Assembly (NCBI GenBank): GCA_030633185.1
Contig: DAOVTG010000002.1
Coordinates: 1-42,236 of the forward strand
Length of the DNA stretch: 42,236 nucleotides
Direction: 5' to 3'
Source: Deltaproteobacteria bacterium
GTDB taxonomy: Bacteria > Desulfobacterota > Anaeroferrophillalia > Anaeroferrophillales > Tharpellaceae
Shown: piece after piece, positions 1 through 42,236 of the stretch
How the letters are laid out: every line of letters starts with the position of its first letter
Numbering within the stretch: the first letter of the stretch is position 1
Made by a program: the position numbers and the translations under genes
The notes under the pieces: generated by a model
The model's database searches: none
The model's input: only the letters and a program-made list of their open reading frames with translations
Told to the model about the DNA's origin: nothing

Positions 1-328
1 AGGTGACGACCACGGCATTAGGTTTCTCCCGGCGCATTTTTCGTATGGCTGAGGCCTCAGCCATATCTGCCAAACCGCAGCCGCAGTCCAAACGCGGCAA
101 AAGCACTTTTTTATCAGGTGCCAGGATGGCGGCGCTTTCAGCCATGAAACGAACCCCGCAAAAAACAATTACCGGGTTATCAAGTCGGGCCGCATCGACG
201 CTTAAACCCAATGAATCGCCGGTAATGTCGGCAATCTTCTGGATCTCCGGGGGTTCATAGTTGTGGGCTAGAATAACGGCTTGGCGCTCTTTTTTTAGTT
301 GGTTAATCTTTTTTATTAAATCTTGCAT
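1..328 (-). CDS. nadA: Quinolinate synthase NadA, N-terminal part (gene runs off the left edge of the window)
   Basis: Absent from the ORF track because it has no stop in the window. Hand translation of the minus strand from the ATG at 326-328 gives [89 protein letters not shown]..., a typical NadA N-terminus. Track ORFs 3..260 and 261..542 (+) are its antisense shadow. Confidence 0.8.
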
Positions 329-396
329 GGATTTAGTCTCTTACTTGGTAAATATTCAGGTACCCATCATAAAAGTTATAATAGATAGCGGCGAAC

Positions 397-463
397 TTTG
401 CTTCGCTCTCTTCGACGGGGTCAAAGCTGGGGTGCTGGCGCATCTTGTTCCAGCAATGACCCC
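397..463. repeat. Intergenic palindromic repeat unit, copy D. TTTGCTTCGC terminus followed by a GGGGTCA..GCTGG / CCAGC..TGACCCC hairpin.
   Basis: TTTGCTTCGC at 397-406. GGGGTCA at 417-423 pairs with TGACCCC at 457-463, and GCTGG at 426-430 pairs with CCAGC at 450-454. About 80% similar by eye to the left arm of the 3803-3842 element. Confidence 0.6.
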
Positions 464-489
464 ACCCGAGCTAGTCGGGTGTTGGTTAG

Positions 490-1299
490 TTATTTGCCCA
501 ATTCCTGTGAACGTTTACAGGCGCTTTTTAAGGCTTCGTTGAAGGCGTGGCGCAGGCCATATCGTTCAAGTTCGGCAAGGCCCGTAATCGTGGTGCCGCC
601 GGGTGAGGTCACCATATCCTTTAACTCCATTGGATGTTTGCCGCTTTTTTTGAGCATCTCGGTTGATCCGAGAACGGTCTCGATAACCAGTTTTCGAGCC
701 AGATCCCGGGCCAGGCCGAGACCGACGGCGGCATCAAGCATGGCCTCAATGACGAGGAAAATATAAGCCGGGCCGCTGCCGGAGACTGCCGTAACCATAT
801 CCATTGAGCTTTCCGGAACCAGGACGGTTTCGCCCAGGCAGGCGAAGATATTTTCGGCTATCTCCAGATGTTTTTCCAGGGCCTGGCTGCCGACCGCAAT
901 TGCCGAGATTCCCCGGTTGATCAGGGCCGGAGTGTTGGGCATAATACGGATTGTCGGAACCGGTTTCTGCAATGGTTTTTCAAGACGTTTGCAGGGTACC
1001 CCGGCGGCGATCGAGATGAGCAGTTTTTCGGTTGTCAGTGAGCTTGCGATTTCGGCCATGACAGCGTCGATGATCTGTGGTTTGACGGCGAGAATAATAA
1101 TGTCGCTGTTTAAGACCAGCTCACGGTTATCTTGTGAAACCGTAACTTGCAAATTTTCTTTGAGAAGTTCGCGGCAGTCGCCGGCCGCATCCCAGGCCGA
1201 GATGGTCGGGCTTTGTGGGGCGGCCCGCAGGCCTTTGATAATAGCCTGTCCCATATTGCCGCCGCCGATAATGCCGATACGGTAGGTTGATAGATCCAT
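490..1299 (-). CDS. proC: Pyrroline-5-carboxylate reductase
   Basis: 269 aa. N-terminal Rossmann motif IGIIGGGNMGQAII and a ProC-like C-terminal dimerisation region (SPGGTT). AAGGA ribosome-binding site upstream of the ATG. Confidence 0.9.
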   Translation of the reverse strand: MDLSTYRIGIIGGGNMGQAIIKGLRAAPQSPTISAWDAAGDCRELLKENLQVTVSQDNRELVLNSDIIILAVKPQIIDAVMAEIASSLTTEKLLISIAAGVPCKRLEKPLQKPVPTIRIMPNTPALINRGISAIAVGSQALEKHLEIAENIFACLGETVLVPESSMDMVTAVSGSGPAYIFLVIEAMLDAAVGLGLARDLARKLVIETVLGSTEMLKKSGKHPMELKDMVTSPGGTTITGLAELERYGLRHAFNEALKSACKRSQELGK

Positions 1300-1310
1300 T
1301 ATTTTTCCTT

Positions 1311-2255
1311 TTACTCCTCAAGTTGGGCTAAAATACCTGCGACCAGCAGGGGAAACATGATTTCGTGGTGGCCGATGAGTTGGTAGCCCTGGCCGCTGCC
1401 CATGGTCGGGCGTTTGACAACATTTTCAAAAGGTCGATAGTGGCGGTTGAAATCCATGTTGACGGTGGTCAGGTTATCAACTTTATGGCCGAGGTTGCGG
1501 GCCAGTGAGATGGCTTTGAGAAAAACCTCGGGCAGGATTACGGCTGAACCAAGATTGATGTAGACGCCGCCTTCAAGTTGCGCTACCAGACCGCAAAACT
1601 TGTCGAAATCCTTAAAACTGGAGCGGCCGATAGCCGCTCCATCGGCGGCCGCATGCATATGGATGATATCGGTACCGATGGCGACATGGACGGTGACCGG
1701 GATCTGCATTCGGTAGCATTGTCCTAAAAGGCTCATTTCTCGATTCGGTAGTTTCTCTTCCCAGATCATCCGGCCGACGGCGGCTCCTAAGCCGAGTCCT
1801 TCCCGGTCTCCCAATAAAATTGCCCGGTTTAAAAGTTCTCCGGTCTCCTGAGCCATGCCGAAATCGCCGCCGGTGATTCCAGCAGCGACCTCTTCGGAGG
1901 TATGGCCGGCATAAGCCAGTTCGAAATCATGAATAATCCCGGCCCCATTTAAGGCAATACCATTCAGTATCCCTTTTTCAACCAGTTGTAAAATTAATGG
2001 GGTCAGGCCGACCTTGATGACATGGGCCCCCATGCCGAGCAGGATCGAGCGTTGTTGCCGGAAGGCTGTGATGATGGCACTGATGATGTTTTTCAGGTCA
2101 TCGGCTGCGAGAAAACCGGGCAGTTTGTCAAGCAGGTCGCCAACTCTCTCTCTTCCGGTCAGTTTTCCGGCGAAATGGTTGATGCTGACTTTACTCGGGC
2201 GCGATGCCAGAGGGTAGGTGCCCAATTTTTTTTTGTCGAGTTCAATATTGTCCAT
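1311..2255 (-). CDS. Deoxyhypusine synthase-like family protein (function unknown)
   Basis: The track ORF 1311..2393 is over-extended into the upstream gene. I start at MDNIELDKK (ATG 2253-2255), 1 nt after the upstream stop. The segment LLGMGAHVIKVGLTPLILQLVEKGILNGIALNGAGIIHDFELAY matches the DHS-family pattern as I remember it. Confidence 0.55.
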   Translation of the reverse strand: MDNIELDKKKLGTYPLASRPSKVSINHFAGKLTGRERVGDLLDKLPGFLAADDLKNIISAIITAFRQQRSILLGMGAHVIKVGLTPLILQLVEKGILNGIALNGAGIIHDFELAYAGHTSEEVAAGITGGDFGMAQETGELLNRAILLGDREGLGLGAAVGRMIWEEKLPNREMSLLGQCYRMQIPVTVHVAIGTDIIHMHAAADGAAIGRSSFKDFDKFCGLVAQLEGGVYINLGSAVILPEVFLKAISLARNLGHKVDNLTTVNMDFNRHYRPFENVVKRPTMGSGQGYQLIGHHEIMFPLLVAGILAQLEE

Positions 2256-2256
2256 T

Positions 2257-2841
2257 TTACGAGGCCATCTCTTTTTCGACCAGGCAGCAGAGCAGGTGAC
2301 CCAGGAGGAGGTGAACCTCCTGGATACGGGCCGTGTCGGTAGCTGGCACCAGCAGGGCGATATCGCAGAGTTTAAGGCAGTCGCCGCCGTCACGACCGAG
2401 CAGGCCGATGGTCGTCATTTTCAGCTCTCGGGCCTGTTTTAAGCCAGCCGTAATATTTGCCGAAGTTCCGCTAGTGCTAAGGGCTATGGCAATGTCGCCG
2501 GCCCGGCCGAGGCCTTCAAGCTGACGGACAAAAAGTTCGCTAAAGGAGTAGTCGTTGGCGATTGAGGTAACCACTGCGGAGTCACAAGTCAAGGCCAGGG
2601 CCGCCAGCGGCCGCCGGTCAAGCAGGAAACGATTGATCAGTTCGGCTGCCAGATGCTGGGCCTGGGTGGCACTGCCGCCATTGCCGAAGAAGAGGATTTT
2701 TTTGCCCTCTTTCAAGGCTGTGCAGCAGGTTTTTACAGCCTTATCTAGAGCCGGGCCGCAGTCATTGCAAACGCTTGTCAATAACTCCTGTAATTGGGCC
2801 GCCGCTTCATTTAATGGGGTAAATGTCTGTTTGTTATCCAT
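2257..2841 (-). CDS. SIS-domain protein (phosphoheptose isomerase GmhA / DiaA-like)
   Basis: FFGNGGSATQAQHLAAEL...IALSTSGTSANI...LLGRDGG is the GmhA/DiaA SIS signature. Start trimmed to MDNKQTF (ATG 2839-2841). Confidence 0.75.
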   Translation of the reverse strand: MDNKQTFTPLNEAAAQLQELLTSVCNDCGPALDKAVKTCCTALKEGKKILFFGNGGSATQAQHLAAELINRFLLDRRPLAALALTCDSAVVTSIANDYSFSELFVRQLEGLGRAGDIAIALSTSGTSANITAGLKQARELKMTTIGLLGRDGGDCLKLCDIALLVPATDTARIQEVHLLLGHLLCCLVEKEMAS

Positions 2842-2878
2842 GTTTTTTATGTATCCTATTAAGGGCTTTGAAATCAAG

Positions 2879-3739
2879 TTACTTATCCGGGCTCGGAAAA
2901 AAATCAAGTTTGGGAACCTTGTCGATCAAACCAAGATCATTGGCGCTTTGGTAAAAAAGATCAAGGCCTTCAAGGGCCCGTTGGTCAAGTTTATAGGAGA
3001 TAGCCTGACGCCAGTAAGTGAGCAGTTGAGAGGGGGTGATTGGCGTCTCTTGCCCCCTTTTTAAAGTGGTAGAAGTGGCCAAGTCGGCGATTTTTTCCGG
3101 TAGTTCTGTAATAATTTTTCTCAGGCACTGATGCAGTTCAATAACCGCCAAGCTCTTTTCCGGCAAAACCGCTTTGCGGCCGATCCAGAGGGCGTAGACA
3201 AAAGGCAGGCCGGTAAATTGGTGCCAGAGGCGGCCTAAATCGTAGACCTTAAAACCGGTTGGTGGCTTATGGTAGAGTTCTAAAGCCTGATCGCCGATGA
3301 TCAGGGCGGCCTCCCGGGTTTGGTTTGGGGTAAATTCTTCGGTGGTAAAGGTGATACTTTCCGGATCAAGTCCCTGGAAACGAAACAGGATGATCTTTAA
3401 GAGAAAAATGGAAGTCAATGAGTGAGCGGTCAGAGAGATGCCACAATTATTGAGTTTGGAGATGGGTCGGCGACTTAAGAGGATGACACTGCGAACCTCG
3501 GTAAGCGAGGTGATGGCGATGTCGGGTAACACAAAATAATCACCTTTAGGGCTTGCGGCTGGCAGGATCGAGGAGGAGGGACTTATGTCGATTTTACCAT
3601 CTTTAAGACCCTCATTAAGCTGGGCTGGATGGCCGATTTTTAAGGTGAAGCTGTTGTCGTTTAGAGTCTCTTGCAACTGGTGGTAGAGAGGCTGGCAATT
3701 TAGATAGTTGATCTGGCCAAGATTGAGATGGTGTAGCAT
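2879..3739 (-). CDS. mqnA: MqnA-like chorismate dehydratase (futalosine-type menaquinone pathway family)
   Basis: 286 aa. N-terminal LNLGQINYLNCQPLY motif and a periplasmic-binding-protein-like length, typical of the MqnA/MqnD family. Confidence 0.6.
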   Translation of the reverse strand: MLHHLNLGQINYLNCQPLYHQLQETLNDNSFTLKIGHPAQLNEGLKDGKIDISPSSSILPAASPKGDYFVLPDIAITSLTEVRSVILLSRRPISKLNNCGISLTAHSLTSIFLLKIILFRFQGLDPESITFTTEEFTPNQTREAALIIGDQALELYHKPPTGFKVYDLGRLWHQFTGLPFVYALWIGRKAVLPEKSLAVIELHQCLRKIITELPEKIADLATSTTLKRGQETPITPSQLLTYWRQAISYKLDQRALEGLDLFYQSANDLGLIDKVPKLDFFPSPDK

Positions 3740-3802
3740 TATTTTTATTCTCTGGTTTTAAAGTAAAAAGCACCCTGAAGAAGTTAGAGAAAGCCAAGTA
3801 GC

Positions 3803-4085
3803 TTTGCTTCGCCCTGCTTCGCGTGGGGACAGGCTGCGGGTAGTTATTGGTTGTTTGTAGATCTTGACACTGTAATATTTTCTAAATGTTGGTTACACCC
3901 GTAAAACCCTGTCCCCGCATTGAGGTGGGGCGGGGTAAAAACCCGGGCCTTTTACCGAGCCTCCGACCGGCGGGGACTGGGTCTTGCGGCTATAACCGAC
4001 AATCAATAGCCAATGTAGTGTCAAACCGCAACGTTAACCAAGCTTTACCCGCAGCCTGTCCCCACGCGAAGCAGGGCGAAGCAAA
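3803..4085. repeat. Inverted dimer of the intergenic repeat unit, with perfect 40-bp terminal inverted repeats flanking 203 bp
   Basis: 3803-3842 (TTTGCTTCGCCCTGCTTCGCGTGGGGACAGGCTGCGGGTA) is the exact reverse complement of 4046-4085. The interior is an imperfect palindrome; both halves carry TTGGTT, TTGACACT and a GGGGAC./TGTCCCC pair (3825-3831/3910-3916 and 3973-3979/4057-4063). Confidence 0.85.
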
Positions 4086-4109
4086 AGTCGTCGGCGTTCT
4101 CGATGTTAA

Positions 4110-5393
4110 TTAAAAGTTATCGAAAAGACTCCCGTAGTCCAGACCCCGAGCCCCGCTGTTAAGGTTCAAGCGGTCTCCCTGTTGACTCCAGAATGAGAAG
4201 TGCGGAGGCTGCGGCGTGGCCGTCCGGGTTATAACCGCATAAAAAAAGAGGGCTGCAAAGAAGTTGTCTCTTTTGAGCAGTTGTTTGATCCGTTTGTCAC
4301 CGCGGCCTAAGCGGTAGAGCAGGGAGACGATATCTTTGGTGGCGTGGCGCTGAAAACGGGGCAGGCTGAAACGCTGACTTAAGGGTTTTAGGTGTTCTTC
4401 GACCTTTTCCTGAACCAGGTTGAGGCGGATTCCATCGGCCAGCGGATATTCATTGAGAAGGCCGGGCAGAAGCAGGGCGATGATCGTCATTTTTTCGAGT
4501 TCATTGTTATTGTCGATTACCGGATAGAAAGCTTCAATCTGTTGTATAATGGGGATCGCGGCTTTGCTGTTGTCGGCAATTTGTTGAGGCAGCCAATGGT
4601 GGTTAATATGGTAGAGGTCGCCTAGAGACAACAGGGCTGAGGTGGTTTTTTTAGTGTAGAGTCCCTTTAACTCTTCACGTAAACGGCTGGCCGGTACATC
4701 AGCCAGGGCCGGGGCTTGGGCCTGAAGGCCTTTGCCGGTTTCGTCTTCAATCTTAAAATTAAGCCGGCAGGCAAATTCCAGGGCCCGTAAAATCCGAACC
4801 GGATCCTCGGCAAAACGGGTCTCTGGGTCGCCGATAATTCGAATGATGCCATCTTCAAGATCTCGCAGTCCGCCGGCGTAATCAATGACGGAAAAATCGG
4901 CGATATTGTAGAAGAGGGCATTAACGGTGAAATCCCGGCGTTGGGCGTCTTCGGCCGGAGAGCCGAAGAGATTGTTGGCCAGTTCCGGTTGCTCCTTGAT
5001 GCGTTCGAGGTCGTCATATTCTGAGGTAACCGGTCGGCGAAAGGTCGCGATTTCAAAAATTTGCGGGGTTGAGCGGGAGCGGTCATAGAAAAAGATATGA
5101 ACCAAGCGGAACCGACGGCCGATAATACGCGAGTTGCGGAACAATCTTTTGATCTGTTTGGGGCTGGCATCAGTGACGATATCAAAGTCAGCGGGGGTTT
5201 CTCCCAGAAGCATATCCCGGACGGCACCACCGGCAAGATAGGCGGTAAAGCCGTTGTTTTTGAGCCGGTAGAGGATCTTGGTTGCATTGTGGGCTATTTT
5301 TTTACGGGAGATCGGATGGGCTGAACGGGGGATGATAACCGGTTCGGAAGCTGGTTCTTGCCGGTTACCGGTTGAAGCGTTAATGGATGTCAT
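4110..5393 (-). CDS. pcnB: Poly(A) polymerase I / tRNA nucleotidyltransferase family (PcnB-like)
   Basis: 427 aa. The motif YLAGGAVRDMLLG..P.DFDIVT..IIGRRFRLVHIFF is the PcnB-type nucleotidyltransferase head. Confidence 0.8.
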   Translation of the reverse strand: MTSINASTGNRQEPASEPVIIPRSAHPISRKKIAHNATKILYRLKNNGFTAYLAGGAVRDMLLGETPADFDIVTDASPKQIKRLFRNSRIIGRRFRLVHIFFYDRSRSTPQIFEIATFRRPVTSEYDDLERIKEQPELANNLFGSPAEDAQRRDFTVNALFYNIADFSVIDYAGGLRDLEDGIIRIIGDPETRFAEDPVRILRALEFACRLNFKIEDETGKGLQAQAPALADVPASRLREELKGLYTKKTTSALLSLGDLYHINHHWLPQQIADNSKAAIPIIQQIEAFYPVIDNNNELEKMTIIALLLPGLLNEYPLADGIRLNLVQEKVEEHLKPLSQRFSLPRFQRHATKDIVSLLYRLGRGDKRIKQLLKRDNFFAALFFYAVITRTATPQPPHFSFWSQQGDRLNLNSGARGLDYGSLFDNF

Positions 5394-5490
5394 AAAGGGG
5401 GTTTCTTGTAAAATATTTGTCGGGCTGTTTTTACAGGTTGAGTTTTTGTCCTTCTTACAGTATGTACAGAGGTTCGGAACTATAGCAGAG

Positions 5491-6252
5491 ATGGGCTGTT
5501 TTCGTAAAGTCTTTTGTGGAGTAAATAAGACAATGGCCGGAGGAAAAGTCGAGCAGAGCCGGGTTGAATTGGAGAAAGAGCTGAGTCTGGCCCGTGAAGA
5601 GATTCGGATCTTGAAAGATCAGTTTGACTCCATATTTTCCGAACAGGGTGACCGTAATGCGGCTGAAATTTTGCGGGAAGCCGCTTTTCAGCAGGCCGTT
5701 CTGATTGCCGAGCTGCGTGAGAAAGAGGGGGTCTTGAAAAAACTGGTGATCACTGATGGTTTGACCGGACTCTATAATCATCGCCATTTTCAGCGGCGTT
5801 TACGCGAGGAGTTTGACCGTATTAAACGCTACTCCGGGGAGCTCTCCCTGATCATGATCGATATCGACAATTTCAAAAATTACAATGACACTCATGGTCA
5901 TCCGGCGGGAGATAAGGTGCTTTCGATGGTGGCTAAAATTTTGTTGGCCAACACCCGGCACAGTGACATCGTGGCTCGTTATGGTGGTGAAGAGTTTGTC
6001 GCTCTCTGTCATGGCGGGATCGAGGATACGGCCGGCGTGGCTGAACGTTTTCGGCGGGAAATCGAGAAGGCCGAGATTCCCGGCCAGGAACAGCAGCCTC
6101 TGTTGGCGGGTCAGACTGAAGGTTGTTTGACAATCTGCCTCGGGGTGGCGGCCTGTGATGCGTCGATGGGTGAACCGGGTGTGCTGGTTGAGCGGGCTGA
6201 TGAAAAACTCTATCAGGCCAAGAGAGAGGGGAGGAACCGGGTTGTTTATTAA
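5491..6252 (+). CDS. Diguanylate cyclase (coiled-coil N-terminus plus GGDEF domain)
   Basis: DGLTGLYNHRHF...IDIDNFKNYNDTHGHPAGD...RYGGEEF...ADEKLYQAKREGRNRV. The track start 5278 overlaps pcnB. Plausible starts are ATG 5491 or ATG 5533 (GGAG lies 11 nt upstream of the latter). Confidence 0.8.
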   Translation: MGCFRKVFCGVNKTMAGGKVEQSRVELEKELSLAREEIRILKDQFDSIFSEQGDRNAAEILREAAFQQAVLIAELREKEGVLKKLVITDGLTGLYNHRHFQRRLREEFDRIKRYSGELSLIMIDIDNFKNYNDTHGHPAGDKVLSMVAKILLANTRHSDIVARYGGEEFVALCHGGIEDTAGVAERFRREIEKAEIPGQEQQPLLAGQTEGCLTICLGVAACDASMGEPGVLVERADEKLYQAKREGRNRVVY

Positions 6253-6271
6253 TTTTTTCTCCCGGTTTAGG

Positions 6272-7771
6272 GTGTCCTCTTTCATTAAGCTTCTGGTCAG
6301 CTTGAATGTTGTATTGATTCTGGCACTCTTAGTTTTTCCGGGTTCTGTATTAGTTTCAGGATTCTCTCTGATTGTTCACGCGTTCATAGCAGTTGCGCTC
6401 TCCTGGTTTATGGTCAAAGTCGTCTGGCCGGTTCGGGCCAGTCTGGATCAACTTCTGTTATTTGTGGAGAAACATAAGACCAGCGGTCAGGAAAAAATCA
6501 ATTCGGACACAGTGATCAGTATGGGCCGCTACCGGGGAATCCTGGATAGTACTACTCATCTTCTCGAAGACCAGTACGAGGATCTCCTCTCCCATAGCCG
6601 GCAACTGGAAAATTTTTCCCGGGTTCTGGAAAATCAGAATCGCTCACTCAATGAAAGACGGGCGCGTTATCGGCGCACTCTGGATGCCCTTGAGAACGGT
6701 GTCTATCTGATTGATGATAATTATGTTATTCAGTCAATTAATCGGGCTGAGGCGGCTTATTTCGGGGCCACGCCGAAAGAGCTGGTCGGCAAATATTGTT
6801 ATCAGGTTTTCCGTCATCGTAAAAGTCCTTGTCCCGACTGCATGCCGCGTGACTGTATGGCGGACGGTCAAAGCCGTGATCGTTTGCGGGCTGAAGGGCG
6901 TCGGGCCGGGCGTAAGTATGTCAATATTTTTTGTTATCCGGTTTTTCACGAGGGTGAGACCAAAAGCCATGAGGTGGTGATCTATCTTCAGGATGCCAGC
7001 CCTCTGGTGATGATGGAAGATCAGCTTATAAAGACTGAAAAAATGGCTAGTATCGGGCAGATGGCGGCCGGTATCGCCCATGATCTGAACAACTATCTGG
7101 CCGCGATCTACGGGATTGTGCAGCTTTTGCAGATGCGTTTTGAAGCGGCTTCCGAAGGGCGGGAAAAAGATTTGAAGTTGCTTGGCAGACTTAAAGGGCA
7201 GGTTGAAGCCTTAAATCTGATGGCTGGGAACCTGATGGTTTTTTCTCACCCCGAACGTAAAGAGATGTTTCCTCTTTCTCTAAATCAAGTAATTGAGGAC
7301 GCCCTCTCTTTCAGCCGTTATGAACTGGAACGGGATCAGGTTGGCGTGGTCAAGGATTTTCAGGAGGGATTGGTTTCCGCCCGGATGGAAAAGGGGCAGA
7401 TTCAGCAGGTCATTTTGAACTTGATGATTAATGCCGCGCAGGCGATTCGGGAGCGGAAAGCTCAACATGATGATGGTTTTACCGGTCAGGTCGTGGTGGT
7501 AACCGGCTTGGAAGATGAAAAGCATATTTTTTTCTCCATTAGTGATAATGGCACAGGCATCAGTCCGGAGTGCCAAAAACATCTTTTCGATCCCTTCTTT
7601 TCGACCAAAGAGGTTAGACCCGAGGGTGGAGCCACCGGTCTGGGTCTCTTTACGGCCCAAACAATTGTGGGCCAGCATCAGGGGGCGATCAGTTTCAGCA
7701 GTGAAATCGGCAAAGGGAGTTCATTCAAAGTTGTTCTTCCGTTGCGACAGGAAGATGATGTCTGTGCCTAA
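6272..7771 (+). CDS. Sensor histidine kinase (2 TM, PAS with Cys-rich insert, HisKA, HATPase_c)
   Basis: H-box AAGIAHDLNNYL, N-box LMINAAQA and G-boxes DNGTGI / GTGLGL. The PAS-like region carries CYQVFRHRKSPCPDCMPRDC. The track ATG 6155 overlaps the upstream gene by 98 nt, so I prefer the in-frame GTG at 6272, just before the first TM segment. The start remains uncertain. Confidence 0.75.
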   Translation: MSSFIKLLVSLNVVLILALLVFPGSVLVSGFSLIVHAFIAVALSWFMVKVVWPVRASLDQLLLFVEKHKTSGQEKINSDTVISMGRYRGILDSTTHLLEDQYEDLLSHSRQLENFSRVLENQNRSLNERRARYRRTLDALENGVYLIDDNYVIQSINRAEAAYFGATPKELVGKYCYQVFRHRKSPCPDCMPRDCMADGQSRDRLRAEGRRAGRKYVNIFCYPVFHEGETKSHEVVIYLQDASPLVMMEDQLIKTEKMASIGQMAAGIAHDLNNYLAAIYGIVQLLQMRFEAASEGREKDLKLLGRLKGQVEALNLMAGNLMVFSHPERKEMFPLSLNQVIEDALSFSRYELERDQVGVVKDFQEGLVSARMEKGQIQQVILNLMINAAQAIRERKAQHDDGFTGQVVVVTGLEDEKHIFFSISDNGTGISPECQKHLFDPFFSTKEVRPEGGATGLGLFTAQTIVGQHQGAISFSSEIGKGSSFKVVLPLRQEDDVCA

Positions 7772-7795
7772 CCCGAAATTAAACAGGTTGTATCG

Positions 7796-9073
7796 ATGAA
7801 TATTGACATGATTAAAGAGTACAAGGATCTTTCAGTTTTTTTATTGAAGACCCTGCAGGGCTCGTTGCCCGGTGGTCAGGGCTCGGGCAAGGTTTTGGGC
7901 TCGCTGTATGAGTCCCTGCAAAGTGCCGCCAATGCGAGTCAAATCAAGCGTATTCACAAGCAGGTCAAAGATCTGCTTCTCAAAGAAAAGCCGGTTGATG
8001 TTAATTTATTGTTGGTGTCTATGCAGCGTTTGAAAAATGATCTGTTGTCCCAGTCAAACGTTGAAAATGATTTGCAAAGCCTTATCGACGAATTTAAGTC
8101 ACTGGTTGGTATGGCGCTACATCATATCGAAGGTCTTTCTCTGCAGGAGAAAGAGAGTCGGGAACTTTTTATACAATGTCGGGACGAACTGAAAGAGGTT
8201 GCCACGCCGGCTGCCATGAATAGTTATGTCGGTAAGTTTAAACGTCTCTTTTCACTCAATATTTTTCTTGACGATGAGACCGGTCGAGAGCGGGACGAAC
8301 TGAAGAAGATTATCTCTATTTTGGCGGACTCGATCTCCGGTCTGCTACAAAGCAGTGGTGCTTTTGACAGTGGTCTGGATGAGTGTGTCGAGCGTTTGCA
8401 GAGAACTCAGTCTCTGACTGAGGTGCAGGAGATTCGTGAGTTGTTGCTTCAGCAGACCAAAGGTCTGCAGGCTAGAACCCGACAGATGGTGGCGGATGTA
8501 GAGCAGGCGCGGGGACAGGTGGATGACGCCAATAAAAAGGTTGAAGTTCTTAAAAAGCAGATGGAAAAGGTTAAGCAGGAGATCATTATTGATCCCCTGA
8601 CTCGGACTTATAACCGGCGGGCTTACGATGAAAAGATCAATCAAGAGATGATGGGATACCAGCGTTATGGTCGACCGACGGCCTTGGCGATTATTGATAT
8701 CGATCACTTTAAGCTAGTCAATGATACTTACGGGCATCGAACCGGAGACGGAGTTCTGCGGGTTTTAAGTGAGGTCATGAAAAAAGAGATTCGCGAAATC
8801 GATGTCCTGGCTCGCTATGGTGGTGAGGAGTTTGCCTTGATTTTACCGCATACCCCATATCAAAAGGCTCTGGATGTTGCGGAACGGATCCGGCAAAAAG
8901 TTGAGGACAGCCGTTTTACTTACAAGGGCAAGCCTTTTTCAGTGACCATTAGTATCGGAGTCGGTACGCTTAAAGAGAATGATACCTTAGATAGTTACGT
9001 TGAAAGGGTCGATCAAGCCCTCTATCGAGCCAAAAATGGTGGTCGTAACCGAGTGGTTGGAGACGATGGTTAA
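7796..9073 (+). CDS. Diguanylate cyclase (long coiled-coil N-terminal region plus GGDEF domain)
   Basis: DPLTRTYNRRAY...IDIDHFKLVNDTYGHRTGD...RYGGEEF...ALYRAKNGGRNRV. Confidence 0.85.
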   Translation: MNIDMIKEYKDLSVFLLKTLQGSLPGGQGSGKVLGSLYESLQSAANASQIKRIHKQVKDLLLKEKPVDVNLLLVSMQRLKNDLLSQSNVENDLQSLIDEFKSLVGMALHHIEGLSLQEKESRELFIQCRDELKEVATPAAMNSYVGKFKRLFSLNIFLDDETGRERDELKKIISILADSISGLLQSSGAFDSGLDECVERLQRTQSLTEVQEIRELLLQQTKGLQARTRQMVADVEQARGQVDDANKKVEVLKKQMEKVKQEIIIDPLTRTYNRRAYDEKINQEMMGYQRYGRPTALAIIDIDHFKLVNDTYGHRTGDGVLRVLSEVMKKEIREIDVLARYGGEEFALILPHTPYQKALDVAERIRQKVEDSRFTYKGKPFSVTISIGVGTLKENDTLDSYVERVDQALYRAKNGGRNRVVGDDG

Positions 9074-9519
9074 AGTTTTTTAATCATGGCGATTTCGTCA
9101 CAGTCGGGAAACTTGACACATTTCAGACAGTCCCCCCAGACTTTATGGGGGAGTTGGTTCTTGTCGATGGTGTGGTAGCCGAGACCGGTAAAAAAACTCT
9201 CCTGATAGGTCAGGGTGAAGACCTTTTTTAAGCCCAGTTCGAGGGCTTCTTTTTCGCAGTCGCAGACCAGTTGTCGGCCGATTCCCTGTTTCGTATGGGG
9301 CGGCAGAACGGCCAGAGAACGAATCTCTCCCAAATCTTCCCAGCAGACATGTAAGGCACTGACCGCCAAAATTTTCTCTTTTTCTTGGTAAACGATGAAA
9401 TCACGCAGGTTGTCGTAGAGATCGCTGAGTGAGCGGGGTAACAGCAAGCCCTCATTGGCATAGTGTTCGAGGGCGTTCTGGATAGTCTTGACATCGTTTA
9501 TGGTAGCTCGACGAATCAT
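9070..9519 (-). CDS. GNAT N-acetyltransferase (short ArgA-like amino-acid acetyltransferase family)
   Basis: 149 aa. Acetyl-CoA motif LAVLPPHTKQGIGRQLV and a C-terminal KVWGDCLKCVKFPDC tail typical of short ArgA-like GNATs. Confidence 0.7.
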   Translation of the reverse strand: MIRRATINDVKTIQNALEHYANEGLLLPRSLSDLYDNLRDFIVYQEKEKILAVSALHVCWEDLGEIRSLAVLPPHTKQGIGRQLVCDCEKEALELGLKKVFTLTYQESFFTGLGYHTIDKNQLPHKVWGDCLKCVKFPDCDEIAMIKKL

Positions 9520-11219
9520 CTTGTTTTATCCTTTTTCGCCTCCCGGCGTAAGATTCGGGCATGTTCTTCGGCCTCTTTTGTGATCTCTTCACCGCTGCCC
9601 ATACGGGCCAGTTCGTGAATCCGTTCCGGCTCCTGATCCGGGGCGATTTCGGTGAGCTTGATTAAGGTCTGTTTTTTTTCCGGACAACTTGTTTTATCAA
9701 TGACAAAGTGGTGGTCGGCAAAGGCCGCAACCTGGGGCAGGTGGGTTACGGTGATCACTTGGCAGTTTTCAGCAATAGCGGCTATCTTACGGCCCACGGC
9801 CGCCGCCGTGCCGCCGCCAAGACCGGTGTCGACTTCGTCAAAGATCATAGTCGGTATCTGGTAACGATGGGCTGCCGTGGTTTTTATCGCCAGTAAAAGC
9901 CGGGAGAGCTCGCCGCCTGAGGCAATTTCGTCAATCGGGGCCGGCTCTTCACCCGGGTTGGCACTGAAGAGGAAAGTGATGCTGTCCATGCCGCCGGCGG
10001 AATAAGGAACTATTTCTCTTTTTATCAGAAAACGGGCCTGGGCCAGATTGAGATCGTGCAGGTGTCGGGTTACGGTTCGGGCCAGAATTTCTCCTTGTTC
10101 CTGGCGGGCTTGACCAAGTTTTTCGGCCGCCTGTAACAGTTTTTCTCTTTTTTCTGTAAGTTCAAGGGTCAGGCGTTCTTTTTCGGCGTCACGATTCTCC
10201 CATCCTCTTACCTTTCCCTCAAGTTCGTTACGGAGTTCAATCAGGCCATTTATATCGATTGCGAATTTTCGTTTGAGACGTTCCAGAACGGCGAGACGCT
10301 CTTCAGTCTCCTCAATGGTCTGCTCGTCGACTTCGAGGCGGGTCAGGTAGTTGTGATTCTCCTTGTGGATATCCTGGAGAGTGTCGATAATTTCGGTCAG
10401 AGTCTCCTCTGTTTGGGGAGCTTCGGCATCTCGACGTGAAAGCTCGCCGCTGATTTCGAGCAGGCGATAACAGTTGTCAATGATTGAACTATTGTTGGTA
10501 TAGCTGATCTCTTCGGCTTCCCGGGCCAGTTCTCGGAGTCGCCCGAGCTGTTGGTATTGCCGACGTTGGGTCAAGAGTTCATCCTCTTCCAAGGGGTCAA
10601 GGTGGGCGTCGCTGAGCTCGGTAAGTTGATGGGTATAGTAGTCCATCTGCCGGGCGGCTTCGCTGATTTCCTGCTGCCATTGTTCAAGTCGGCGTTCGAG
10701 TTCCTGATATTTGCTAAATAGTTTACCGTACTCCTCTTTTAATGGCAAAAGGCCGCCGAAAGTGTCAATCAGGCGCAGGGGTTCTTTAGGATCGCGCAAG
10801 TTCTGTTGTTGGTGTTGGTCGACAAATTCTATCAAGTGAGCGGCCAGGGTGGAGACCGTGTTGCCGGTGGTCGGCTGGTCGTTTAAATAGATGCGGTTGT
10901 TGATGCCGCCGTGGCTTTTGCGGCTGATATGGCGGCGCAGAATAATCTCATCCTGATCGGTGGCAAATCCGAGATCGTTAAGTCGTGAGCTGAAAGCGGG
11001 ATTTCGCGGCAGAGAGAAGATGGCGCTGATAATTACCGGCTGTTTTTCATCGTGAAAAATATCAGAGCCCGGTTTGCCCTCCAGGAGGGAGTTTAAGGCA
11101 CTTAGGATAATTGATTTACCAGCCCCGGTTTCGCCGGTCAGGACGGTCAGGCCAGCGGAGAAATCACATTCAATGTGATCGATTAATTTGTAATTGCTGA
11201 TGGTCAGATGTTTAAGCAT
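9516..11219 (-). CDS. recN: DNA repair protein RecN
   Basis: 567 aa. N-terminal LTISNYKLI...LTGETGAGKSIIL Walker A, long coiled coil, C-terminal ASGGELSRLLLAIK signature and IFDEVDTG Walker B. Confidence 0.92.
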   Translation of the reverse strand: MLKHLTISNYKLIDHIECDFSAGLTVLTGETGAGKSIILSALNSLLEGKPGSDIFHDEKQPVIISAIFSLPRNPAFSSRLNDLGFATDQDEIILRRHISRKSHGGINNRIYLNDQPTTGNTVSTLAAHLIEFVDQHQQQNLRDPKEPLRLIDTFGGLLPLKEEYGKLFSKYQELERRLEQWQQEISEAARQMDYYTHQLTELSDAHLDPLEEDELLTQRRQYQQLGRLRELAREAEEISYTNNSSIIDNCYRLLEISGELSRRDAEAPQTEETLTEIIDTLQDIHKENHNYLTRLEVDEQTIEETEERLAVLERLKRKFAIDINGLIELRNELEGKVRGWENRDAEKERLTLELTEKREKLLQAAEKLGQARQEQGEILARTVTRHLHDLNLAQARFLIKREIVPYSAGGMDSITFLFSANPGEEPAPIDEIASGGELSRLLLAIKTTAAHRYQIPTMIFDEVDTGLGGGTAAAVGRKIAAIAENCQVITVTHLPQVAAFADHHFVIDKTSCPEKKQTLIKLTEIAPDQEPERIHELARMGSGEEITKEAEEHARILRREAKKDKTR

Positions 11220-11276
11220 AAATTTTTACTTAGTCATCCCGCAACTTTTGCGGGTTCATCATGATTGTCTTGCCTG

Positions 11277-12146
11277 CTACAGGTTGAGTTGGTAGCGTTC
11301 GCCCCATTTGAGTTTGTTGCGCAGGACTTCAAAATAGCTTTTGCTTGGTGAGGTTACGAGTTTGATGTCATGATCGGATCGGCTGATGACAACTTTGTCA
11401 AAAGGCTGCAGGGAAAAACCGGCCTGGCCGTCGAGGGTTAGAAAAACATCATCGCTGTCGACCGAGGTTAAGGTTGTCTCAATCGTGACTTCCGGCGGTA
11501 CAATGAGAGGTCGGTTGGAGAGCGTATGGGGGCAGATTGGCGCGACCGTAATACTGTTTAAGGTGGGGTAGACAATCGGCCCTCCCGCTGACAGGGAGTA
11601 GCCGGTGGAGCCGGTCGGGGTCGAAAAGATTAGGCCGTCAGCCTTGAAGGTGTTGACAAGTTTGCCGTCGATAACCGTTTCTAAGTCGATGATACGCGCC
11701 ATCGCTCCCTTGTTGATGACGACATCATTGAGAACGTTGTGGTTGGAGATGGGTTGGTCTCGACGGAAGAGAGTGACATTGAGGAGCATGCGAGGGCTTA
11801 AGGAGAAATTGCCGGCCAGGATATCTCCCATAACATCGAAGAGTTCATCCAAGGTAATGGCTGTCAAAAATCCTAAGCTACCCAGGTTGACGCCGAGAAT
11901 CGGCGGGTCACTTCGTTTCAGGTGACGGGCGATACTGAGCAGGGTGCCGTCACCGCCCAGGACAACTATCAGATCGGCTTGCTCGGAGATCTCGGTTTTG
12001 GATTGGCTTGAGAGTTTCAGGGGTGCAGCCAGTTCCTCTTCACAGAGCCCGCAAAGTTTACGTTTCTTGAGCCAGTCGTAGAGTTCGATGCCGATCTCAA
12101 GAGCCCGTTGATTTTTGCTTTTGGTGATTATTCCGATACTCTGCAT
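11277..12146 (-). CDS. nadK: NAD kinase
   Basis: 289 aa. GGDGTLL motif and NDVVI..G...R, STPTGSTGYSLSAGGPIV motifs. Confidence 0.9.
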   Translation of the reverse strand: MQSIGIITKSKNQRALEIGIELYDWLKKRKLCGLCEEELAAPLKLSSQSKTEISEQADLIVVLGGDGTLLSIARHLKRSDPPILGVNLGSLGFLTAITLDELFDVMGDILAGNFSLSPRMLLNVTLFRRDQPISNHNVLNDVVINKGAMARIIDLETVIDGKLVNTFKADGLIFSTPTGSTGYSLSAGGPIVYPTLNSITVAPICPHTLSNRPLIVPPEVTIETTLTSVDSDDVFLTLDGQAGFSLQPFDKVVISRSDHDIKLVTSPSKSYFEVLRNKLKWGERYQLNL

Positions 12147-12180
12147 GAAGATTTTTTTACGACGCCATCCCGTGACTTTT

Positions 12181-13644
12181 TTACGAATCCATCATATATG
12201 TCAATCGTTCAAAAGTTATAGTCTTGCTCTCTTTGTCGAGAGAAAATTCGATTGGTCCGCTGATGGTGCGTTCGACGACATAGCTCTCGAGGCCGATCTT
12301 GATTGTGGTTCCGGGGTGGGCGCATTTTTTGATGGTTATTTTCGCTTTGAGTCCGGCTTCAATTTTTTCTTCGATTATACTCTTTTTTTCTTTCAGGCGG
12401 GTGACCTGTTTTTCAATTTCAAGGTATTTATGCAGTATCTTTTCCGCTTCGGGTCGTTCTGCTTCAGGAAGTAAGGAGGTGTCTTTTTTCATTAAGACTT
12501 GGAGGCCGAGTTTGTCGACCATGGCGATCGACTGCGTGATAAGAGGCTCCATGAATTCTTCAATTTTTTTGATTTTTTCGATTAAGACGAGGGCGCCGCC
12601 GGTTTCAATTGTGGTTCGGCTGCCTTGCTCGCTGCCGAGTTCCCCGCAGGTCAATCCGTAAAAAGCGACAATTTTGCTGTCGCCGGTGATCATTTCCTGG
12701 CAACTGATGGTTTTGCCGGTAATGATGTGGCTGTTGATGATGTTTTTGGCTACGGTGATGGTGCCGCCGGTCTGAAGCTTGGTGACGGCTGAAATATATT
12801 CACAGCTAAGATCTCCGCCAACCGCGATTTTTTCGGTTTCGCTGCCGATAATGCCCTCGTCTACGGTCAGGTTAGCTTTGGTTCGGATTGAGCCGCTAAT
12901 GGTTTTTCCGATAAAAATATTGGCGTTTGAGATAATGCGAAAACCGGCCAGAAGATTACCGCTGATCTCTATCGGACCCTCAAACTCGATATGGCCGGTT
13001 TCGAGATCGACATCACCATCCAGATTATAGGTTTCCGAGATGCTCAAGGTGTCGTTGCTCAACAGCGCTTGTCCGGCGGCGGTTGCTTTATAGATGAGTT
13101 GGGTGCTGTTTTCATCAAGGGTAACGCCGGGGCCGGATTTGTAGCGTCGCAGAGGATTGAGAGGTTCATTTTTGACAATAGTGCCGTCGATAAGTCGGCC
13201 GGGAGTACCTTCCTGGCCGATAATAATCTCCAGCAGGATATCTTCCGGTTTGAAAAATTTAATTACTCCTTTATCCTTGTAATCAATCTGGTTTGAGTTC
13301 TGGAGTTTGCCGATGTTTTTGTCGCTCGTGAAATTAACTTTATAGCGGTGTTGAGAGACCGGTTTTTTAGGTAATCCCCGGGCGATAAGAGCGGTGATGC
13401 TCTTGTCGGGTTCATGATTGAACCGATCGCGGATGGCAAAAAGAGCCTTTTTGCTGATTCCCACAACGACGTTATCTTTCTTGAGAGCGGCGACTAGCTG
13501 GTCAGCGGTTATGGTTTCCTGGTTTTCCGGGTCGGGGGTTATCGAGAGTCGGGCTTCGGTTCGTTCCTGATTGATGGCGACGCTTATCATGCTAATTTCC
13601 GGTTGCGAAGGTTGTCCGGTTAATATCCCAGCCTTGTCTAACAT
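12181..13644 (-). CDS. FapA-family (DUF342) protein
   Basis: 487 aa. Central beta-helix-like repeats (GDVDLETGHIEFEGPIEISGNLLAGFRIIS...), a C-terminal coiled coil and a PGTTIKIG tail, as in DUF342/FapA proteins. Confidence 0.7.
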   Translation of the reverse strand: MLDKAGILTGQPSQPEISMISVAINQERTEARLSITPDPENQETITADQLVAALKKDNVVVGISKKALFAIRDRFNHEPDKSITALIARGLPKKPVSQHRYKVNFTSDKNIGKLQNSNQIDYKDKGVIKFFKPEDILLEIIIGQEGTPGRLIDGTIVKNEPLNPLRRYKSGPGVTLDENSTQLIYKATAAGQALLSNDTLSISETYNLDGDVDLETGHIEFEGPIEISGNLLAGFRIISNANIFIGKTISGSIRTKANLTVDEGIIGSETEKIAVGGDLSCEYISAVTKLQTGGTITVAKNIINSHIITGKTISCQEMITGDSKIVAFYGLTCGELGSEQGSRTTIETGGALVLIEKIKKIEEFMEPLITQSIAMVDKLGLQVLMKKDTSLLPEAERPEAEKILHKYLEIEKQVTRLKEKKSIIEEKIEAGLKAKITIKKCAHPGTTIKIGLESYVVERTISGPIEFSLDKESKTITFERLTYMMDS

Positions 13645-13656
13645 ATAAAACCGGGT

Positions 13657-13716
13657 TTGACAAGATTATCGGAGAAAAGCTAAAATATTGACAATCCGCT
13701 GACCATTTGCTATTAA
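13657..13716 (+). promoter_or_regulatory. Two tandem sigma70-like promoters upstream of the M23 peptidase gene
   Basis: TTGACA(13657-13662)-18 nt-TAAAAT(13681-13686) and TTGACA(13688-13693)-17 nt-TATTAA(13711-13716). Confidence 0.4.
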
Positions 13717-13777
13717 GGTTTCCAATTTAGGGTGGTGGGACTTTTTTAAAGTTCGTCAAACTTGAGGATGGATTGTC

Positions 13778-14707
13778 TTGATAGAATCTAAAGATAAATA
13801 TACACTGGTGCTTTTTCGGACCGGAAGTGGTGTGCATCGTAAGATGACCTTGCCGGTCAAACAGGTAAAGCGGGCCGTCTGGTTGCTGGCTCCCGGACTT
13901 TGTGCGTTTTTCATAGGGGCCGTGGTGGCGATTGCCCTCTATCTGGTAAACTTACACAGTATTAATGATTACAGCCAGATGGCCAGGGAAAACCGTGAAC
14001 TGGAGAAACAGGTAGGTTTTTTTTCGCAGCGCATGACTGATCTTTATGATCAGTTTACGAGTTTAAAAGAGAGCAATAGCCGGGTCAAGGTGTTGGCCAA
14101 TTTGGCGATTGTGCCAAGCCGGATAGAGACTCGGAGCGTGGGTGGTCCTGACCCCCTGGCGGCCGAGTTGACGGTTTCGAGTATCGACACGGAGCGTAAA
14201 CAGCAACTGGCCCGTATGCATCGGGAGTTGCAACGTCTAGAACTCGCAATTACACGCGAAGAGGGCGAGCTTAGACATTTGAGTGCTTACCTTGAAGAGC
14301 GCCAGACACTACTCAATTTCACCCCTTCAGTATGGCCCGTAAGAGGTTGGATCAGCTCCCGTTTCGGTTATCGGGTTTCTCCTTTTACCGGTCGTCGTGA
14401 GCTTCATAAAGGGCTCGATATTGTTAATCGGAGCGGCACCCCGGTGGTTGTGACTGCCGATGGCCAGGTTGTTTTTGCCGGCTACAAAGGGGGTTACGGA
14501 AAAATGGTGACGGTTGATCATGGCCTGGGTAAGGTGACCAAATATGGTCATCTCTCAAAGATTACGGTTCGCAGCGGAGATTCGGTGGTTCGCGGTCAGG
14601 AATTGGGTTTACTCGGTAATACCGGCCGTAGTACCGGGCCTCACCTTCATTATGAGGTCGTGGTCAACGGCAAGGCGGTAAATCCGGTTGAGTATCTGCT
14701 GGATTGA
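13778..14707 (+). CDS. M23-family metallopeptidase (membrane-anchored, coiled-coil, LytM domain)
   Basis: HKGLDI...GYGKMVTVDHG...GNTGRSTGPHLHYEVVVNGKAVNP. The start is either TTG 13778 or ATG 13844 and is uncertain. Confidence 0.85.
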   Translation: MIESKDKYTLVLFRTGSGVHRKMTLPVKQVKRAVWLLAPGLCAFFIGAVVAIALYLVNLHSINDYSQMARENRELEKQVGFFSQRMTDLYDQFTSLKESNSRVKVLANLAIVPSRIETRSVGGPDPLAAELTVSSIDTERKQQLARMHRELQRLELAITREEGELRHLSAYLEERQTLLNFTPSVWPVRGWISSRFGYRVSPFTGRRELHKGLDIVNRSGTPVVVTADGQVVFAGYKGGYGKMVTVDHGLGKVTKYGHLSKITVRSGDSVVRGQELGLLGNTGRSTGPHLHYEVVVNGKAVNPVEYLLD

Positions 14708-14796
14708 TAATTTAATTTTTTTTAAGGCCGTCAGGCATGGTCAATGGTCCTCGTGAAATTTTGCGGGGGCTTTTTGTTTTAAGAGGTTTGAGGTTA

Positions 14797-17457
14797 ATGG
14801 CAAATATCCTGAAAAAAATATTCGGCAGTAAAAACGATCGTGAAATCAAATCAATGCAATCGTTGGTTGAGCGGGTGAACCGGGAGGAGGAGACGCTTAA
14901 AGCTCTTTCAGACAGTCAGTTGCAGGCTAAAACTTTAGAATTTAAGTCTCGTCTTAAAGATATTGCCGACTTAGATGAGCTTTTACCGGAAGCTTTTGCC
15001 GTTGTTCGTGAAGCCTCGGTGCGAACCCTGGGGATGCGTCATTTTGATGCGCAGATTATGGGTGGTATCGTTCTCCACGAGGGCAAAATTGCCGAGATGA
15101 AAACCGGTGAGGGTAAGACCCTGGCCGCGACCCTGCCGGTCTATCTTAATGCCTTGAGCGGCAAAGGTGTGCATGTCGTGACCGTCAATGATTATCTGGC
15201 GCGCCGTGATGCCGCCTGGATGGGGACTGTTTACGAGTTTTTAGGGCTTTCGGTAGGGACTATTCTGCATGAGCTCGACGATGAACAGCGTCAGAAAGCT
15301 TACGGAGCCGATATTACTTACGGTACCAATAATGAATTTGGTTTTGACTACCTGCGCGATAATATGAAGTTTTCTCTCGAGGATTACGCGCAACGGCCGC
15401 TTCATTATGCGATTGTCGATGAGGTCGACAGTATTCTTATCGATGAGGCGCGAACCCCGCTGATTATCTCCGGGCCGACCGACGATAGTACTGAAAAATA
15501 TTATGTTATCGATAAAGCGATGCGTAAATTGATCCAGCGTAACCAGGCGCAAGACGAACCTACCGATTATGACTTGGATGAGAAGAGCCGCTCAGCGACC
15601 CTGACGGATGTCGGGGTCGCCCATGTTGAAGAGCTGCTTAAGGTCAAAAATCTTTATGAACCGACCCAGATCGAGACCCTGCATCATGTCAACCAGGCCT
15701 TGAAAGCCCATGTTCTTTTCAGGCGGGATGTTGACTATGTAGTCAAGGATGACAAGGTTGTTATCGTCGATGAGTTTACCGGACGCCTTATGGATGGGCG
15801 GCGTTACAGTGATGGCCTGCATCAAGCCCTTGAAGCCAAGGAGGGGGTCAAAATTGAGCGCGAGAATCAAACCCTGGCGGGGGTCACCTTTCAGAACTAT
15901 TTTCGGATGTATGATAAATTGGCCGGGATGACCGGAACCGCCGATACCGAGGCGGTTGAATTTTCCCAGACCTATGGCCTCTCCGTGGTCGTCGTGCCGA
16001 CTAACGAGCCGATGATCCGCAAAGATAATCCTGACGTAATCTTCAAGACCGGGAAAGAGAAATATAATGCCGTCGTTGAGGAGATTATGGTCTGCCATGA
16101 GGCTGGTCAGCCAGCTCTGGTTGGAACTATCTCGATCGAAGATTCTGAATATTTAGGGAAAGTCCTGCGTCGTAAAGGGATTAAACATGAAGTTTTAAAT
16201 GCCAAATTTCATGAAAAAGAGGCCGAAATCATCACTCAGGCAGGTCGTAAAGGGGCGATCACTATTGCCACCAATATGGCCGGGCGCGGAACCGATATTG
16301 TCCTAGGCGGCAATGCCGAGATGATGGCCAAGTCCAATTTAAAGGACGAGATGAGTCTTGAAGAACGCGAACAGATTATTGCCGGTTACCGGAAGCAGTG
16401 TGAAGCTGAACGTGAAGAGGTTCTTAAGGCTGGAGGCTTACATATTTTAGGTACTGAACGTCATGAGAGTCGGCGGATTGATAATCAGTTGAGGGGGCGT
16501 TCAGGGCGTCAGGGGGATCCGGGATCATCTCGTTTTTATCTCAGTCTGGAAGATGATCTGATGCGGATTTTTGGTTCCGAGCGCATTGCTAAAGTTATGG
16601 ATACTCTGGGTATTGAAGAGGGTGAGCCGATTGAACACAAAATGATCTCCAAGGCGATCGAAAATGCTCAGCGGCGGGTTGAAGGTCACAACTTTGATAT
16701 CCGGAAACATCTGCTTGAGTATGATGATGTTATGAATAAGCAGCGCGAAACCATCTACGCCTTGCGTCGCGAGGTGTTAGGTAACGAAGATATAAAAGAA
16801 TTGGTTATTGAGTATGCCGAGGATGTTGTCGAAGAGATGCTGGAGGCTGCCACCGGTGGTTCCGGCAACTCCGCCGAATGGGATTTTGACTCTTTGACCA
16901 TTGGTCTGCTGCGCTCTTTTTCTATGGCCGTCGATTTTTCTGAAGGTTCAGAGCTTAAGCTTTTGACGGAGGCGGACGATCTTAAAGTGCGTTTGCAGGA
17001 GTTGATGCGGGAAAGCTATGCTTTAAGAGAAGTCGAGATGGGTGCCGAAACCCTGCGCCAGTTGGAAAAGATTATCCTTTTGCATACCATTGACAACCTG
17101 TGGAAAGATCATCTTTATGCCATCGATCAACTTAAGGAAGGCATCGGTTTGCGCGGTTACGGGCAGAAAGATCCCTTGCGTGAGTATCAACGCGAGGGCT
17201 TCGAGATGTTTGCCGATATGATCGAGCGCATCAAGGAAGATGTTACAGGTCAGCTTTTTCACATCCAGGTGACTCGGGAAGAGGAGGTTGAGGAGCTTGA
17301 CCATCAGGCTCGCAAGGAGCATGAGGTTGTCCTTTCGCATGGCGGTCGCGGAGAGGACGGCAAGCTCAAGCCGGTGGTCAGTGGTAAAAAGATCGGTCGT
17401 AATGACCCCTGTCCCTGCGGCAGCGGGAAAAAATATAAAAAATGCTGCGGGAAATAA
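14797..17457 (+). CDS. secA: Preprotein translocase ATPase SecA
   Basis: Start trimmed to [18 protein letters not shown] (ATG 14797, GAGG upstream). MKTGEGKTL Walker [20 protein letters not shown], and the C-terminal zinc finger [14 protein letters not shown]. Confidence 0.95.
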
Positions 17458-17487
17458 ATTGAAGGGTGAAGTTGGAAGGGTGAAGGT

Positions 17488-18696
17488 ATGCTTGGAAATA
17501 TAAAAATCTGTCCGGGTTACCGGTTTGCCGGGGTTCATTGTGGTCTGAAGGCGGGTGATGCGTTGGATCTGGCACTGTTGCTGAGTGATTGCCCGGCGGT
17601 CGCGGCGGCGGTTTTTACTAAAAACCGGTTTCCGGCGGCCCCGGTTCTTTACGGTCGCAAACAGCTGGTTGAAGGCCATAATTTGAGTGCGGTATTGATC
17701 AATAGCGGTAATGCCAATGCCTGTACCGGTCATCAGGGTGAAATCGATGTTATGACGGTCGCCGAGATTCTGGCGGCAGCCTTAAACCTCTCTCGTGAGC
17801 AAATTTTTGTCTCCTCAACCGGGGTTATCGGTGAACCTTTTCCGGTGACTACGGTTCTTAAAGGGATTGAAACTTTGGTTTCTGAGCTAGAAGGTGAAGT
17901 TGCTAAAGCAAAGGCTCTGGAAGCTGCAGCTCGGGCGATTATGACCACCGATAAACTGCCGAAGGTTGTCGGGATCGAGGTTAAGACAAGTCAGGGACTT
18001 GTGACCCTGACTGGAATTGCAAAAGGGGCCGGGATGATCCATCCTGATATGGCGACCATGCTCGCCTATCTTTTGACGGATGCTGAAATTGACCGGCAGG
18101 TTTGGCAGGCGATGCTGCAGCGGGTGGTTGATAAGAGTTTTAACCGGATCAGTGTCGATGGCGATATGAGTACAAATGATACAGTTCTGGCCCTGGCCAA
18201 TGGGGTTTCCGGCTGTAGTTTGACGAGTCCCTCTGATCTTGACGTGTTAGAGAACGGTCTTTTGCAGATTGCCCGGGACCTGGCCAAGATGATTGTTAAA
18301 GATGGAGAAGGGGCGACCAAAGTAGTTGAGATTACGGTTGCCGGAGCTTCTAAAGTTGCGGAGGCTGAAAAAATCTGTCGGGCCGTGGCCAATTCAGCTC
18401 TGGTTAAGACCGCTTTTTTTGGCCAGGATGCCAATTGGGGGCGGATCATTGCGGCCGTCGGTTACGCCGGGGTCGAAATTAAGCCTGAGCTTGTTAATAT
18501 TAGTTTTAACCAGGTCAGGGTCGTTAGCGGCGGGGTTCGTGATCCCGGTTACCGTGAGGAAGATGGGGCGGCCGTTTTACGGCTTCCCGAATTTACGGTG
18601 AAAATTGACCTGCAATCAGGTGAAGATGAATTCACTTTGTTGACCTCCGACTTGACCCATGAATATGTTTCAATCAATGCCGACTACCGTAGTTAA
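17488..18696 (+). CDS. argJ: Bifunctional ornithine acetyltransferase / N-acetylglutamate synthase ArgJ
   Basis: 402 aa. Autoprocessing site region ATMLAYLLTDA and a C-terminal EYVSINADYRS, typical of ArgJ. Confidence 0.9.
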   Translation: MLGNIKICPGYRFAGVHCGLKAGDALDLALLLSDCPAVAAAVFTKNRFPAAPVLYGRKQLVEGHNLSAVLINSGNANACTGHQGEIDVMTVAEILAAALNLSREQIFVSSTGVIGEPFPVTTVLKGIETLVSELEGEVAKAKALEAAARAIMTTDKLPKVVGIEVKTSQGLVTLTGIAKGAGMIHPDMATMLAYLLTDAEIDRQVWQAMLQRVVDKSFNRISVDGDMSTNDTVLALANGVSGCSLTSPSDLDVLENGLLQIARDLAKMIVKDGEGATKVVEITVAGASKVAEAEKICRAVANSALVKTAFFGQDANWGRIIAAVGYAGVEIKPELVNISFNQVRVVSGGVRDPGYREEDGAAVLRLPEFTVKIDLQSGEDEFTLLTSDLTHEYVSINADYRS

Positions 18697-18800
18697 AGTT
18701 CGCTGCTATTGGTGGTAAGTTTATGGCTTATTGTAGTATGGTTCTTGCTGTATCACAGAACTTCAAAGTATAAATCTATTTAATAAGGAGTGTGACAACT

Positions 18801-20381
18801 ATGAATTATGCCAACTATGCTTGTCTGCATGCTCGTCATCTGCCGGAAAAAGTTTGCTTGATTGAGCGAACCCCGGCGACCGGTGAACGGCGTACCTTAA
18901 CCTGGAAAGTCTTTAATCAATCAATTAACCGGGTTGCCAACTATTTGAAGAAGGAACTCGGAATCAAGCAGGGTGATTATGTCATGCACCTGCAGAACAA
19001 CAGCCTGGAATGGTTGGTCAGTTACTATGCCATCATCAAGCTTGGAGCCGTGGTAGTGCCGCTTAATTTTCGTTTTGTCGGAAATGATATCAAGTTTGCA
19101 GCCGAGGTTTCCAAGCCTAAGGCTTTCATCTTTGGTTCCGAGTTTCTCCCGGTTGTAGAACCGGTTCGTAAAGAGTTAACGACGGTCAAGGACTTTGTTT
19201 GTGTCGGAGAGAAGATTGGCGAGGGGATGATCGATTTTCGTGAGCTCGCGGCCTACGATGATATCTCGGAAGCCCTGGTCGAGGTTGAGGCTGAGGCTGA
19301 TCTGGCGATGATGTTTACCTCCGGAACTACAGGAAAGCCGAAACCGGTAAGTCACACCCATTTTTCTCTGAACAGTACCGCTATCGGTAACGGGATGAGT
19401 TATTTTGTCGAAAAAGACGACAATTACCTCTTCTTTTTGCCCCTCTACCATAGTGGTACGATGTTTCTCTGGGCTCCTTTCTATGCCACCGGAGCCACCG
19501 GGACAATTCTTCGGGATTTAAAGGATCCCAAATGGATTATTGAAGCGTTGGCCGAAGAGAAGGCTACCGATGTTCTCTTTGTCGTGCCCATCGCAGTAGC
19601 TATTCTTAACGCTATTGATAAGGGTGATATCAAACTTGAGGATTACGATCTTTCAGCCTGGAAATATATGGAGATCGGGGCTCAGCCGGTACCTTTTGAT
19701 GTCATGAAGCGGTTGGTCGAGATCTTGCCTTGTGGGGTTTCCAATATCTACGGTATTACTGAAGGCGGCGGGGGTGGTACTTTTAATCTCTATCCCGATG
19801 AAGTTCTGGAACGGCCCGGTTCCATCGGTAAACCGACTTTCGGGGTTGAAGCCCGGCTTGTCGATTTCGCCGGTAATGAGGTCGGCCCGGAGGAGGTTGG
19901 CGAGTTGACATTCAGGACTCCTCGGATGATGAAAGGCTATTTTGGTAACCCCGAGATGACGGCTGATTCATTAAAGGACGGCTGGCTCTATACTGGGGAT
20001 CTTTTAAAGACCGATGCCGATGGTTATTATTATATTGTTGATCGCAAGAAAGATATGATTACCAGTGGTGGTGAAAATATTTTTCCGGTGGAGATCGAAG
20101 ATGCCTTAATGGAACATCCCGATATTGATGATGTTGCTTGTATCGGGACGCCAGACGAGCGCCTGGTTGAAGCCGTGATGGCTATTATTCAGCTTAAAGA
20201 GGGACGAACCCTGACTGAAGAAGAGCTCCTTGATTTTGCCAAAACCAAGCTTGCAACCTATAAACTGCCTCGGGTTATCAAGTTTGATCAGGTCATGCGT
20301 AACCCGACCGGCAAACTCATGAAACCCCAGATGCGGGAGAAATACACCGGCCGTAAAGAGGCCTTCCAAAGCCTGGTTTAG
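18801..20381 (+). CDS. AMP-dependent acyl-CoA synthetase/ligase (substrate unknown)
   Basis: AMP-binding motifs MFTSGTTGKPK, YGITEGGG, GDLLKTDADGYYYIVDRKKDMI, and a C-terminal PTGKLMK. ATG 18801 is preferred over the track GTG 18792 because AGGAG lies 10 nt upstream of it. Confidence 0.85.
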   Translation: MNYANYACLHARHLPEKVCLIERTPATGERRTLTWKVFNQSINRVANYLKKELGIKQGDYVMHLQNNSLEWLVSYYAIIKLGAVVVPLNFRFVGNDIKFAAEVSKPKAFIFGSEFLPVVEPVRKELTTVKDFVCVGEKIGEGMIDFRELAAYDDISEALVEVEAEADLAMMFTSGTTGKPKPVSHTHFSLNSTAIGNGMSYFVEKDDNYLFFLPLYHSGTMFLWAPFYATGATGTILRDLKDPKWIIEALAEEKATDVLFVVPIAVAILNAIDKGDIKLEDYDLSAWKYMEIGAQPVPFDVMKRLVEILPCGVSNIYGITEGGGGGTFNLYPDEVLERPGSIGKPTFGVEARLVDFAGNEVGPEEVGELTFRTPRMMKGYFGNPEMTADSLKDGWLYTGDLLKTDADGYYYIVDRKKDMITSGGENIFPVEIEDALMEHPDIDDVACIGTPDERLVEAVMAIIQLKEGRTLTEEELLDFAKTKLATYKLPRVIKFDQVMRNPTGKLMKPQMREKYTGRKEAFQSLV

Positions 20382-20425
20382 TCAGGTTATCAGTAGATGT
20401 TGGCTGTTGACTATGATTAAAACAA

Positions 20426-20466
20426 AAAAGCAGAGAGTGCGTCCTCGCACTCTCTGCTTTTCTATT
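20426..20466. terminator. Bidirectional intrinsic terminator between convergent genes
   Basis: 13-bp GC-containing stem AGCAGAGAGTGCG (20429-20441) / CGCACTCTCTGCT (20446-20458) with loop TCCT. It is flanked by an A-run upstream and a T-run downstream, so a U-tract follows the hairpin on either strand. Confidence 0.75.
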
Positions 20467-20547
20467 CCGGGGACACCTTACTTAATTCTAAAGAATTAAG
20501 TAAGGTGTCCCCGGAATAGAAGCCCCGGAATAGAGCCCCGGGAATAG
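20462..20547. repeat. Perfect 28-bp-arm palindrome plus reiterated CCCCGG(G)AATAG motif
   Basis: 20462-20489 (CTATTCCGGGGACACCTTACTTAATTCT) is the exact reverse complement of 20492-20519. The motif CCCCGGAATAG then recurs at 20523-20533 and, as CCCCGGGAATAG, at 20536-20547. Confidence 0.85.
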
Positions 20548-20578
20548 AAAAGCCTCCACGCTGATCATTATCTTTCAT

Positions 20579-21913
20579 TTAGTGAGAGACCAGATTAAGG
20601 TCATCTTCAAAGGAGAACTCCGGGTCGGTGTTTGCGGTGTGGCAGATGGTGCAGGTTGAAGCTTCGATTTTCAGGCCATAAGGGAGTTCTGGTTCCTTGA
20701 TATGTTCCTCGGCCGGGCCGTGGCACTCTTCGCACTGGATGTTAAAGAGGTCAGGGGTCGCTGATGGTGAACGAAAACCTTGTTTGTCGTGTTCCCGGCT
20801 GCCGGTGACGTGGCAGGGCAGGCAGTCAGGGCAGAAGTCTTTGCACTTTTTCTGGAGGCTGGCGTAGGCCCGGGCATGTCCGGTGTTTTTCCATGAGGCC
20901 GAGATCTTGGGATGGCAGGTAGTGCAGGTATGGATGCTGACATAGGGGACTTTAGCCGTCAGATCAGTCACAGTTCGCTCTTTGCTTTTTTCCACTTCAA
21001 CATAGTGCTGTCGCAGCCAAAGTTCATGGTCGCTGACTAGATTGGCAATCTTCTGATCGGCTTTATAGAGCTCTTTCTTGACCTTGACGATTTTGGCATT
21101 GGTTGGGGCTTTGGCCGTAAAATCCCAATCCAGGTAGCCGATGGTTTTGCCGTGGTTGTTATTTTTGACCAGCCAGCAGCCGTTGATAAGTTCACTCTCT
21201 TTCATTGTGCCTCGCTGGGTGCCCAGGATCGCGACATCGAGGCCGCTAATCCGGCGGATGAGACGGCGGGCCTTGGTATCGGAAAAATGGAGAACTGCAA
21301 CGGCCAGGTCGTGCGGCGTCTCAAGAATTTTTTTCAGAGTTGAAAGCGGGTCTTTGATTTGCAGGCCGTGAATCGCTTTTTTCTCAAGATCCGGATCGAT
21401 GATTGCGGTAATCAGCACCTTCTTATTATTGATGGTAAAAACTTTGTGGGTTTCGAATCCCGGGATCGGCAGCCCGTCCAAGTTGCCGCAAAGGATGGTA
21501 CTATTGGGGGCATTCTTTTTTAGCGAGCTCATCATCTGGCGTCCGTAAATCAGCTCTTGAGCACCCGGGGTGAAGATCTCAGTGCCGATAAGTTCATAGC
21601 CTTCAAGGGCGGTTTTGAGAGCTTGGCGTTTAACCTCGAAGTCATTTTTAGAGGTTCTTTTGGTCAGGTTGCCACAGTTGATAAACAGGCTCTTTCCCGG
21701 GTCGGCATCGCGGCGCAGAATATCAATGGCTGTTTTCTGACGGGCCAGACCGCCCGCCTGTTTTTTGTGTCAACCGCAGAGTTTGACATAGCCGGAGAGA
21801 GAGCCTATATAGATGAGGCGAAAATCAGACCCCTCAGCCCGGCAGCCGGCGGGGAAAAGCAGGTTGAGGGAAAAGCCGATAAAGGTGAAAAACAGCAAGA
21901 AAACTTTTGTCAT
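20579..21913 (-). CDS. Candidate selenoprotein: lipoprotein-type signal peptide, degenerate 5'-nucleotidase/metallophosphoesterase-like domain with Cys-Gly-Sec, and a C-terminal tetrahaem cytochrome c (in-frame TGA at 21770-21772 read as Sec, codon 48)
   Basis: The track ORF 20579..21535 carries four CXXCH motifs (CTTCH, CLPCH, CEECH, CTICH) but has no signal peptide or SD. The same frame stays open upstream to ATG 21911-21913 (AAGGA 7 nt upstream), apart from one TGA. The extension reads MTKVFLLFFTFIGFSLNLLFPAGCRAEGSDFRLIYIGSLSGYVKLCG-U-HKKQAGGLARQKTAIDILRRDADPGKSLFINCGNL... A SECIS-like hairpin follows the TGA. Confidence 0.6.
21739..21758 (-). promoter_or_regulatory. SECIS-like hairpin 11 nt downstream of the in-frame UGA
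   Basis: The mRNA reads UGA-CACAAAAAACA-GGCGGGC-GGUCUG-GCCCGUC: a 7-bp stem (six Watson-Crick pairs plus one G.U) and a 6-nt loop containing GGU. Spacing and loop resemble the E. coli fdhF SECIS as I recall it (UGA, 11 nt, then GGUUGCAGGUCUGCACC). Confidence 0.55.
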
Positions 21914-22037
21914 TTCCGGTTCCTTAATTATTAATGGTAATTTCGAATTGTCTAATCCTAACCGAATGGCTCAGGTTTATCAAGAAAATTTTTATTTTGT
22001 TTTTAAAACTATCAAAAGGTGATGCATTCGTAAAAAG

Positions 22038-22175
22038 TTTTGGGATGGCTAAGTAAAAATTTCGATAGACAAGATGTTGAGGTTTTCCAGGCTCGAGACC
22101 ATACATGTAGTATGTCGAGTGTCTGGGAAACCTCAACAACGCAGGATATCGGAACTTTTTACTTAGCCATCAAAA
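22038..22175 (+). repeat. Roughly 130-nt extended imperfect hairpin/palindrome immediately upstream of uvrA
   Basis: GATGGCTAAGTAAAAA (22044-22059) pairs with TTTTTACTTAGCCATC (22156-22171). TTTCGATA (22060-22067) pairs with TATCGGAA (22147-22154). GTTGAGGTTTTCCAG (22076-22090) pairs with CTGGGAAACCTCAAC (22123-22137) with one G.U. The apical hairpin is CATAC/GTATG (22100-22114). It ends about 10 nt before the uvrA GTG. Confidence 0.7.
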
Positions 22176-22184
22176 TGGTGACTT

Positions 22185-24992
22185 GTGGAAGAGATTGTTA
22201 TCAAAGGTGCCCGGGAACATAATTTAAAAGATATCAGCCTGGTTATTCCTCGGCGGCGGTTTGTGGTTATCACCGGCTTGAGTGGTTCAGGTAAATCATC
22301 GCTGGCTTTTGATACGATCTATGCTGAAGGGCAAAGACGCTATGTTGAGTCATTGTCAGCCTATGCCCGGCAGTTTCTGCAGCTCATGGAAAAACCTGAT
22401 GTCGATGAGATTTCGGGACTCTCGCCAGCGATTTCGATCGAGCAGAAAAAAGTTTCTCATAATCCTCGTTCAACCGTGGGGACGGTAACCGAAATCTATG
22501 ATTATCTGCGCCTGCTCTATGCTCGGGTCGGGGTGGCTCACTGTGTTCAATGCGGTAAGCCGATCACCTCACAGACGGTCGACCAGATAGCCGATGTCGT
22601 TGAAAAAATGCCGGTCGGAACCAAACTGATGATTATGGCTCCGCTCGTGCGTCGTCGTAAAGGGGAGTATCGCAAACTTTTCAGCGATTTGCAGAGTCAG
22701 GGTTTTTTACGCATTGAGGTAGATGGCGAGGTTTATCGTCTTGACTCTCCACCACTTCTCGATCGCCAGTCTTACCATGATATTTTATTGGTGGTCGACC
22801 GTCTGGTCGTCAATTTAGAAGGTCGCGGTCGTCTGGTTGATTCGCTGGAGCTGGCCCTCGACAAGGCTGATGATCTGGTGGCGGTGCAAGTCGTAAACGG
22901 AGAGCGCCTGCTCTATTCCCGGCGTCTGGCTTGTAGTGATTGTGGGATCAGTGTGGCCGAGGTTTCACCACGGCTTTTTTCATTTAATAATCCACATGGT
23001 GCCTGTTTAGAATGTGGTGGCCTGGGACGTGATCAGGTTTTTGATGTCGATCTGATTGTTCCCGATCCTTCTTTAAGTCTTGCCGAGGGAGCCCTTGCCC
23101 CCTGGCGTAAATCACTCTCCTTTTATCGTAGTGAGGTTTTAGAGCCGCTTTCTCGTCATTACGGCTTCTCGTTGACGGTTTCTTTTGCTAAGCTTTCAAA
23201 AAAGGTTAAGAAGATAGTTATGTTTGGGTCAGGGCGGGAGAAAATTCCCGACCTGTTATCCGATGGACGATATCATAAAGCTTCAGAGAGAAAATTTGAG
23301 GGGGTTATTCCTGGTTTGAAAAGGCGATATGAGAAGGCCGAAGGTGAGAACGACAGTGAATTACTGCGCTATCTCTCCCCCGAACCATGTTCTCTGTGTC
23401 ACGGCAGCCGCTTGAATCAAGAGAGTTTGCAGGTTAAGGTGGCGGGCTTAAATATTTATGAATTAACCAGTTATTCATTGCCCTTAACCATGGAATTTTT
23501 AACTAATCTTGTGCTGCCCCCAGCCCAACAGGAGATTGCCCGGAGAATCCTTAGTGAACTGGTTGTGCGCTTGCAGTTTCTGATTGATGTCGGCCTTGAC
23601 TATTTGACTCTGGCGCGGGCCAGTGCCACACTTTCCGGTGGGGAATCTCAGCGTATCCGGCTGGCGACCCAGATTGGTTCGGGTCTGACCGGGGTTTTGT
23701 ATGTTCTTGATGAACCCAGTATCGGTCTTCATCAGCGCGATAATCGACGTCTGCTTAAGGCTTTGCTGAAATTGCGCGATTTGGGCAACTCGCTGCTGGT
23801 TGTCGAGCATGATCAGGAGACGATTATGGCAGCCGATCAGGTTATTGATATGGGGCCCGGAGCCGGGCGTTTGGGTGGAGAGGTTGTGGCCCAGGGAACG
23901 CCGGAGGAGATTGCCGCTGGTGATTCGCTGACCGGACTTTATCTTTCAGGGCGAAAAAAAATAGAGATCCCTGAGCGGCGGCCTGTGGATTGGCAGCGGT
24001 GCGTTACTCTTAAAGGGGTATCACAACACAATCTCAAGAGTATTGATGTCGATTTTCCTCTTGGTCTACTGGTTTGCGTGACCGGAGTTTCAGGCTCCGG
24101 GAAAAGCAGTTTGATTAACGAAACCCTCTATCCGGCACTGCATAATCATCTCTACAGCGATCGTTATCCGGTCGGGTCTTTTCAGGAAATCAGGGGCCTC
24201 GACCAGCTCGATAAAGCAATTAATATCGACCAGAGTCCGATCGGTCGGACGCCGCGTTCCAATCCGGCCACCTACACTGGTGTTTTTACGCCGATTCGTG
24301 AGCTCTTTGCAGGTCTGCCGGAGGCCCGAATACGGGGTTATAAGCCGGGCCGTTTTAGTTTTAATGTCAAGGGCGGTCGTTGTGAAGCCTGCAAGGGAGA
24401 TGGTTTTACCAGGGTCGAGATGCATTTTCTGCCTGATATCTTTGTCAAGTGTGACTCCTGCGGCGGCCGCCGTTTTACCCGTGAGGTTCTGGAGGTTCGC
24501 TATAAAGGGTCGAATATTGCGGAAGTTTTAGCTATGACGATTAATCAGGCGGCTGAATTTTTTGCAGCGATTCCCCGGGTGATCGGTAAACTGGAGGTTT
24601 TAAAGGATGTTGGCCTTGGTTATATGACCTTAGGTCAGGCGGCGGTGACCCTCTCCGGGGGCGAGGCGCAACGGGTGAAATTGGCTCGTGAACTGGCTAA
24701 GCGGGCCACCGGGCGAACTCTTTTTCTCCTTGATGAGCCGACTACCGGGCTCCATTTTCATGATGTGAAACAACTGCTCAAGGTCTTACAGAGGTTGGTG
24801 GGCGAGGGTAACTCGGTGATTATTATCGAACATAATCTCGACATTATCAAGGCGGCTGACTATCTGATCGATTTAGGCCCGGACGGCGGGGTTGGCGGCG
24901 GCCGTCTGGTCGCCTGCGGCCCTCCGGAAGCGGTGGCGAAAGTCAAAGAATCAGCCACCGGCCAATGTCTGCGAGAGGTATTGCAGGGTTAG
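22185..24992 (+). CDS. uvrA: Excinuclease ABC subunit UvrA
   Basis: 935 aa. GTG start; the N-terminus MEEIVIKGAREHNLKDISL aligns with the canonical UvrA start MDKIEVRGARTHNLKNI. Two ABC modules (GLSGSGKSSL, GVSGSGKSSL), LSGGE signatures and zinc-finger Cys pairs. Confidence 0.95.
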   Translation: MEEIVIKGAREHNLKDISLVIPRRRFVVITGLSGSGKSSLAFDTIYAEGQRRYVESLSAYARQFLQLMEKPDVDEISGLSPAISIEQKKVSHNPRSTVGTVTEIYDYLRLLYARVGVAHCVQCGKPITSQTVDQIADVVEKMPVGTKLMIMAPLVRRRKGEYRKLFSDLQSQGFLRIEVDGEVYRLDSPPLLDRQSYHDILLVVDRLVVNLEGRGRLVDSLELALDKADDLVAVQVVNGERLLYSRRLACSDCGISVAEVSPRLFSFNNPHGACLECGGLGRDQVFDVDLIVPDPSLSLAEGALAPWRKSLSFYRSEVLEPLSRHYGFSLTVSFAKLSKKVKKIVMFGSGREKIPDLLSDGRYHKASERKFEGVIPGLKRRYEKAEGENDSELLRYLSPEPCSLCHGSRLNQESLQVKVAGLNIYELTSYSLPLTMEFLTNLVLPPAQQEIARRILSELVVRLQFLIDVGLDYLTLARASATLSGGESQRIRLATQIGSGLTGVLYVLDEPSIGLHQRDNRRLLKALLKLRDLGNSLLVVEHDQETIMAADQVIDMGPGAGRLGGEVVAQGTPEEIAAGDSLTGLYLSGRKKIEIPERRPVDWQRCVTLKGVSQHNLKSIDVDFPLGLLVCVTGVSGSGKSSLINETLYPALHNHLYSDRYPVGSFQEIRGLDQLDKAINIDQSPIGRTPRSNPATYTGVFTPIRELFAGLPEARIRGYKPGRFSFNVKGGRCEACKGDGFTRVEMHFLPDIFVKCDSCGGRRFTREVLEVRYKGSNIAEVLAMTINQAAEFFAAIPRVIGKLEVLKDVGLGYMTLGQAAVTLSGGEAQRVKLARELAKRATGRTLFLLDEPTTGLHFHDVKQLLKVLQRLVGEGNSVIIIEHNLDIIKAADYLIDLGPDGGVGGGRLVACGPPEAVAKVKESATGQCLREVLQG

Positions 24993-24995
24993 ATG

Positions 24996-25637
24996 TCAGC
25001 GTTTTTTTTGGGTCAGGAGATAAGCTAGATTGTCAAGTTCACTGGTGATGGAGACGTTGCGCAGGGTGATTGTTTCAGGTACCTTGACTTTGAACGGGGC
25101 AAAGTTGAGCAGGCCTTTGATGCCGCCGGCGACAAGTTTATCAGTCACTTCCTGGGCAAAATCGGCCGGAGTGGTGATGATGCCAATGATAATTTTTTCT
25201 TTTTTTACGGTGTTTTCAATCTCGGTTGTTGGCAAAATGGTTACGCCATTGCTGAGTTCATTGCCGATTTTGTTTTCATCGCTGTCAAACGCGGCGATGA
25301 TGCGAAAGCCATGTTTGCGGAAAAAAGCGAAATTGAGCAGGGCTTGTCCCATTTTTCCGACTCCGACCACCGTAGTCGGCCAATTGTGATTAAGGCCCAA
25401 GATCTCCTTGATCTCACCCTCCAGCTTTTTCGTGTCATAACCGACCCCACGTACTCCGAATTCGCCAAAATAAGAGAGGTCTTTACGGATCTGGGCCGGA
25501 CTTACCTGGCATGATTCGCCCAGCATTTCTGAAGAGGTTACCTGATTGTTCTCGGCTCCAAGTCTCTCTAAGCAGTTGATATATGTGGAGAGGCGTTTGA
25601 TGGTAGCCTCTGGAATTTTACTCTCTTTGGTCTTCAT
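24996..25637 (-). CDS. rex: Redox-sensing transcriptional repressor Rex
   Basis: 213 aa. N-terminal winged helix IPEATIKRLSTYINCLERL..SSE.L, then the Rossmann motif VVGVGKMGQALL. Confidence 0.9.
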   Translation of the reverse strand: MKTKESKIPEATIKRLSTYINCLERLGAENNQVTSSEMLGESCQVSPAQIRKDLSYFGEFGVRGVGYDTKKLEGEIKEILGLNHNWPTTVVGVGKMGQALLNFAFFRKHGFRIIAAFDSDENKIGNELSNGVTILPTTEIENTVKKEKIIIGIITTPADFAQEVTDKLVAGGIKGLLNFAPFKVKVPETITLRNVSITSELDNLAYLLTQKKR

Positions 25638-25702
25638 TTTTTGCCTTTTTCCGTCTAAAAAAGATTATCGAATATATCATTATACATGTATGAATTACGA
25701 TT

Positions 25703-25720
25703 CTGTGAGAGCTATCACAT
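25703..25720. promoter_or_regulatory. TGTGA-N6-TCACA palindrome (Rex-box-like; also fits the CRP/FNR-type half-site geometry)
   Basis: CTGTGAGAGCTATCACAT, with TGTGA at 25704-25708 and TCACA at 25715-25719. It lies in the AT-rich divergent rex/proB intergenic region, about 65-85 bp upstream of the rex start. Confidence 0.5.
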
Positions 25721-25852
25721 TGTCGAAGTTGATTCAAGTGAAATTTTTTCTTTATGAGTTTTTGTCTCTATCAATAAGATATTTTTTGACAATTATACCT
25801 TTTTACACTAGGTTCGCTGGGTAAATATTGATGGTTTTGTGCACAGTCCAGG

Positions 25853-26983
25853 ATGATGAAAAATATACGCTGTAAAAATCTTGAGCATGTAAAGTTGGTG
25901 GTCGTCAAGCTCGGCAGTGCCGTGTTGACCGATAATGGGCATCTGAACGCCTCTTTTTTTACCCGTTTTGCCGGTGAAATCGCCCAACTGCGGCGTCATG
26001 GTTATAGTTTTATCGTGGTTACATCAGGAGCCGTTGCTGCCGGTCTTGAGGCTTTGGGTTTTACGTCTCCACCGTTGACTATTCCGGAAAAACAGGCTTG
26101 TGCAGCAGTCGGACAGCTGCGTTTGATGCGCAAGTATGAACAGGAGTTTGCTGCTCATGATCAAGTTGTGGCCCAAGTATTATTAACCGCGGATGACATT
26201 CGCAACCGGCGTCGTTATCTTAACGCCCGTAACACTTTAAGAGCGTTGCTTGGGGCTGATATTTTACCTCTGGTTAATGAAAATGATACCGTCGTCGTGC
26301 GGGAGATAAAATTTGGTGACAACGACAATCTGGCGGCCCTTCTGACTTCACTGGCCGAAGTCGATCTTTTATTGCTGTTGACCGATCTCGACGGGGTCTA
26401 TAATTGTGATCCCAAAGTGGTGAGTGGAGCCTCGTTGATACCTTTGATTGACGAAGTTGATGCTGAGGTTACAGCTTTTGCCTGTACCTCCAAGAGTGCA
26501 GTTGGGAGCGGTGGTATGCTCAGTAAACTGGAAGCGGCTCGCAAAGCCGCAGCTTACGGAATCCCGACGGTTATTGCCAATGGTCGGCGACCCGGGGTTA
26601 TGAGCCGTGTTCTGGCCGGTGAGGACGAAGGTACCATTTTTCTACCGCGAGCCAATCGTTTGAGTTGTCGTCAACACTGGCTCGCTTTTGCCGTCAAACC
26701 CCGGGGCAGTCTTTACCTCGACAAAGGAGCCGTCAGGGCTCTGATTGAGCGCGGTACAAGTTTGCTGCCAGCAGGGATCTTCCGGGTCGAAGGCGATTTT
26801 GGGGTCGGGGAACCGGTCTCTTGTCGTGATCTCGAAGGGGCCGAGATCGCTCGCGGACTGGTCACTTACAGCTCTTCAGATATTAAAAAGATCGCCGGTC
26901 TTCACTCTCGGGAAATAACCAGCCGCTTAGGCTATGATGCCGGAGCCGAGGTTATTCATCGAGATAATTTAGCACTTTTGTGA
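25853..26983 (+). CDS. proB: Glutamate 5-kinase
   Basis: 376 aa. VVKLGSAVLT N-terminus, the amino-acid kinase fold motif FGDNDNLAA, and a C-terminal PUA domain. Confidence 0.92.
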   Translation: MMKNIRCKNLEHVKLVVVKLGSAVLTDNGHLNASFFTRFAGEIAQLRRHGYSFIVVTSGAVAAGLEALGFTSPPLTIPEKQACAAVGQLRLMRKYEQEFAAHDQVVAQVLLTADDIRNRRRYLNARNTLRALLGADILPLVNENDTVVVREIKFGDNDNLAALLTSLAEVDLLLLLTDLDGVYNCDPKVVSGASLIPLIDEVDAEVTAFACTSKSAVGSGGMLSKLEAARKAAAYGIPTVIANGRRPGVMSRVLAGEDEGTIFLPRANRLSCRQHWLAFAVKPRGSLYLDKGAVRALIERGTSLLPAGIFRVEGDFGVGEPVSCRDLEGAEIARGLVTYSSSDIKKIAGLHSREITSRLGYDAGAEVIHRDNLALL

Positions 26984-27040
26984 GTTATTGTCTGGTGTGA
27001 AAAGGGGTGGTTAAAGTTTTTAAAGGTGAGAGAAGAAATT

Positions 27041-28297
27041 ATGGACATTGAAAAAAAAGTTAGGGAACTGGCGGTTCAGGTCAAAACTGCAGCTCGGGTG
27101 TTGGCAGTGGCCCCGACTTTGGAAAAAGATAGAGCTTTGCGGGCGATGGCTGCCGGTTTGAGAGAACGAAGCGGTTTTTTGCAGCAACGTAACCGACTTG
27201 ACTTGGAAAAAGCTTGTGAAAACGGCTTAAGTGCAGCCCTGATCGATCGTCTGACTTTGAGTGATAAGGTGATTGAGGTGATGGCTTCAGGTCTTGACGA
27301 GGTGGCGGTGTTTCCCGATCCGGTGGGTGCGGTGGAGCGTATGTGGCGGCGTCCGAATCAGTTGCTGATCGGGAAGATGAGAATTCCTTTGGGGGTTGTC
27401 GGAATGATTTATGAGTCTCGGCCGAATGTCACCGCCGATGCCGCCGGGCTCTGTCTGAAGTCCGGCAACGGGGTTATTCTTAGAGGAGGATCTGAAGCTT
27501 TTCACTCAAATATGGCGGTGTTAGAGGTCTTGCACGAAGCCTTGGAAACCACTTCAATTCCGGCATCCGTGGTTCAGGTAGTACCTTTTACCGAGCGTCA
27601 GGCGATAAATTATCTGCTCCAGTGTGAAGAGGAGATTGATCTGATTATTCCGCGCGGCGGCGAGGGTTTGATTCGTTTTGTGGTTGAGCATTCCCGGATT
27701 CCGGTGATTAAGCATTACAAAGGGGTCTGTCATGTTTTTGTCGATGACGGGGCCGAGGTCGAGATGGCCCGAAAAATCGTTGTCAATGCCAAGACCCATC
27801 GGCCCGGAGTCTGTAATGCTGCTGAAACAATTTTAGTGCATCAGGAGATTGCGGCAAGCTTTTTACCTTTGATGGCGGCTGATTTGCAAGAAAAACAGGT
27901 CGAGATCAGGGGTTGTGACAAAACTTTGGCTCTGCTTCCCGATTTGCGGCCGGCGACCGATGAGGATTGGGCTGCCGAGTATCTTGATCTGGTGGTTGCC
28001 GTCAAGGTTGTCGATGATTTTGAGGCAGCCGTTGCCCATATCGCCCGGTACGGCTCCGACCATACGGAGACGATTGTTACCAGCGATTATCATCGATCTC
28101 AGGAATTTTTACGTCAAGTCAACTCATCGGTCGTCATGGTCAATGCCTCAACTCGTTTTTCCGATGGCGGGCAGATGGGGCTGGGGGCCGAGATCGGGAT
28201 CAGCACAACTAAACTCCATGCCTATGGCCCCATGGGGCTTGAAGGTTTAACCACGACTAAATATATTATTTATGGCGACGGTCAAATCAGAGAGTAG
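27041..28297 (+). CDS. proA: Gamma-glutamyl phosphate reductase
   Basis: Aldehyde dehydrogenase-type ProA with GVVGMIYESRPNVT, ILRGGSEA, CNAAETILVH. ATG 27041 (MDIEKKV) is preferred over the track GTG 27026. Confidence 0.92.
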   Translation: MDIEKKVRELAVQVKTAARVLAVAPTLEKDRALRAMAAGLRERSGFLQQRNRLDLEKACENGLSAALIDRLTLSDKVIEVMASGLDEVAVFPDPVGAVERMWRRPNQLLIGKMRIPLGVVGMIYESRPNVTADAAGLCLKSGNGVILRGGSEAFHSNMAVLEVLHEALETTSIPASVVQVVPFTERQAINYLLQCEEEIDLIIPRGGEGLIRFVVEHSRIPVIKHYKGVCHVFVDDGAEVEMARKIVVNAKTHRPGVCNAAETILVHQEIAASFLPLMAADLQEKQVEIRGCDKTLALLPDLRPATDEDWAAEYLDLVVAVKVVDDFEAAVAHIARYGSDHTETIVTSDYHRSQEFLRQVNSSVVMVNASTRFSDGGQMGLGAEIGISTTKLHAYGPMGLEGLTTTKYIIYGDGQIRE

Positions 28298-28943
28298 AAA
28301 AATCGGCATTTTCGGCGGTACCTTCAACCCGATTCACTATGGTCACCTGCGGGTTGCGGAGGAGGTGTGCCAGGCCTTTGCCCTGCAGAAGATCTATCTG
28401 GTGCCGTCAGCCCGGCCGCCGCATAAAGGTGAAACCGGGGTTGCGGCTGCGGAACATCGTCTGGCTATGGTGCGTCGAGCCCGACGTGGGAATTCCTTTT
28501 TCGGCAGCAGCTCTTATGAATGTCGCAAAGGGGGAACCTCATATTCAGTCGAGACCCTGGCTTATTTCGGAAAGCGATTTACCGGAGCCGAACTCTATTT
28601 TGTGATTGGTTGGGATGCCTGGTGCGAGATCGGAACCTGGTACTCCTTTCCCGAACTTTTCTCGTTGGCAAACTTCATTGTTATCTCCAGGCAGGGGATG
28701 GGGTCGGAGCCCGACGATTTTGCGGGGCCGTTTTTTCCATTTGCGCTTAAAGATGAATTTTGTTATGAAAGGGACGCTTGCTATCGGCACATTTCAGGGC
28801 ACACTCTTTATTTTATGGCAGTGACCCGGCTTGATATCTCTTCAAGCCAGGTTCGAAACGAAACGGCGGCGGGTCGTTCACTGCGTTATCTGGTGCCGGA
28901 TGGGGTGGCCAACTATATCTACCAAAACAGGTTATATATTTAA
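28272..28943 (+). CDS. nadD: Nicotinate-nucleotide adenylyltransferase
   Basis: IGIFGGTFNPIHYGHL (HxGH motif) and ISSSQVR near the C-terminus. Overlaps the proA end by 26 nt. Confidence 0.88.
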   Translation: MATVKSESRKIGIFGGTFNPIHYGHLRVAEEVCQAFALQKIYLVPSARPPHKGETGVAAAEHRLAMVRRARRGNSFFGSSSYECRKGGTSYSVETLAYFGKRFTGAELYFVIGWDAWCEIGTWYSFPELFSLANFIVISRQGMGSEPDDFAGPFFPFALKDEFCYERDACYRHISGHTLYFMAVTRLDISSSQVRNETAAGRSLRYLVPDGVANYIYQNRLYI

Positions 28944-29326
28944 TGAGTGAAAACCATGTCGGGGTTCTACAGGATAATGATAAGCTTTCCTTAATCAAGA
29001 GTCTGCTCGAAGAAAAAAAAGCTGAGGATCTGGTCATTCTTGATTTGCGGGGTATCTCTTCGGTGACCGACACCCTGGTGGTGGCCAGTGGTCACTCCGA
29101 TCGTCATGTGCAGGCGGTCAGTGAATCTCTGGCCCAGGAGATGAAAAAACGGGGTTATCAACCTTTGGGTGTTGAAGGTTTGAAAGACGGCCGCTGGGCC
29201 TTGCTCGATTATGGTGATGTTATTGTTCATATCTTCTATCAGGAGATCAGGCGTTATTATGATCTTGAAGGGGTTTGGCGCGATGCTCCGGTTATCCTTG
29301 ATGAACGTCAAGAGCTTGGGGCTTAA
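28943..29326 (+). CDS. rsfS: Ribosome silencing factor RsfS (iojap family)
   Basis: 127 aa. DLVILDLRGISSVTDTLVVASGHSDRHVQA...WALLDYGDVIVHIF...YYDLE. Its ATG overlaps the nadD stop (TAATG). Confidence 0.88.
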   Translation: MSENHVGVLQDNDKLSLIKSLLEEKKAEDLVILDLRGISSVTDTLVVASGHSDRHVQAVSESLAQEMKKRGYQPLGVEGLKDGRWALLDYGDVIVHIFYQEIRRYYDLEGVWRDAPVILDERQELGA

Positions 29327-29799
29327 TGCGTTTGCAGTTGCTCCTGGTCGGTAAGACCAAAAATGCGGCCTATCATCAGGAGATTGTCGAATATCATCGG
29401 CGTTTAAATCGCTATTTTACTTGTGATATAAAAGAGATTAAGGAGGAGAAGCCGGGTCGGCGTGAAACTCCGGTCGCCTTTTGTCGGCGTCAGGGGCCGA
29501 GGCTGCTTGGTGAGTTTAAGAAAACTCCGGGATTAAAGTTGCTTTTAGATGAGCGGGGACGTTCTCTGGGAAGTCGTGAATTTGCTCTCTTTTTGCAGCG
29601 TGCACTCCAGAGCGGTCACCAGAATCTGGTTTTTTTTTGCGGCGGCCCTTTTGGTTATGATCCTTCTTTGCGTGAGGCGGCTGATCATCTGATATCTCTG
29701 TCGCCGATGACTTTTCCCCATGAACTGGCCCGCCTGCTGCTCTTTGAACAGCTCTATCGGGCTATGACTATTATTAACAACGAGCCCTATCACTATTAA
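29326..29799 (+). CDS. rlmH: 23S rRNA (pseudouridine1915-N3)-methyltransferase RlmH
   Basis: 157 aa SPOUT protein. C-terminal LSLSPMTFPHELARLLLFEQLYRA, typical of RlmH. TAATG overlap with rsfS. Confidence 0.88.
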   Translation: MRLQLLLVGKTKNAAYHQEIVEYHRRLNRYFTCDIKEIKEEKPGRRETPVAFCRRQGPRLLGEFKKTPGLKLLLDERGRSLGSREFALFLQRALQSGHQNLVFFCGGPFGYDPSLREAADHLISLSPMTFPHELARLLLFEQLYRAMTIINNEPYHY

Positions 29800-29851
29800 C
29801 GGGGCCATCTAGTGATTTTTTATTAACCTTTTAATCGTAGGATTTAGAATT

Positions 29852-31174
29852 ATGATTTACCGTATCATACTTTTTGGTGGTTTGCTGGTGCTTTTAGGTG
29901 CGGCCTATCTGATCTATATGAATCCGACCGAAATCTCGGTTGTTCTGACTCAGGGGCTTAAGGTTGACGGTACCATGCCGTTTTTTCTGCTCCTGGCAAT
30001 TGTCGTGGGCGGTTTTGGCAGTGGAGTCTTTTTCTCTCTGTTGGCCTTAAAACGGCAGGTGGGTGATTTTTTCCGGAACCTGCGAGATAAAAGAATAAAA
30101 TTGGCTCAGCAGCTCTTGTTTGAAGGGGTTGAGGCCGGGTTCAAAGGTGATACCAAAAAAGCGGTAGCCAGCTTTCATAAGGTGGTTAAACTCGACAAAG
30201 AAAATATGGAAGCGATTTTGGCTCTGGCGCGTTTGCAGTTGCGTGAACGGCAACCCGATAAGGCTTTGAAAACACTGGATGCAGCCCTTGAACACAGTCC
30301 TGAGGATCCGCGTCTGCACTGGTATCGGATTCAGGCCTTGAAAGGACTTGATGATCCCTTGCGGATGACCAACCAGCTGCTCTTTATGAAATCCCGCTAC
30401 CCTCGTAACCGGGCTTTGATGACTATGCTTGTCGAACAGTTTGGCAGTCGCGGTTACTGGCGGGAAGCTCTGGAGGTTTGGCAGGATATCAGCAAAGGGG
30501 AGGCCAAAGGTTCTAAAGAGAAGAAAGATGCTATCAACGGCATTGCCAATTGTGCTTATGAGTTGGCGCGGCGGCAATGGCTGGCCGGTGACCGGGAAGC
30601 CGCTGCAGCCTCATTGAAAATTGTTTTCGATAATAATAAGGAACATATTGCGGCCTATCTGCTTAAAGCTGAAATGGAGGCTAAAACGGCCGATGCTTTA
30701 ACTCTTCTCAAGAGTGGTTTTCGGAAAAATCCGAGTGCCGTCTTTTTGCTTGAAGGGGAGCGTTTACAGGTTGAGGATGATCCTGAAAACAGTACCGATA
30801 AAATCCTGAAGTTTTATCGCAAGGTGCTTTCGCGAAATCCCGAGTATCGTCCAGCCCGCTGGCTTTATGCTCGTTTCTGTCTTGAACATCAGAAGTTTGA
30901 TGAAGCGGAAGTGGCGGCCAAAAGATTGCGGGAAAGTGGTTTTACCGGCCCCCTGCTTGAGATCTTAGCCGGTGAACTGGCATGTCGTAAAGAGCATCGA
31001 TTAGAGGTTGCGGTGGATCATTTCAAAAAGGCTTTAGGCTGTGATGAACGTCTTGAACCGGTTTTTGGCTGTGAGGTCTGCGGTCGTTTGGCACCGGATT
31101 GGAAATACCGTTGCCCGCATTGCGGCAGTTACAATAGTTATGATATTTCCGAAAGAATCTGTTCCTTTGAGTAG
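29852..31174 (+). CDS. LapB/YciM-like TPR protein with N-terminal TM helices and a C-terminal rubredoxin-type zinc finger
   Basis: 440 aa. Hydrophobic N-terminus, TPR-like repeats, and a C-terminal CEVCGRLAPDWKYRCPHCGSYNSY (CxxC..CxxC). Confidence 0.55.
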   Translation: MIYRIILFGGLLVLLGAAYLIYMNPTEISVVLTQGLKVDGTMPFFLLLAIVVGGFGSGVFFSLLALKRQVGDFFRNLRDKRIKLAQQLLFEGVEAGFKGDTKKAVASFHKVVKLDKENMEAILALARLQLRERQPDKALKTLDAALEHSPEDPRLHWYRIQALKGLDDPLRMTNQLLFMKSRYPRNRALMTMLVEQFGSRGYWREALEVWQDISKGEAKGSKEKKDAINGIANCAYELARRQWLAGDREAAAASLKIVFDNNKEHIAAYLLKAEMEAKTADALTLLKSGFRKNPSAVFLLEGERLQVEDDPENSTDKILKFYRKVLSRNPEYRPARWLYARFCLEHQKFDEAEVAAKRLRESGFTGPLLEILAGELACRKEHRLEVAVDHFKKALGCDERLEPVFGCEVCGRLAPDWKYRCPHCGSYNSYDISERICSFE

Positions 31175-31178
31175 GAGT

Positions 31179-32726
31179 TTGAAAAAGCGATCTGCGGCTC
31201 TGATTATCCTTGATGGTTGGGGGCTGGCTGATGTGGGTCCCGGCAATGCGATAGCTATGGCCCGAACCCCGGTTTTTGACAAGCTGCTTAAAGAATGTCC
31301 CTGGACGACTTTGGGGGCCAGTGCTCTTGATGTCGGTCTGCCGGCCGGTCAGATGGGTAACTCCGAGGTCGGTCACACCAATATCGGGGCTGGTCGCATT
31401 GTTTATCAGGATTTGACCCGGATCAGCCGGGCGATTGAGGATGGTTCGCTGGCTGAAAATGAAGCTTTGAAAAAAGCTTTTCTGGCCGCAGCCGGAAAAG
31501 GGCAGGCTTTACACCTGCTGGGCCTCTTGTCGGATGGTGGAGTGCATAGTCATCAGGATCATCTGGAGGCTCTTTTACGGTTGGCGGCACAGCATGGTCT
31601 TAAGCGAGTTTTTGTCCACGCCTTTCTCGATGGTCGGGATACTCCGCCGGCCTGCGGCATTACTTATGTGCGTCGTTTGCAAGCCTTTCTGGATGAGCTT
31701 GGTTGCGGCCGGATCGCCACCCTTGGCGGCCGTTTTTACGGAATGGATCGCGACCAGCGCTGGGAGCGGGTAGAGCGCCACTGGCGAACCCTGGTTCTTG
31801 GTGAGGGGGCACGGGTTCCCGAGGCTTCAGTTGCGCTTGAAAAGTCCTATGCGGCTCAAATCTACGATGAGTTTGTCGAACCCCTGATTATCACCAAAGA
31901 TAATGAAGAACTGCCCCTGATCAGGAGTGGTGACGGCATTATCTTTTTTAATTTTCGCAGTGATCGAGCCCGTGAAATCACCATGGCCCTGAACCAGGAT
32001 GATTTCAGCGGTTTTGAGCGGCCCTGTTTTCCCAAACCGGGTGCTTATGTCTGTATCTCCGAATATGATGCTAATTTTGATTTGCCGGTTGCCTTCCCCA
32101 CCCAAACCCTGCTCGATGGTTTAGGGCAGGTGATGGCCGATCGGGGCTTAAGCCAGTTACGGATTGCGGAGACCGAAAAGTACGCTCATGTTACCTTTTT
32201 TTTCAACGGCGGTCGTGAAGAGCCCTTCCCCGGAGAGGAGCGTTGTTTGGTTCCTTCCCCACGCGAGGTGAAAACCTATGATCTTAAACCTGAGATGAGT
32301 GCTGCTACCGTAGCTCAAGAGTTGATCTCGCGACTCAACAAAACCTCCTATGATCTTATTGTGTTGAACTTTGCCAATTGTGATATGGTTGGTCATACCG
32401 GAGTTCTGCGGTCAACCGTCAAAGCTTGCGAAACGGTTGACCGCTGTTTGGGACTGATTCTTGAAAAATTCAAAGAGCAAGGGATTTTTGCCTTGATCAC
32501 CGCAGATCATGGTAATGCTGAATTCCTGCTAGATGCTGAGGGAGAGACGGTTACGGCCCACTCAACCAATCCTGTGCCTTTGGTTCTTTTCGATCCAGAC
32601 GCTTGTGCTTACGGTCTTCGTAAAGGAGGAGTGCTGGCCGATATTGCTCCAACTCTGCTGCAGCTTTTAGGTATTGAAAAGCCGACGGCAATGACCGGCA
32701 GCAGTTTGTTGGTTGTCGATAACTAA
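31179..32726 (+). CDS. gpmI: 2,3-bisphosphoglycerate-independent phosphoglycerate mutase
   Basis: LIILDGWG...GNSEVGHTNIGAGR...SDGGVHSH...ADHGNAE. The track start 31041 lies inside the upstream gene. Likely starts are TTG 31179 (MKKRSAALIILDGWG) or TTG 31167; which one is used is uncertain. Confidence 0.9.
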   Translation: MKKRSAALIILDGWGLADVGPGNAIAMARTPVFDKLLKECPWTTLGASALDVGLPAGQMGNSEVGHTNIGAGRIVYQDLTRISRAIEDGSLAENEALKKAFLAAAGKGQALHLLGLLSDGGVHSHQDHLEALLRLAAQHGLKRVFVHAFLDGRDTPPACGITYVRRLQAFLDELGCGRIATLGGRFYGMDRDQRWERVERHWRTLVLGEGARVPEASVALEKSYAAQIYDEFVEPLIITKDNEELPLIRSGDGIIFFNFRSDRAREITMALNQDDFSGFERPCFPKPGAYVCISEYDANFDLPVAFPTQTLLDGLGQVMADRGLSQLRIAETEKYAHVTFFFNGGREEPFPGEERCLVPSPREVKTYDLKPEMSAATVAQELISRLNKTSYDLIVLNFANCDMVGHTGVLRSTVKACETVDRCLGLILEKFKEQGIFALITADHGNAEFLLDAEGETVTAHSTNPVPLVLFDPDACAYGLRKGGVLADIAPTLLQLLGIEKPTAMTGSSLLVVDN

Positions 32727-33432
32727 TTTTGTGTTTTCCTTTTCTACAGCCCTTCTTGATATCCTATTCCCGCGTCGATGTCTGGTTTGTTCCGTTTTTC
32801 TCTCCCATCCCTTAAGTTTTACAACCAATAATCAACCTCTTGAAAAATATCTTTGTGTTTCCTGTCGGCAGCTTCTACAGGCTTCTGAATCAAGTAGTGA
32901 TGCGATCCGGTTGGTTGGTGTCGAGAGGGTTTTCTCCGGTTATCTCTATTCGGGTCTTTTTGAAAAAATCATTCCGGCCTGGAAATATCATAGTCGGCAC
33001 GAATTTTTTCCGCTGGTCAAGGTTTTGTTGGATTTGGCATTGTCCCGCCGGGAAATTTCAGGGCCGGCTACCGATTTGGTTATAGCGATACCTCTGTCCA
33101 GGTCGGCCTTTCGTAAGCGAGGGTTCAACCAGGCCTTCTTCATCGCCTCGTACTGCGCTGCATTTTTCAAACAGCCTCTGGGTCGTACCCTCCTTATCAA
33201 AAGTATCGATACCCCGCAACAGGCATCTTTGAATCGTCGGGCTCGGGCCTTCAACCTGGGGCTGGATACTTTTCAGGTTCCGGAGCCCCAAAAGATAGCC
33301 GGCAGAAATATTTTGTTGTGTGATGATGTTCTGACCACCGGGGCGACCTTGAGTACCGCCGCCGGCGCTCTTAAAAATGCGGGTGCGGCCTCAGTCACGG
33401 CCCTGACACTGGCTCGAGTACATCAAACTTGA
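32713..33432 (+). CDS. comF: ComF-family protein (phosphoribosyltransferase domain)
   Basis: N-terminal Cys pairs (CLVCS...CVSC) and the C-terminal PRTase motif ILLCDDVLTTGATL. The start is either TTG 32713 or GTG 32731. Confidence 0.8.
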   Translation: MSITNFVFSFSTALLDILFPRRCLVCSVFLSHPLSFTTNNQPLEKYLCVSCRQLLQASESSSDAIRLVGVERVFSGYLYSGLFEKIIPAWKYHSRHEFFPLVKVLLDLALSRREISGPATDLVIAIPLSRSAFRKRGFNQAFFIASYCAAFFKQPLGRTLLIKSIDTPQQASLNRRARAFNLGLDTFQVPEPQKIAGRNILLCDDVLTTGATLSTAAGALKNAGAASVTALTLARVHQT

Positions 33433-33530
33433 TTCTTAGTGACTTTTAACTTCAAAAAGATGCTGGTCAGTGGTAGTACATTGGAATAGTTACAAAAGAT
33501 AGGTTTTGCCGTGGGAGGCGGGATTGTTTT

Positions 33531-36500
33531 ATGCGTAATTGGGGCTGGCGCTTTATTTCCAAAATCGGGGCTTTGGCTCTGTTGGGCTTTTTTTTATTGC
33601 TCATCAGTCTGCCGAATCTGATTGATCTGGAAAATTTCCGGCCGCAGTTGGTTGAATATCTGCAATCAAGGATCTCGGGGGAGGTCGCAGTCGGCAAGTT
33701 GAAATTGACTTTTCAGCATGGTCCGGGGGTTCGTGTTGACGGCATACGACTGCTTGATAAATCCGGAGAGCAGCAAATTTCAGTGGCAACGGCGATTGTT
33801 AATTTTGATTTGCGTCGTTTATTTCAGTGCCGTCTTCATCTGTGTCGGGTGACTCTGGTTCAACCCCGGGTTATAGTGCAGGTTGATGCAGTCAGGTCGC
33901 CAATCTCCGGTTTTTTGCGTTCCAGGATAATTACAAATCCTGAGACCAAGGCTGAAGCCGCTAAAGATCTCCCGGATCGATTTACGGATCCTCAAAATAG
34001 AGAGGTTAGACAAAAAGAATCCGTTGGTTTTTTAAAGGCCTGGCGTTTTGATGCCAATGTCAGTCAAGCTCTGGTCGAGATAATTGACGGATCGGTGGTT
34101 TATACTGATCGCTGTTTCGTGACCTCACCGGTCATTACTCATCTGGAAAATCTTAATGTATTCCTGAAATGGCGCAAGTCCGGGGCTCCGGCTGAATTTA
34201 CCCTGGCGGCTCGGGTCGTTGATGAAAAAGGTGATGGCTCTTTGAAAATTGAGGGGAGTTTGTCGGCTTTGCAGTGGCCGCTCAGGCCTGGTGAGATGTT
34301 TCTTGATTGTCAGGTTGATGCCGAGAATCTGAACGGGGGAAACTATTTTCCCTACTATCAGAAATATGTGCCGATGCGATTTATCGGAGGCCGGGTCGAT
34401 ATTGATTCGACTTATAAGGGTACTCTGATGGGGTTGTTCAGATCGTATGGCCGTATCGAGCTGCATCAGGCCGAACTTGACTACCAGCAGGTTTTTAGTC
34501 AGAAGCTGAAATTCAAGAGTTTTTCGGCTGAGTATGATTTTCGCCTGGCTGATAGTTATAATACGATTGAGACGTTAAAGTGTGCGATTGATGCCGATGG
34601 TTTAAAACTTAAAGGGCACTGTTTGCAGTATGAAGCCCGGCGCGGTATCGATGGTACGATTGAGGCCGGAGTTGAAAGCTCTGAATTCGATCCATGGGCG
34701 ATTTCCCATCTCCTGCCCTGGAAGATTATGCCTGAAAAAATGAGGAGTTACTATCAATCCCTGCAAAAAGGGGGGCGCTGCGTTGTTGATAAGAGCTATC
34801 TCAAAGGAGATTACCGGAAGATTGTCAAGTTGGCCGATGAAAATCCTCCGCCGGGGATTGTTGGTGGCCTGATCAAAGGAAAAAATCTGGTTTTCAATAT
34901 TTTTGATAATGTGCCGCCTCTGGCGGTCGGGGCCGGGACTGTAACCCTTAATAGTGACTCCCTCAAGATCACCGATCTAGATTTTGCCTGGGGTGGTCTT
35001 TCAGGGGCGGCGGTGAGTCTCTCTTTGTTAAAGCTCTACCACGATCCGCAAATCGAGGTTGCCGGACATCTTGATCTTGATCTTGAACGCTTGCAATTAT
35101 CCCTGGAGAGATTTTTTCAAAATAGTTCTGAATCTCCTCTCAGTGAGCCCCTGCCAGTGATTTTTTCGGGTGGCTCACTGCTCGGAGATCTGGCTTTACA
35201 GGGTCCTCTTTTACGGCTTTCCGAAATTACCTGGGGCGGGATTTTCAAGGGTCGTGAACTCGCCCTCGAGTTTCCCGGGCAACCTTTGGCGATTACTCAA
35301 GGAGAGGGTTCATTCGTCTTGGCTAATGACCGGTTTATGATAGAAAATGCGACTTGTAATTTGGCTTCTCTGCCCTTAACTCTACAAGGTTTTCTGCCCG
35401 GACCGGCCGTCTGGTGCGATGCCGATGAGGATCGGGATTTAGCGTTTGAGCTTGCCGTTCGCGGTCGGGAATTTGCTCCCGAACATCTTGACCTTTTGTT
35501 GGGGGAGCAGTTTTTCGTCGGCGGGGTAAGGCTCGGGCCATCGCCGGTAGAGCTCCATCTAAGCGGTGATCTAAAATGTTTTTCCGACCTGCAGCTAGAG
35601 GGCGCCCTGCATCTGGACTGGGGTGAGGTTGAACTGCCTTTTATGGATCGACCTTTTGCGAGGCTTAATTGTCTGGCTGATTTTGATCGGGAGAGTCTGG
35701 ATTTTAAACGCCTGTTTCTTAGACGGGGTGATTCCGATCTTACTTTCAAGGGCTGCTTGACCAAGGATGAAGAGGGGTTGGGTTATACACTGGACGGAGA
35801 GGTTGCCGGCACCCGTCTTCTGATTGATGATCTCCTGCCTTTGACAAAAACGGTTCCTGGTAAAAAAAATGTTACCGAACTGGCGCCCCAGGCGGCATCG
35901 GCTGGCGGCGAATTTGCTAAGGAGTCGGAAACTCCGGAGTCTCCAGCTCTAAAAGTTAAGCTTGAAGGTGTCTTTAAAGAGTTGCTGTTGCCGGCCGGTA
36001 GTGAGGTCGAGGGTTCTCCTGCCCGGAGAGCTTCCTGGCACTTTCTCAATGATTTCAGATTCTCTTTTTTAAGTGATTCGGAAGCCTTGGTCAAGATTGA
36101 GGAGTGTCGCTGGCGTTGGGGTGAGCAGAGATCACAAATCAGCATTTTGGGCCAGTTACAATTTCTTGAAGGGTTGCATGGTGAACTTGAAATTGAGGTT
36201 CAAGACCTTGATCTTGACGCTCTGTTTAATCACCGGGAATCGGCGCTTGGAAATGAAGTCGAAGATGAGGAGACCCAATCCGGCGGGCATCAAGGTGACA
36301 GGGTTAAAGCGGTTCTGCTTGATGAACTGGTTGAGGTGGTTAAAGAAGATTGGGTTGATGATCTGTTATCTAAGAAAAAAATATTGGCTCGCAACCATTT
36401 GCATGTCAGTGTTCGAGCCCAACGCCTGGGTTGGCAACATATGACACTTGATGAAATTGAGTGTGACTGTTTACTTGATGTTTCAGGAATCAATCTCAAA

Positions 36501-37286
36501 AGAATTGTTGCTCGCAGTTTCGGGGGAGAGCTTGAGGCCTCGGCTCAATGGCGTTATGCGGATGATTTTTTTGTGGTTGGATTCGAATTGAGTGAGATCA
36601 ATTTTGAAACCTTCAATGATTACCTGAAAAATCCCGATCGAGGTCTGCCAATGCGGGGCGGTCGCGGTTCTTTAACTCTCGATCTTGACTGGCAGGGAAG
36701 ATCCTTGAAAAGTTGGAAAGAGAGTCTGGATGGTCAACTCGATTTTGATTTTCATGAGGGTCGCATGAAAAAATTTACCCTGGTGGCCAATATCTGTTCC
36801 CTGCTTAATCTATCCCAGTATGCGGCTCTACGGCTGCCTAAAATAAGCGTTGATAAAGGGGTTCCCTACCAGACGCTTTCGGGTCAAGGGACAATTGTCA
36901 ACGGGGTTCTGGAGGTCGAAGAATTTGCCTTGCGGGGATCCTCTTTCAATCTTTTGAGCAGCGGTTTGATCTCTCTGGTCGATGATCGGGTTGATCTTGA
37001 GATCGGGATCCAGCCGTTACAGACGGTTGATAAACTGCTTGCCAGGATTCCGGTGGTCGGCTATATCATGACCGGCGACCAAAAGACCTTTGTCGTAATC
37101 CCGATGACGGTCCGGGGGCCCTTCGATGACATCAAGATTAAGACGCAGACGGTTTCCGGATTGGGTAAGAAAGCCGGAGGTATGATCCAGAGGTTTTTTA
37201 AGACTCCGATAAGATTGTTGCGGATGCCGGGGAAATTGATAGATAAGATAGGGGCCGGAGATACCCCTGAAACAGATGAAAAATAG
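33531..37286 (+). CDS. AsmA-family / YhdP-TamB-like giant envelope protein
   Basis: 1251 aa. A single N-terminal TM anchor (ALALLGFFLLLISLP) followed by long beta-rich sequence. The N-terminal DLENFRPQLVEYLQSRISGEVAVGKLKL and the C-terminal AsmA-like region (VVGYIMTGDQKTFVVIPMTVRGPFDDIKI) match the family. Confidence 0.7.
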   Translation: MRNWGWRFISKIGALALLGFFLLLISLPNLIDLENFRPQLVEYLQSRISGEVAVGKLKLTFQHGPGVRVDGIRLLDKSGEQQISVATAIVNFDLRRLFQCRLHLCRVTLVQPRVIVQVDAVRSPISGFLRSRIITNPETKAEAAKDLPDRFTDPQNREVRQKESVGFLKAWRFDANVSQALVEIIDGSVVYTDRCFVTSPVITHLENLNVFLKWRKSGAPAEFTLAARVVDEKGDGSLKIEGSLSALQWPLRPGEMFLDCQVDAENLNGGNYFPYYQKYVPMRFIGGRVDIDSTYKGTLMGLFRSYGRIELHQAELDYQQVFSQKLKFKSFSAEYDFRLADSYNTIETLKCAIDADGLKLKGHCLQYEARRGIDGTIEAGVESSEFDPWAISHLLPWKIMPEKMRSYYQSLQKGGRCVVDKSYLKGDYRKIVKLADENPPPGIVGGLIKGKNLVFNIFDNVPPLAVGAGTVTLNSDSLKITDLDFAWGGLSGAAVSLSLLKLYHDPQIEVAGHLDLDLERLQLSLERFFQNSSESPLSEPLPVIFSGGSLLGDLALQGPLLRLSEITWGGIFKGRELALEFPGQPLAITQGEGSFVLANDRFMIENATCNLASLPLTLQGFLPGPAVWCDADEDRDLAFELAVRGREFAPEHLDLLLGEQFFVGGVRLGPSPVELHLSGDLKCFSDLQLEGALHLDWGEVELPFMDRPFARLNCLADFDRESLDFKRLFLRRGDSDLTFKGCLTKDEEGLGYTLDGEVAGTRLLIDDLLPLTKTVPGKKNVTELAPQAASAGGEFAKESETPESPALKVKLEGVFKELLLPAGSEVEGSPARRASWHFLNDFRFSFLSDSEALVKIEECRWRWGEQRSQISILGQLQFLEGLHGELEIEVQDLDLDALFNHRESALGNEVEDEETQSGGHQGDRVKAVLLDELVEVVKEDWVDDLLSKKKILARNHLHVSVRAQRLGWQHMTLDEIECDCLLDVSGINLKRIVARSFGGELEASAQWRYADDFFVVGFELSEINFETFNDYLKNPDRGLPMRGGRGSLTLDLDWQGRSLKSWKESLDGQLDFDFHEGRMKKFTLVANICSLLNLSQYAALRLPKISVDKGVPYQTLSGQGTIVNGVLEVEEFALRGSSFNLLSSGLISLVDDRVDLEIGIQPLQTVDKLLARIPVVGYIMTGDQKTFVVIPMTVRGPFDDIKIKTQTVSGLGKKAGGMIQRFFKTPIRLLRMPGKLIDKIGAGDTPETDEK

Positions 37287-37295
37287 GTTGATTAA

Positions 37296-37556
37296 GTGTT
37301 TAGATTCTTATTGTGGATAGGCTTGGGTTATCTTTTTTTTCGCCTTTTTAGAAGACGACCGGCAGTTGATAATCAGGCTGGTGACGCCCGGTCGGCCGGT
37401 GCAAAAAGAGCCTCACCGGCCTCAGGGCATGGTGAAAAGATGGTTAAATGTGCAGTGTGCGGCCTTTATGTTCCGGAAAATGAAGCTCTTGCCGGAGGTT
37501 GGCGCGATTCTGGGCGTTATTACTGCAGCTCTGAGTGCCAGCAACGAGGGGTTTGA
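37296..37556 (+). CDS. PP0621-family small membrane protein with a C-terminal Cys-rich (zinc-ribbon-like) tail
   Basis: 86 aa, GTG start. N-terminal TM FRFLLWIGLGYLFFRLFRRR and C-terminal MVKCAVCGLYVPENEA...YYCSSEC. Confidence 0.6.
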   Translation: MFRFLLWIGLGYLFFRLFRRRPAVDNQAGDARSAGAKRASPASGHGEKMVKCAVCGLYVPENEALAGGWRDSGRYYCSSECQQRGV

Positions 37557-37558
37557 TC

Positions 37559-37695
37559 TGTCTTGGTTGGGGTCATTTGTTGACACTTGGCGGCCGTGAG
37601 ATTTGCGTAAAATCAAAGTTTTATCCCGCCATTTGTCAAGATGTGACCCCATTAGTGAGGGCGAAGCAAAATTTAAAGTTATCCTCTGTAACTTA
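37559..37695 (+). repeat. Intergenic repeat unit, copy B (137 nt, internal imperfect hairpin 37569-37650)
   Basis: Aligns without gaps to 41499-41635, with 13 mismatches in 137 positions by hand count. GGGGTCA..TTGACA..GGCGG (37569-37593) pairs with CCGCC..TGTCAA..TGACCCC (37626-37650). The unit contains the GGGCGAAGCAAA motif (37659-37670), which is shared with the 3803-4085 element; its tail ends ...TAACTTA at 37695. Confidence 0.85.
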
Positions 37696-37699
37696 GGGG

Positions 37700-38482
37700 T
37701 TAGGACGTTGTCAATTCGTTTTGCAAATTGGCGTAAATCTCTTTAACATTTTCAACCATTTTCGGGTTGACCTCGAAAGGGGCCTGATCTCGTCGGTCGG
37801 CGGCCACGATCTCCTGGTCATAATCGAGGAAACCCAGGACTTTGAGGCCCTCAAGATTATTGGTGATGAACTCCCGGTCACCGGGATTGCAGACCTTATT
37901 GCCGACGACAAAGACCTGATTGATGCCGAGGTCAGCCGCCAGTTTTTTAATTTGCCGGGCAGTCTGCAGACTGCGTGAACCGGGTTCGACGACGACGATA
38001 AAAGCATCAATCCCTTTGGTCGCTCCGCGTCCCAGATGTTCAAGGCCAGCTTCCATATCTAAAATAATGCTTTCATCCCGCTGCACGAGGATATGGCGCA
38101 GGAGAAATTTCAAGATGACGCTTTCGGGACAGTAGCAGCCACCGCCGCCCTCAGGAATGGTGCCGAGAACCAAAAGTTTCAGGTTCTCGCGATTCAGGCT
38201 GAAGCGTTCAGGGATATCGTCGACTTTAGGGTTGAGTTTGAACACGCCGCCGTAGGTTCCCTTTTGCGAGCCGGTGCGCTCCTGGATAAAGTCGGTCATC
38301 TCGGCAAATGGTGTAATTTTATTGACTTCATCAAGGCTGAAACCGAGGGCTGAAGCGAGATTGGCATCGGGGTCGGCATCAATGGCCAATACTTTATGCT
38401 CGCCTGAGGCGATGACGCGGGCCAGGGTTCCGGCTAACGTGGTTTTGCCGACCCCTCCCTTACCTGAAATTGCAATTTTCAT
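37700..38482 (-). CDS. cooC: CooC/AcsF-type P-loop ATPase (Ni-insertion accessory protein family of CO dehydrogenase)
   Basis: 260 aa. Deviant Walker A ISGKGGVGKTT, the CxC metal motif in GGGCYCPES, and DMEAGLEHLGRG, as in CooC proteins. AGAGGA ribosome-binding site 9 nt upstream. Confidence 0.7.
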   Translation of the reverse strand: MKIAISGKGGVGKTTLAGTLARVIASGEHKVLAIDADPDANLASALGFSLDEVNKITPFAEMTDFIQERTGSQKGTYGGVFKLNPKVDDIPERFSLNRENLKLLVLGTIPEGGGGCYCPESVILKFLLRHILVQRDESIILDMEAGLEHLGRGATKGIDAFIVVVEPGSRSLQTARQIKKLAADLGINQVFVVGNKVCNPGDREFITNNLEGLKVLGFLDYDQEIVAADRRDQAPFEVNPKMVENVKEIYANLQNELTTS

Positions 38483-38862
38483 GAGCTGGATTCCTCTTTA
38501 AAATATTTTGATGGTCTCGCACCCCTAAGGACACTTCCTGCGGGGCGTAAAATTTAACTACCTCCGCAATGTATGATCTAGATTGAAAAAAATCAAGCCC
38601 GAATAGTAGTTAATATAGTTTTTGGGCTTCGGTTATGTTGGATCAGGAATGTTTTTTTAAGGCTCTTTCGCATTACTCTCAAGCGGGACATGACTGAAAA
38701 AATGGGTTTACCCATTTTGATGCCCTGTCCCGATTGTGTCGAAAGCGAAGCGCTGTACGTTCATACGTCAGCCTCTTGACGGCTCTCACAAATCAAAGGC
38801 AAAGTTCGCCTCTAAAAAAGCAATCGACCCCATTGCCCATTGTTTTTGCGGTAAAAAATATC

Positions 38863-38891
38863 TTGACTCTAATCATTTTGGTGCCTATATT
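38863..38891 (+). promoter_or_regulatory. Sigma70-type promoter of the toxin-antitoxin operon
   Basis: TTGACT(38863-38868)-17 nt-TATATT(38886-38891), about 50 nt upstream of the antitoxin ATG. The small inverted repeat GCCTA-N3-TAGGC (38883-38895) overlaps the -10 element. GGTGCC recurs at 38880 and 38920. Confidence 0.6.
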
Positions 38892-38939
38892 AGGCCTCTA
38901 ATTTAGGGTCTAGATTTGGGGTGCCATAAAGGGGGTTGT

Positions 38940-39173
38940 ATGCAGCAGGCAAAATTCAGTGTAAGAGAGGTTCAAGTACATTTTTTAGATGATTTTAGAA
39001 CTTATGGGTTTAAGGACAAAAGTTCTATGCTCCGAAAAGCCATTGACAATTTCAAAAATATGTTAGAGCTTGAAAGCCTGAGAAAATCTGCTGATTTATA
39101 TTCTGATTTATATTCTGAAAATGATAATCTTAAAGAATTGACGGAAACTGCCATAACCGGGTGGCCCGAATGA
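38940..39173 (+). CDS. Type II antitoxin (ribbon-helix-helix-like, MazE/CopG-type)
   Basis: 77 aa from ATG 38940 (GGGGG ribosome-binding site 5 nt upstream). Its position and the ATGA stop/start overlap with the downstream MazF-family gene support the call. The acidic C-terminal half is typical of antitoxins. Confidence 0.65.
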   Translation: MQQAKFSVREVQVHFLDDFRTYGFKDKSSMLRKAIDNFKNMLELESLRKSADLYSDLYSENDNLKELTETAITGWPE

Positions 39174-39529
39174 CAACCTTGATAAGGGGGATGATTATTG
39201 ATGTAAATCTCGATCCCACACAAGGTTCAGAAACAGGTAAAGTCAGACCATGTATAATTGTGACCAACAATGTTTACAATCAAAGAGTTCCGGTTGTTCA
39301 GGTTGTTCCCATTACTGAATGGAGTGCCAAAAAAATACGGATAAAAACTAATGTTGAAATCGATTCTTCAAAAGATAATGGCCTATCAAAAAAATCTGTA
39401 GCGGATTGCTTGCAAACTCGGCCCATTGATCATCGTCATAGGATGGTAAAAATTCGTGGGAAATTGTCATCATCCAAGATAGAAGAAATAGATCAAGCTT
39501 TAAGGGTTGTTTTTGAGCTTGATTTGTAA
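39170..39529 (+). CDS. mazF: MazF/PemK-family type II toxin endoribonuclease
   Basis: 119 aa from ATG 39170. The stretch RGMIIDVNLDPTQGSETGKVRPCIIVTNN...VVQVVPIT...V.DCLQTRPID is the PemK/MazF signature. Confidence 0.85.
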   Translation: MTTLIRGMIIDVNLDPTQGSETGKVRPCIIVTNNVYNQRVPVVQVVPITEWSAKKIRIKTNVEIDSSKDNGLSKKSVADCLQTRPIDHRHRMVKIRGKLSSSKIEEIDQALRVVFELDL

Positions 39530-39565
39530 CGGGGTAAAAAGGGAACACAGTCTCCTGGGAAAAAG

Positions 39566-40264
39566 ATGGTTAAAAATAGGGAAAAACCTGAGATTTCCGA
39601 TCAAATCGGTCATCGACAGCGATTAAAGGCGCGTTTTGCCAGGCAGGGGTTGAACGGTTGGCCTGACTATGAGATTCTTGAACTGCTTTTAGGGTACGCT
39701 ATTCCCCGGCGTGATGTAAAACCTTTAGCGAAAGAGTTACTGCGGAATTTTGAGACCATAAAAAGGGTTCTTGATGCGCCTTCGGAACGTTTGCAGGAGA
39801 TTGCCGGGATGGGTTCGCAAAGCGCCCAATTCCTCAAGTTATGTCGGGAACTTCTGGTTCTTTATCTTGAGGTTCCTGATCGTCAACGCCAAATCGTAAC
39901 TTCACCGGAGCAGATCGGTGAAATCTGTCGAGCCCGTCTTGAAGGGCTTGCTGAAGAGCAGTTTCTGGTGCTTTTTCTCGACAACCGTCATCGTCTGATC
40001 GCCAGTGAAGTAATTCATCGGGGCACGGTGGATATGAGTGTGGTCTATCCGCGTGAAGTTTTAAGCCGGGCTTTACTGCATCGGGCGGCCGCTATACTGG
40101 TTGCCCATAATCATCCCGGTGGCAGTCTGACCCCATCGGCCGATGATCTCAAGATTACCCAAGAGCTGAAAAGCGCTGCCGCCACCCTCGGCATTCGTCT
40201 GCTTGACCACTTGATTGTTGCCGGTTGTCAGGTGGTTAGCTTGAAAGAATCAGGAAACTTGTAA
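39566..40264 (+). CDS. radC: RadC-family (UPF0758) JAB/MPN-domain protein
   Basis: 232 aa. N-terminal HRQRLKARF..G...L.DYELLELLL (HhH region) and an intact C-terminal JAMM motif HNHPGGSLTPSADD. Confidence 0.88.
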   Translation: MVKNREKPEISDQIGHRQRLKARFARQGLNGWPDYEILELLLGYAIPRRDVKPLAKELLRNFETIKRVLDAPSERLQEIAGMGSQSAQFLKLCRELLVLYLEVPDRQRQIVTSPEQIGEICRARLEGLAEEQFLVLFLDNRHRLIASEVIHRGTVDMSVVYPREVLSRALLHRAAAILVAHNHPGGSLTPSADDLKITQELKSAAATLGIRLLDHLIVAGCQVVSLKESGNL

Positions 40265-40270
40265 AAAACT

Positions 40271-41452
40271 ATGTCAATTATTAATCGTTATCTGCAGCGG
40301 GAGATTTTACTCCCTTTTTTTTATGTCCTGGTGGTTTTGGTTTTTATCCTTCTAATGGGACAACTTTTCAAAATCGTCAATATGGTGGTTTCCGAAGGGG
40401 TGCGGCTCTGGGATGTAATCCGTTTGGTCTCGGCCCTGATTCCTCAGATTATGACCATGGCTCTGCCGATCTCTTTCTTTTTTGCAGTTTTAGTTAGCTT
40501 GGGCCGTATGGTCGGTGATGGAGAGGTTGTGGCTTTAAAAGCGGCCGGGGTCTCTCCTTATACCATGCTTAAGCCGGTCTTACAGCTTGCCGTGGCCTGT
40601 ACGATTGTCACCTTGCTGGTGAGTGCTTGGCTGGCTCCCTGGGGGATGCGCCAGGTACGCCAGGTGACCTTTGATATCCTTAAGGAGAAAGTGACCTTGG
40701 CATTGCGCTCCCAAACTCTCAATCTGGCGTTCCCGGGTATGGCCATCTATATGGGTGAGATTGATCGGGAAAATGGTCGGGTGGAGGATGTTTTTATTGA
40801 AGATCGCCGGCATGGAGAGCATCCCCAGACGATTACGGCCATAGCCGGGGTGATTGTTGGTGATCGCGACTCTTCGACCCTGTTGTTACAGCTTGAGGAG
40901 GGGACGATTCATGAATATGATCCGCAGGAGGAGAGTTACCGGGTGACCGATTTCTCTCAATATCGTATTAATTTTGATATTTCAGATCTGTTAGGTGAAG
41001 AGGGCCGGGTAAAACTCAACAACAAGGCTTTGCCAAACTCCGCCCTTTTGCGCAAGATTGCTCTTAAAAAGAGCCGGGGGAAAAATCCGACCCGAGCCCG
41101 GGCGACCCTTTACAAACGCTTTACCCAGCCCTTTTCCTGTCTCGCATTTGCTTTGTTGGGCCTGGCTCTGGCCTTGGTGCCAGTGCGTAGCGGAGCCCGT
41201 TTCCAAGGGTTTGTTTTCGGTTTAGTCTTTCTTTTGGCCTACTACTTGACCGGCATGGTAAGCGAGTATTTGGCTGAATGGCAGCCGTCACTGAGTCTCT
41301 TTTTTTTCTGGTTGCCGAATCTTATCTTTTTGTTGTTGGGAATTTTGTTGTTGACTATGAAACAGCGTGAAGTCGAGCTCTCTTTTGTCGAATCCGGGAA
41401 CCGGACTTTCACAATGCTGAAGGATCGCTGTTCTCTTATAGGCAAGAAATGA
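40271..41452 (+). CDS. lptF: LptF/LptG-family LPS export permease (N-terminus most like LptF)
   Basis: 393 aa. MSIINRYLQREILLPFF resembles the LptF start MIIIRYLVRETL. Three TM segments, a periplasmic beta-jellyroll-size loop, then three more TM segments. Confidence 0.75.
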   Translation: MSIINRYLQREILLPFFYVLVVLVFILLMGQLFKIVNMVVSEGVRLWDVIRLVSALIPQIMTMALPISFFFAVLVSLGRMVGDGEVVALKAAGVSPYTMLKPVLQLAVACTIVTLLVSAWLAPWGMRQVRQVTFDILKEKVTLALRSQTLNLAFPGMAIYMGEIDRENGRVEDVFIEDRRHGEHPQTITAIAGVIVGDRDSSTLLLQLEEGTIHEYDPQEESYRVTDFSQYRINFDISDLLGEEGRVKLNNKALPNSALLRKIALKKSRGKNPTRARATLYKRFTQPFSCLAFALLGLALALVPVRSGARFQGFVFGLVFLLAYYLTGMVSEYLAEWQPSLSLFFFWLPNLIFLLLGILLLTMKQREVELSFVESGNRTFTMLKDRCSLIGKK

Positions 41453-41498
41453 CCCTGCCCCGGAGATTTGGTAAAAATCATTTACCTCTTGTTCGTTT

Positions 41499-41635
41499 TG
41501 TCTCGGTTGGGGTCATTTCTTGACACTTGGCGGCCGTAAGATTCGCGCAAAACCAAAGTTTTAACCCGCCATTTGTCAAGATGTGACCCCGTTAGTGAGG
41601 GCGAAGCAAAGTTTAACGTTACCCACTTTAACTTA
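41499..41635 (+). repeat. Intergenic repeat unit, copy C (137 nt, internal hairpin 41509-41590)
   Basis: Direct, gap-free copy of 37559-37695 at about 90% identity. It ends 22 nt upstream of the ATG of the JAB-DinG gene. Confidence 0.85.
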
Positions 41636-41657
41636 AAGCAAAAAAGTTTTGACCATT

Positions 41658-42236
41658 ATGACTCAATCACCTGATCTGCCGTTGGTTGAAGAGACCTGCG
41701 GCCGGAAGGCGGGCCGTTATCTGCATCCTGATGTCGTAACCTATATGGCTCAAGAGATTGTTGCGGCCGGCGGCAACGAAGTCTTTTTTCGAGGTCGTTG
41801 TGAGGCGGCCAAGGTGGTTCAGGCAAAGGTTCTGGCGCGCGGCAATCAGAGTATGACACCGGCCCTTTCAAGGCAGGTTAAAGCCGGTGAGGTAGTTATT
41901 CATAATCATCCTTCCGGAAATCTTACACCTTCAGATGCCGATTTGCGGGTGGCATCACTCTTAGGTTCCGAAGATATTGCCTTTCTCATTGTCGATAATC
42001 TGGTGGACATGGTTTACGCCGTGGTCGAACCGGTTGAGGTGGTGGCCGTTGAACCTTTGCCCCCGGATTTGGTTGATAAATATTTTTTTCCGGCCGGGGC
42101 TTTGGCCAAAGCCCTGCCCAGTTTTGAATTCAGATCGGAACAAGCCGATCTGGCCCGGGCTGTGGTTGAAGCTTTCAACCGGGAGAGTTTTCTTTTGGCC
42201 GAGGCCGGTACCGGGGTCGGGAAGAGCCTCGCCTAT
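41658..42236 (+). CDS. DinG/YoaA-family helicase with an N-terminal JAB/MPN (RadC-like) domain, 5' part (runs off the right edge)
   Basis: Absent from the ORF track because it has no stop in the window. Hand translation gives MTQSPDLPLVEETCGRKAGRYLHPDVV...GEVVIHNHPSGNLTPSDADL (JAMM motif HxH-x7-S-xx-D), followed by FEFRSEQADLARAVVEAFNRESFLLAEAGTGVGKSLAY (DinG-type N-terminus with Walker A). Confidence 0.75.
   Translation, partial: MTQSPDLPLVEETCGRKAGRYLHPDVVTYMAQEIVAAGGNEVFFRGRCEAAKVVQAKVLARGNQSMTPALSRQVKAGEVVIHNHPSGNLTPSDADLRVASLLGSEDIAFLIVDNLVDMVYAVVEPVEVVAVEPLPPDLVDKYFFPAGALAKALPSFEFRSEQADLARAVVEAFNRESFLLAEAGTGVGKSLAY

Follow-up and report, generated by a model that had tools for sequence, protein, structure and literature searches.

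A probable Cys-Gly-selenocysteine motif in a tetrahaem cytochrome gene of the UshA-like CxU superfamily

The window, that is, the whole stretch of 42,236 nucleotides analysed here from a Deltaproteobacteria bacterium, carries on its minus strand a gene in which an in-frame UGA (codon 48) very probably specifies selenocysteine (Sec). According to the comparisons with related loci, it would be a real selenoprotein gene that starts at ATG 21913, bears a SECIS hairpin 11 nt downstream of the UGA, and belongs to the known UshA-like CxU superfamily; we put the probability of this reading at about 0.88. An earlier note on this DNA had proposed that the UGA encodes Sec within a Cys-Gly-Sec-His motif. 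This proposal is supported by the occurrence of TGA or Cys codons in the same alignment column of 76 related loci, by the conservation of both flanks of the codon, and by a hairpin that is specific to the genes with TGA (hereafter Sec-type, as opposed to Cys-type).

The in-frame UGA and its conservation

As defined by translation, the full coding sequence (20579..21913, minus strand) comprises 444 codons from ATG 21913-21911 to a TAA stop at 20581-20579. Translation reveals a single internal stop, the TGA at 21772-21770 (codon 48, preceded by YVKLCG and followed by HKKQAGGLARQ), and no other disruption of the frame. The claim that the called ORF remains open for 126 codons upstream, apart from one TGA, is thus borne out. 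The TGA closes a Cys46-Gly47-Sec48 motif (TGC GGT TGA, 21770..21778, minus strand), whose C-G-[U/C] residues are invariant in all clades, as are Gly54 and Gly55.

The earlier note had suggested a search for homologues with Cys or TGA aligned at position 48. Both were found, since this column holds TGA in 48 of the 76 related loci and TGY (Cys) in the remaining 28, with conservation on both sides. The tblastn matches to relatives cover residues 1-444, running through the TGA, and amino-acid conservation is continuous across it. The upstream frame is open and conserved in the DNA of 79 related loci (FRLIYIGSLSGYVKLCGUHKKQAGGLARQK), and the sequences flanking the TGA, FRLIYIGSLSGYVKLCG and HKKQAGGLARQK, are conserved in the 15 clade relatives. 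In loci L001-L015 the full-length ORFs are collinear, measure 443-461 aa and carry U at codon 48-63, and the full-length relatives share a common architecture, i.e. a signal peptide, the CG[U/C] motif and four CXXCH motifs. A second search of protein databases, with a cross-clade profile, returned mostly the same clade again, together with one useful full-length protein of the Cys type. Three observations had been named in advance as pointing away from Sec: homologues starting at the equivalent of Met127, a lack of conservation upstream of the TGA, and a strain-specific TGA. The homologues do not start at Met127, the upstream sequence is conserved, and the TGA is not confined to one strain.

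The hairpin downstream of the UGA

The candidate SECIS hairpin (21739..21758, minus strand) is formed by the arms GGCGGGC (21758-21752) and GCCCGUC (21745-21739) around the loop GGUCUG (21751-21746). It begins exactly 11 nt after the UGA, from which it is separated by the spacer CACAAAAAACA, so the 6-nt loop on its 7-bp stem begins 18 nt after the UGA. Its sequence is as the earlier note had read it, with GGU in the loop, and it folds as predicted. Published criteria for bacterial SECIS elements (bSECIS) call for a loop of 3-9 nt, a stem of 4-16 bp, a distance from UGA to loop of 16-37 nt, a G in the first two loop positions and a minimum free energy (MFE) of at most -7.5 kcal/mol (PMC13188914). 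The window hairpin lies within all of these limits (loop 6 nt, stem 7 bp, spacing 18 nt, -13.4 kcal/mol), as do those of 13 of the 15 clade relatives. Across all clades, such hairpins are found in 28/48 Sec-type genes, 1/28 Cys-type genes and 12/500 shuffled sequences. Within the window, 12 in-frame TGAs have long open frames on both sides, and only the one at codon 48 is followed by a SECIS-like hairpin.

Conservation in the stem was assessed over 19 distinct sequences, in which 93.2% of the stem cells are paired, versus 26-50% when the stem is slid along the alignment; none of 500 shuffles reached this value. Codons 49-57 show the lowest synonymous variation in the gene (0.205 versus a mean of 0.434), and 16/16 clade members keep the GGT codon of the loop. 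Taken singly, the 71-nt segment has an unremarkable fold energy (z = -0.57). Compensatory covariation in the stem is sparse, with one pair changed on both sides among the 19 sequences, 8 of which carry a mismatch at the second stem pair. An Rfam scan of the window matched no family and no SECIS model. The stem overlaps the sequence encoding the conserved GGLAR peptide motif, and part of its conservation is therefore driven by the protein. The Cys-type genes, taken as a control, argue against protein-driven conservation being the whole story.

The minimal SECIS element of fdhF is 17 nt long. The earlier note had named a CAC codon following the UGA and an apical GGUCUG as features of E. coli fdhF; both were confirmed in the fdhF sequence, where GGUCUG occupies nt 22-27, and the stretch beginning with TGACACGGCCCATCGGTTGCAGGTCTGCACC is recorded for this gene in 5419 of 5426 E. 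coli genomes. The window gene has the same CAC codon after the UGA, a hairpin from 11 nt and GGUCUG at nt 22-27, counted from the U of UGA. It differs in that the protein is unrelated, the stem has another sequence, no bulged U is evident, and the 6-nt loop is closed by a C-G pair. By analogy, decoding is presumably the same as in fdhF, and SelB-dependent.

In principle, Trp, Cys or Gly, that is a standard amino acid in place of Sec, could be inserted at the UGA through genome-wide code reassignment or context-dependent near-cognate readthrough. UGA reassignments exist in some uncultured bacteria, and no selA, selB, selD or tRNA-Sec was found in the 42-kb window or the regions flanking L001-L019; searches dedicated to tRNA-Sec were negative for both the window and L001-L019, and the Pfam annotation of 28 window ORFs comprises housekeeping genes only and no sel genes. 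Against this reading, TGA is the ordinary stop of 6 of the 29 other window genes, so the window uses the standard genetic code elsewhere. Furthermore, the position of the hairpin, the size of its loop and its GGU fit a SelB-binding SECIS in the register of fdhF, the homologues carry Cys at position 48, forming a typical Sec/Cys pair, and the family is curated as a selenoprotein. We therefore regard decoding as a standard amino acid as very improbable.

Translation start, signal peptide and database entries

The start codon of the long frame is preceded by an AAGGA ribosome-binding site (RBS; 21921..21925, minus strand), read directly in the sequence 7 nt (ACCGGAA) before ATG 21913. The same AAGGA-N7-ATG arrangement occurs in relatives L001-L007, L012 and L015. 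The mechanical ORF list starts instead at the internal ATG of Met127 (21533..21535, minus strand; 318 aa), which appears not to be the true start and before which, as the earlier note had remarked, no comparable Shine-Dalgarno sequence is seen. This comparison supports ATG 21913 as the true translation start. The promoter-like minus-strand match nearest to the gene (21954-21927) was rejected for a start at ATG 21913 because it lies directly against the RBS; the remaining promoter matches are weak. At the other end, a 14-bp hairpin resembling an intrinsic terminator and followed by UUUUGUUUU was read in the sequence at 20419..20459 (minus strand), and the region 20410-20580 folds with an MFE of -95 kcal/mol (z = -13). 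This hairpin probably ends a monocistronic selenoprotein gene and may serve the convergent gene for acyl-CoA synthetase as well.

The N-terminal extension begins with the hydrophobic, signal-peptide-like segment MTKVFLLFFTFIGFSLNLLFPAGCRA. A hydrophobic N-terminal segment is common to every full-length relative, and a Sec-type signal peptide is accordingly predicted at residues 1-26 (21836..21913, minus strand), with likely cleavage after ..CRA. The earlier note had also seen a lipobox-like sequence, LFPAGC, in this extension. Whereas the signal-peptide part of that claim stands, the lipobox part does not: the [LVI][ASTVI][GAS]C pattern fails at Pro in position -3, and no member of the clade but the window protein and L001 has Cys24. 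A lipoprotein signal is not supported, because the residue at this position is S, G, A or T in the rest of the clade, and lipoprotein status was rejected.

These features weigh on the possibility that the TGA is a true stop, the tetrahaem protein starting internally (at Met127 or elsewhere) and the upstream 47 codons being a separate ORF or leader. Gene callers do give exactly such products: 52 of 52 database homologues are truncated, with starts that all lie downstream of the TGA, so that they are without the signal peptide, the first 50-130 residues and Sec, and they are named 'multiheme c-type cytochrome' or 'hypothetical protein'. The failure to find Sec machinery in the 42-kb window also fits a true stop. 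However, the shortened product would be without the signal peptide that a c-type cytochrome needs, the first strand of its N-terminal domain would be missing together with the sole invariant motif there, and the called starts vary between genomes. The RBS stands before ATG 21913 and not before 21535, amino-acid conservation runs on over the TGA, and the Cys-type homologues are single ORFs without interruption. A true stop thus appears highly improbable.

Gene neighbourhood

The selenoprotein gene lies in a synteny conserved in its clade (uvrA / selenoprotein gene / acyl-CoA synthetase / argJ / secA), from which it follows that the TGA was inherited and is not a recent mutation. A pseudogene, in which the TGA would be a sequencing error or a nonsense mutation of a Cys (TGY) codon, which is one substitution away and encodes the alternative residue of the homologues, can be dismissed as the least probable reading, since TGA stands in the same column of 48 independent assemblies, which represent several phyla and include each of the 15 clade relatives with this synteny, the frame has no further disruptions, and a SECIS-type hairpin goes with TGA and not with TGY. 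Selenocysteine remains the preferred reading. The search for a functional partner in the neighbourhoods of the gene's own clade found none, because the gene is monocistronic among housekeeping genes. In Cys-type loci, a DsbA-like gene directly follows the gene in 19/24 cases, versus 0/43 Sec-type loci.

Family membership

Profile matches place the protein in the catalogued 'UshA-like CxU' selenoprotein superfamily, and neither the family nor the kind of recoding is new. The earlier note had not recognised it as a described selenoprotein family, which turned out to be mistaken. Lists of selenoproteins have included 'COG0737 UshA-like, CxU' since 2008 (Zhang & Gladyshev; PMC2398784), the family is covered in reviews (PMC9312934, PMC13188914), and NCBIfam contains it as NF041198 (UshA_like_PCGU). 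The 2005 Sargasso Sea paper makes no mention of the UshA-like CxU family, and no characterised function of this UshA-like/cytochrome fusion family was found in the literature library searched.

NF041198 is the best NCBIfam match of the window protein, which scores 188.7 bits against an equivalog cutoff of 275. Scores across the window's clade range from 189 to 243 (226 for L012 and 242.8 for L016), and the cutoff is passed in other clades by L040 (356.7), L022 (313.6), L023 (297.9) and L034 (281.7). The organization described by the model is nevertheless recognizable. A signal peptide precedes a UshA-like N-domain fused to a C-terminal c554-like multihaem domain with four haem motifs (model positions 378-519 align to residues 300-436), the C-G-U column in the N-domain is followed by GG[LVI]AR (GGxAR), and members alternate between Sec and Cys. 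Several differences from the model and from other clades can be noted. First, the motif for which the model is named is P-C-G-U, whereas the residue preceding C-G-U in the window's clade is L (L-C-G-U-H). Second, the SECIS loop begins 18 nt after the UGA (GGUCUG) in this clade, in contrast to 28 nt (GGC) in other Sec clades. Finally, other clades keep residual metallophosphoesterase ligands, namely D in motif I and motif II and GH in motif V, and these are replaced in the window protein. Because its score of 188.7 falls under the cutoff of 275, the window gene is best placed, on these sequence criteria, in a divergent and mis-annotated sister clade with an LCGU motif and lost metal ligands. 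A lower NF041198 cutoff, or a sister model, would mend gene calls in many Thermodesulfobacteriota-like MAGs.

Domain architecture

Profile matches, structure models and motifs show that the 444-aa product would consist of the signal peptide, a UshA/5'-nucleotidase-like domain and a c554-like domain with four haem sites. The UshA-like N-terminal domain spans approximately residues 31-300 (21014..21823, minus strand) and is supported by matches to NF041198, SoxB and UshA-type profiles and by its fold. Structures were modelled separately for a Cys-type relative (P0053) and for window residues 49-444. The AlphaFold2 model of the latter has a pLDDT of 84-98 across model residues 11-250, and Foldseek matched it with probability 1.00 to UshA (2ush, 1.5e-12) and SoxB (2wdc, 6.5e-11), as well as to 3ivd; the Cys-type model gave UshA/SoxB matches with the same probability (3ivd, 3.4e-21). 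In both models the confidence is low for the CG[C] loop and the haem domain, and no distance from C-G-U to haem is claimed because neither model places the CG[U/C] loop reliably with respect to the haem sites.

The motifs of dimetal phosphoesterases (DxH, GD, GNH[DE], H, GHxH) are degenerate in this domain, which has retained the fold alone: DxH reads SLS, GD reads GN, GNHE reads GAQE, and GHxH reads TQRG. With its metal-ligand motifs largely replaced, an active phosphoesterase was rejected as the function of the window protein. C-G-U is the sole invariant motif of the domain. The N-terminal fold and the predicted periplasmic location are shared with UshA and SoxB, both of which have no C-G-U motif. 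Moreover, where UshA continues with a second domain that binds the substrate, the window protein has a tetrahaem cytochrome domain.

This C-terminal domain (residues 322-444; 20582..20950, minus strand) matches Pfam PF13435 (3.3e-11). Its four CXXCH motifs (20926-20912, 20824-20810, 20734-20720 and 20653-20639, minus strand) are invariant in all clades, as is the C-terminal His444. A PDB sequence search matched the haem domain only, to 6i5b and to the tetrahaem cytochrome c554 of Nitrosomonas europaea (PF13435; 1bvb, 8e-7). Cytochrome c554 is a free electron carrier, whereas the haem domain of the window protein is fused to a selenoprotein module. One haem of cytochrome c554 is five-coordinate. 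The window protein recalls this, having only three invariant non-motif His residues for four haems, and for this reason one haem may be five-coordinate, or ligated by Cys46 or Sec48.

Comparison with MccSep and proposed function

Another combination of haem and Sec is known from Geobacter sulfurreducens, whose MccSep/ExtKL (GSU2937-2936) was described in 2026 as a pentahaem selenoprotein polysulfide reductase of sulfur respiration; experiments on it demonstrated that a Sec adjacent to a haem centre can act as a catalyst in the reduction of sulfur and selenium (PMC13510729). As proposed for the window gene, the product is a multihaem c-type cytochrome of the periplasm that contains a single Sec. 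An in-frame UGA, accompanied by a SECIS-like hairpin, splits its annotation, and Sec and Cys homologues are found in Desulfobacterota and Nitrospirota. By contrast, MccSep has five haems, a C-terminal Ig-like domain, Sec at residue 325 in a D-G-U-P loop, and no UshA-like domain, whereas the window protein has four CXXCH motifs and Sec at residue 48. Their likeness is weak and restricted to the haem region (NF040886, E = 0.0012; PDB 9wt8, E = 0.005). Membership of the MccSep/ExtKL family (NF040886) was rejected, given four CXXCH motifs and not five, a Sec near the N-terminus (residue 48) and not in a C-terminal Ig-like domain, and a score of 17.6 bits where the model asks for 250.

In the mechanism proposed, the ribosome would start at ATG 21913 and would not terminate at UGA-48, because the mRNA hairpin 11 nt downstream would act as a SECIS. 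Following the established bacterial mechanism, the hairpin, with GGU at nt 22-24, would recruit SelB-GTP-Sec-tRNA(Sec), and Sec would be inserted within the Cys46-Gly47-Sec48 motif. The product would be exported by the Sec pathway, which means that a selenoprotein must pass the membrane unfolded, and would receive its haems in the periplasm. There it would act as a redox enzyme and not as a phosphoesterase: C-G-U could form a selenenylsulfide/selenol-thiol couple at the former active-site region, with electrons passing between it and the four-haem wire. Its substrate would probably be a compound of sulfur or selenium, or else a thiol/disulfide partner. By analogy with MccSep and SoxB, the protein could act on sulfur or selenium species; the alternative of periplasmic thiol-disulfide exchange is suggested by the DsbA-like gene that directly follows the gene in Cys-type and not in Sec-type loci. 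That the protein is a new periplasmic redox catalyst, in which a 'dead' 5'-nucleotidase scaffold holds a Cys-Gly-Sec selenenylsulfide centre at the former active site, wired to four haems, is put forward as a tentative and rather doubtful proposal.

For the family as a whole, the architecture means that UshA-like CxU proteins join a Sec redox motif to a periplasmic haem wire. They would represent a second haem-plus-Sec architecture, unrelated to MccSep, and a reasonable target for the enzymology of the sulfur and selenium cycles.

Reading frame and N-terminus of the gene

The minus-strand frame 21913..20579 translates into 444 codons and is interrupted only once, by the TGA of codon 48 at 21772-21770 (-), in the context ...IYIGSLSGYVKLCG-TGA-HKKQAGGLARQK.... 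Mechanical ORF calling had placed the start of this gene at ATG 21535, giving a product of 318 aa. The upstream frame that the earlier note had described as open apart from this lone TGA was confirmed by translation, as was, in the sequence, an AAGGA ribosome-binding site (21925-21921, -) 7 nt ahead of the upstream ATG (21913-21911, -).

The signal peptide and lipobox proposed for the extension fared differently from each other. All relatives carry a hydrophobic signal-like segment at the N-terminus, with small residues at its end (..SRA/GE, ..SQA/KG, ..AQA/GE). By contrast, lipidation is unsupported, since the Cys of 'LFPAGC' is found only in the window and in L001, and a Pro occupies position -3. 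The N-terminus is better read as a putative Sec-type signal peptide, a substrate of signal peptidase I, with the cleavage site estimated to follow Ala26.

Conservation of the TGA and meaning of UGA

A protein search returned 52 homologues, each of fewer than 444 aa. Not one of them (0/52) extends as far as the TGA, and the starts assigned to them vary in position, which is the output expected from gene callers halted by a recoded TGA. The database entries of the window's clade (P0001-P0049), a group formed by the window and 15 relatives sharing an LCGU motif (L001-L015), are all truncated at various internal starts. They are named 'multiheme c-type cytochrome', 'mono/diheme cytochrome c family protein' or 'hypothetical protein', and none of P0001-P0049 is annotated as a selenoprotein.

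A genome scan limited to one genome per species gave 210 loci with relatives, from which 79 distinct loci were retained; tblastn alignments span residues 1-444 in the closest of them. When the upstream frames were translated with TGA marked as U, the identical column proved to be TGA in 48 loci (Sec-type) and Cys (TGY) in 28 (Cys-type), with both flanks conserved, the pattern that the earlier note had proposed to look for. TGA is present throughout the window's clade (15/15 relatives; 59-79% and 46-48% identity; motif LCGUH[KR]KQAGGLARQK), in a Desulfobacteraceae group (PCGUHELQAGGLSRQK), and in loci from Blastocatellia, Fermentibacteria, Gemmatimonadota, Eisenbacteria-like MAGs and others. 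Cys-type loci come from Nitrospinota, Thermodesulfovibrionia, Sorangium/Polyangiaceae and others. A stretch upstream of the TGA (FRLIYIGSLSGY...) is conserved, and every full-length ORF follows a common plan of hydrophobic N-terminus, CG[U/C] and four CXXCH motifs. L006 alone among the relatives carries a name at species level, Candidatus Tharpella aukensis (72% identity, syntenic; candidate phylum Tharpellota), and the relatives closer than L006 are Thermodesulfobacteriota or 'Deltaproteobacteria' MAGs.

Two other explanations of the TGA were rejected. A strain-specific nonsense mutation is contradicted by the same-column TGA in 48 loci and by synteny (uvrA / gene / acyl-CoA synthetase / argJ / secA / M23 peptidase), which is kept in the window's clade and, with TGA in all members, implies an inherited codon. 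Against a reassigned genetic code, TGA ends 6 of 29 ordinary window genes (recN, M23 peptidase, rex, proB, comF, and lptF), so that, apart from codon 48, UGA signals termination in this organism. Decoding of UGA-48 as selenocysteine, which the earlier note had proposed, is supported by the TGA/Cys column, by the conservation of the flanks and by the hairpin tests, and on this comparative evidence we consider it very probable (about 0.88). The gene content of the window is housekeeping only, and selA, selB, selD and tRNA-Sec were found neither in these 42 kb nor in the flanks of the related loci.

Another TGA of the window deserves mention. The stop of proB (glutamate 5-kinase; 26981-26983, +) lies in the same frame as proA (joint frame 25853-28297, +), with a stop-free spacer of 42 nt and 437 codons of readthrough. 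No SECIS-like hairpin occurs at the proB TGA, and the shared frame is most likely a coincidence.

The probable SECIS hairpin

The hairpin noticed earlier folds as described, as a 7-bp stem (GGCGGGC/GGUCUG/GCCCGUC; 21758-21739, -) starting exactly 11 nt after the TGA. In the published bacterial SECIS (bSECIS) model, the apical loop spans 3-9 nt and has a G within its first two positions, the upper stem has 4-16 bp, the loop lies 16-37 nt from the UGA and the MFE is <= -7.5 kcal/mol (PMC13188914). The window hairpin falls within all these limits, with a 6-nt GGUCUG loop, 7 bp, 18 nt of spacing and -13.4 kcal/mol. So do 28/48 distinct Sec-type sequences, including the window and 13/15 clade relatives, against 1/28 Cys-type and 12/500 shuffled sequences. 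The Cys-type sequences are an important control, since the codons of a conserved peptide, A-G-G-L-A-R, make up the stem; Cys-type genes also encode GG[LVI]AR, and the hairpin is absent from them.

Constraint at the nucleotide level is also apparent in the codon alignment of the clade, where synonymous variation reaches the minimum of the whole gene at codons 49-56 and 50-57 (0.205 vs a mean of 0.434). All clade members (16/16) use GGT for the loop Gly, and wobble bases pairing with G are pyrimidines in every case. Pairing in stem cells reaches 93.2% vs 26-50% with slid partners, and 0/500 shuffles match the observed value. Twelve in-frame TGAs of the window are flanked on either side by long open frames, and that of codon 48 alone has a SECIS-type hairpin. 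On the weaker side, covariation is sparse, with a two-sided change at one pair and one-sided changes at three, the single-sequence fold is ordinary (z = -0.57), and an Rfam scan of the window gave no match.

The resemblance to E. coli fdhF noted earlier held when the fdhF sequence was checked: both genes have CAC after the UGA, a hairpin beginning 11 nt further on, and nt 22-27 reading GGUCUG, and TGACACGGCCCATCGGTTGCAGGTCTGCACC was found under fdhF in 5419/5426 E. coli genomes. A 'terminator-like site' reported by the terminator scan at 21741-21756 (+) is a scan artefact, since it is the complement of the SECIS stem plus that of the AAAAAA following the UGA.

Family and protein architecture

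The earlier note did not recognise a described selenoprotein family here, but the family is known. 'COG0737, UshA-like, CxU' was listed among known selenoprotein families in a 2008 GOS analysis that gave 76 Sec sequences for it (PMC2398784), and it reappears in two reviews, as COG0737 with the example WP_013162925.1 (PMC9312934) and as NF041198, CxU, with the example WP_263046620.1 (PMC13188914). In all three it is a table entry or bare family name, with function absent. The top NCBIfam match of the window protein is NF041198 ('UshA_like_PCGU, UshA-like (seleno)protein'), although it misses the cutoff (188.7 vs 275); the window's clade scores 189-243, and four cutoff-passing representatives of other clades 282-357. 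Architecture and Sec position are the same in these other clades, whereas in the window's clade the residue before CGU is L, not P, residual metal ligands are fewer, and the spacing to the SECIS loop is 18 nt instead of 28 nt. The window protein is placed in a divergent sister clade within the known UshA-like CxU family and not as a new family. The Gemmatimonadota locus L023 harbors, ~7 kb downstream, a second PCGU paralogue (17051-18013; 320 aa, TGA conserved) devoid of CXXCH motifs, that is, an UshA-like selenoprotein minus the cytochrome domain.

Pfam detects a cytochrome c554-like domain alone (residues 329-399), and weaker NCBIfam matches to SoxB and UshA-type nucleotidases cover residues 50-297. 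An AlphaFold2 model of residues 49-444 (pLDDT 84-98 over model residues 11-250) matches E. coli UshA (2ush, E 1.5e-12) and SoxB (2wdc, 6.5e-11) with a probability of 1.00, and the model of P0053, a full-length Cys-type relative, has the same fold (3ivd, 3.4e-21). The window protein has other residues at the canonical dimetal ligands (SLS for DxH, GN for GD, GAQE for GNHE, TQRG for GHxH), which argues that phosphoesterase chemistry is lost and that C-G-U is the predicted functional core. In a cross-clade alignment (A2), the only N-domain invariants are Y35, G41, C46-G47-U/C48, G54-G55 and G81; those of the C-terminal part are the four CXXCH motifs and several further residues. The only invariant non-motif histidines, all C-terminal, are H346, H404 and H444, the last residue (20582-20584, -), invariant in all clades. 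Three such residues for four haems suggest that one haem has a non-His or vacant distal position; it might be five-coordinate or have Cys46/Sec48 as its ligand.

3' region and genomic neighborhood

The gene is monocistronic in the window's clade, with a strong terminator-like hairpin downstream. In the window, a 14-bp GC-rich hairpin with a U-run (20419-20459), probably a bidirectional intrinsic terminator, separates the convergent selenoprotein and acyl-CoA synthetase (18792-20381, +) genes; the consensus terminator scan of the window did not report it. Between the stop codon and this terminator lies a perfect palindrome with ~30 bp per arm (20460-20522, both strands; CTTCTATTCCGGGGACACCTTACTTAATTC-TTTA-reverse complement), preceded by the short direct repeats GGGGCTCTATTCCGGGG and CTTCTATTCCGGGG. 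For the 171-nt 3' region, the fold energy is -95 kcal/mol (z = -13). No second copy of the palindrome arm was found in the window, and none in the 79 related loci.

Informative neighbor genes are absent from the window's clade. Elsewhere, a DsbA-like CxxC gene (Pfam DSBA, 5e-13) lies directly downstream on the same strand in 19/24 Cys-type loci with enough downstream sequence, vs 0/43 Sec-type loci, ~1.0-1.3 kb past the CGC codon (L026, L030, L031, L035, L037, L042, L045, L050, L052, L053, L058, L067, L072, L073, L075-L079). The system II cytochrome c biogenesis proteins ResB (Pfam ResB, 2.8e-52) and CcsA (Cytochrom_C_asm, 1e-32) are encoded on the opposite strand, 2-3 genes upstream, in loci of Blastocatellia (Sec-type) as well as Thermodesulfovibrionia (Cys-type) (L021, L029, L032-L036, L038, L039, L041, L043, L044, L049, L050, L052, L053, L059, L067, L068, L073, L076, L077, L079). 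These neighbors would fit a thiol/selenol redox role of CG[U/C], a reading that is suggestive only, given the few independent lineages involved.

No function for the UshA-like/cytochrome fusion was found in the literature searched. The best experimental analogue for cooperation between a periplasmic Sec and a haem chain is the recently characterised MccSep/ExtKL of Geobacter, a polysulfide reductase with five haems and Sec325 beside a His/Cys-ligated haem (PMC13510729), although it belongs to a different family, with only a weak match in the haem region. The window's clade belongs to the known UshA-like CxU family as a divergent and consistently mis-annotated branch, and the biochemical function of this cytochrome selenoprotein is the sole part with real discovery potential.

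Follow-up and report, generated by a model that had tools for sequence, protein, structure and literature searches.

A probable haem-fed Cys/Sec oxidoreductase on a dead 5'-nucleotidase fold, from a divergent clade of UshA-like selenoproteins

The minus strand of the window, by which the whole stretch of 42,236 nucleotides analysed here is meant, carries at 20579..21913 a gene in which a 5'-nucleotidase-like domain, an in-frame TGA codon and a cytochrome-like tail with four haem-binding motifs occur together. The locus thus raises the question of what kind of enzyme, if any, such a combination encodes. The reading we favour, with some reserve, is that of an exported, soluble, two-domain selenoprotein from a divergent UshA-like clade, in which a Cys46-Sec48 oxidoreductase centre supplied with electrons by haems would be carried on a dead 5'-nucleotidase fold.

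Translation gives a frame of 444 codons running from the ATG at 21913 to the TAA at 20581-20579, with Sec48 included, and a full-length collinear homologue is present at nine genome loci as well as at L010. The sole in-frame TGA is codon 48 (21772-21770 on the minus strand), which belongs to a Cys46-Gly47-Sec48 motif at 21770..21778; the translation confirms these three residues as a preliminary description of this DNA had given them. TGA is kept in 22 of 22 Sec-form DNAs, namely the window and 21 loci, a set made up of ten close sequences, L010, L012, L013 and nine metagenome loci, while the motif reads CGC in all 114 full-length Cys forms. The motif cysteine is preceded by P, N, L or V in the family and by L in the window protein. 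Codon differences among the ten close sequences are mostly synonymous both upstream of the TGA (191 synonymous vs 113 non-synonymous) and downstream of it (279 vs 155), and the codons on both sides are under purifying selection.

A SECIS hairpin with a 7-bp stem and a GGUCUG loop, recognised by folding and covariation, lies at 21739..21758 (minus strand); it starts 11 nt after the UGA, and its loop is encoded by GGL codons. In 16 Sec forms 92.9% of cells pair, with compensatory changes at 5 of the 7 pairs, and the loop sequence GGUCU, found in 14 of 21 Sec forms but in none of 29 Cys forms, reflects a codon choice specific to the Sec forms. The evidence for the element is this covariation and loop sequence, not fold energy, which is unexceptional for the region (z = -0.57) and does not differ between Sec and Cys forms; an Rfam scan returned no match in the whole window, the SECIS included. 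Among the window ORFs scanned there was no Pfam match to a Sec-machinery family, nor did the window yield a tRNA. Because the TGA and its flanks are conserved, homologues carry Cys at the same site and the SECIS covaries, sequence comparison confirms the TGA as a genuine selenocysteine codon, in agreement with the in-frame Sec originally proposed. That it might instead be a true stop, with the locus a pseudogene or two separate genes, is scarcely conceivable: gene callers do start the protein after the TGA in 49 of 49 close database entries, yet the frame, the signal peptide and strong amino acid conservation run across the TGA in ten sequences with mostly synonymous change, which effectively rules out a pseudogene, and both the covarying SECIS and the homologues with Cys at that position speak against a stop. 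The annotated start after the UGA in these 49 relatives hides both the signal peptide and the active-site loop. Names given to relatives in the databases include multihaem cytochrome, cytochrome c-554 precursor, 5'-nucleotidase and hypothetical protein.

The N-terminus is hydrophobic in all homologues and forms a signal peptide of about residues 1-27 (21833..21913, minus strand), so the protein is exported, as had been claimed. Signal peptidase I probably removes the peptide, cutting after an A-x-A-like site, to judge from the residues at the predicted cleavage site. The additional claim that the product is a lipoprotein fails, since the lipobox-type Cys24 is found in only two of the ten close sequences, those of the window protein and of L002; the eight without it have AASRA, AGSQA and similar stretches there, which resemble signal-peptidase-I sites. 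Immediately upstream of the start codon, a consensus scan picks out a weak candidate for a sigma-70-like promoter (TAGACA, 16 nt spacer, AATAAT; 21927..21954, minus strand) with 10 of 12 matches.

Residues 28-286 (21056..21832, minus strand) form a pseudo-5'-nucleotidase domain with the calcineurin-like fold. A single-sequence PDB search finds UshA only at E ~1, and a family profile is needed: the N-domain profile matches solved 5'-nucleotidases in the PDB at E 1.8e-38 to 1e-31 and SoxB at ~1e-22, and the family profile matches UshA at E 2.4e-35. Structures were modelled for the post-Sec part of the window protein (residues 49-444) and for a full-length Cys-form relative. The AlphaFold model of the former (pLDDT 93.2, pTM 0.87) retrieves 3ivd, 2ush and SoxB in Foldseek at E 1e-13 to 1e-11, with a value of E 4e-13 for the window model, and the latter (pLDDT 91, pTM 0.89) again retrieves 5'-nucleotidases and SoxB. 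Profile and structure comparison thus bear out the fold assignment made from the sequence at the outset, and alignment brings no intact set of metal ligands to light.

The condition of the active site was read from an alignment of the E. coli UshA sequence (L094) with 51 family members, against which the motif correspondences drawn earlier all hold. Six of the seven UshA metal ligands are lost in the window protein (D41 is replaced by S38, H43 by S40, D84 by N82, N116 by A118, H252 by T232 and Q254 by R234), H217 being kept as H209, and the catalytic pair is gone as well, with Q119 in place of His117 and I122 in place of Asp120. The asparagine of the SANI motif (N141 in UshA) is kept as N144. 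None of the 51 relatives has the full ligand set, and what stands at the ligand positions varies freely, so that the loss of the dimetal site, previously suggested for this protein, extends to the whole family. With the two-metal phosphoesterase centre lost, the protein is not a nucleotidase. The features that are near-invariant in the N-domain family-wide are C-G-[C/U], the Gly-Gly that follows, the motif-II Gly and one Asn. Judged by the alignment, the C46-G47-U48 loop comes directly after the first beta-strand and corresponds to the segment that follows the first metal-binding motif in real 5'-nucleotidases; measured from the motif-I Gly to the GL of GLAxQKT it has 13 residues vs 10 in UshA, the extension of about three that had been estimated. 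The domain is followed by a long linker helix, residues 287-314 (20972..21055, minus strand), seen as helix 239-266 of the post-Sec AlphaFold model and covered by Foldseek alignments of ~300 columns; its length and position suggest that it is the counterpart of the 5'-nucleotidase inter-domain helix.

The C-terminal nucleotide-binding domain of 5'-nucleotidases is absent: Pfam gives Cytochrome_C554 only, and the tail is a haem domain. This cytochrome c554-like tetrahaem domain covers residues 315-444 (20582..20971, minus strand), scores 44.4 bits against Pfam PF13435 (cut-off 20.8) and matches cytochrome c554 (1bvb) at E 1e-6 and OcwA (6i5b) at E 1e-9 in the PDB. Its four CXXCH motifs, at residues 330, 364, 394 and 421 (20912-20926, 20810-20824, 20720-20734 and 20639-20653, minus strand), do not vary in alignments of 118 and 127 sequences, and together with the Pfam and PDB matches they substantiate the c554-like tail of the preliminary description. 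Conserved histidines outside the motifs are H346, H404 and H444 only, and the haem domain is without any Met. Directly before the second motif, C364-L-P-C-H, the alignment reveals an additional Cys pair, C357-K-D-F-C361 (20831..20845, minus strand), present in all 8 rows of the window's clade, including those of ~49% identity (CKDYC), and absent in the other three rows.

A protein of this kind is already known and not new, since the NCBIfam equivalog NF041198 (UshA_like_PCGU) and selenoproteome reviews already list an UshA-like (seleno)protein; 'UshA-like protein, CxU' appears in two such reviews (PMC13188914, PMC9312934), and the GOS survey lists 'COG0737, UshA-like' (PMC2398784). The example accession in a 2022 review is WP_013162925.1, a protein of Desulfurivibrio alkaliphilus. 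The window protein scores 188.7 bits (E 1.6e-55) against NF041198, below the 275-bit cut-off, and is therefore a member of a divergent clade. Above the cut-off lie L012 (598), L023 (361), L033 (360) and P0053 (381), and below it L010 (218), L013 (210) and the Gimesia Cys form P0162 (221), a set that includes the 49% and 32% identical relatives of the window protein. Like the 519-position NF041198 model, the window protein has an UshA-like domain with a four-haem tail, residues 300-436 matching model positions 378-519, and the two share C-G-[U/C] soon after the first beta-strand, the loss of the metal ligands, and the occurrence of Sec and Cys forms. The window's clade differs in having Leu rather than Pro before the motif and the extra C-x3-C pair before haem II, and the window protein has a shorter inter-domain linker, with 444 aa vs ~520-555. 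A further match of the window protein is to NF049981, an UshA-like Sec family whose model of 262 positions leaves no room for the haem region; this sequence-level evidence suggests that the N-domain with its Cys/Sec motif is an independent module.

Most sampled members of the UshA-like (seleno)protein family use Cys, not Sec. No Cys form was seen in the window's clade: each of the 49 close database entries has its start beyond the TGA, and the DNA of L001-L010 has TGA throughout. Against the profile at E ≤ 1e-30 the family comprises 2,383 clusters at 50% identity, with named matches in Planctomycetota (Gimesia), Blastocatellia, Gammaproteobacteria and Deltaproteobacteria-type MAGs; Cys forms occur in MAGs or genomes of Gimesia, of Gammaproteobacteria, and of Blastocatellia, which we take to be Acidobacteria. 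Aerobes are found among these three groups, which makes a purely sulfur-respiratory role unlikely for the family as a whole. The closest relatives of the window protein come from MAGs labelled Thermodesulfobacteriota, Deltaproteobacteria or Ca. Tharpella aukensis, and the earlier placement in Desulfuromonadales does not stand, no nearest-genome MAG being so labelled. A literature search for fusions of a nucleotidase with a multihaem or c554 domain, which included a preprint on domain grafting in multihaem cytochromes, found nothing.

The gene order around the locus, secA-argJ-AMP ligase-[gene]-uvrA-rex-proB, is conserved in the window's clade and consists of housekeeping genes only. The neighbourhood analysis, which covered this clade and distant Cys forms, found no conserved neighbour pointing to a pathway. 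In the distant Cys forms a gene for a DUF4159 or DUF1573 protein sometimes lies upstream, without a recognisable pathway.

Going by sequence and by analogy, the function is most likely that of a periplasmic haem-fed Cys/Sec oxidoreductase. The redox role proposed at the outset is reasonable, since nothing but Cys replaces Sec at this position and no other element of the N-domain is as well conserved as C-G-[C/U]. In such an enzyme the tetrahaem c554-type module, joined through the long helix, would take the place of the nucleotide-binding domain, and electrons drawn from the pool of periplasmic cytochromes would travel along its four covalently bound haems to a selenenylsulfide/selenolate couple formed by Cys46 and Sec48. 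Here Sec48 would act as the nucleophile attacking a small chalcogen substrate, candidates being the S-S bond of polysulfide or of a disulfide, peroxide, and selenite, with Cys46 resolving the intermediate. One metagenomic homologue has P-A-G-U and so lacks the partner Cys, and an obligatory Cys-Sec couple is therefore not universal.

Catalysis might instead take place at a haem, which is unlikely, though the most probable of the alternatives. The Cys-Gly-Sec loop would here enter the distal pocket of haem II (C364-L-P-C-H), which we take to be the open haem, lacking a distal ligand from the protein. Once there, Cys46 or Sec48 would either serve as a ligand of the iron, on the pattern of the His/Cys haems in MccSep, TsdA and SoxAX, or work next to it. 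The assignment of the open haem draws on the ligation of c554 and on a sequence alignment, which weakens the proposal, and NF049981, with 262 positions and no haem region, suggests that the N-domain can work without haems. In its favour, there are three conserved non-motif His for four haems and no Met in the haem domain; the tail aligns to c554 and OcwA, the c554 module has been described with a penta-coordinated haem (PMC9250108), MccSep combines a Cys-ligated haem with Sec (PMC13510729), and the predicted models, with pTM 0.87-0.89, may indicate a fixed domain interface. Doubtful though it is, the corresponding picture would have the dead nucleotidase domain re-used as a lid that delivers Cys-Gly-Sec into an open c554-type haem pocket, making a haem-selenium/sulfur centre that arose independently of MccSep; if true, the family, with its more than 2,000 sequence clusters, would constitute a class of periplasmic haem-chalcogen enzymes that has gone unrecognised.

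Quite improbable is a C-G-[C/U] motif that binds a non-haem metal or cluster rather than forming a free couple, whether Cu(I), as at the haem-copper site of MccA with its cysteine-held copper, or an iron-sulfur cluster where the two subunits of a dimer meet. Two invariant chalcogen ligands two residues apart would suit such a site, the window's clade adds a Cys pair next to haem II, and the sulfite reductase MccA is another of the cytochromes grouped by their c554 module (PMC9250108). However, C-x-C alone offers too few ligands and no further ligand is conserved family-wide, the extra Cys pair is specific to the clade, and one homologue has A-G-U. Equally little credence is given to a cytochrome that serves electron transfer only, with a structural or docking N-domain whose C-G-[C/U] is a structural bridge like the CD73-type C-x5-C. 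Snake-venom 5'-nucleotidases do have two Cys in the same loop of the alignment, a pair that CD73 shares and that forms a disulfide, and the substrate-binding residues of the window protein cannot be named; yet Sec insertion is expensive and not employed for structural bridges, the exchange between Sec and Cys is confined to a single position and several lineages have kept the SECIS, and no feature of the domain is conserved better than C-G-[C/U]. Highly improbable, finally, is an UshA/SoxB-type phosphoesterase or thiosulfohydrolase with an unconventional site: the fold and weak NCBIfam matches to 5'-nucleotidase, UshA and SoxB models point that way, but the scores all fall well short of the models' cut-offs, the residues that replace six of the seven metal ligands and the catalytic pair are not themselves conserved, and the C-terminal substrate domain is absent.

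The oxidoreductase reading matters beyond this locus, as the family is large, exported, and equipped with four haems and an invariant Cys/Sec pair. A phosphoesterase site that is dead family-wide moves the search for its function from nucleotide hydrolysis to redox chemistry, for which the 2026 work on MccSep offers assays in the form of methyl-viologen-linked polysulfide and selenite reduction.

Set beside known systems, the window protein shares with UshA, the CD73-type 5'-nucleotidases and SoxB the N-domain fold, the order of the motifs, the SANI Asn, the GL-x-x-QK helix start and the long helix after the N-domain, at an identity to UshA of ~19% over 269 aligned residues. It differs from them in having lost the dimetal ligands and the catalytic dyad and in carrying a tetrahaem domain in place of the C-terminal nucleotide-binding domain. 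With cytochrome c554 of Nitrosomonas (1bvb/1ft5) and the OcwA module (6i5b) it has in common the four-haem module of PF13435, in which the alignment matches the first three CXXCH motifs together with the first of the conserved distal His, whereas its own module is fused to a large non-haem domain and bears the clade-specific Cys pair; the score against the c554 model NF043010 is 30 bits, with a cut-off of 400. MccSep / ExtKL of Geobacter sulfurreducens (PDB 9wt8) serves as the functional model because no other characterised case has Sec working with c-type haems: this periplasmic multihaem cytochrome of the c type has one Sec, essential for catalysis, and with its multihaem electron supply it reduces polysulfide and selenite (PMC13510729). 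The two families are nonetheless unrelated, the window protein scoring 17.6 bits against NF040886 (cut-off 250) and matching the PDB entry at E 0.0055 in the haem region only, and MccSep has five haems, its Sec inside the cytochrome domain, and no nucleotidase-like domain.

The gene under study runs on the minus strand from an ATG at position 21913 to a TAA at 20581-20579, with a single in-frame interruption, a TGA at 21772-21770 that forms codon 48, and read-through of this codon in translation of the window's minus strand yields a protein of 444 residues. The product begins with a hydrophobic signal peptide, followed by the segment F31-RLIYIGSLSGYVKL-C46-G47-U48-HKKQAGGLARQKT, a further 240 or so residues of N-domain, a long helix (residues 287-314) and a haem tail with CXXCH motifs at residues 330, 364, 394 and 421; positions 21150-21913, the coordinates of the preliminary description, hold the N-terminal domain. 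The window protein is an exported selenoprotein with four haem-attachment sites, an invariant Cys/Sec loop and a nucleotidase fold devoid of its metal site.

The earlier reading of the TGA as Sec within a Cys-Gly-Sec motif is upheld by its retention in relatives, the synonymous bias of its flanks, the occurrence of Cys alternates and a covarying SECIS, which together show that codon 48 is a selenocysteine codon. TGA occupies the identical codon in all nine collinear genome-locus homologues (63-80% identity to the window protein over the post-Sec part), preceded by FRLIYIGSLSGYV[KN]LCG. Synonymous codon differences predominate among ten close sequences to either side of the TGA, with 191 synonymous and 113 non-synonymous in the 20 codons upstream and 279 and 155 in the 20 downstream, and translation of the frame therefore continues across the TGA. 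C-G-TGA is also found in more distant relatives, namely L010 (49% identity), L013 and L014 (about 32%), and L012, a typical member of the NCBIfam family NF041198. Among 40 full-length matches in a metagenome scan, the motif codon is TGA in nine and TGC or TGT in 31, and a larger alignment has C-G-C in all 114 full-length proteins; Sec is confined to the second chalcogen position of C-G-[C/U] and never occurs at the first. Two variants, each a single sequence in which sequencing error is therefore possible, are P-A-G-U in the metagenomic homologue L028 (about 3990-4000), giving Sec without a partner Cys, and C-D-C instead of C-G-C in the homologue L068.

Folding places the SECIS hairpin at 21739-21758 on the minus strand, 11 nt 3' of the UGA, with a 7-bp stem and the loop GGUCUG, whose GGUC is similar to the loop in the fdhF SECIS of E. 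coli. In 16 Sec-form sequences, 92.9% of stem cells pair and five of the seven pairs show changes on both sides, while no slid register of the stem comes near this pairing or covariation; an Rfam scan gave no match for the SECIS. Of 21 Sec forms 14 have the GGUCU loop, against none of 29 Cys forms, Gly-Gly-Leu being encoded in both; since close relatives make up ten of the Sec forms, these counts overstate independence, though at least five separate lineages nonetheless have the motif. As the loop is written in the codons of this conserved Gly-Gly-Leu (GGC-GGU-CUG in Sec forms, never in Cys forms), the same stretch serves both protein and RNA.

The N-domain has a 5'-nucleotidase fold, as had been proposed. 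Searched against solved structures, the single window sequence matched UshA only at E about 1, and over residues 50-297 NCBIfam profiles gave weak matches to the models for 5'-nucleotidase, SoxB and UshA. A 23-sequence N-domain profile matched solved structures of snake-venom 5'-nucleotidases (E 1.8e-38), CD73 (E about 1e-34), UshA (E about 1e-31) and SoxB (E about 1e-22), and 5'-nucleotidases and SoxB were the top Foldseek matches of confident AlphaFold models of window residues 49-444 (pLDDT 93.2, pTM 0.87) and of a full-length Cys-form relative (pLDDT 91.0, pTM 0.89). When the real E. coli UshA sequence was aligned with 51 family members, every motif-by-motif correspondence of the preliminary description was reproduced, as was a Cys-Gly-Sec loop three residues longer than that of UshA, and an intact ligand set was not recovered, in agreement with the claimed loss of the dimetal site. 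The UshA metal ligands D41, H43, D84, N116, H217, H252 and Q254 fall on window S38, S40, N82, A118, H209, T232 and R234, and the catalytic H117 and D120 on Q119 and I122. None of the 51 relatives has the complete set, with free variation at these positions, so the loss is ancient and family-wide and the active site is dead. Few N-domain positions are fixed across the family (the pre-loop Gly, C-G-[C/U], the G-G that follows, the motif-II Gly and the Asn of the SANI motif), which, with Sec only at the second chalcogen position, leaves the Cys/Sec loop as the sole plausible functional centre of the domain. In the N-domain profile alignment, the loop after motif I that holds C-G-[C/U] in this family contains a C-x5-C pair in snake-venom 5'-nucleotidases; CD73 shares this pair, which forms a disulfide.

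The cytochrome c554-like tetrahaem tail described earlier is borne out by a Pfam assignment to Cytochrome_C554, by alignment to the solved structures of Nitrosomonas c554 (E 1e-6) and OcwA (6i5b; E 1e-9), and by four CXXCH motifs invariant in alignments of 118 and 127 sequences. Helix 287-314 is positioned like the inter-domain helix of 5'-nucleotidases, and the haem module, judging by secondary structure and the Foldseek alignment span, appears to take the place of the nucleotide-binding domain. For its four haems the haem domain (20582-20971, minus strand) contains no Met, and outside the CXXCH motifs just three His are conserved, namely H346, H404 and H444 at the C-terminus, which implies that one haem is five-coordinate or unconventionally ligated; by the alignment and the haem ligation of c554, this would be the second, C364-L-P-C-H. 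A penta-coordinated haem has been described for the c554 module (PMC9250108). Directly N-terminal to the second motif lies an extra Cys pair, C357-K-D-F-C361 (20831-20845, minus strand), kept across the window's clade, relatives about 49% identical included, and absent from the three other family rows of an 11-row alignment; it could form a second redox-active dithiol adjoining the haem with no distal His.

Proteins of this kind are already known: the top NCBIfam match is NF041198, 'UshA-like (seleno)protein' (UshA_like_PCGU), a 519-position model that covers the haem tail, 'UshA-like protein, CxU' is listed among prokaryotic selenoproteins in reviews (PMC13188914, PMC9312934), and 'COG0737, UshA-like' was represented in the GOS survey by 76 Sec and 92 Cys forms (PMC2398784). 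The literature searched gives no function or mechanism for the family. The window protein scores 188.7 bits, below the curated cut-off of 275, as do the relatives at 49% and 32% identity and a Gimesia protein, while four other relatives pass; it represents a divergent clade of the NF041198-type family, from which it differs in a Leu preceding the motif, a short linker and the extra Cys pair. The clade is Sec-only as sampled, since L001-L010, the close homologues read at the DNA level, all have TGA and all 49 close database homologues (P0001-P0049) start downstream of it, so that their public annotation lacks the signal peptide and the Cys-Gly-Sec loop. Annotations of relatives include 'multiheme c-type cytochrome', 'Cytochrome c-554 precursor', '5'-nucleotidase' or 'hypothetical protein'. 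The wider family is extensive, with 2,383 representatives at 50% identity reaching E ≤ 1e-30; clustered at 90% identity, at least 843 clusters reach E ≤ 1e-10, and among the source names of these are Gimesia (Planctomycetota), Blastocatellia, Gammaproteobacteria and Deltaproteobacteria.

Two earlier proposals were not supported. Cys24, on which a lipoprotein would depend, is present in just two of ten close sequences, making a soluble periplasmic protein more likely, and placement in Desulfuromonadales could not be demonstrated, the nine close loci being MAGs labelled Thermodesulfobacteriota, Deltaproteobacteria, Pseudomonadota or Ca. Tharpella aukensis. The gene stands alone, converging with the gene of an AMP-dependent ligase and diverging from uvrA, in an order (secA-argJ-ligase-[gene]-uvrA-rex-proB) conserved in close relatives and partly in L010 (49% identity); neighbouring proteins are 77-94% identical in close relatives versus 63-80% for the window protein. 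No redox partner gene lies nearby, the remainder of the window being housekeeping. Elsewhere in it are a 360-aa ORF without Pfam match (1311-2393, minus strand), flanked by proC and by SIS-domain and MqnA/MqnD-like (futalosine-pathway) genes, and a MazF/PemK-like toxin ORF (39161-39529, plus strand) adjoining a RadC-like gene. Among distant Cys forms, two loci encode a DUF4159 protein and a protein of about 900 aa without Pfam match ahead of the gene and in its orientation, and two others encode a DUF1573 protein there (L037 178-3832, L053 436-3752, L021 2275-3858 and L042 2250-3863).

Cys46 and Sec48 may form a redox couple fed or drained by the haems, which would attack a small substrate; the main rival reading is that the Cys-Gly-Sec loop occupies the distal pocket of the open haem. 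For a Cys/Sec couple exchanging electrons with haems, the only characterised case of Sec acting together with c-type haems is MccSep, the multihaem Sec cytochrome of Geobacter sulfurreducens, which reduces polysulfide and selenite and in which Sec adjoins a Cys-ligated haem (PMC13510729); on this precedent, the best guess is that the substrate of the window protein would likewise be a chalcogen.
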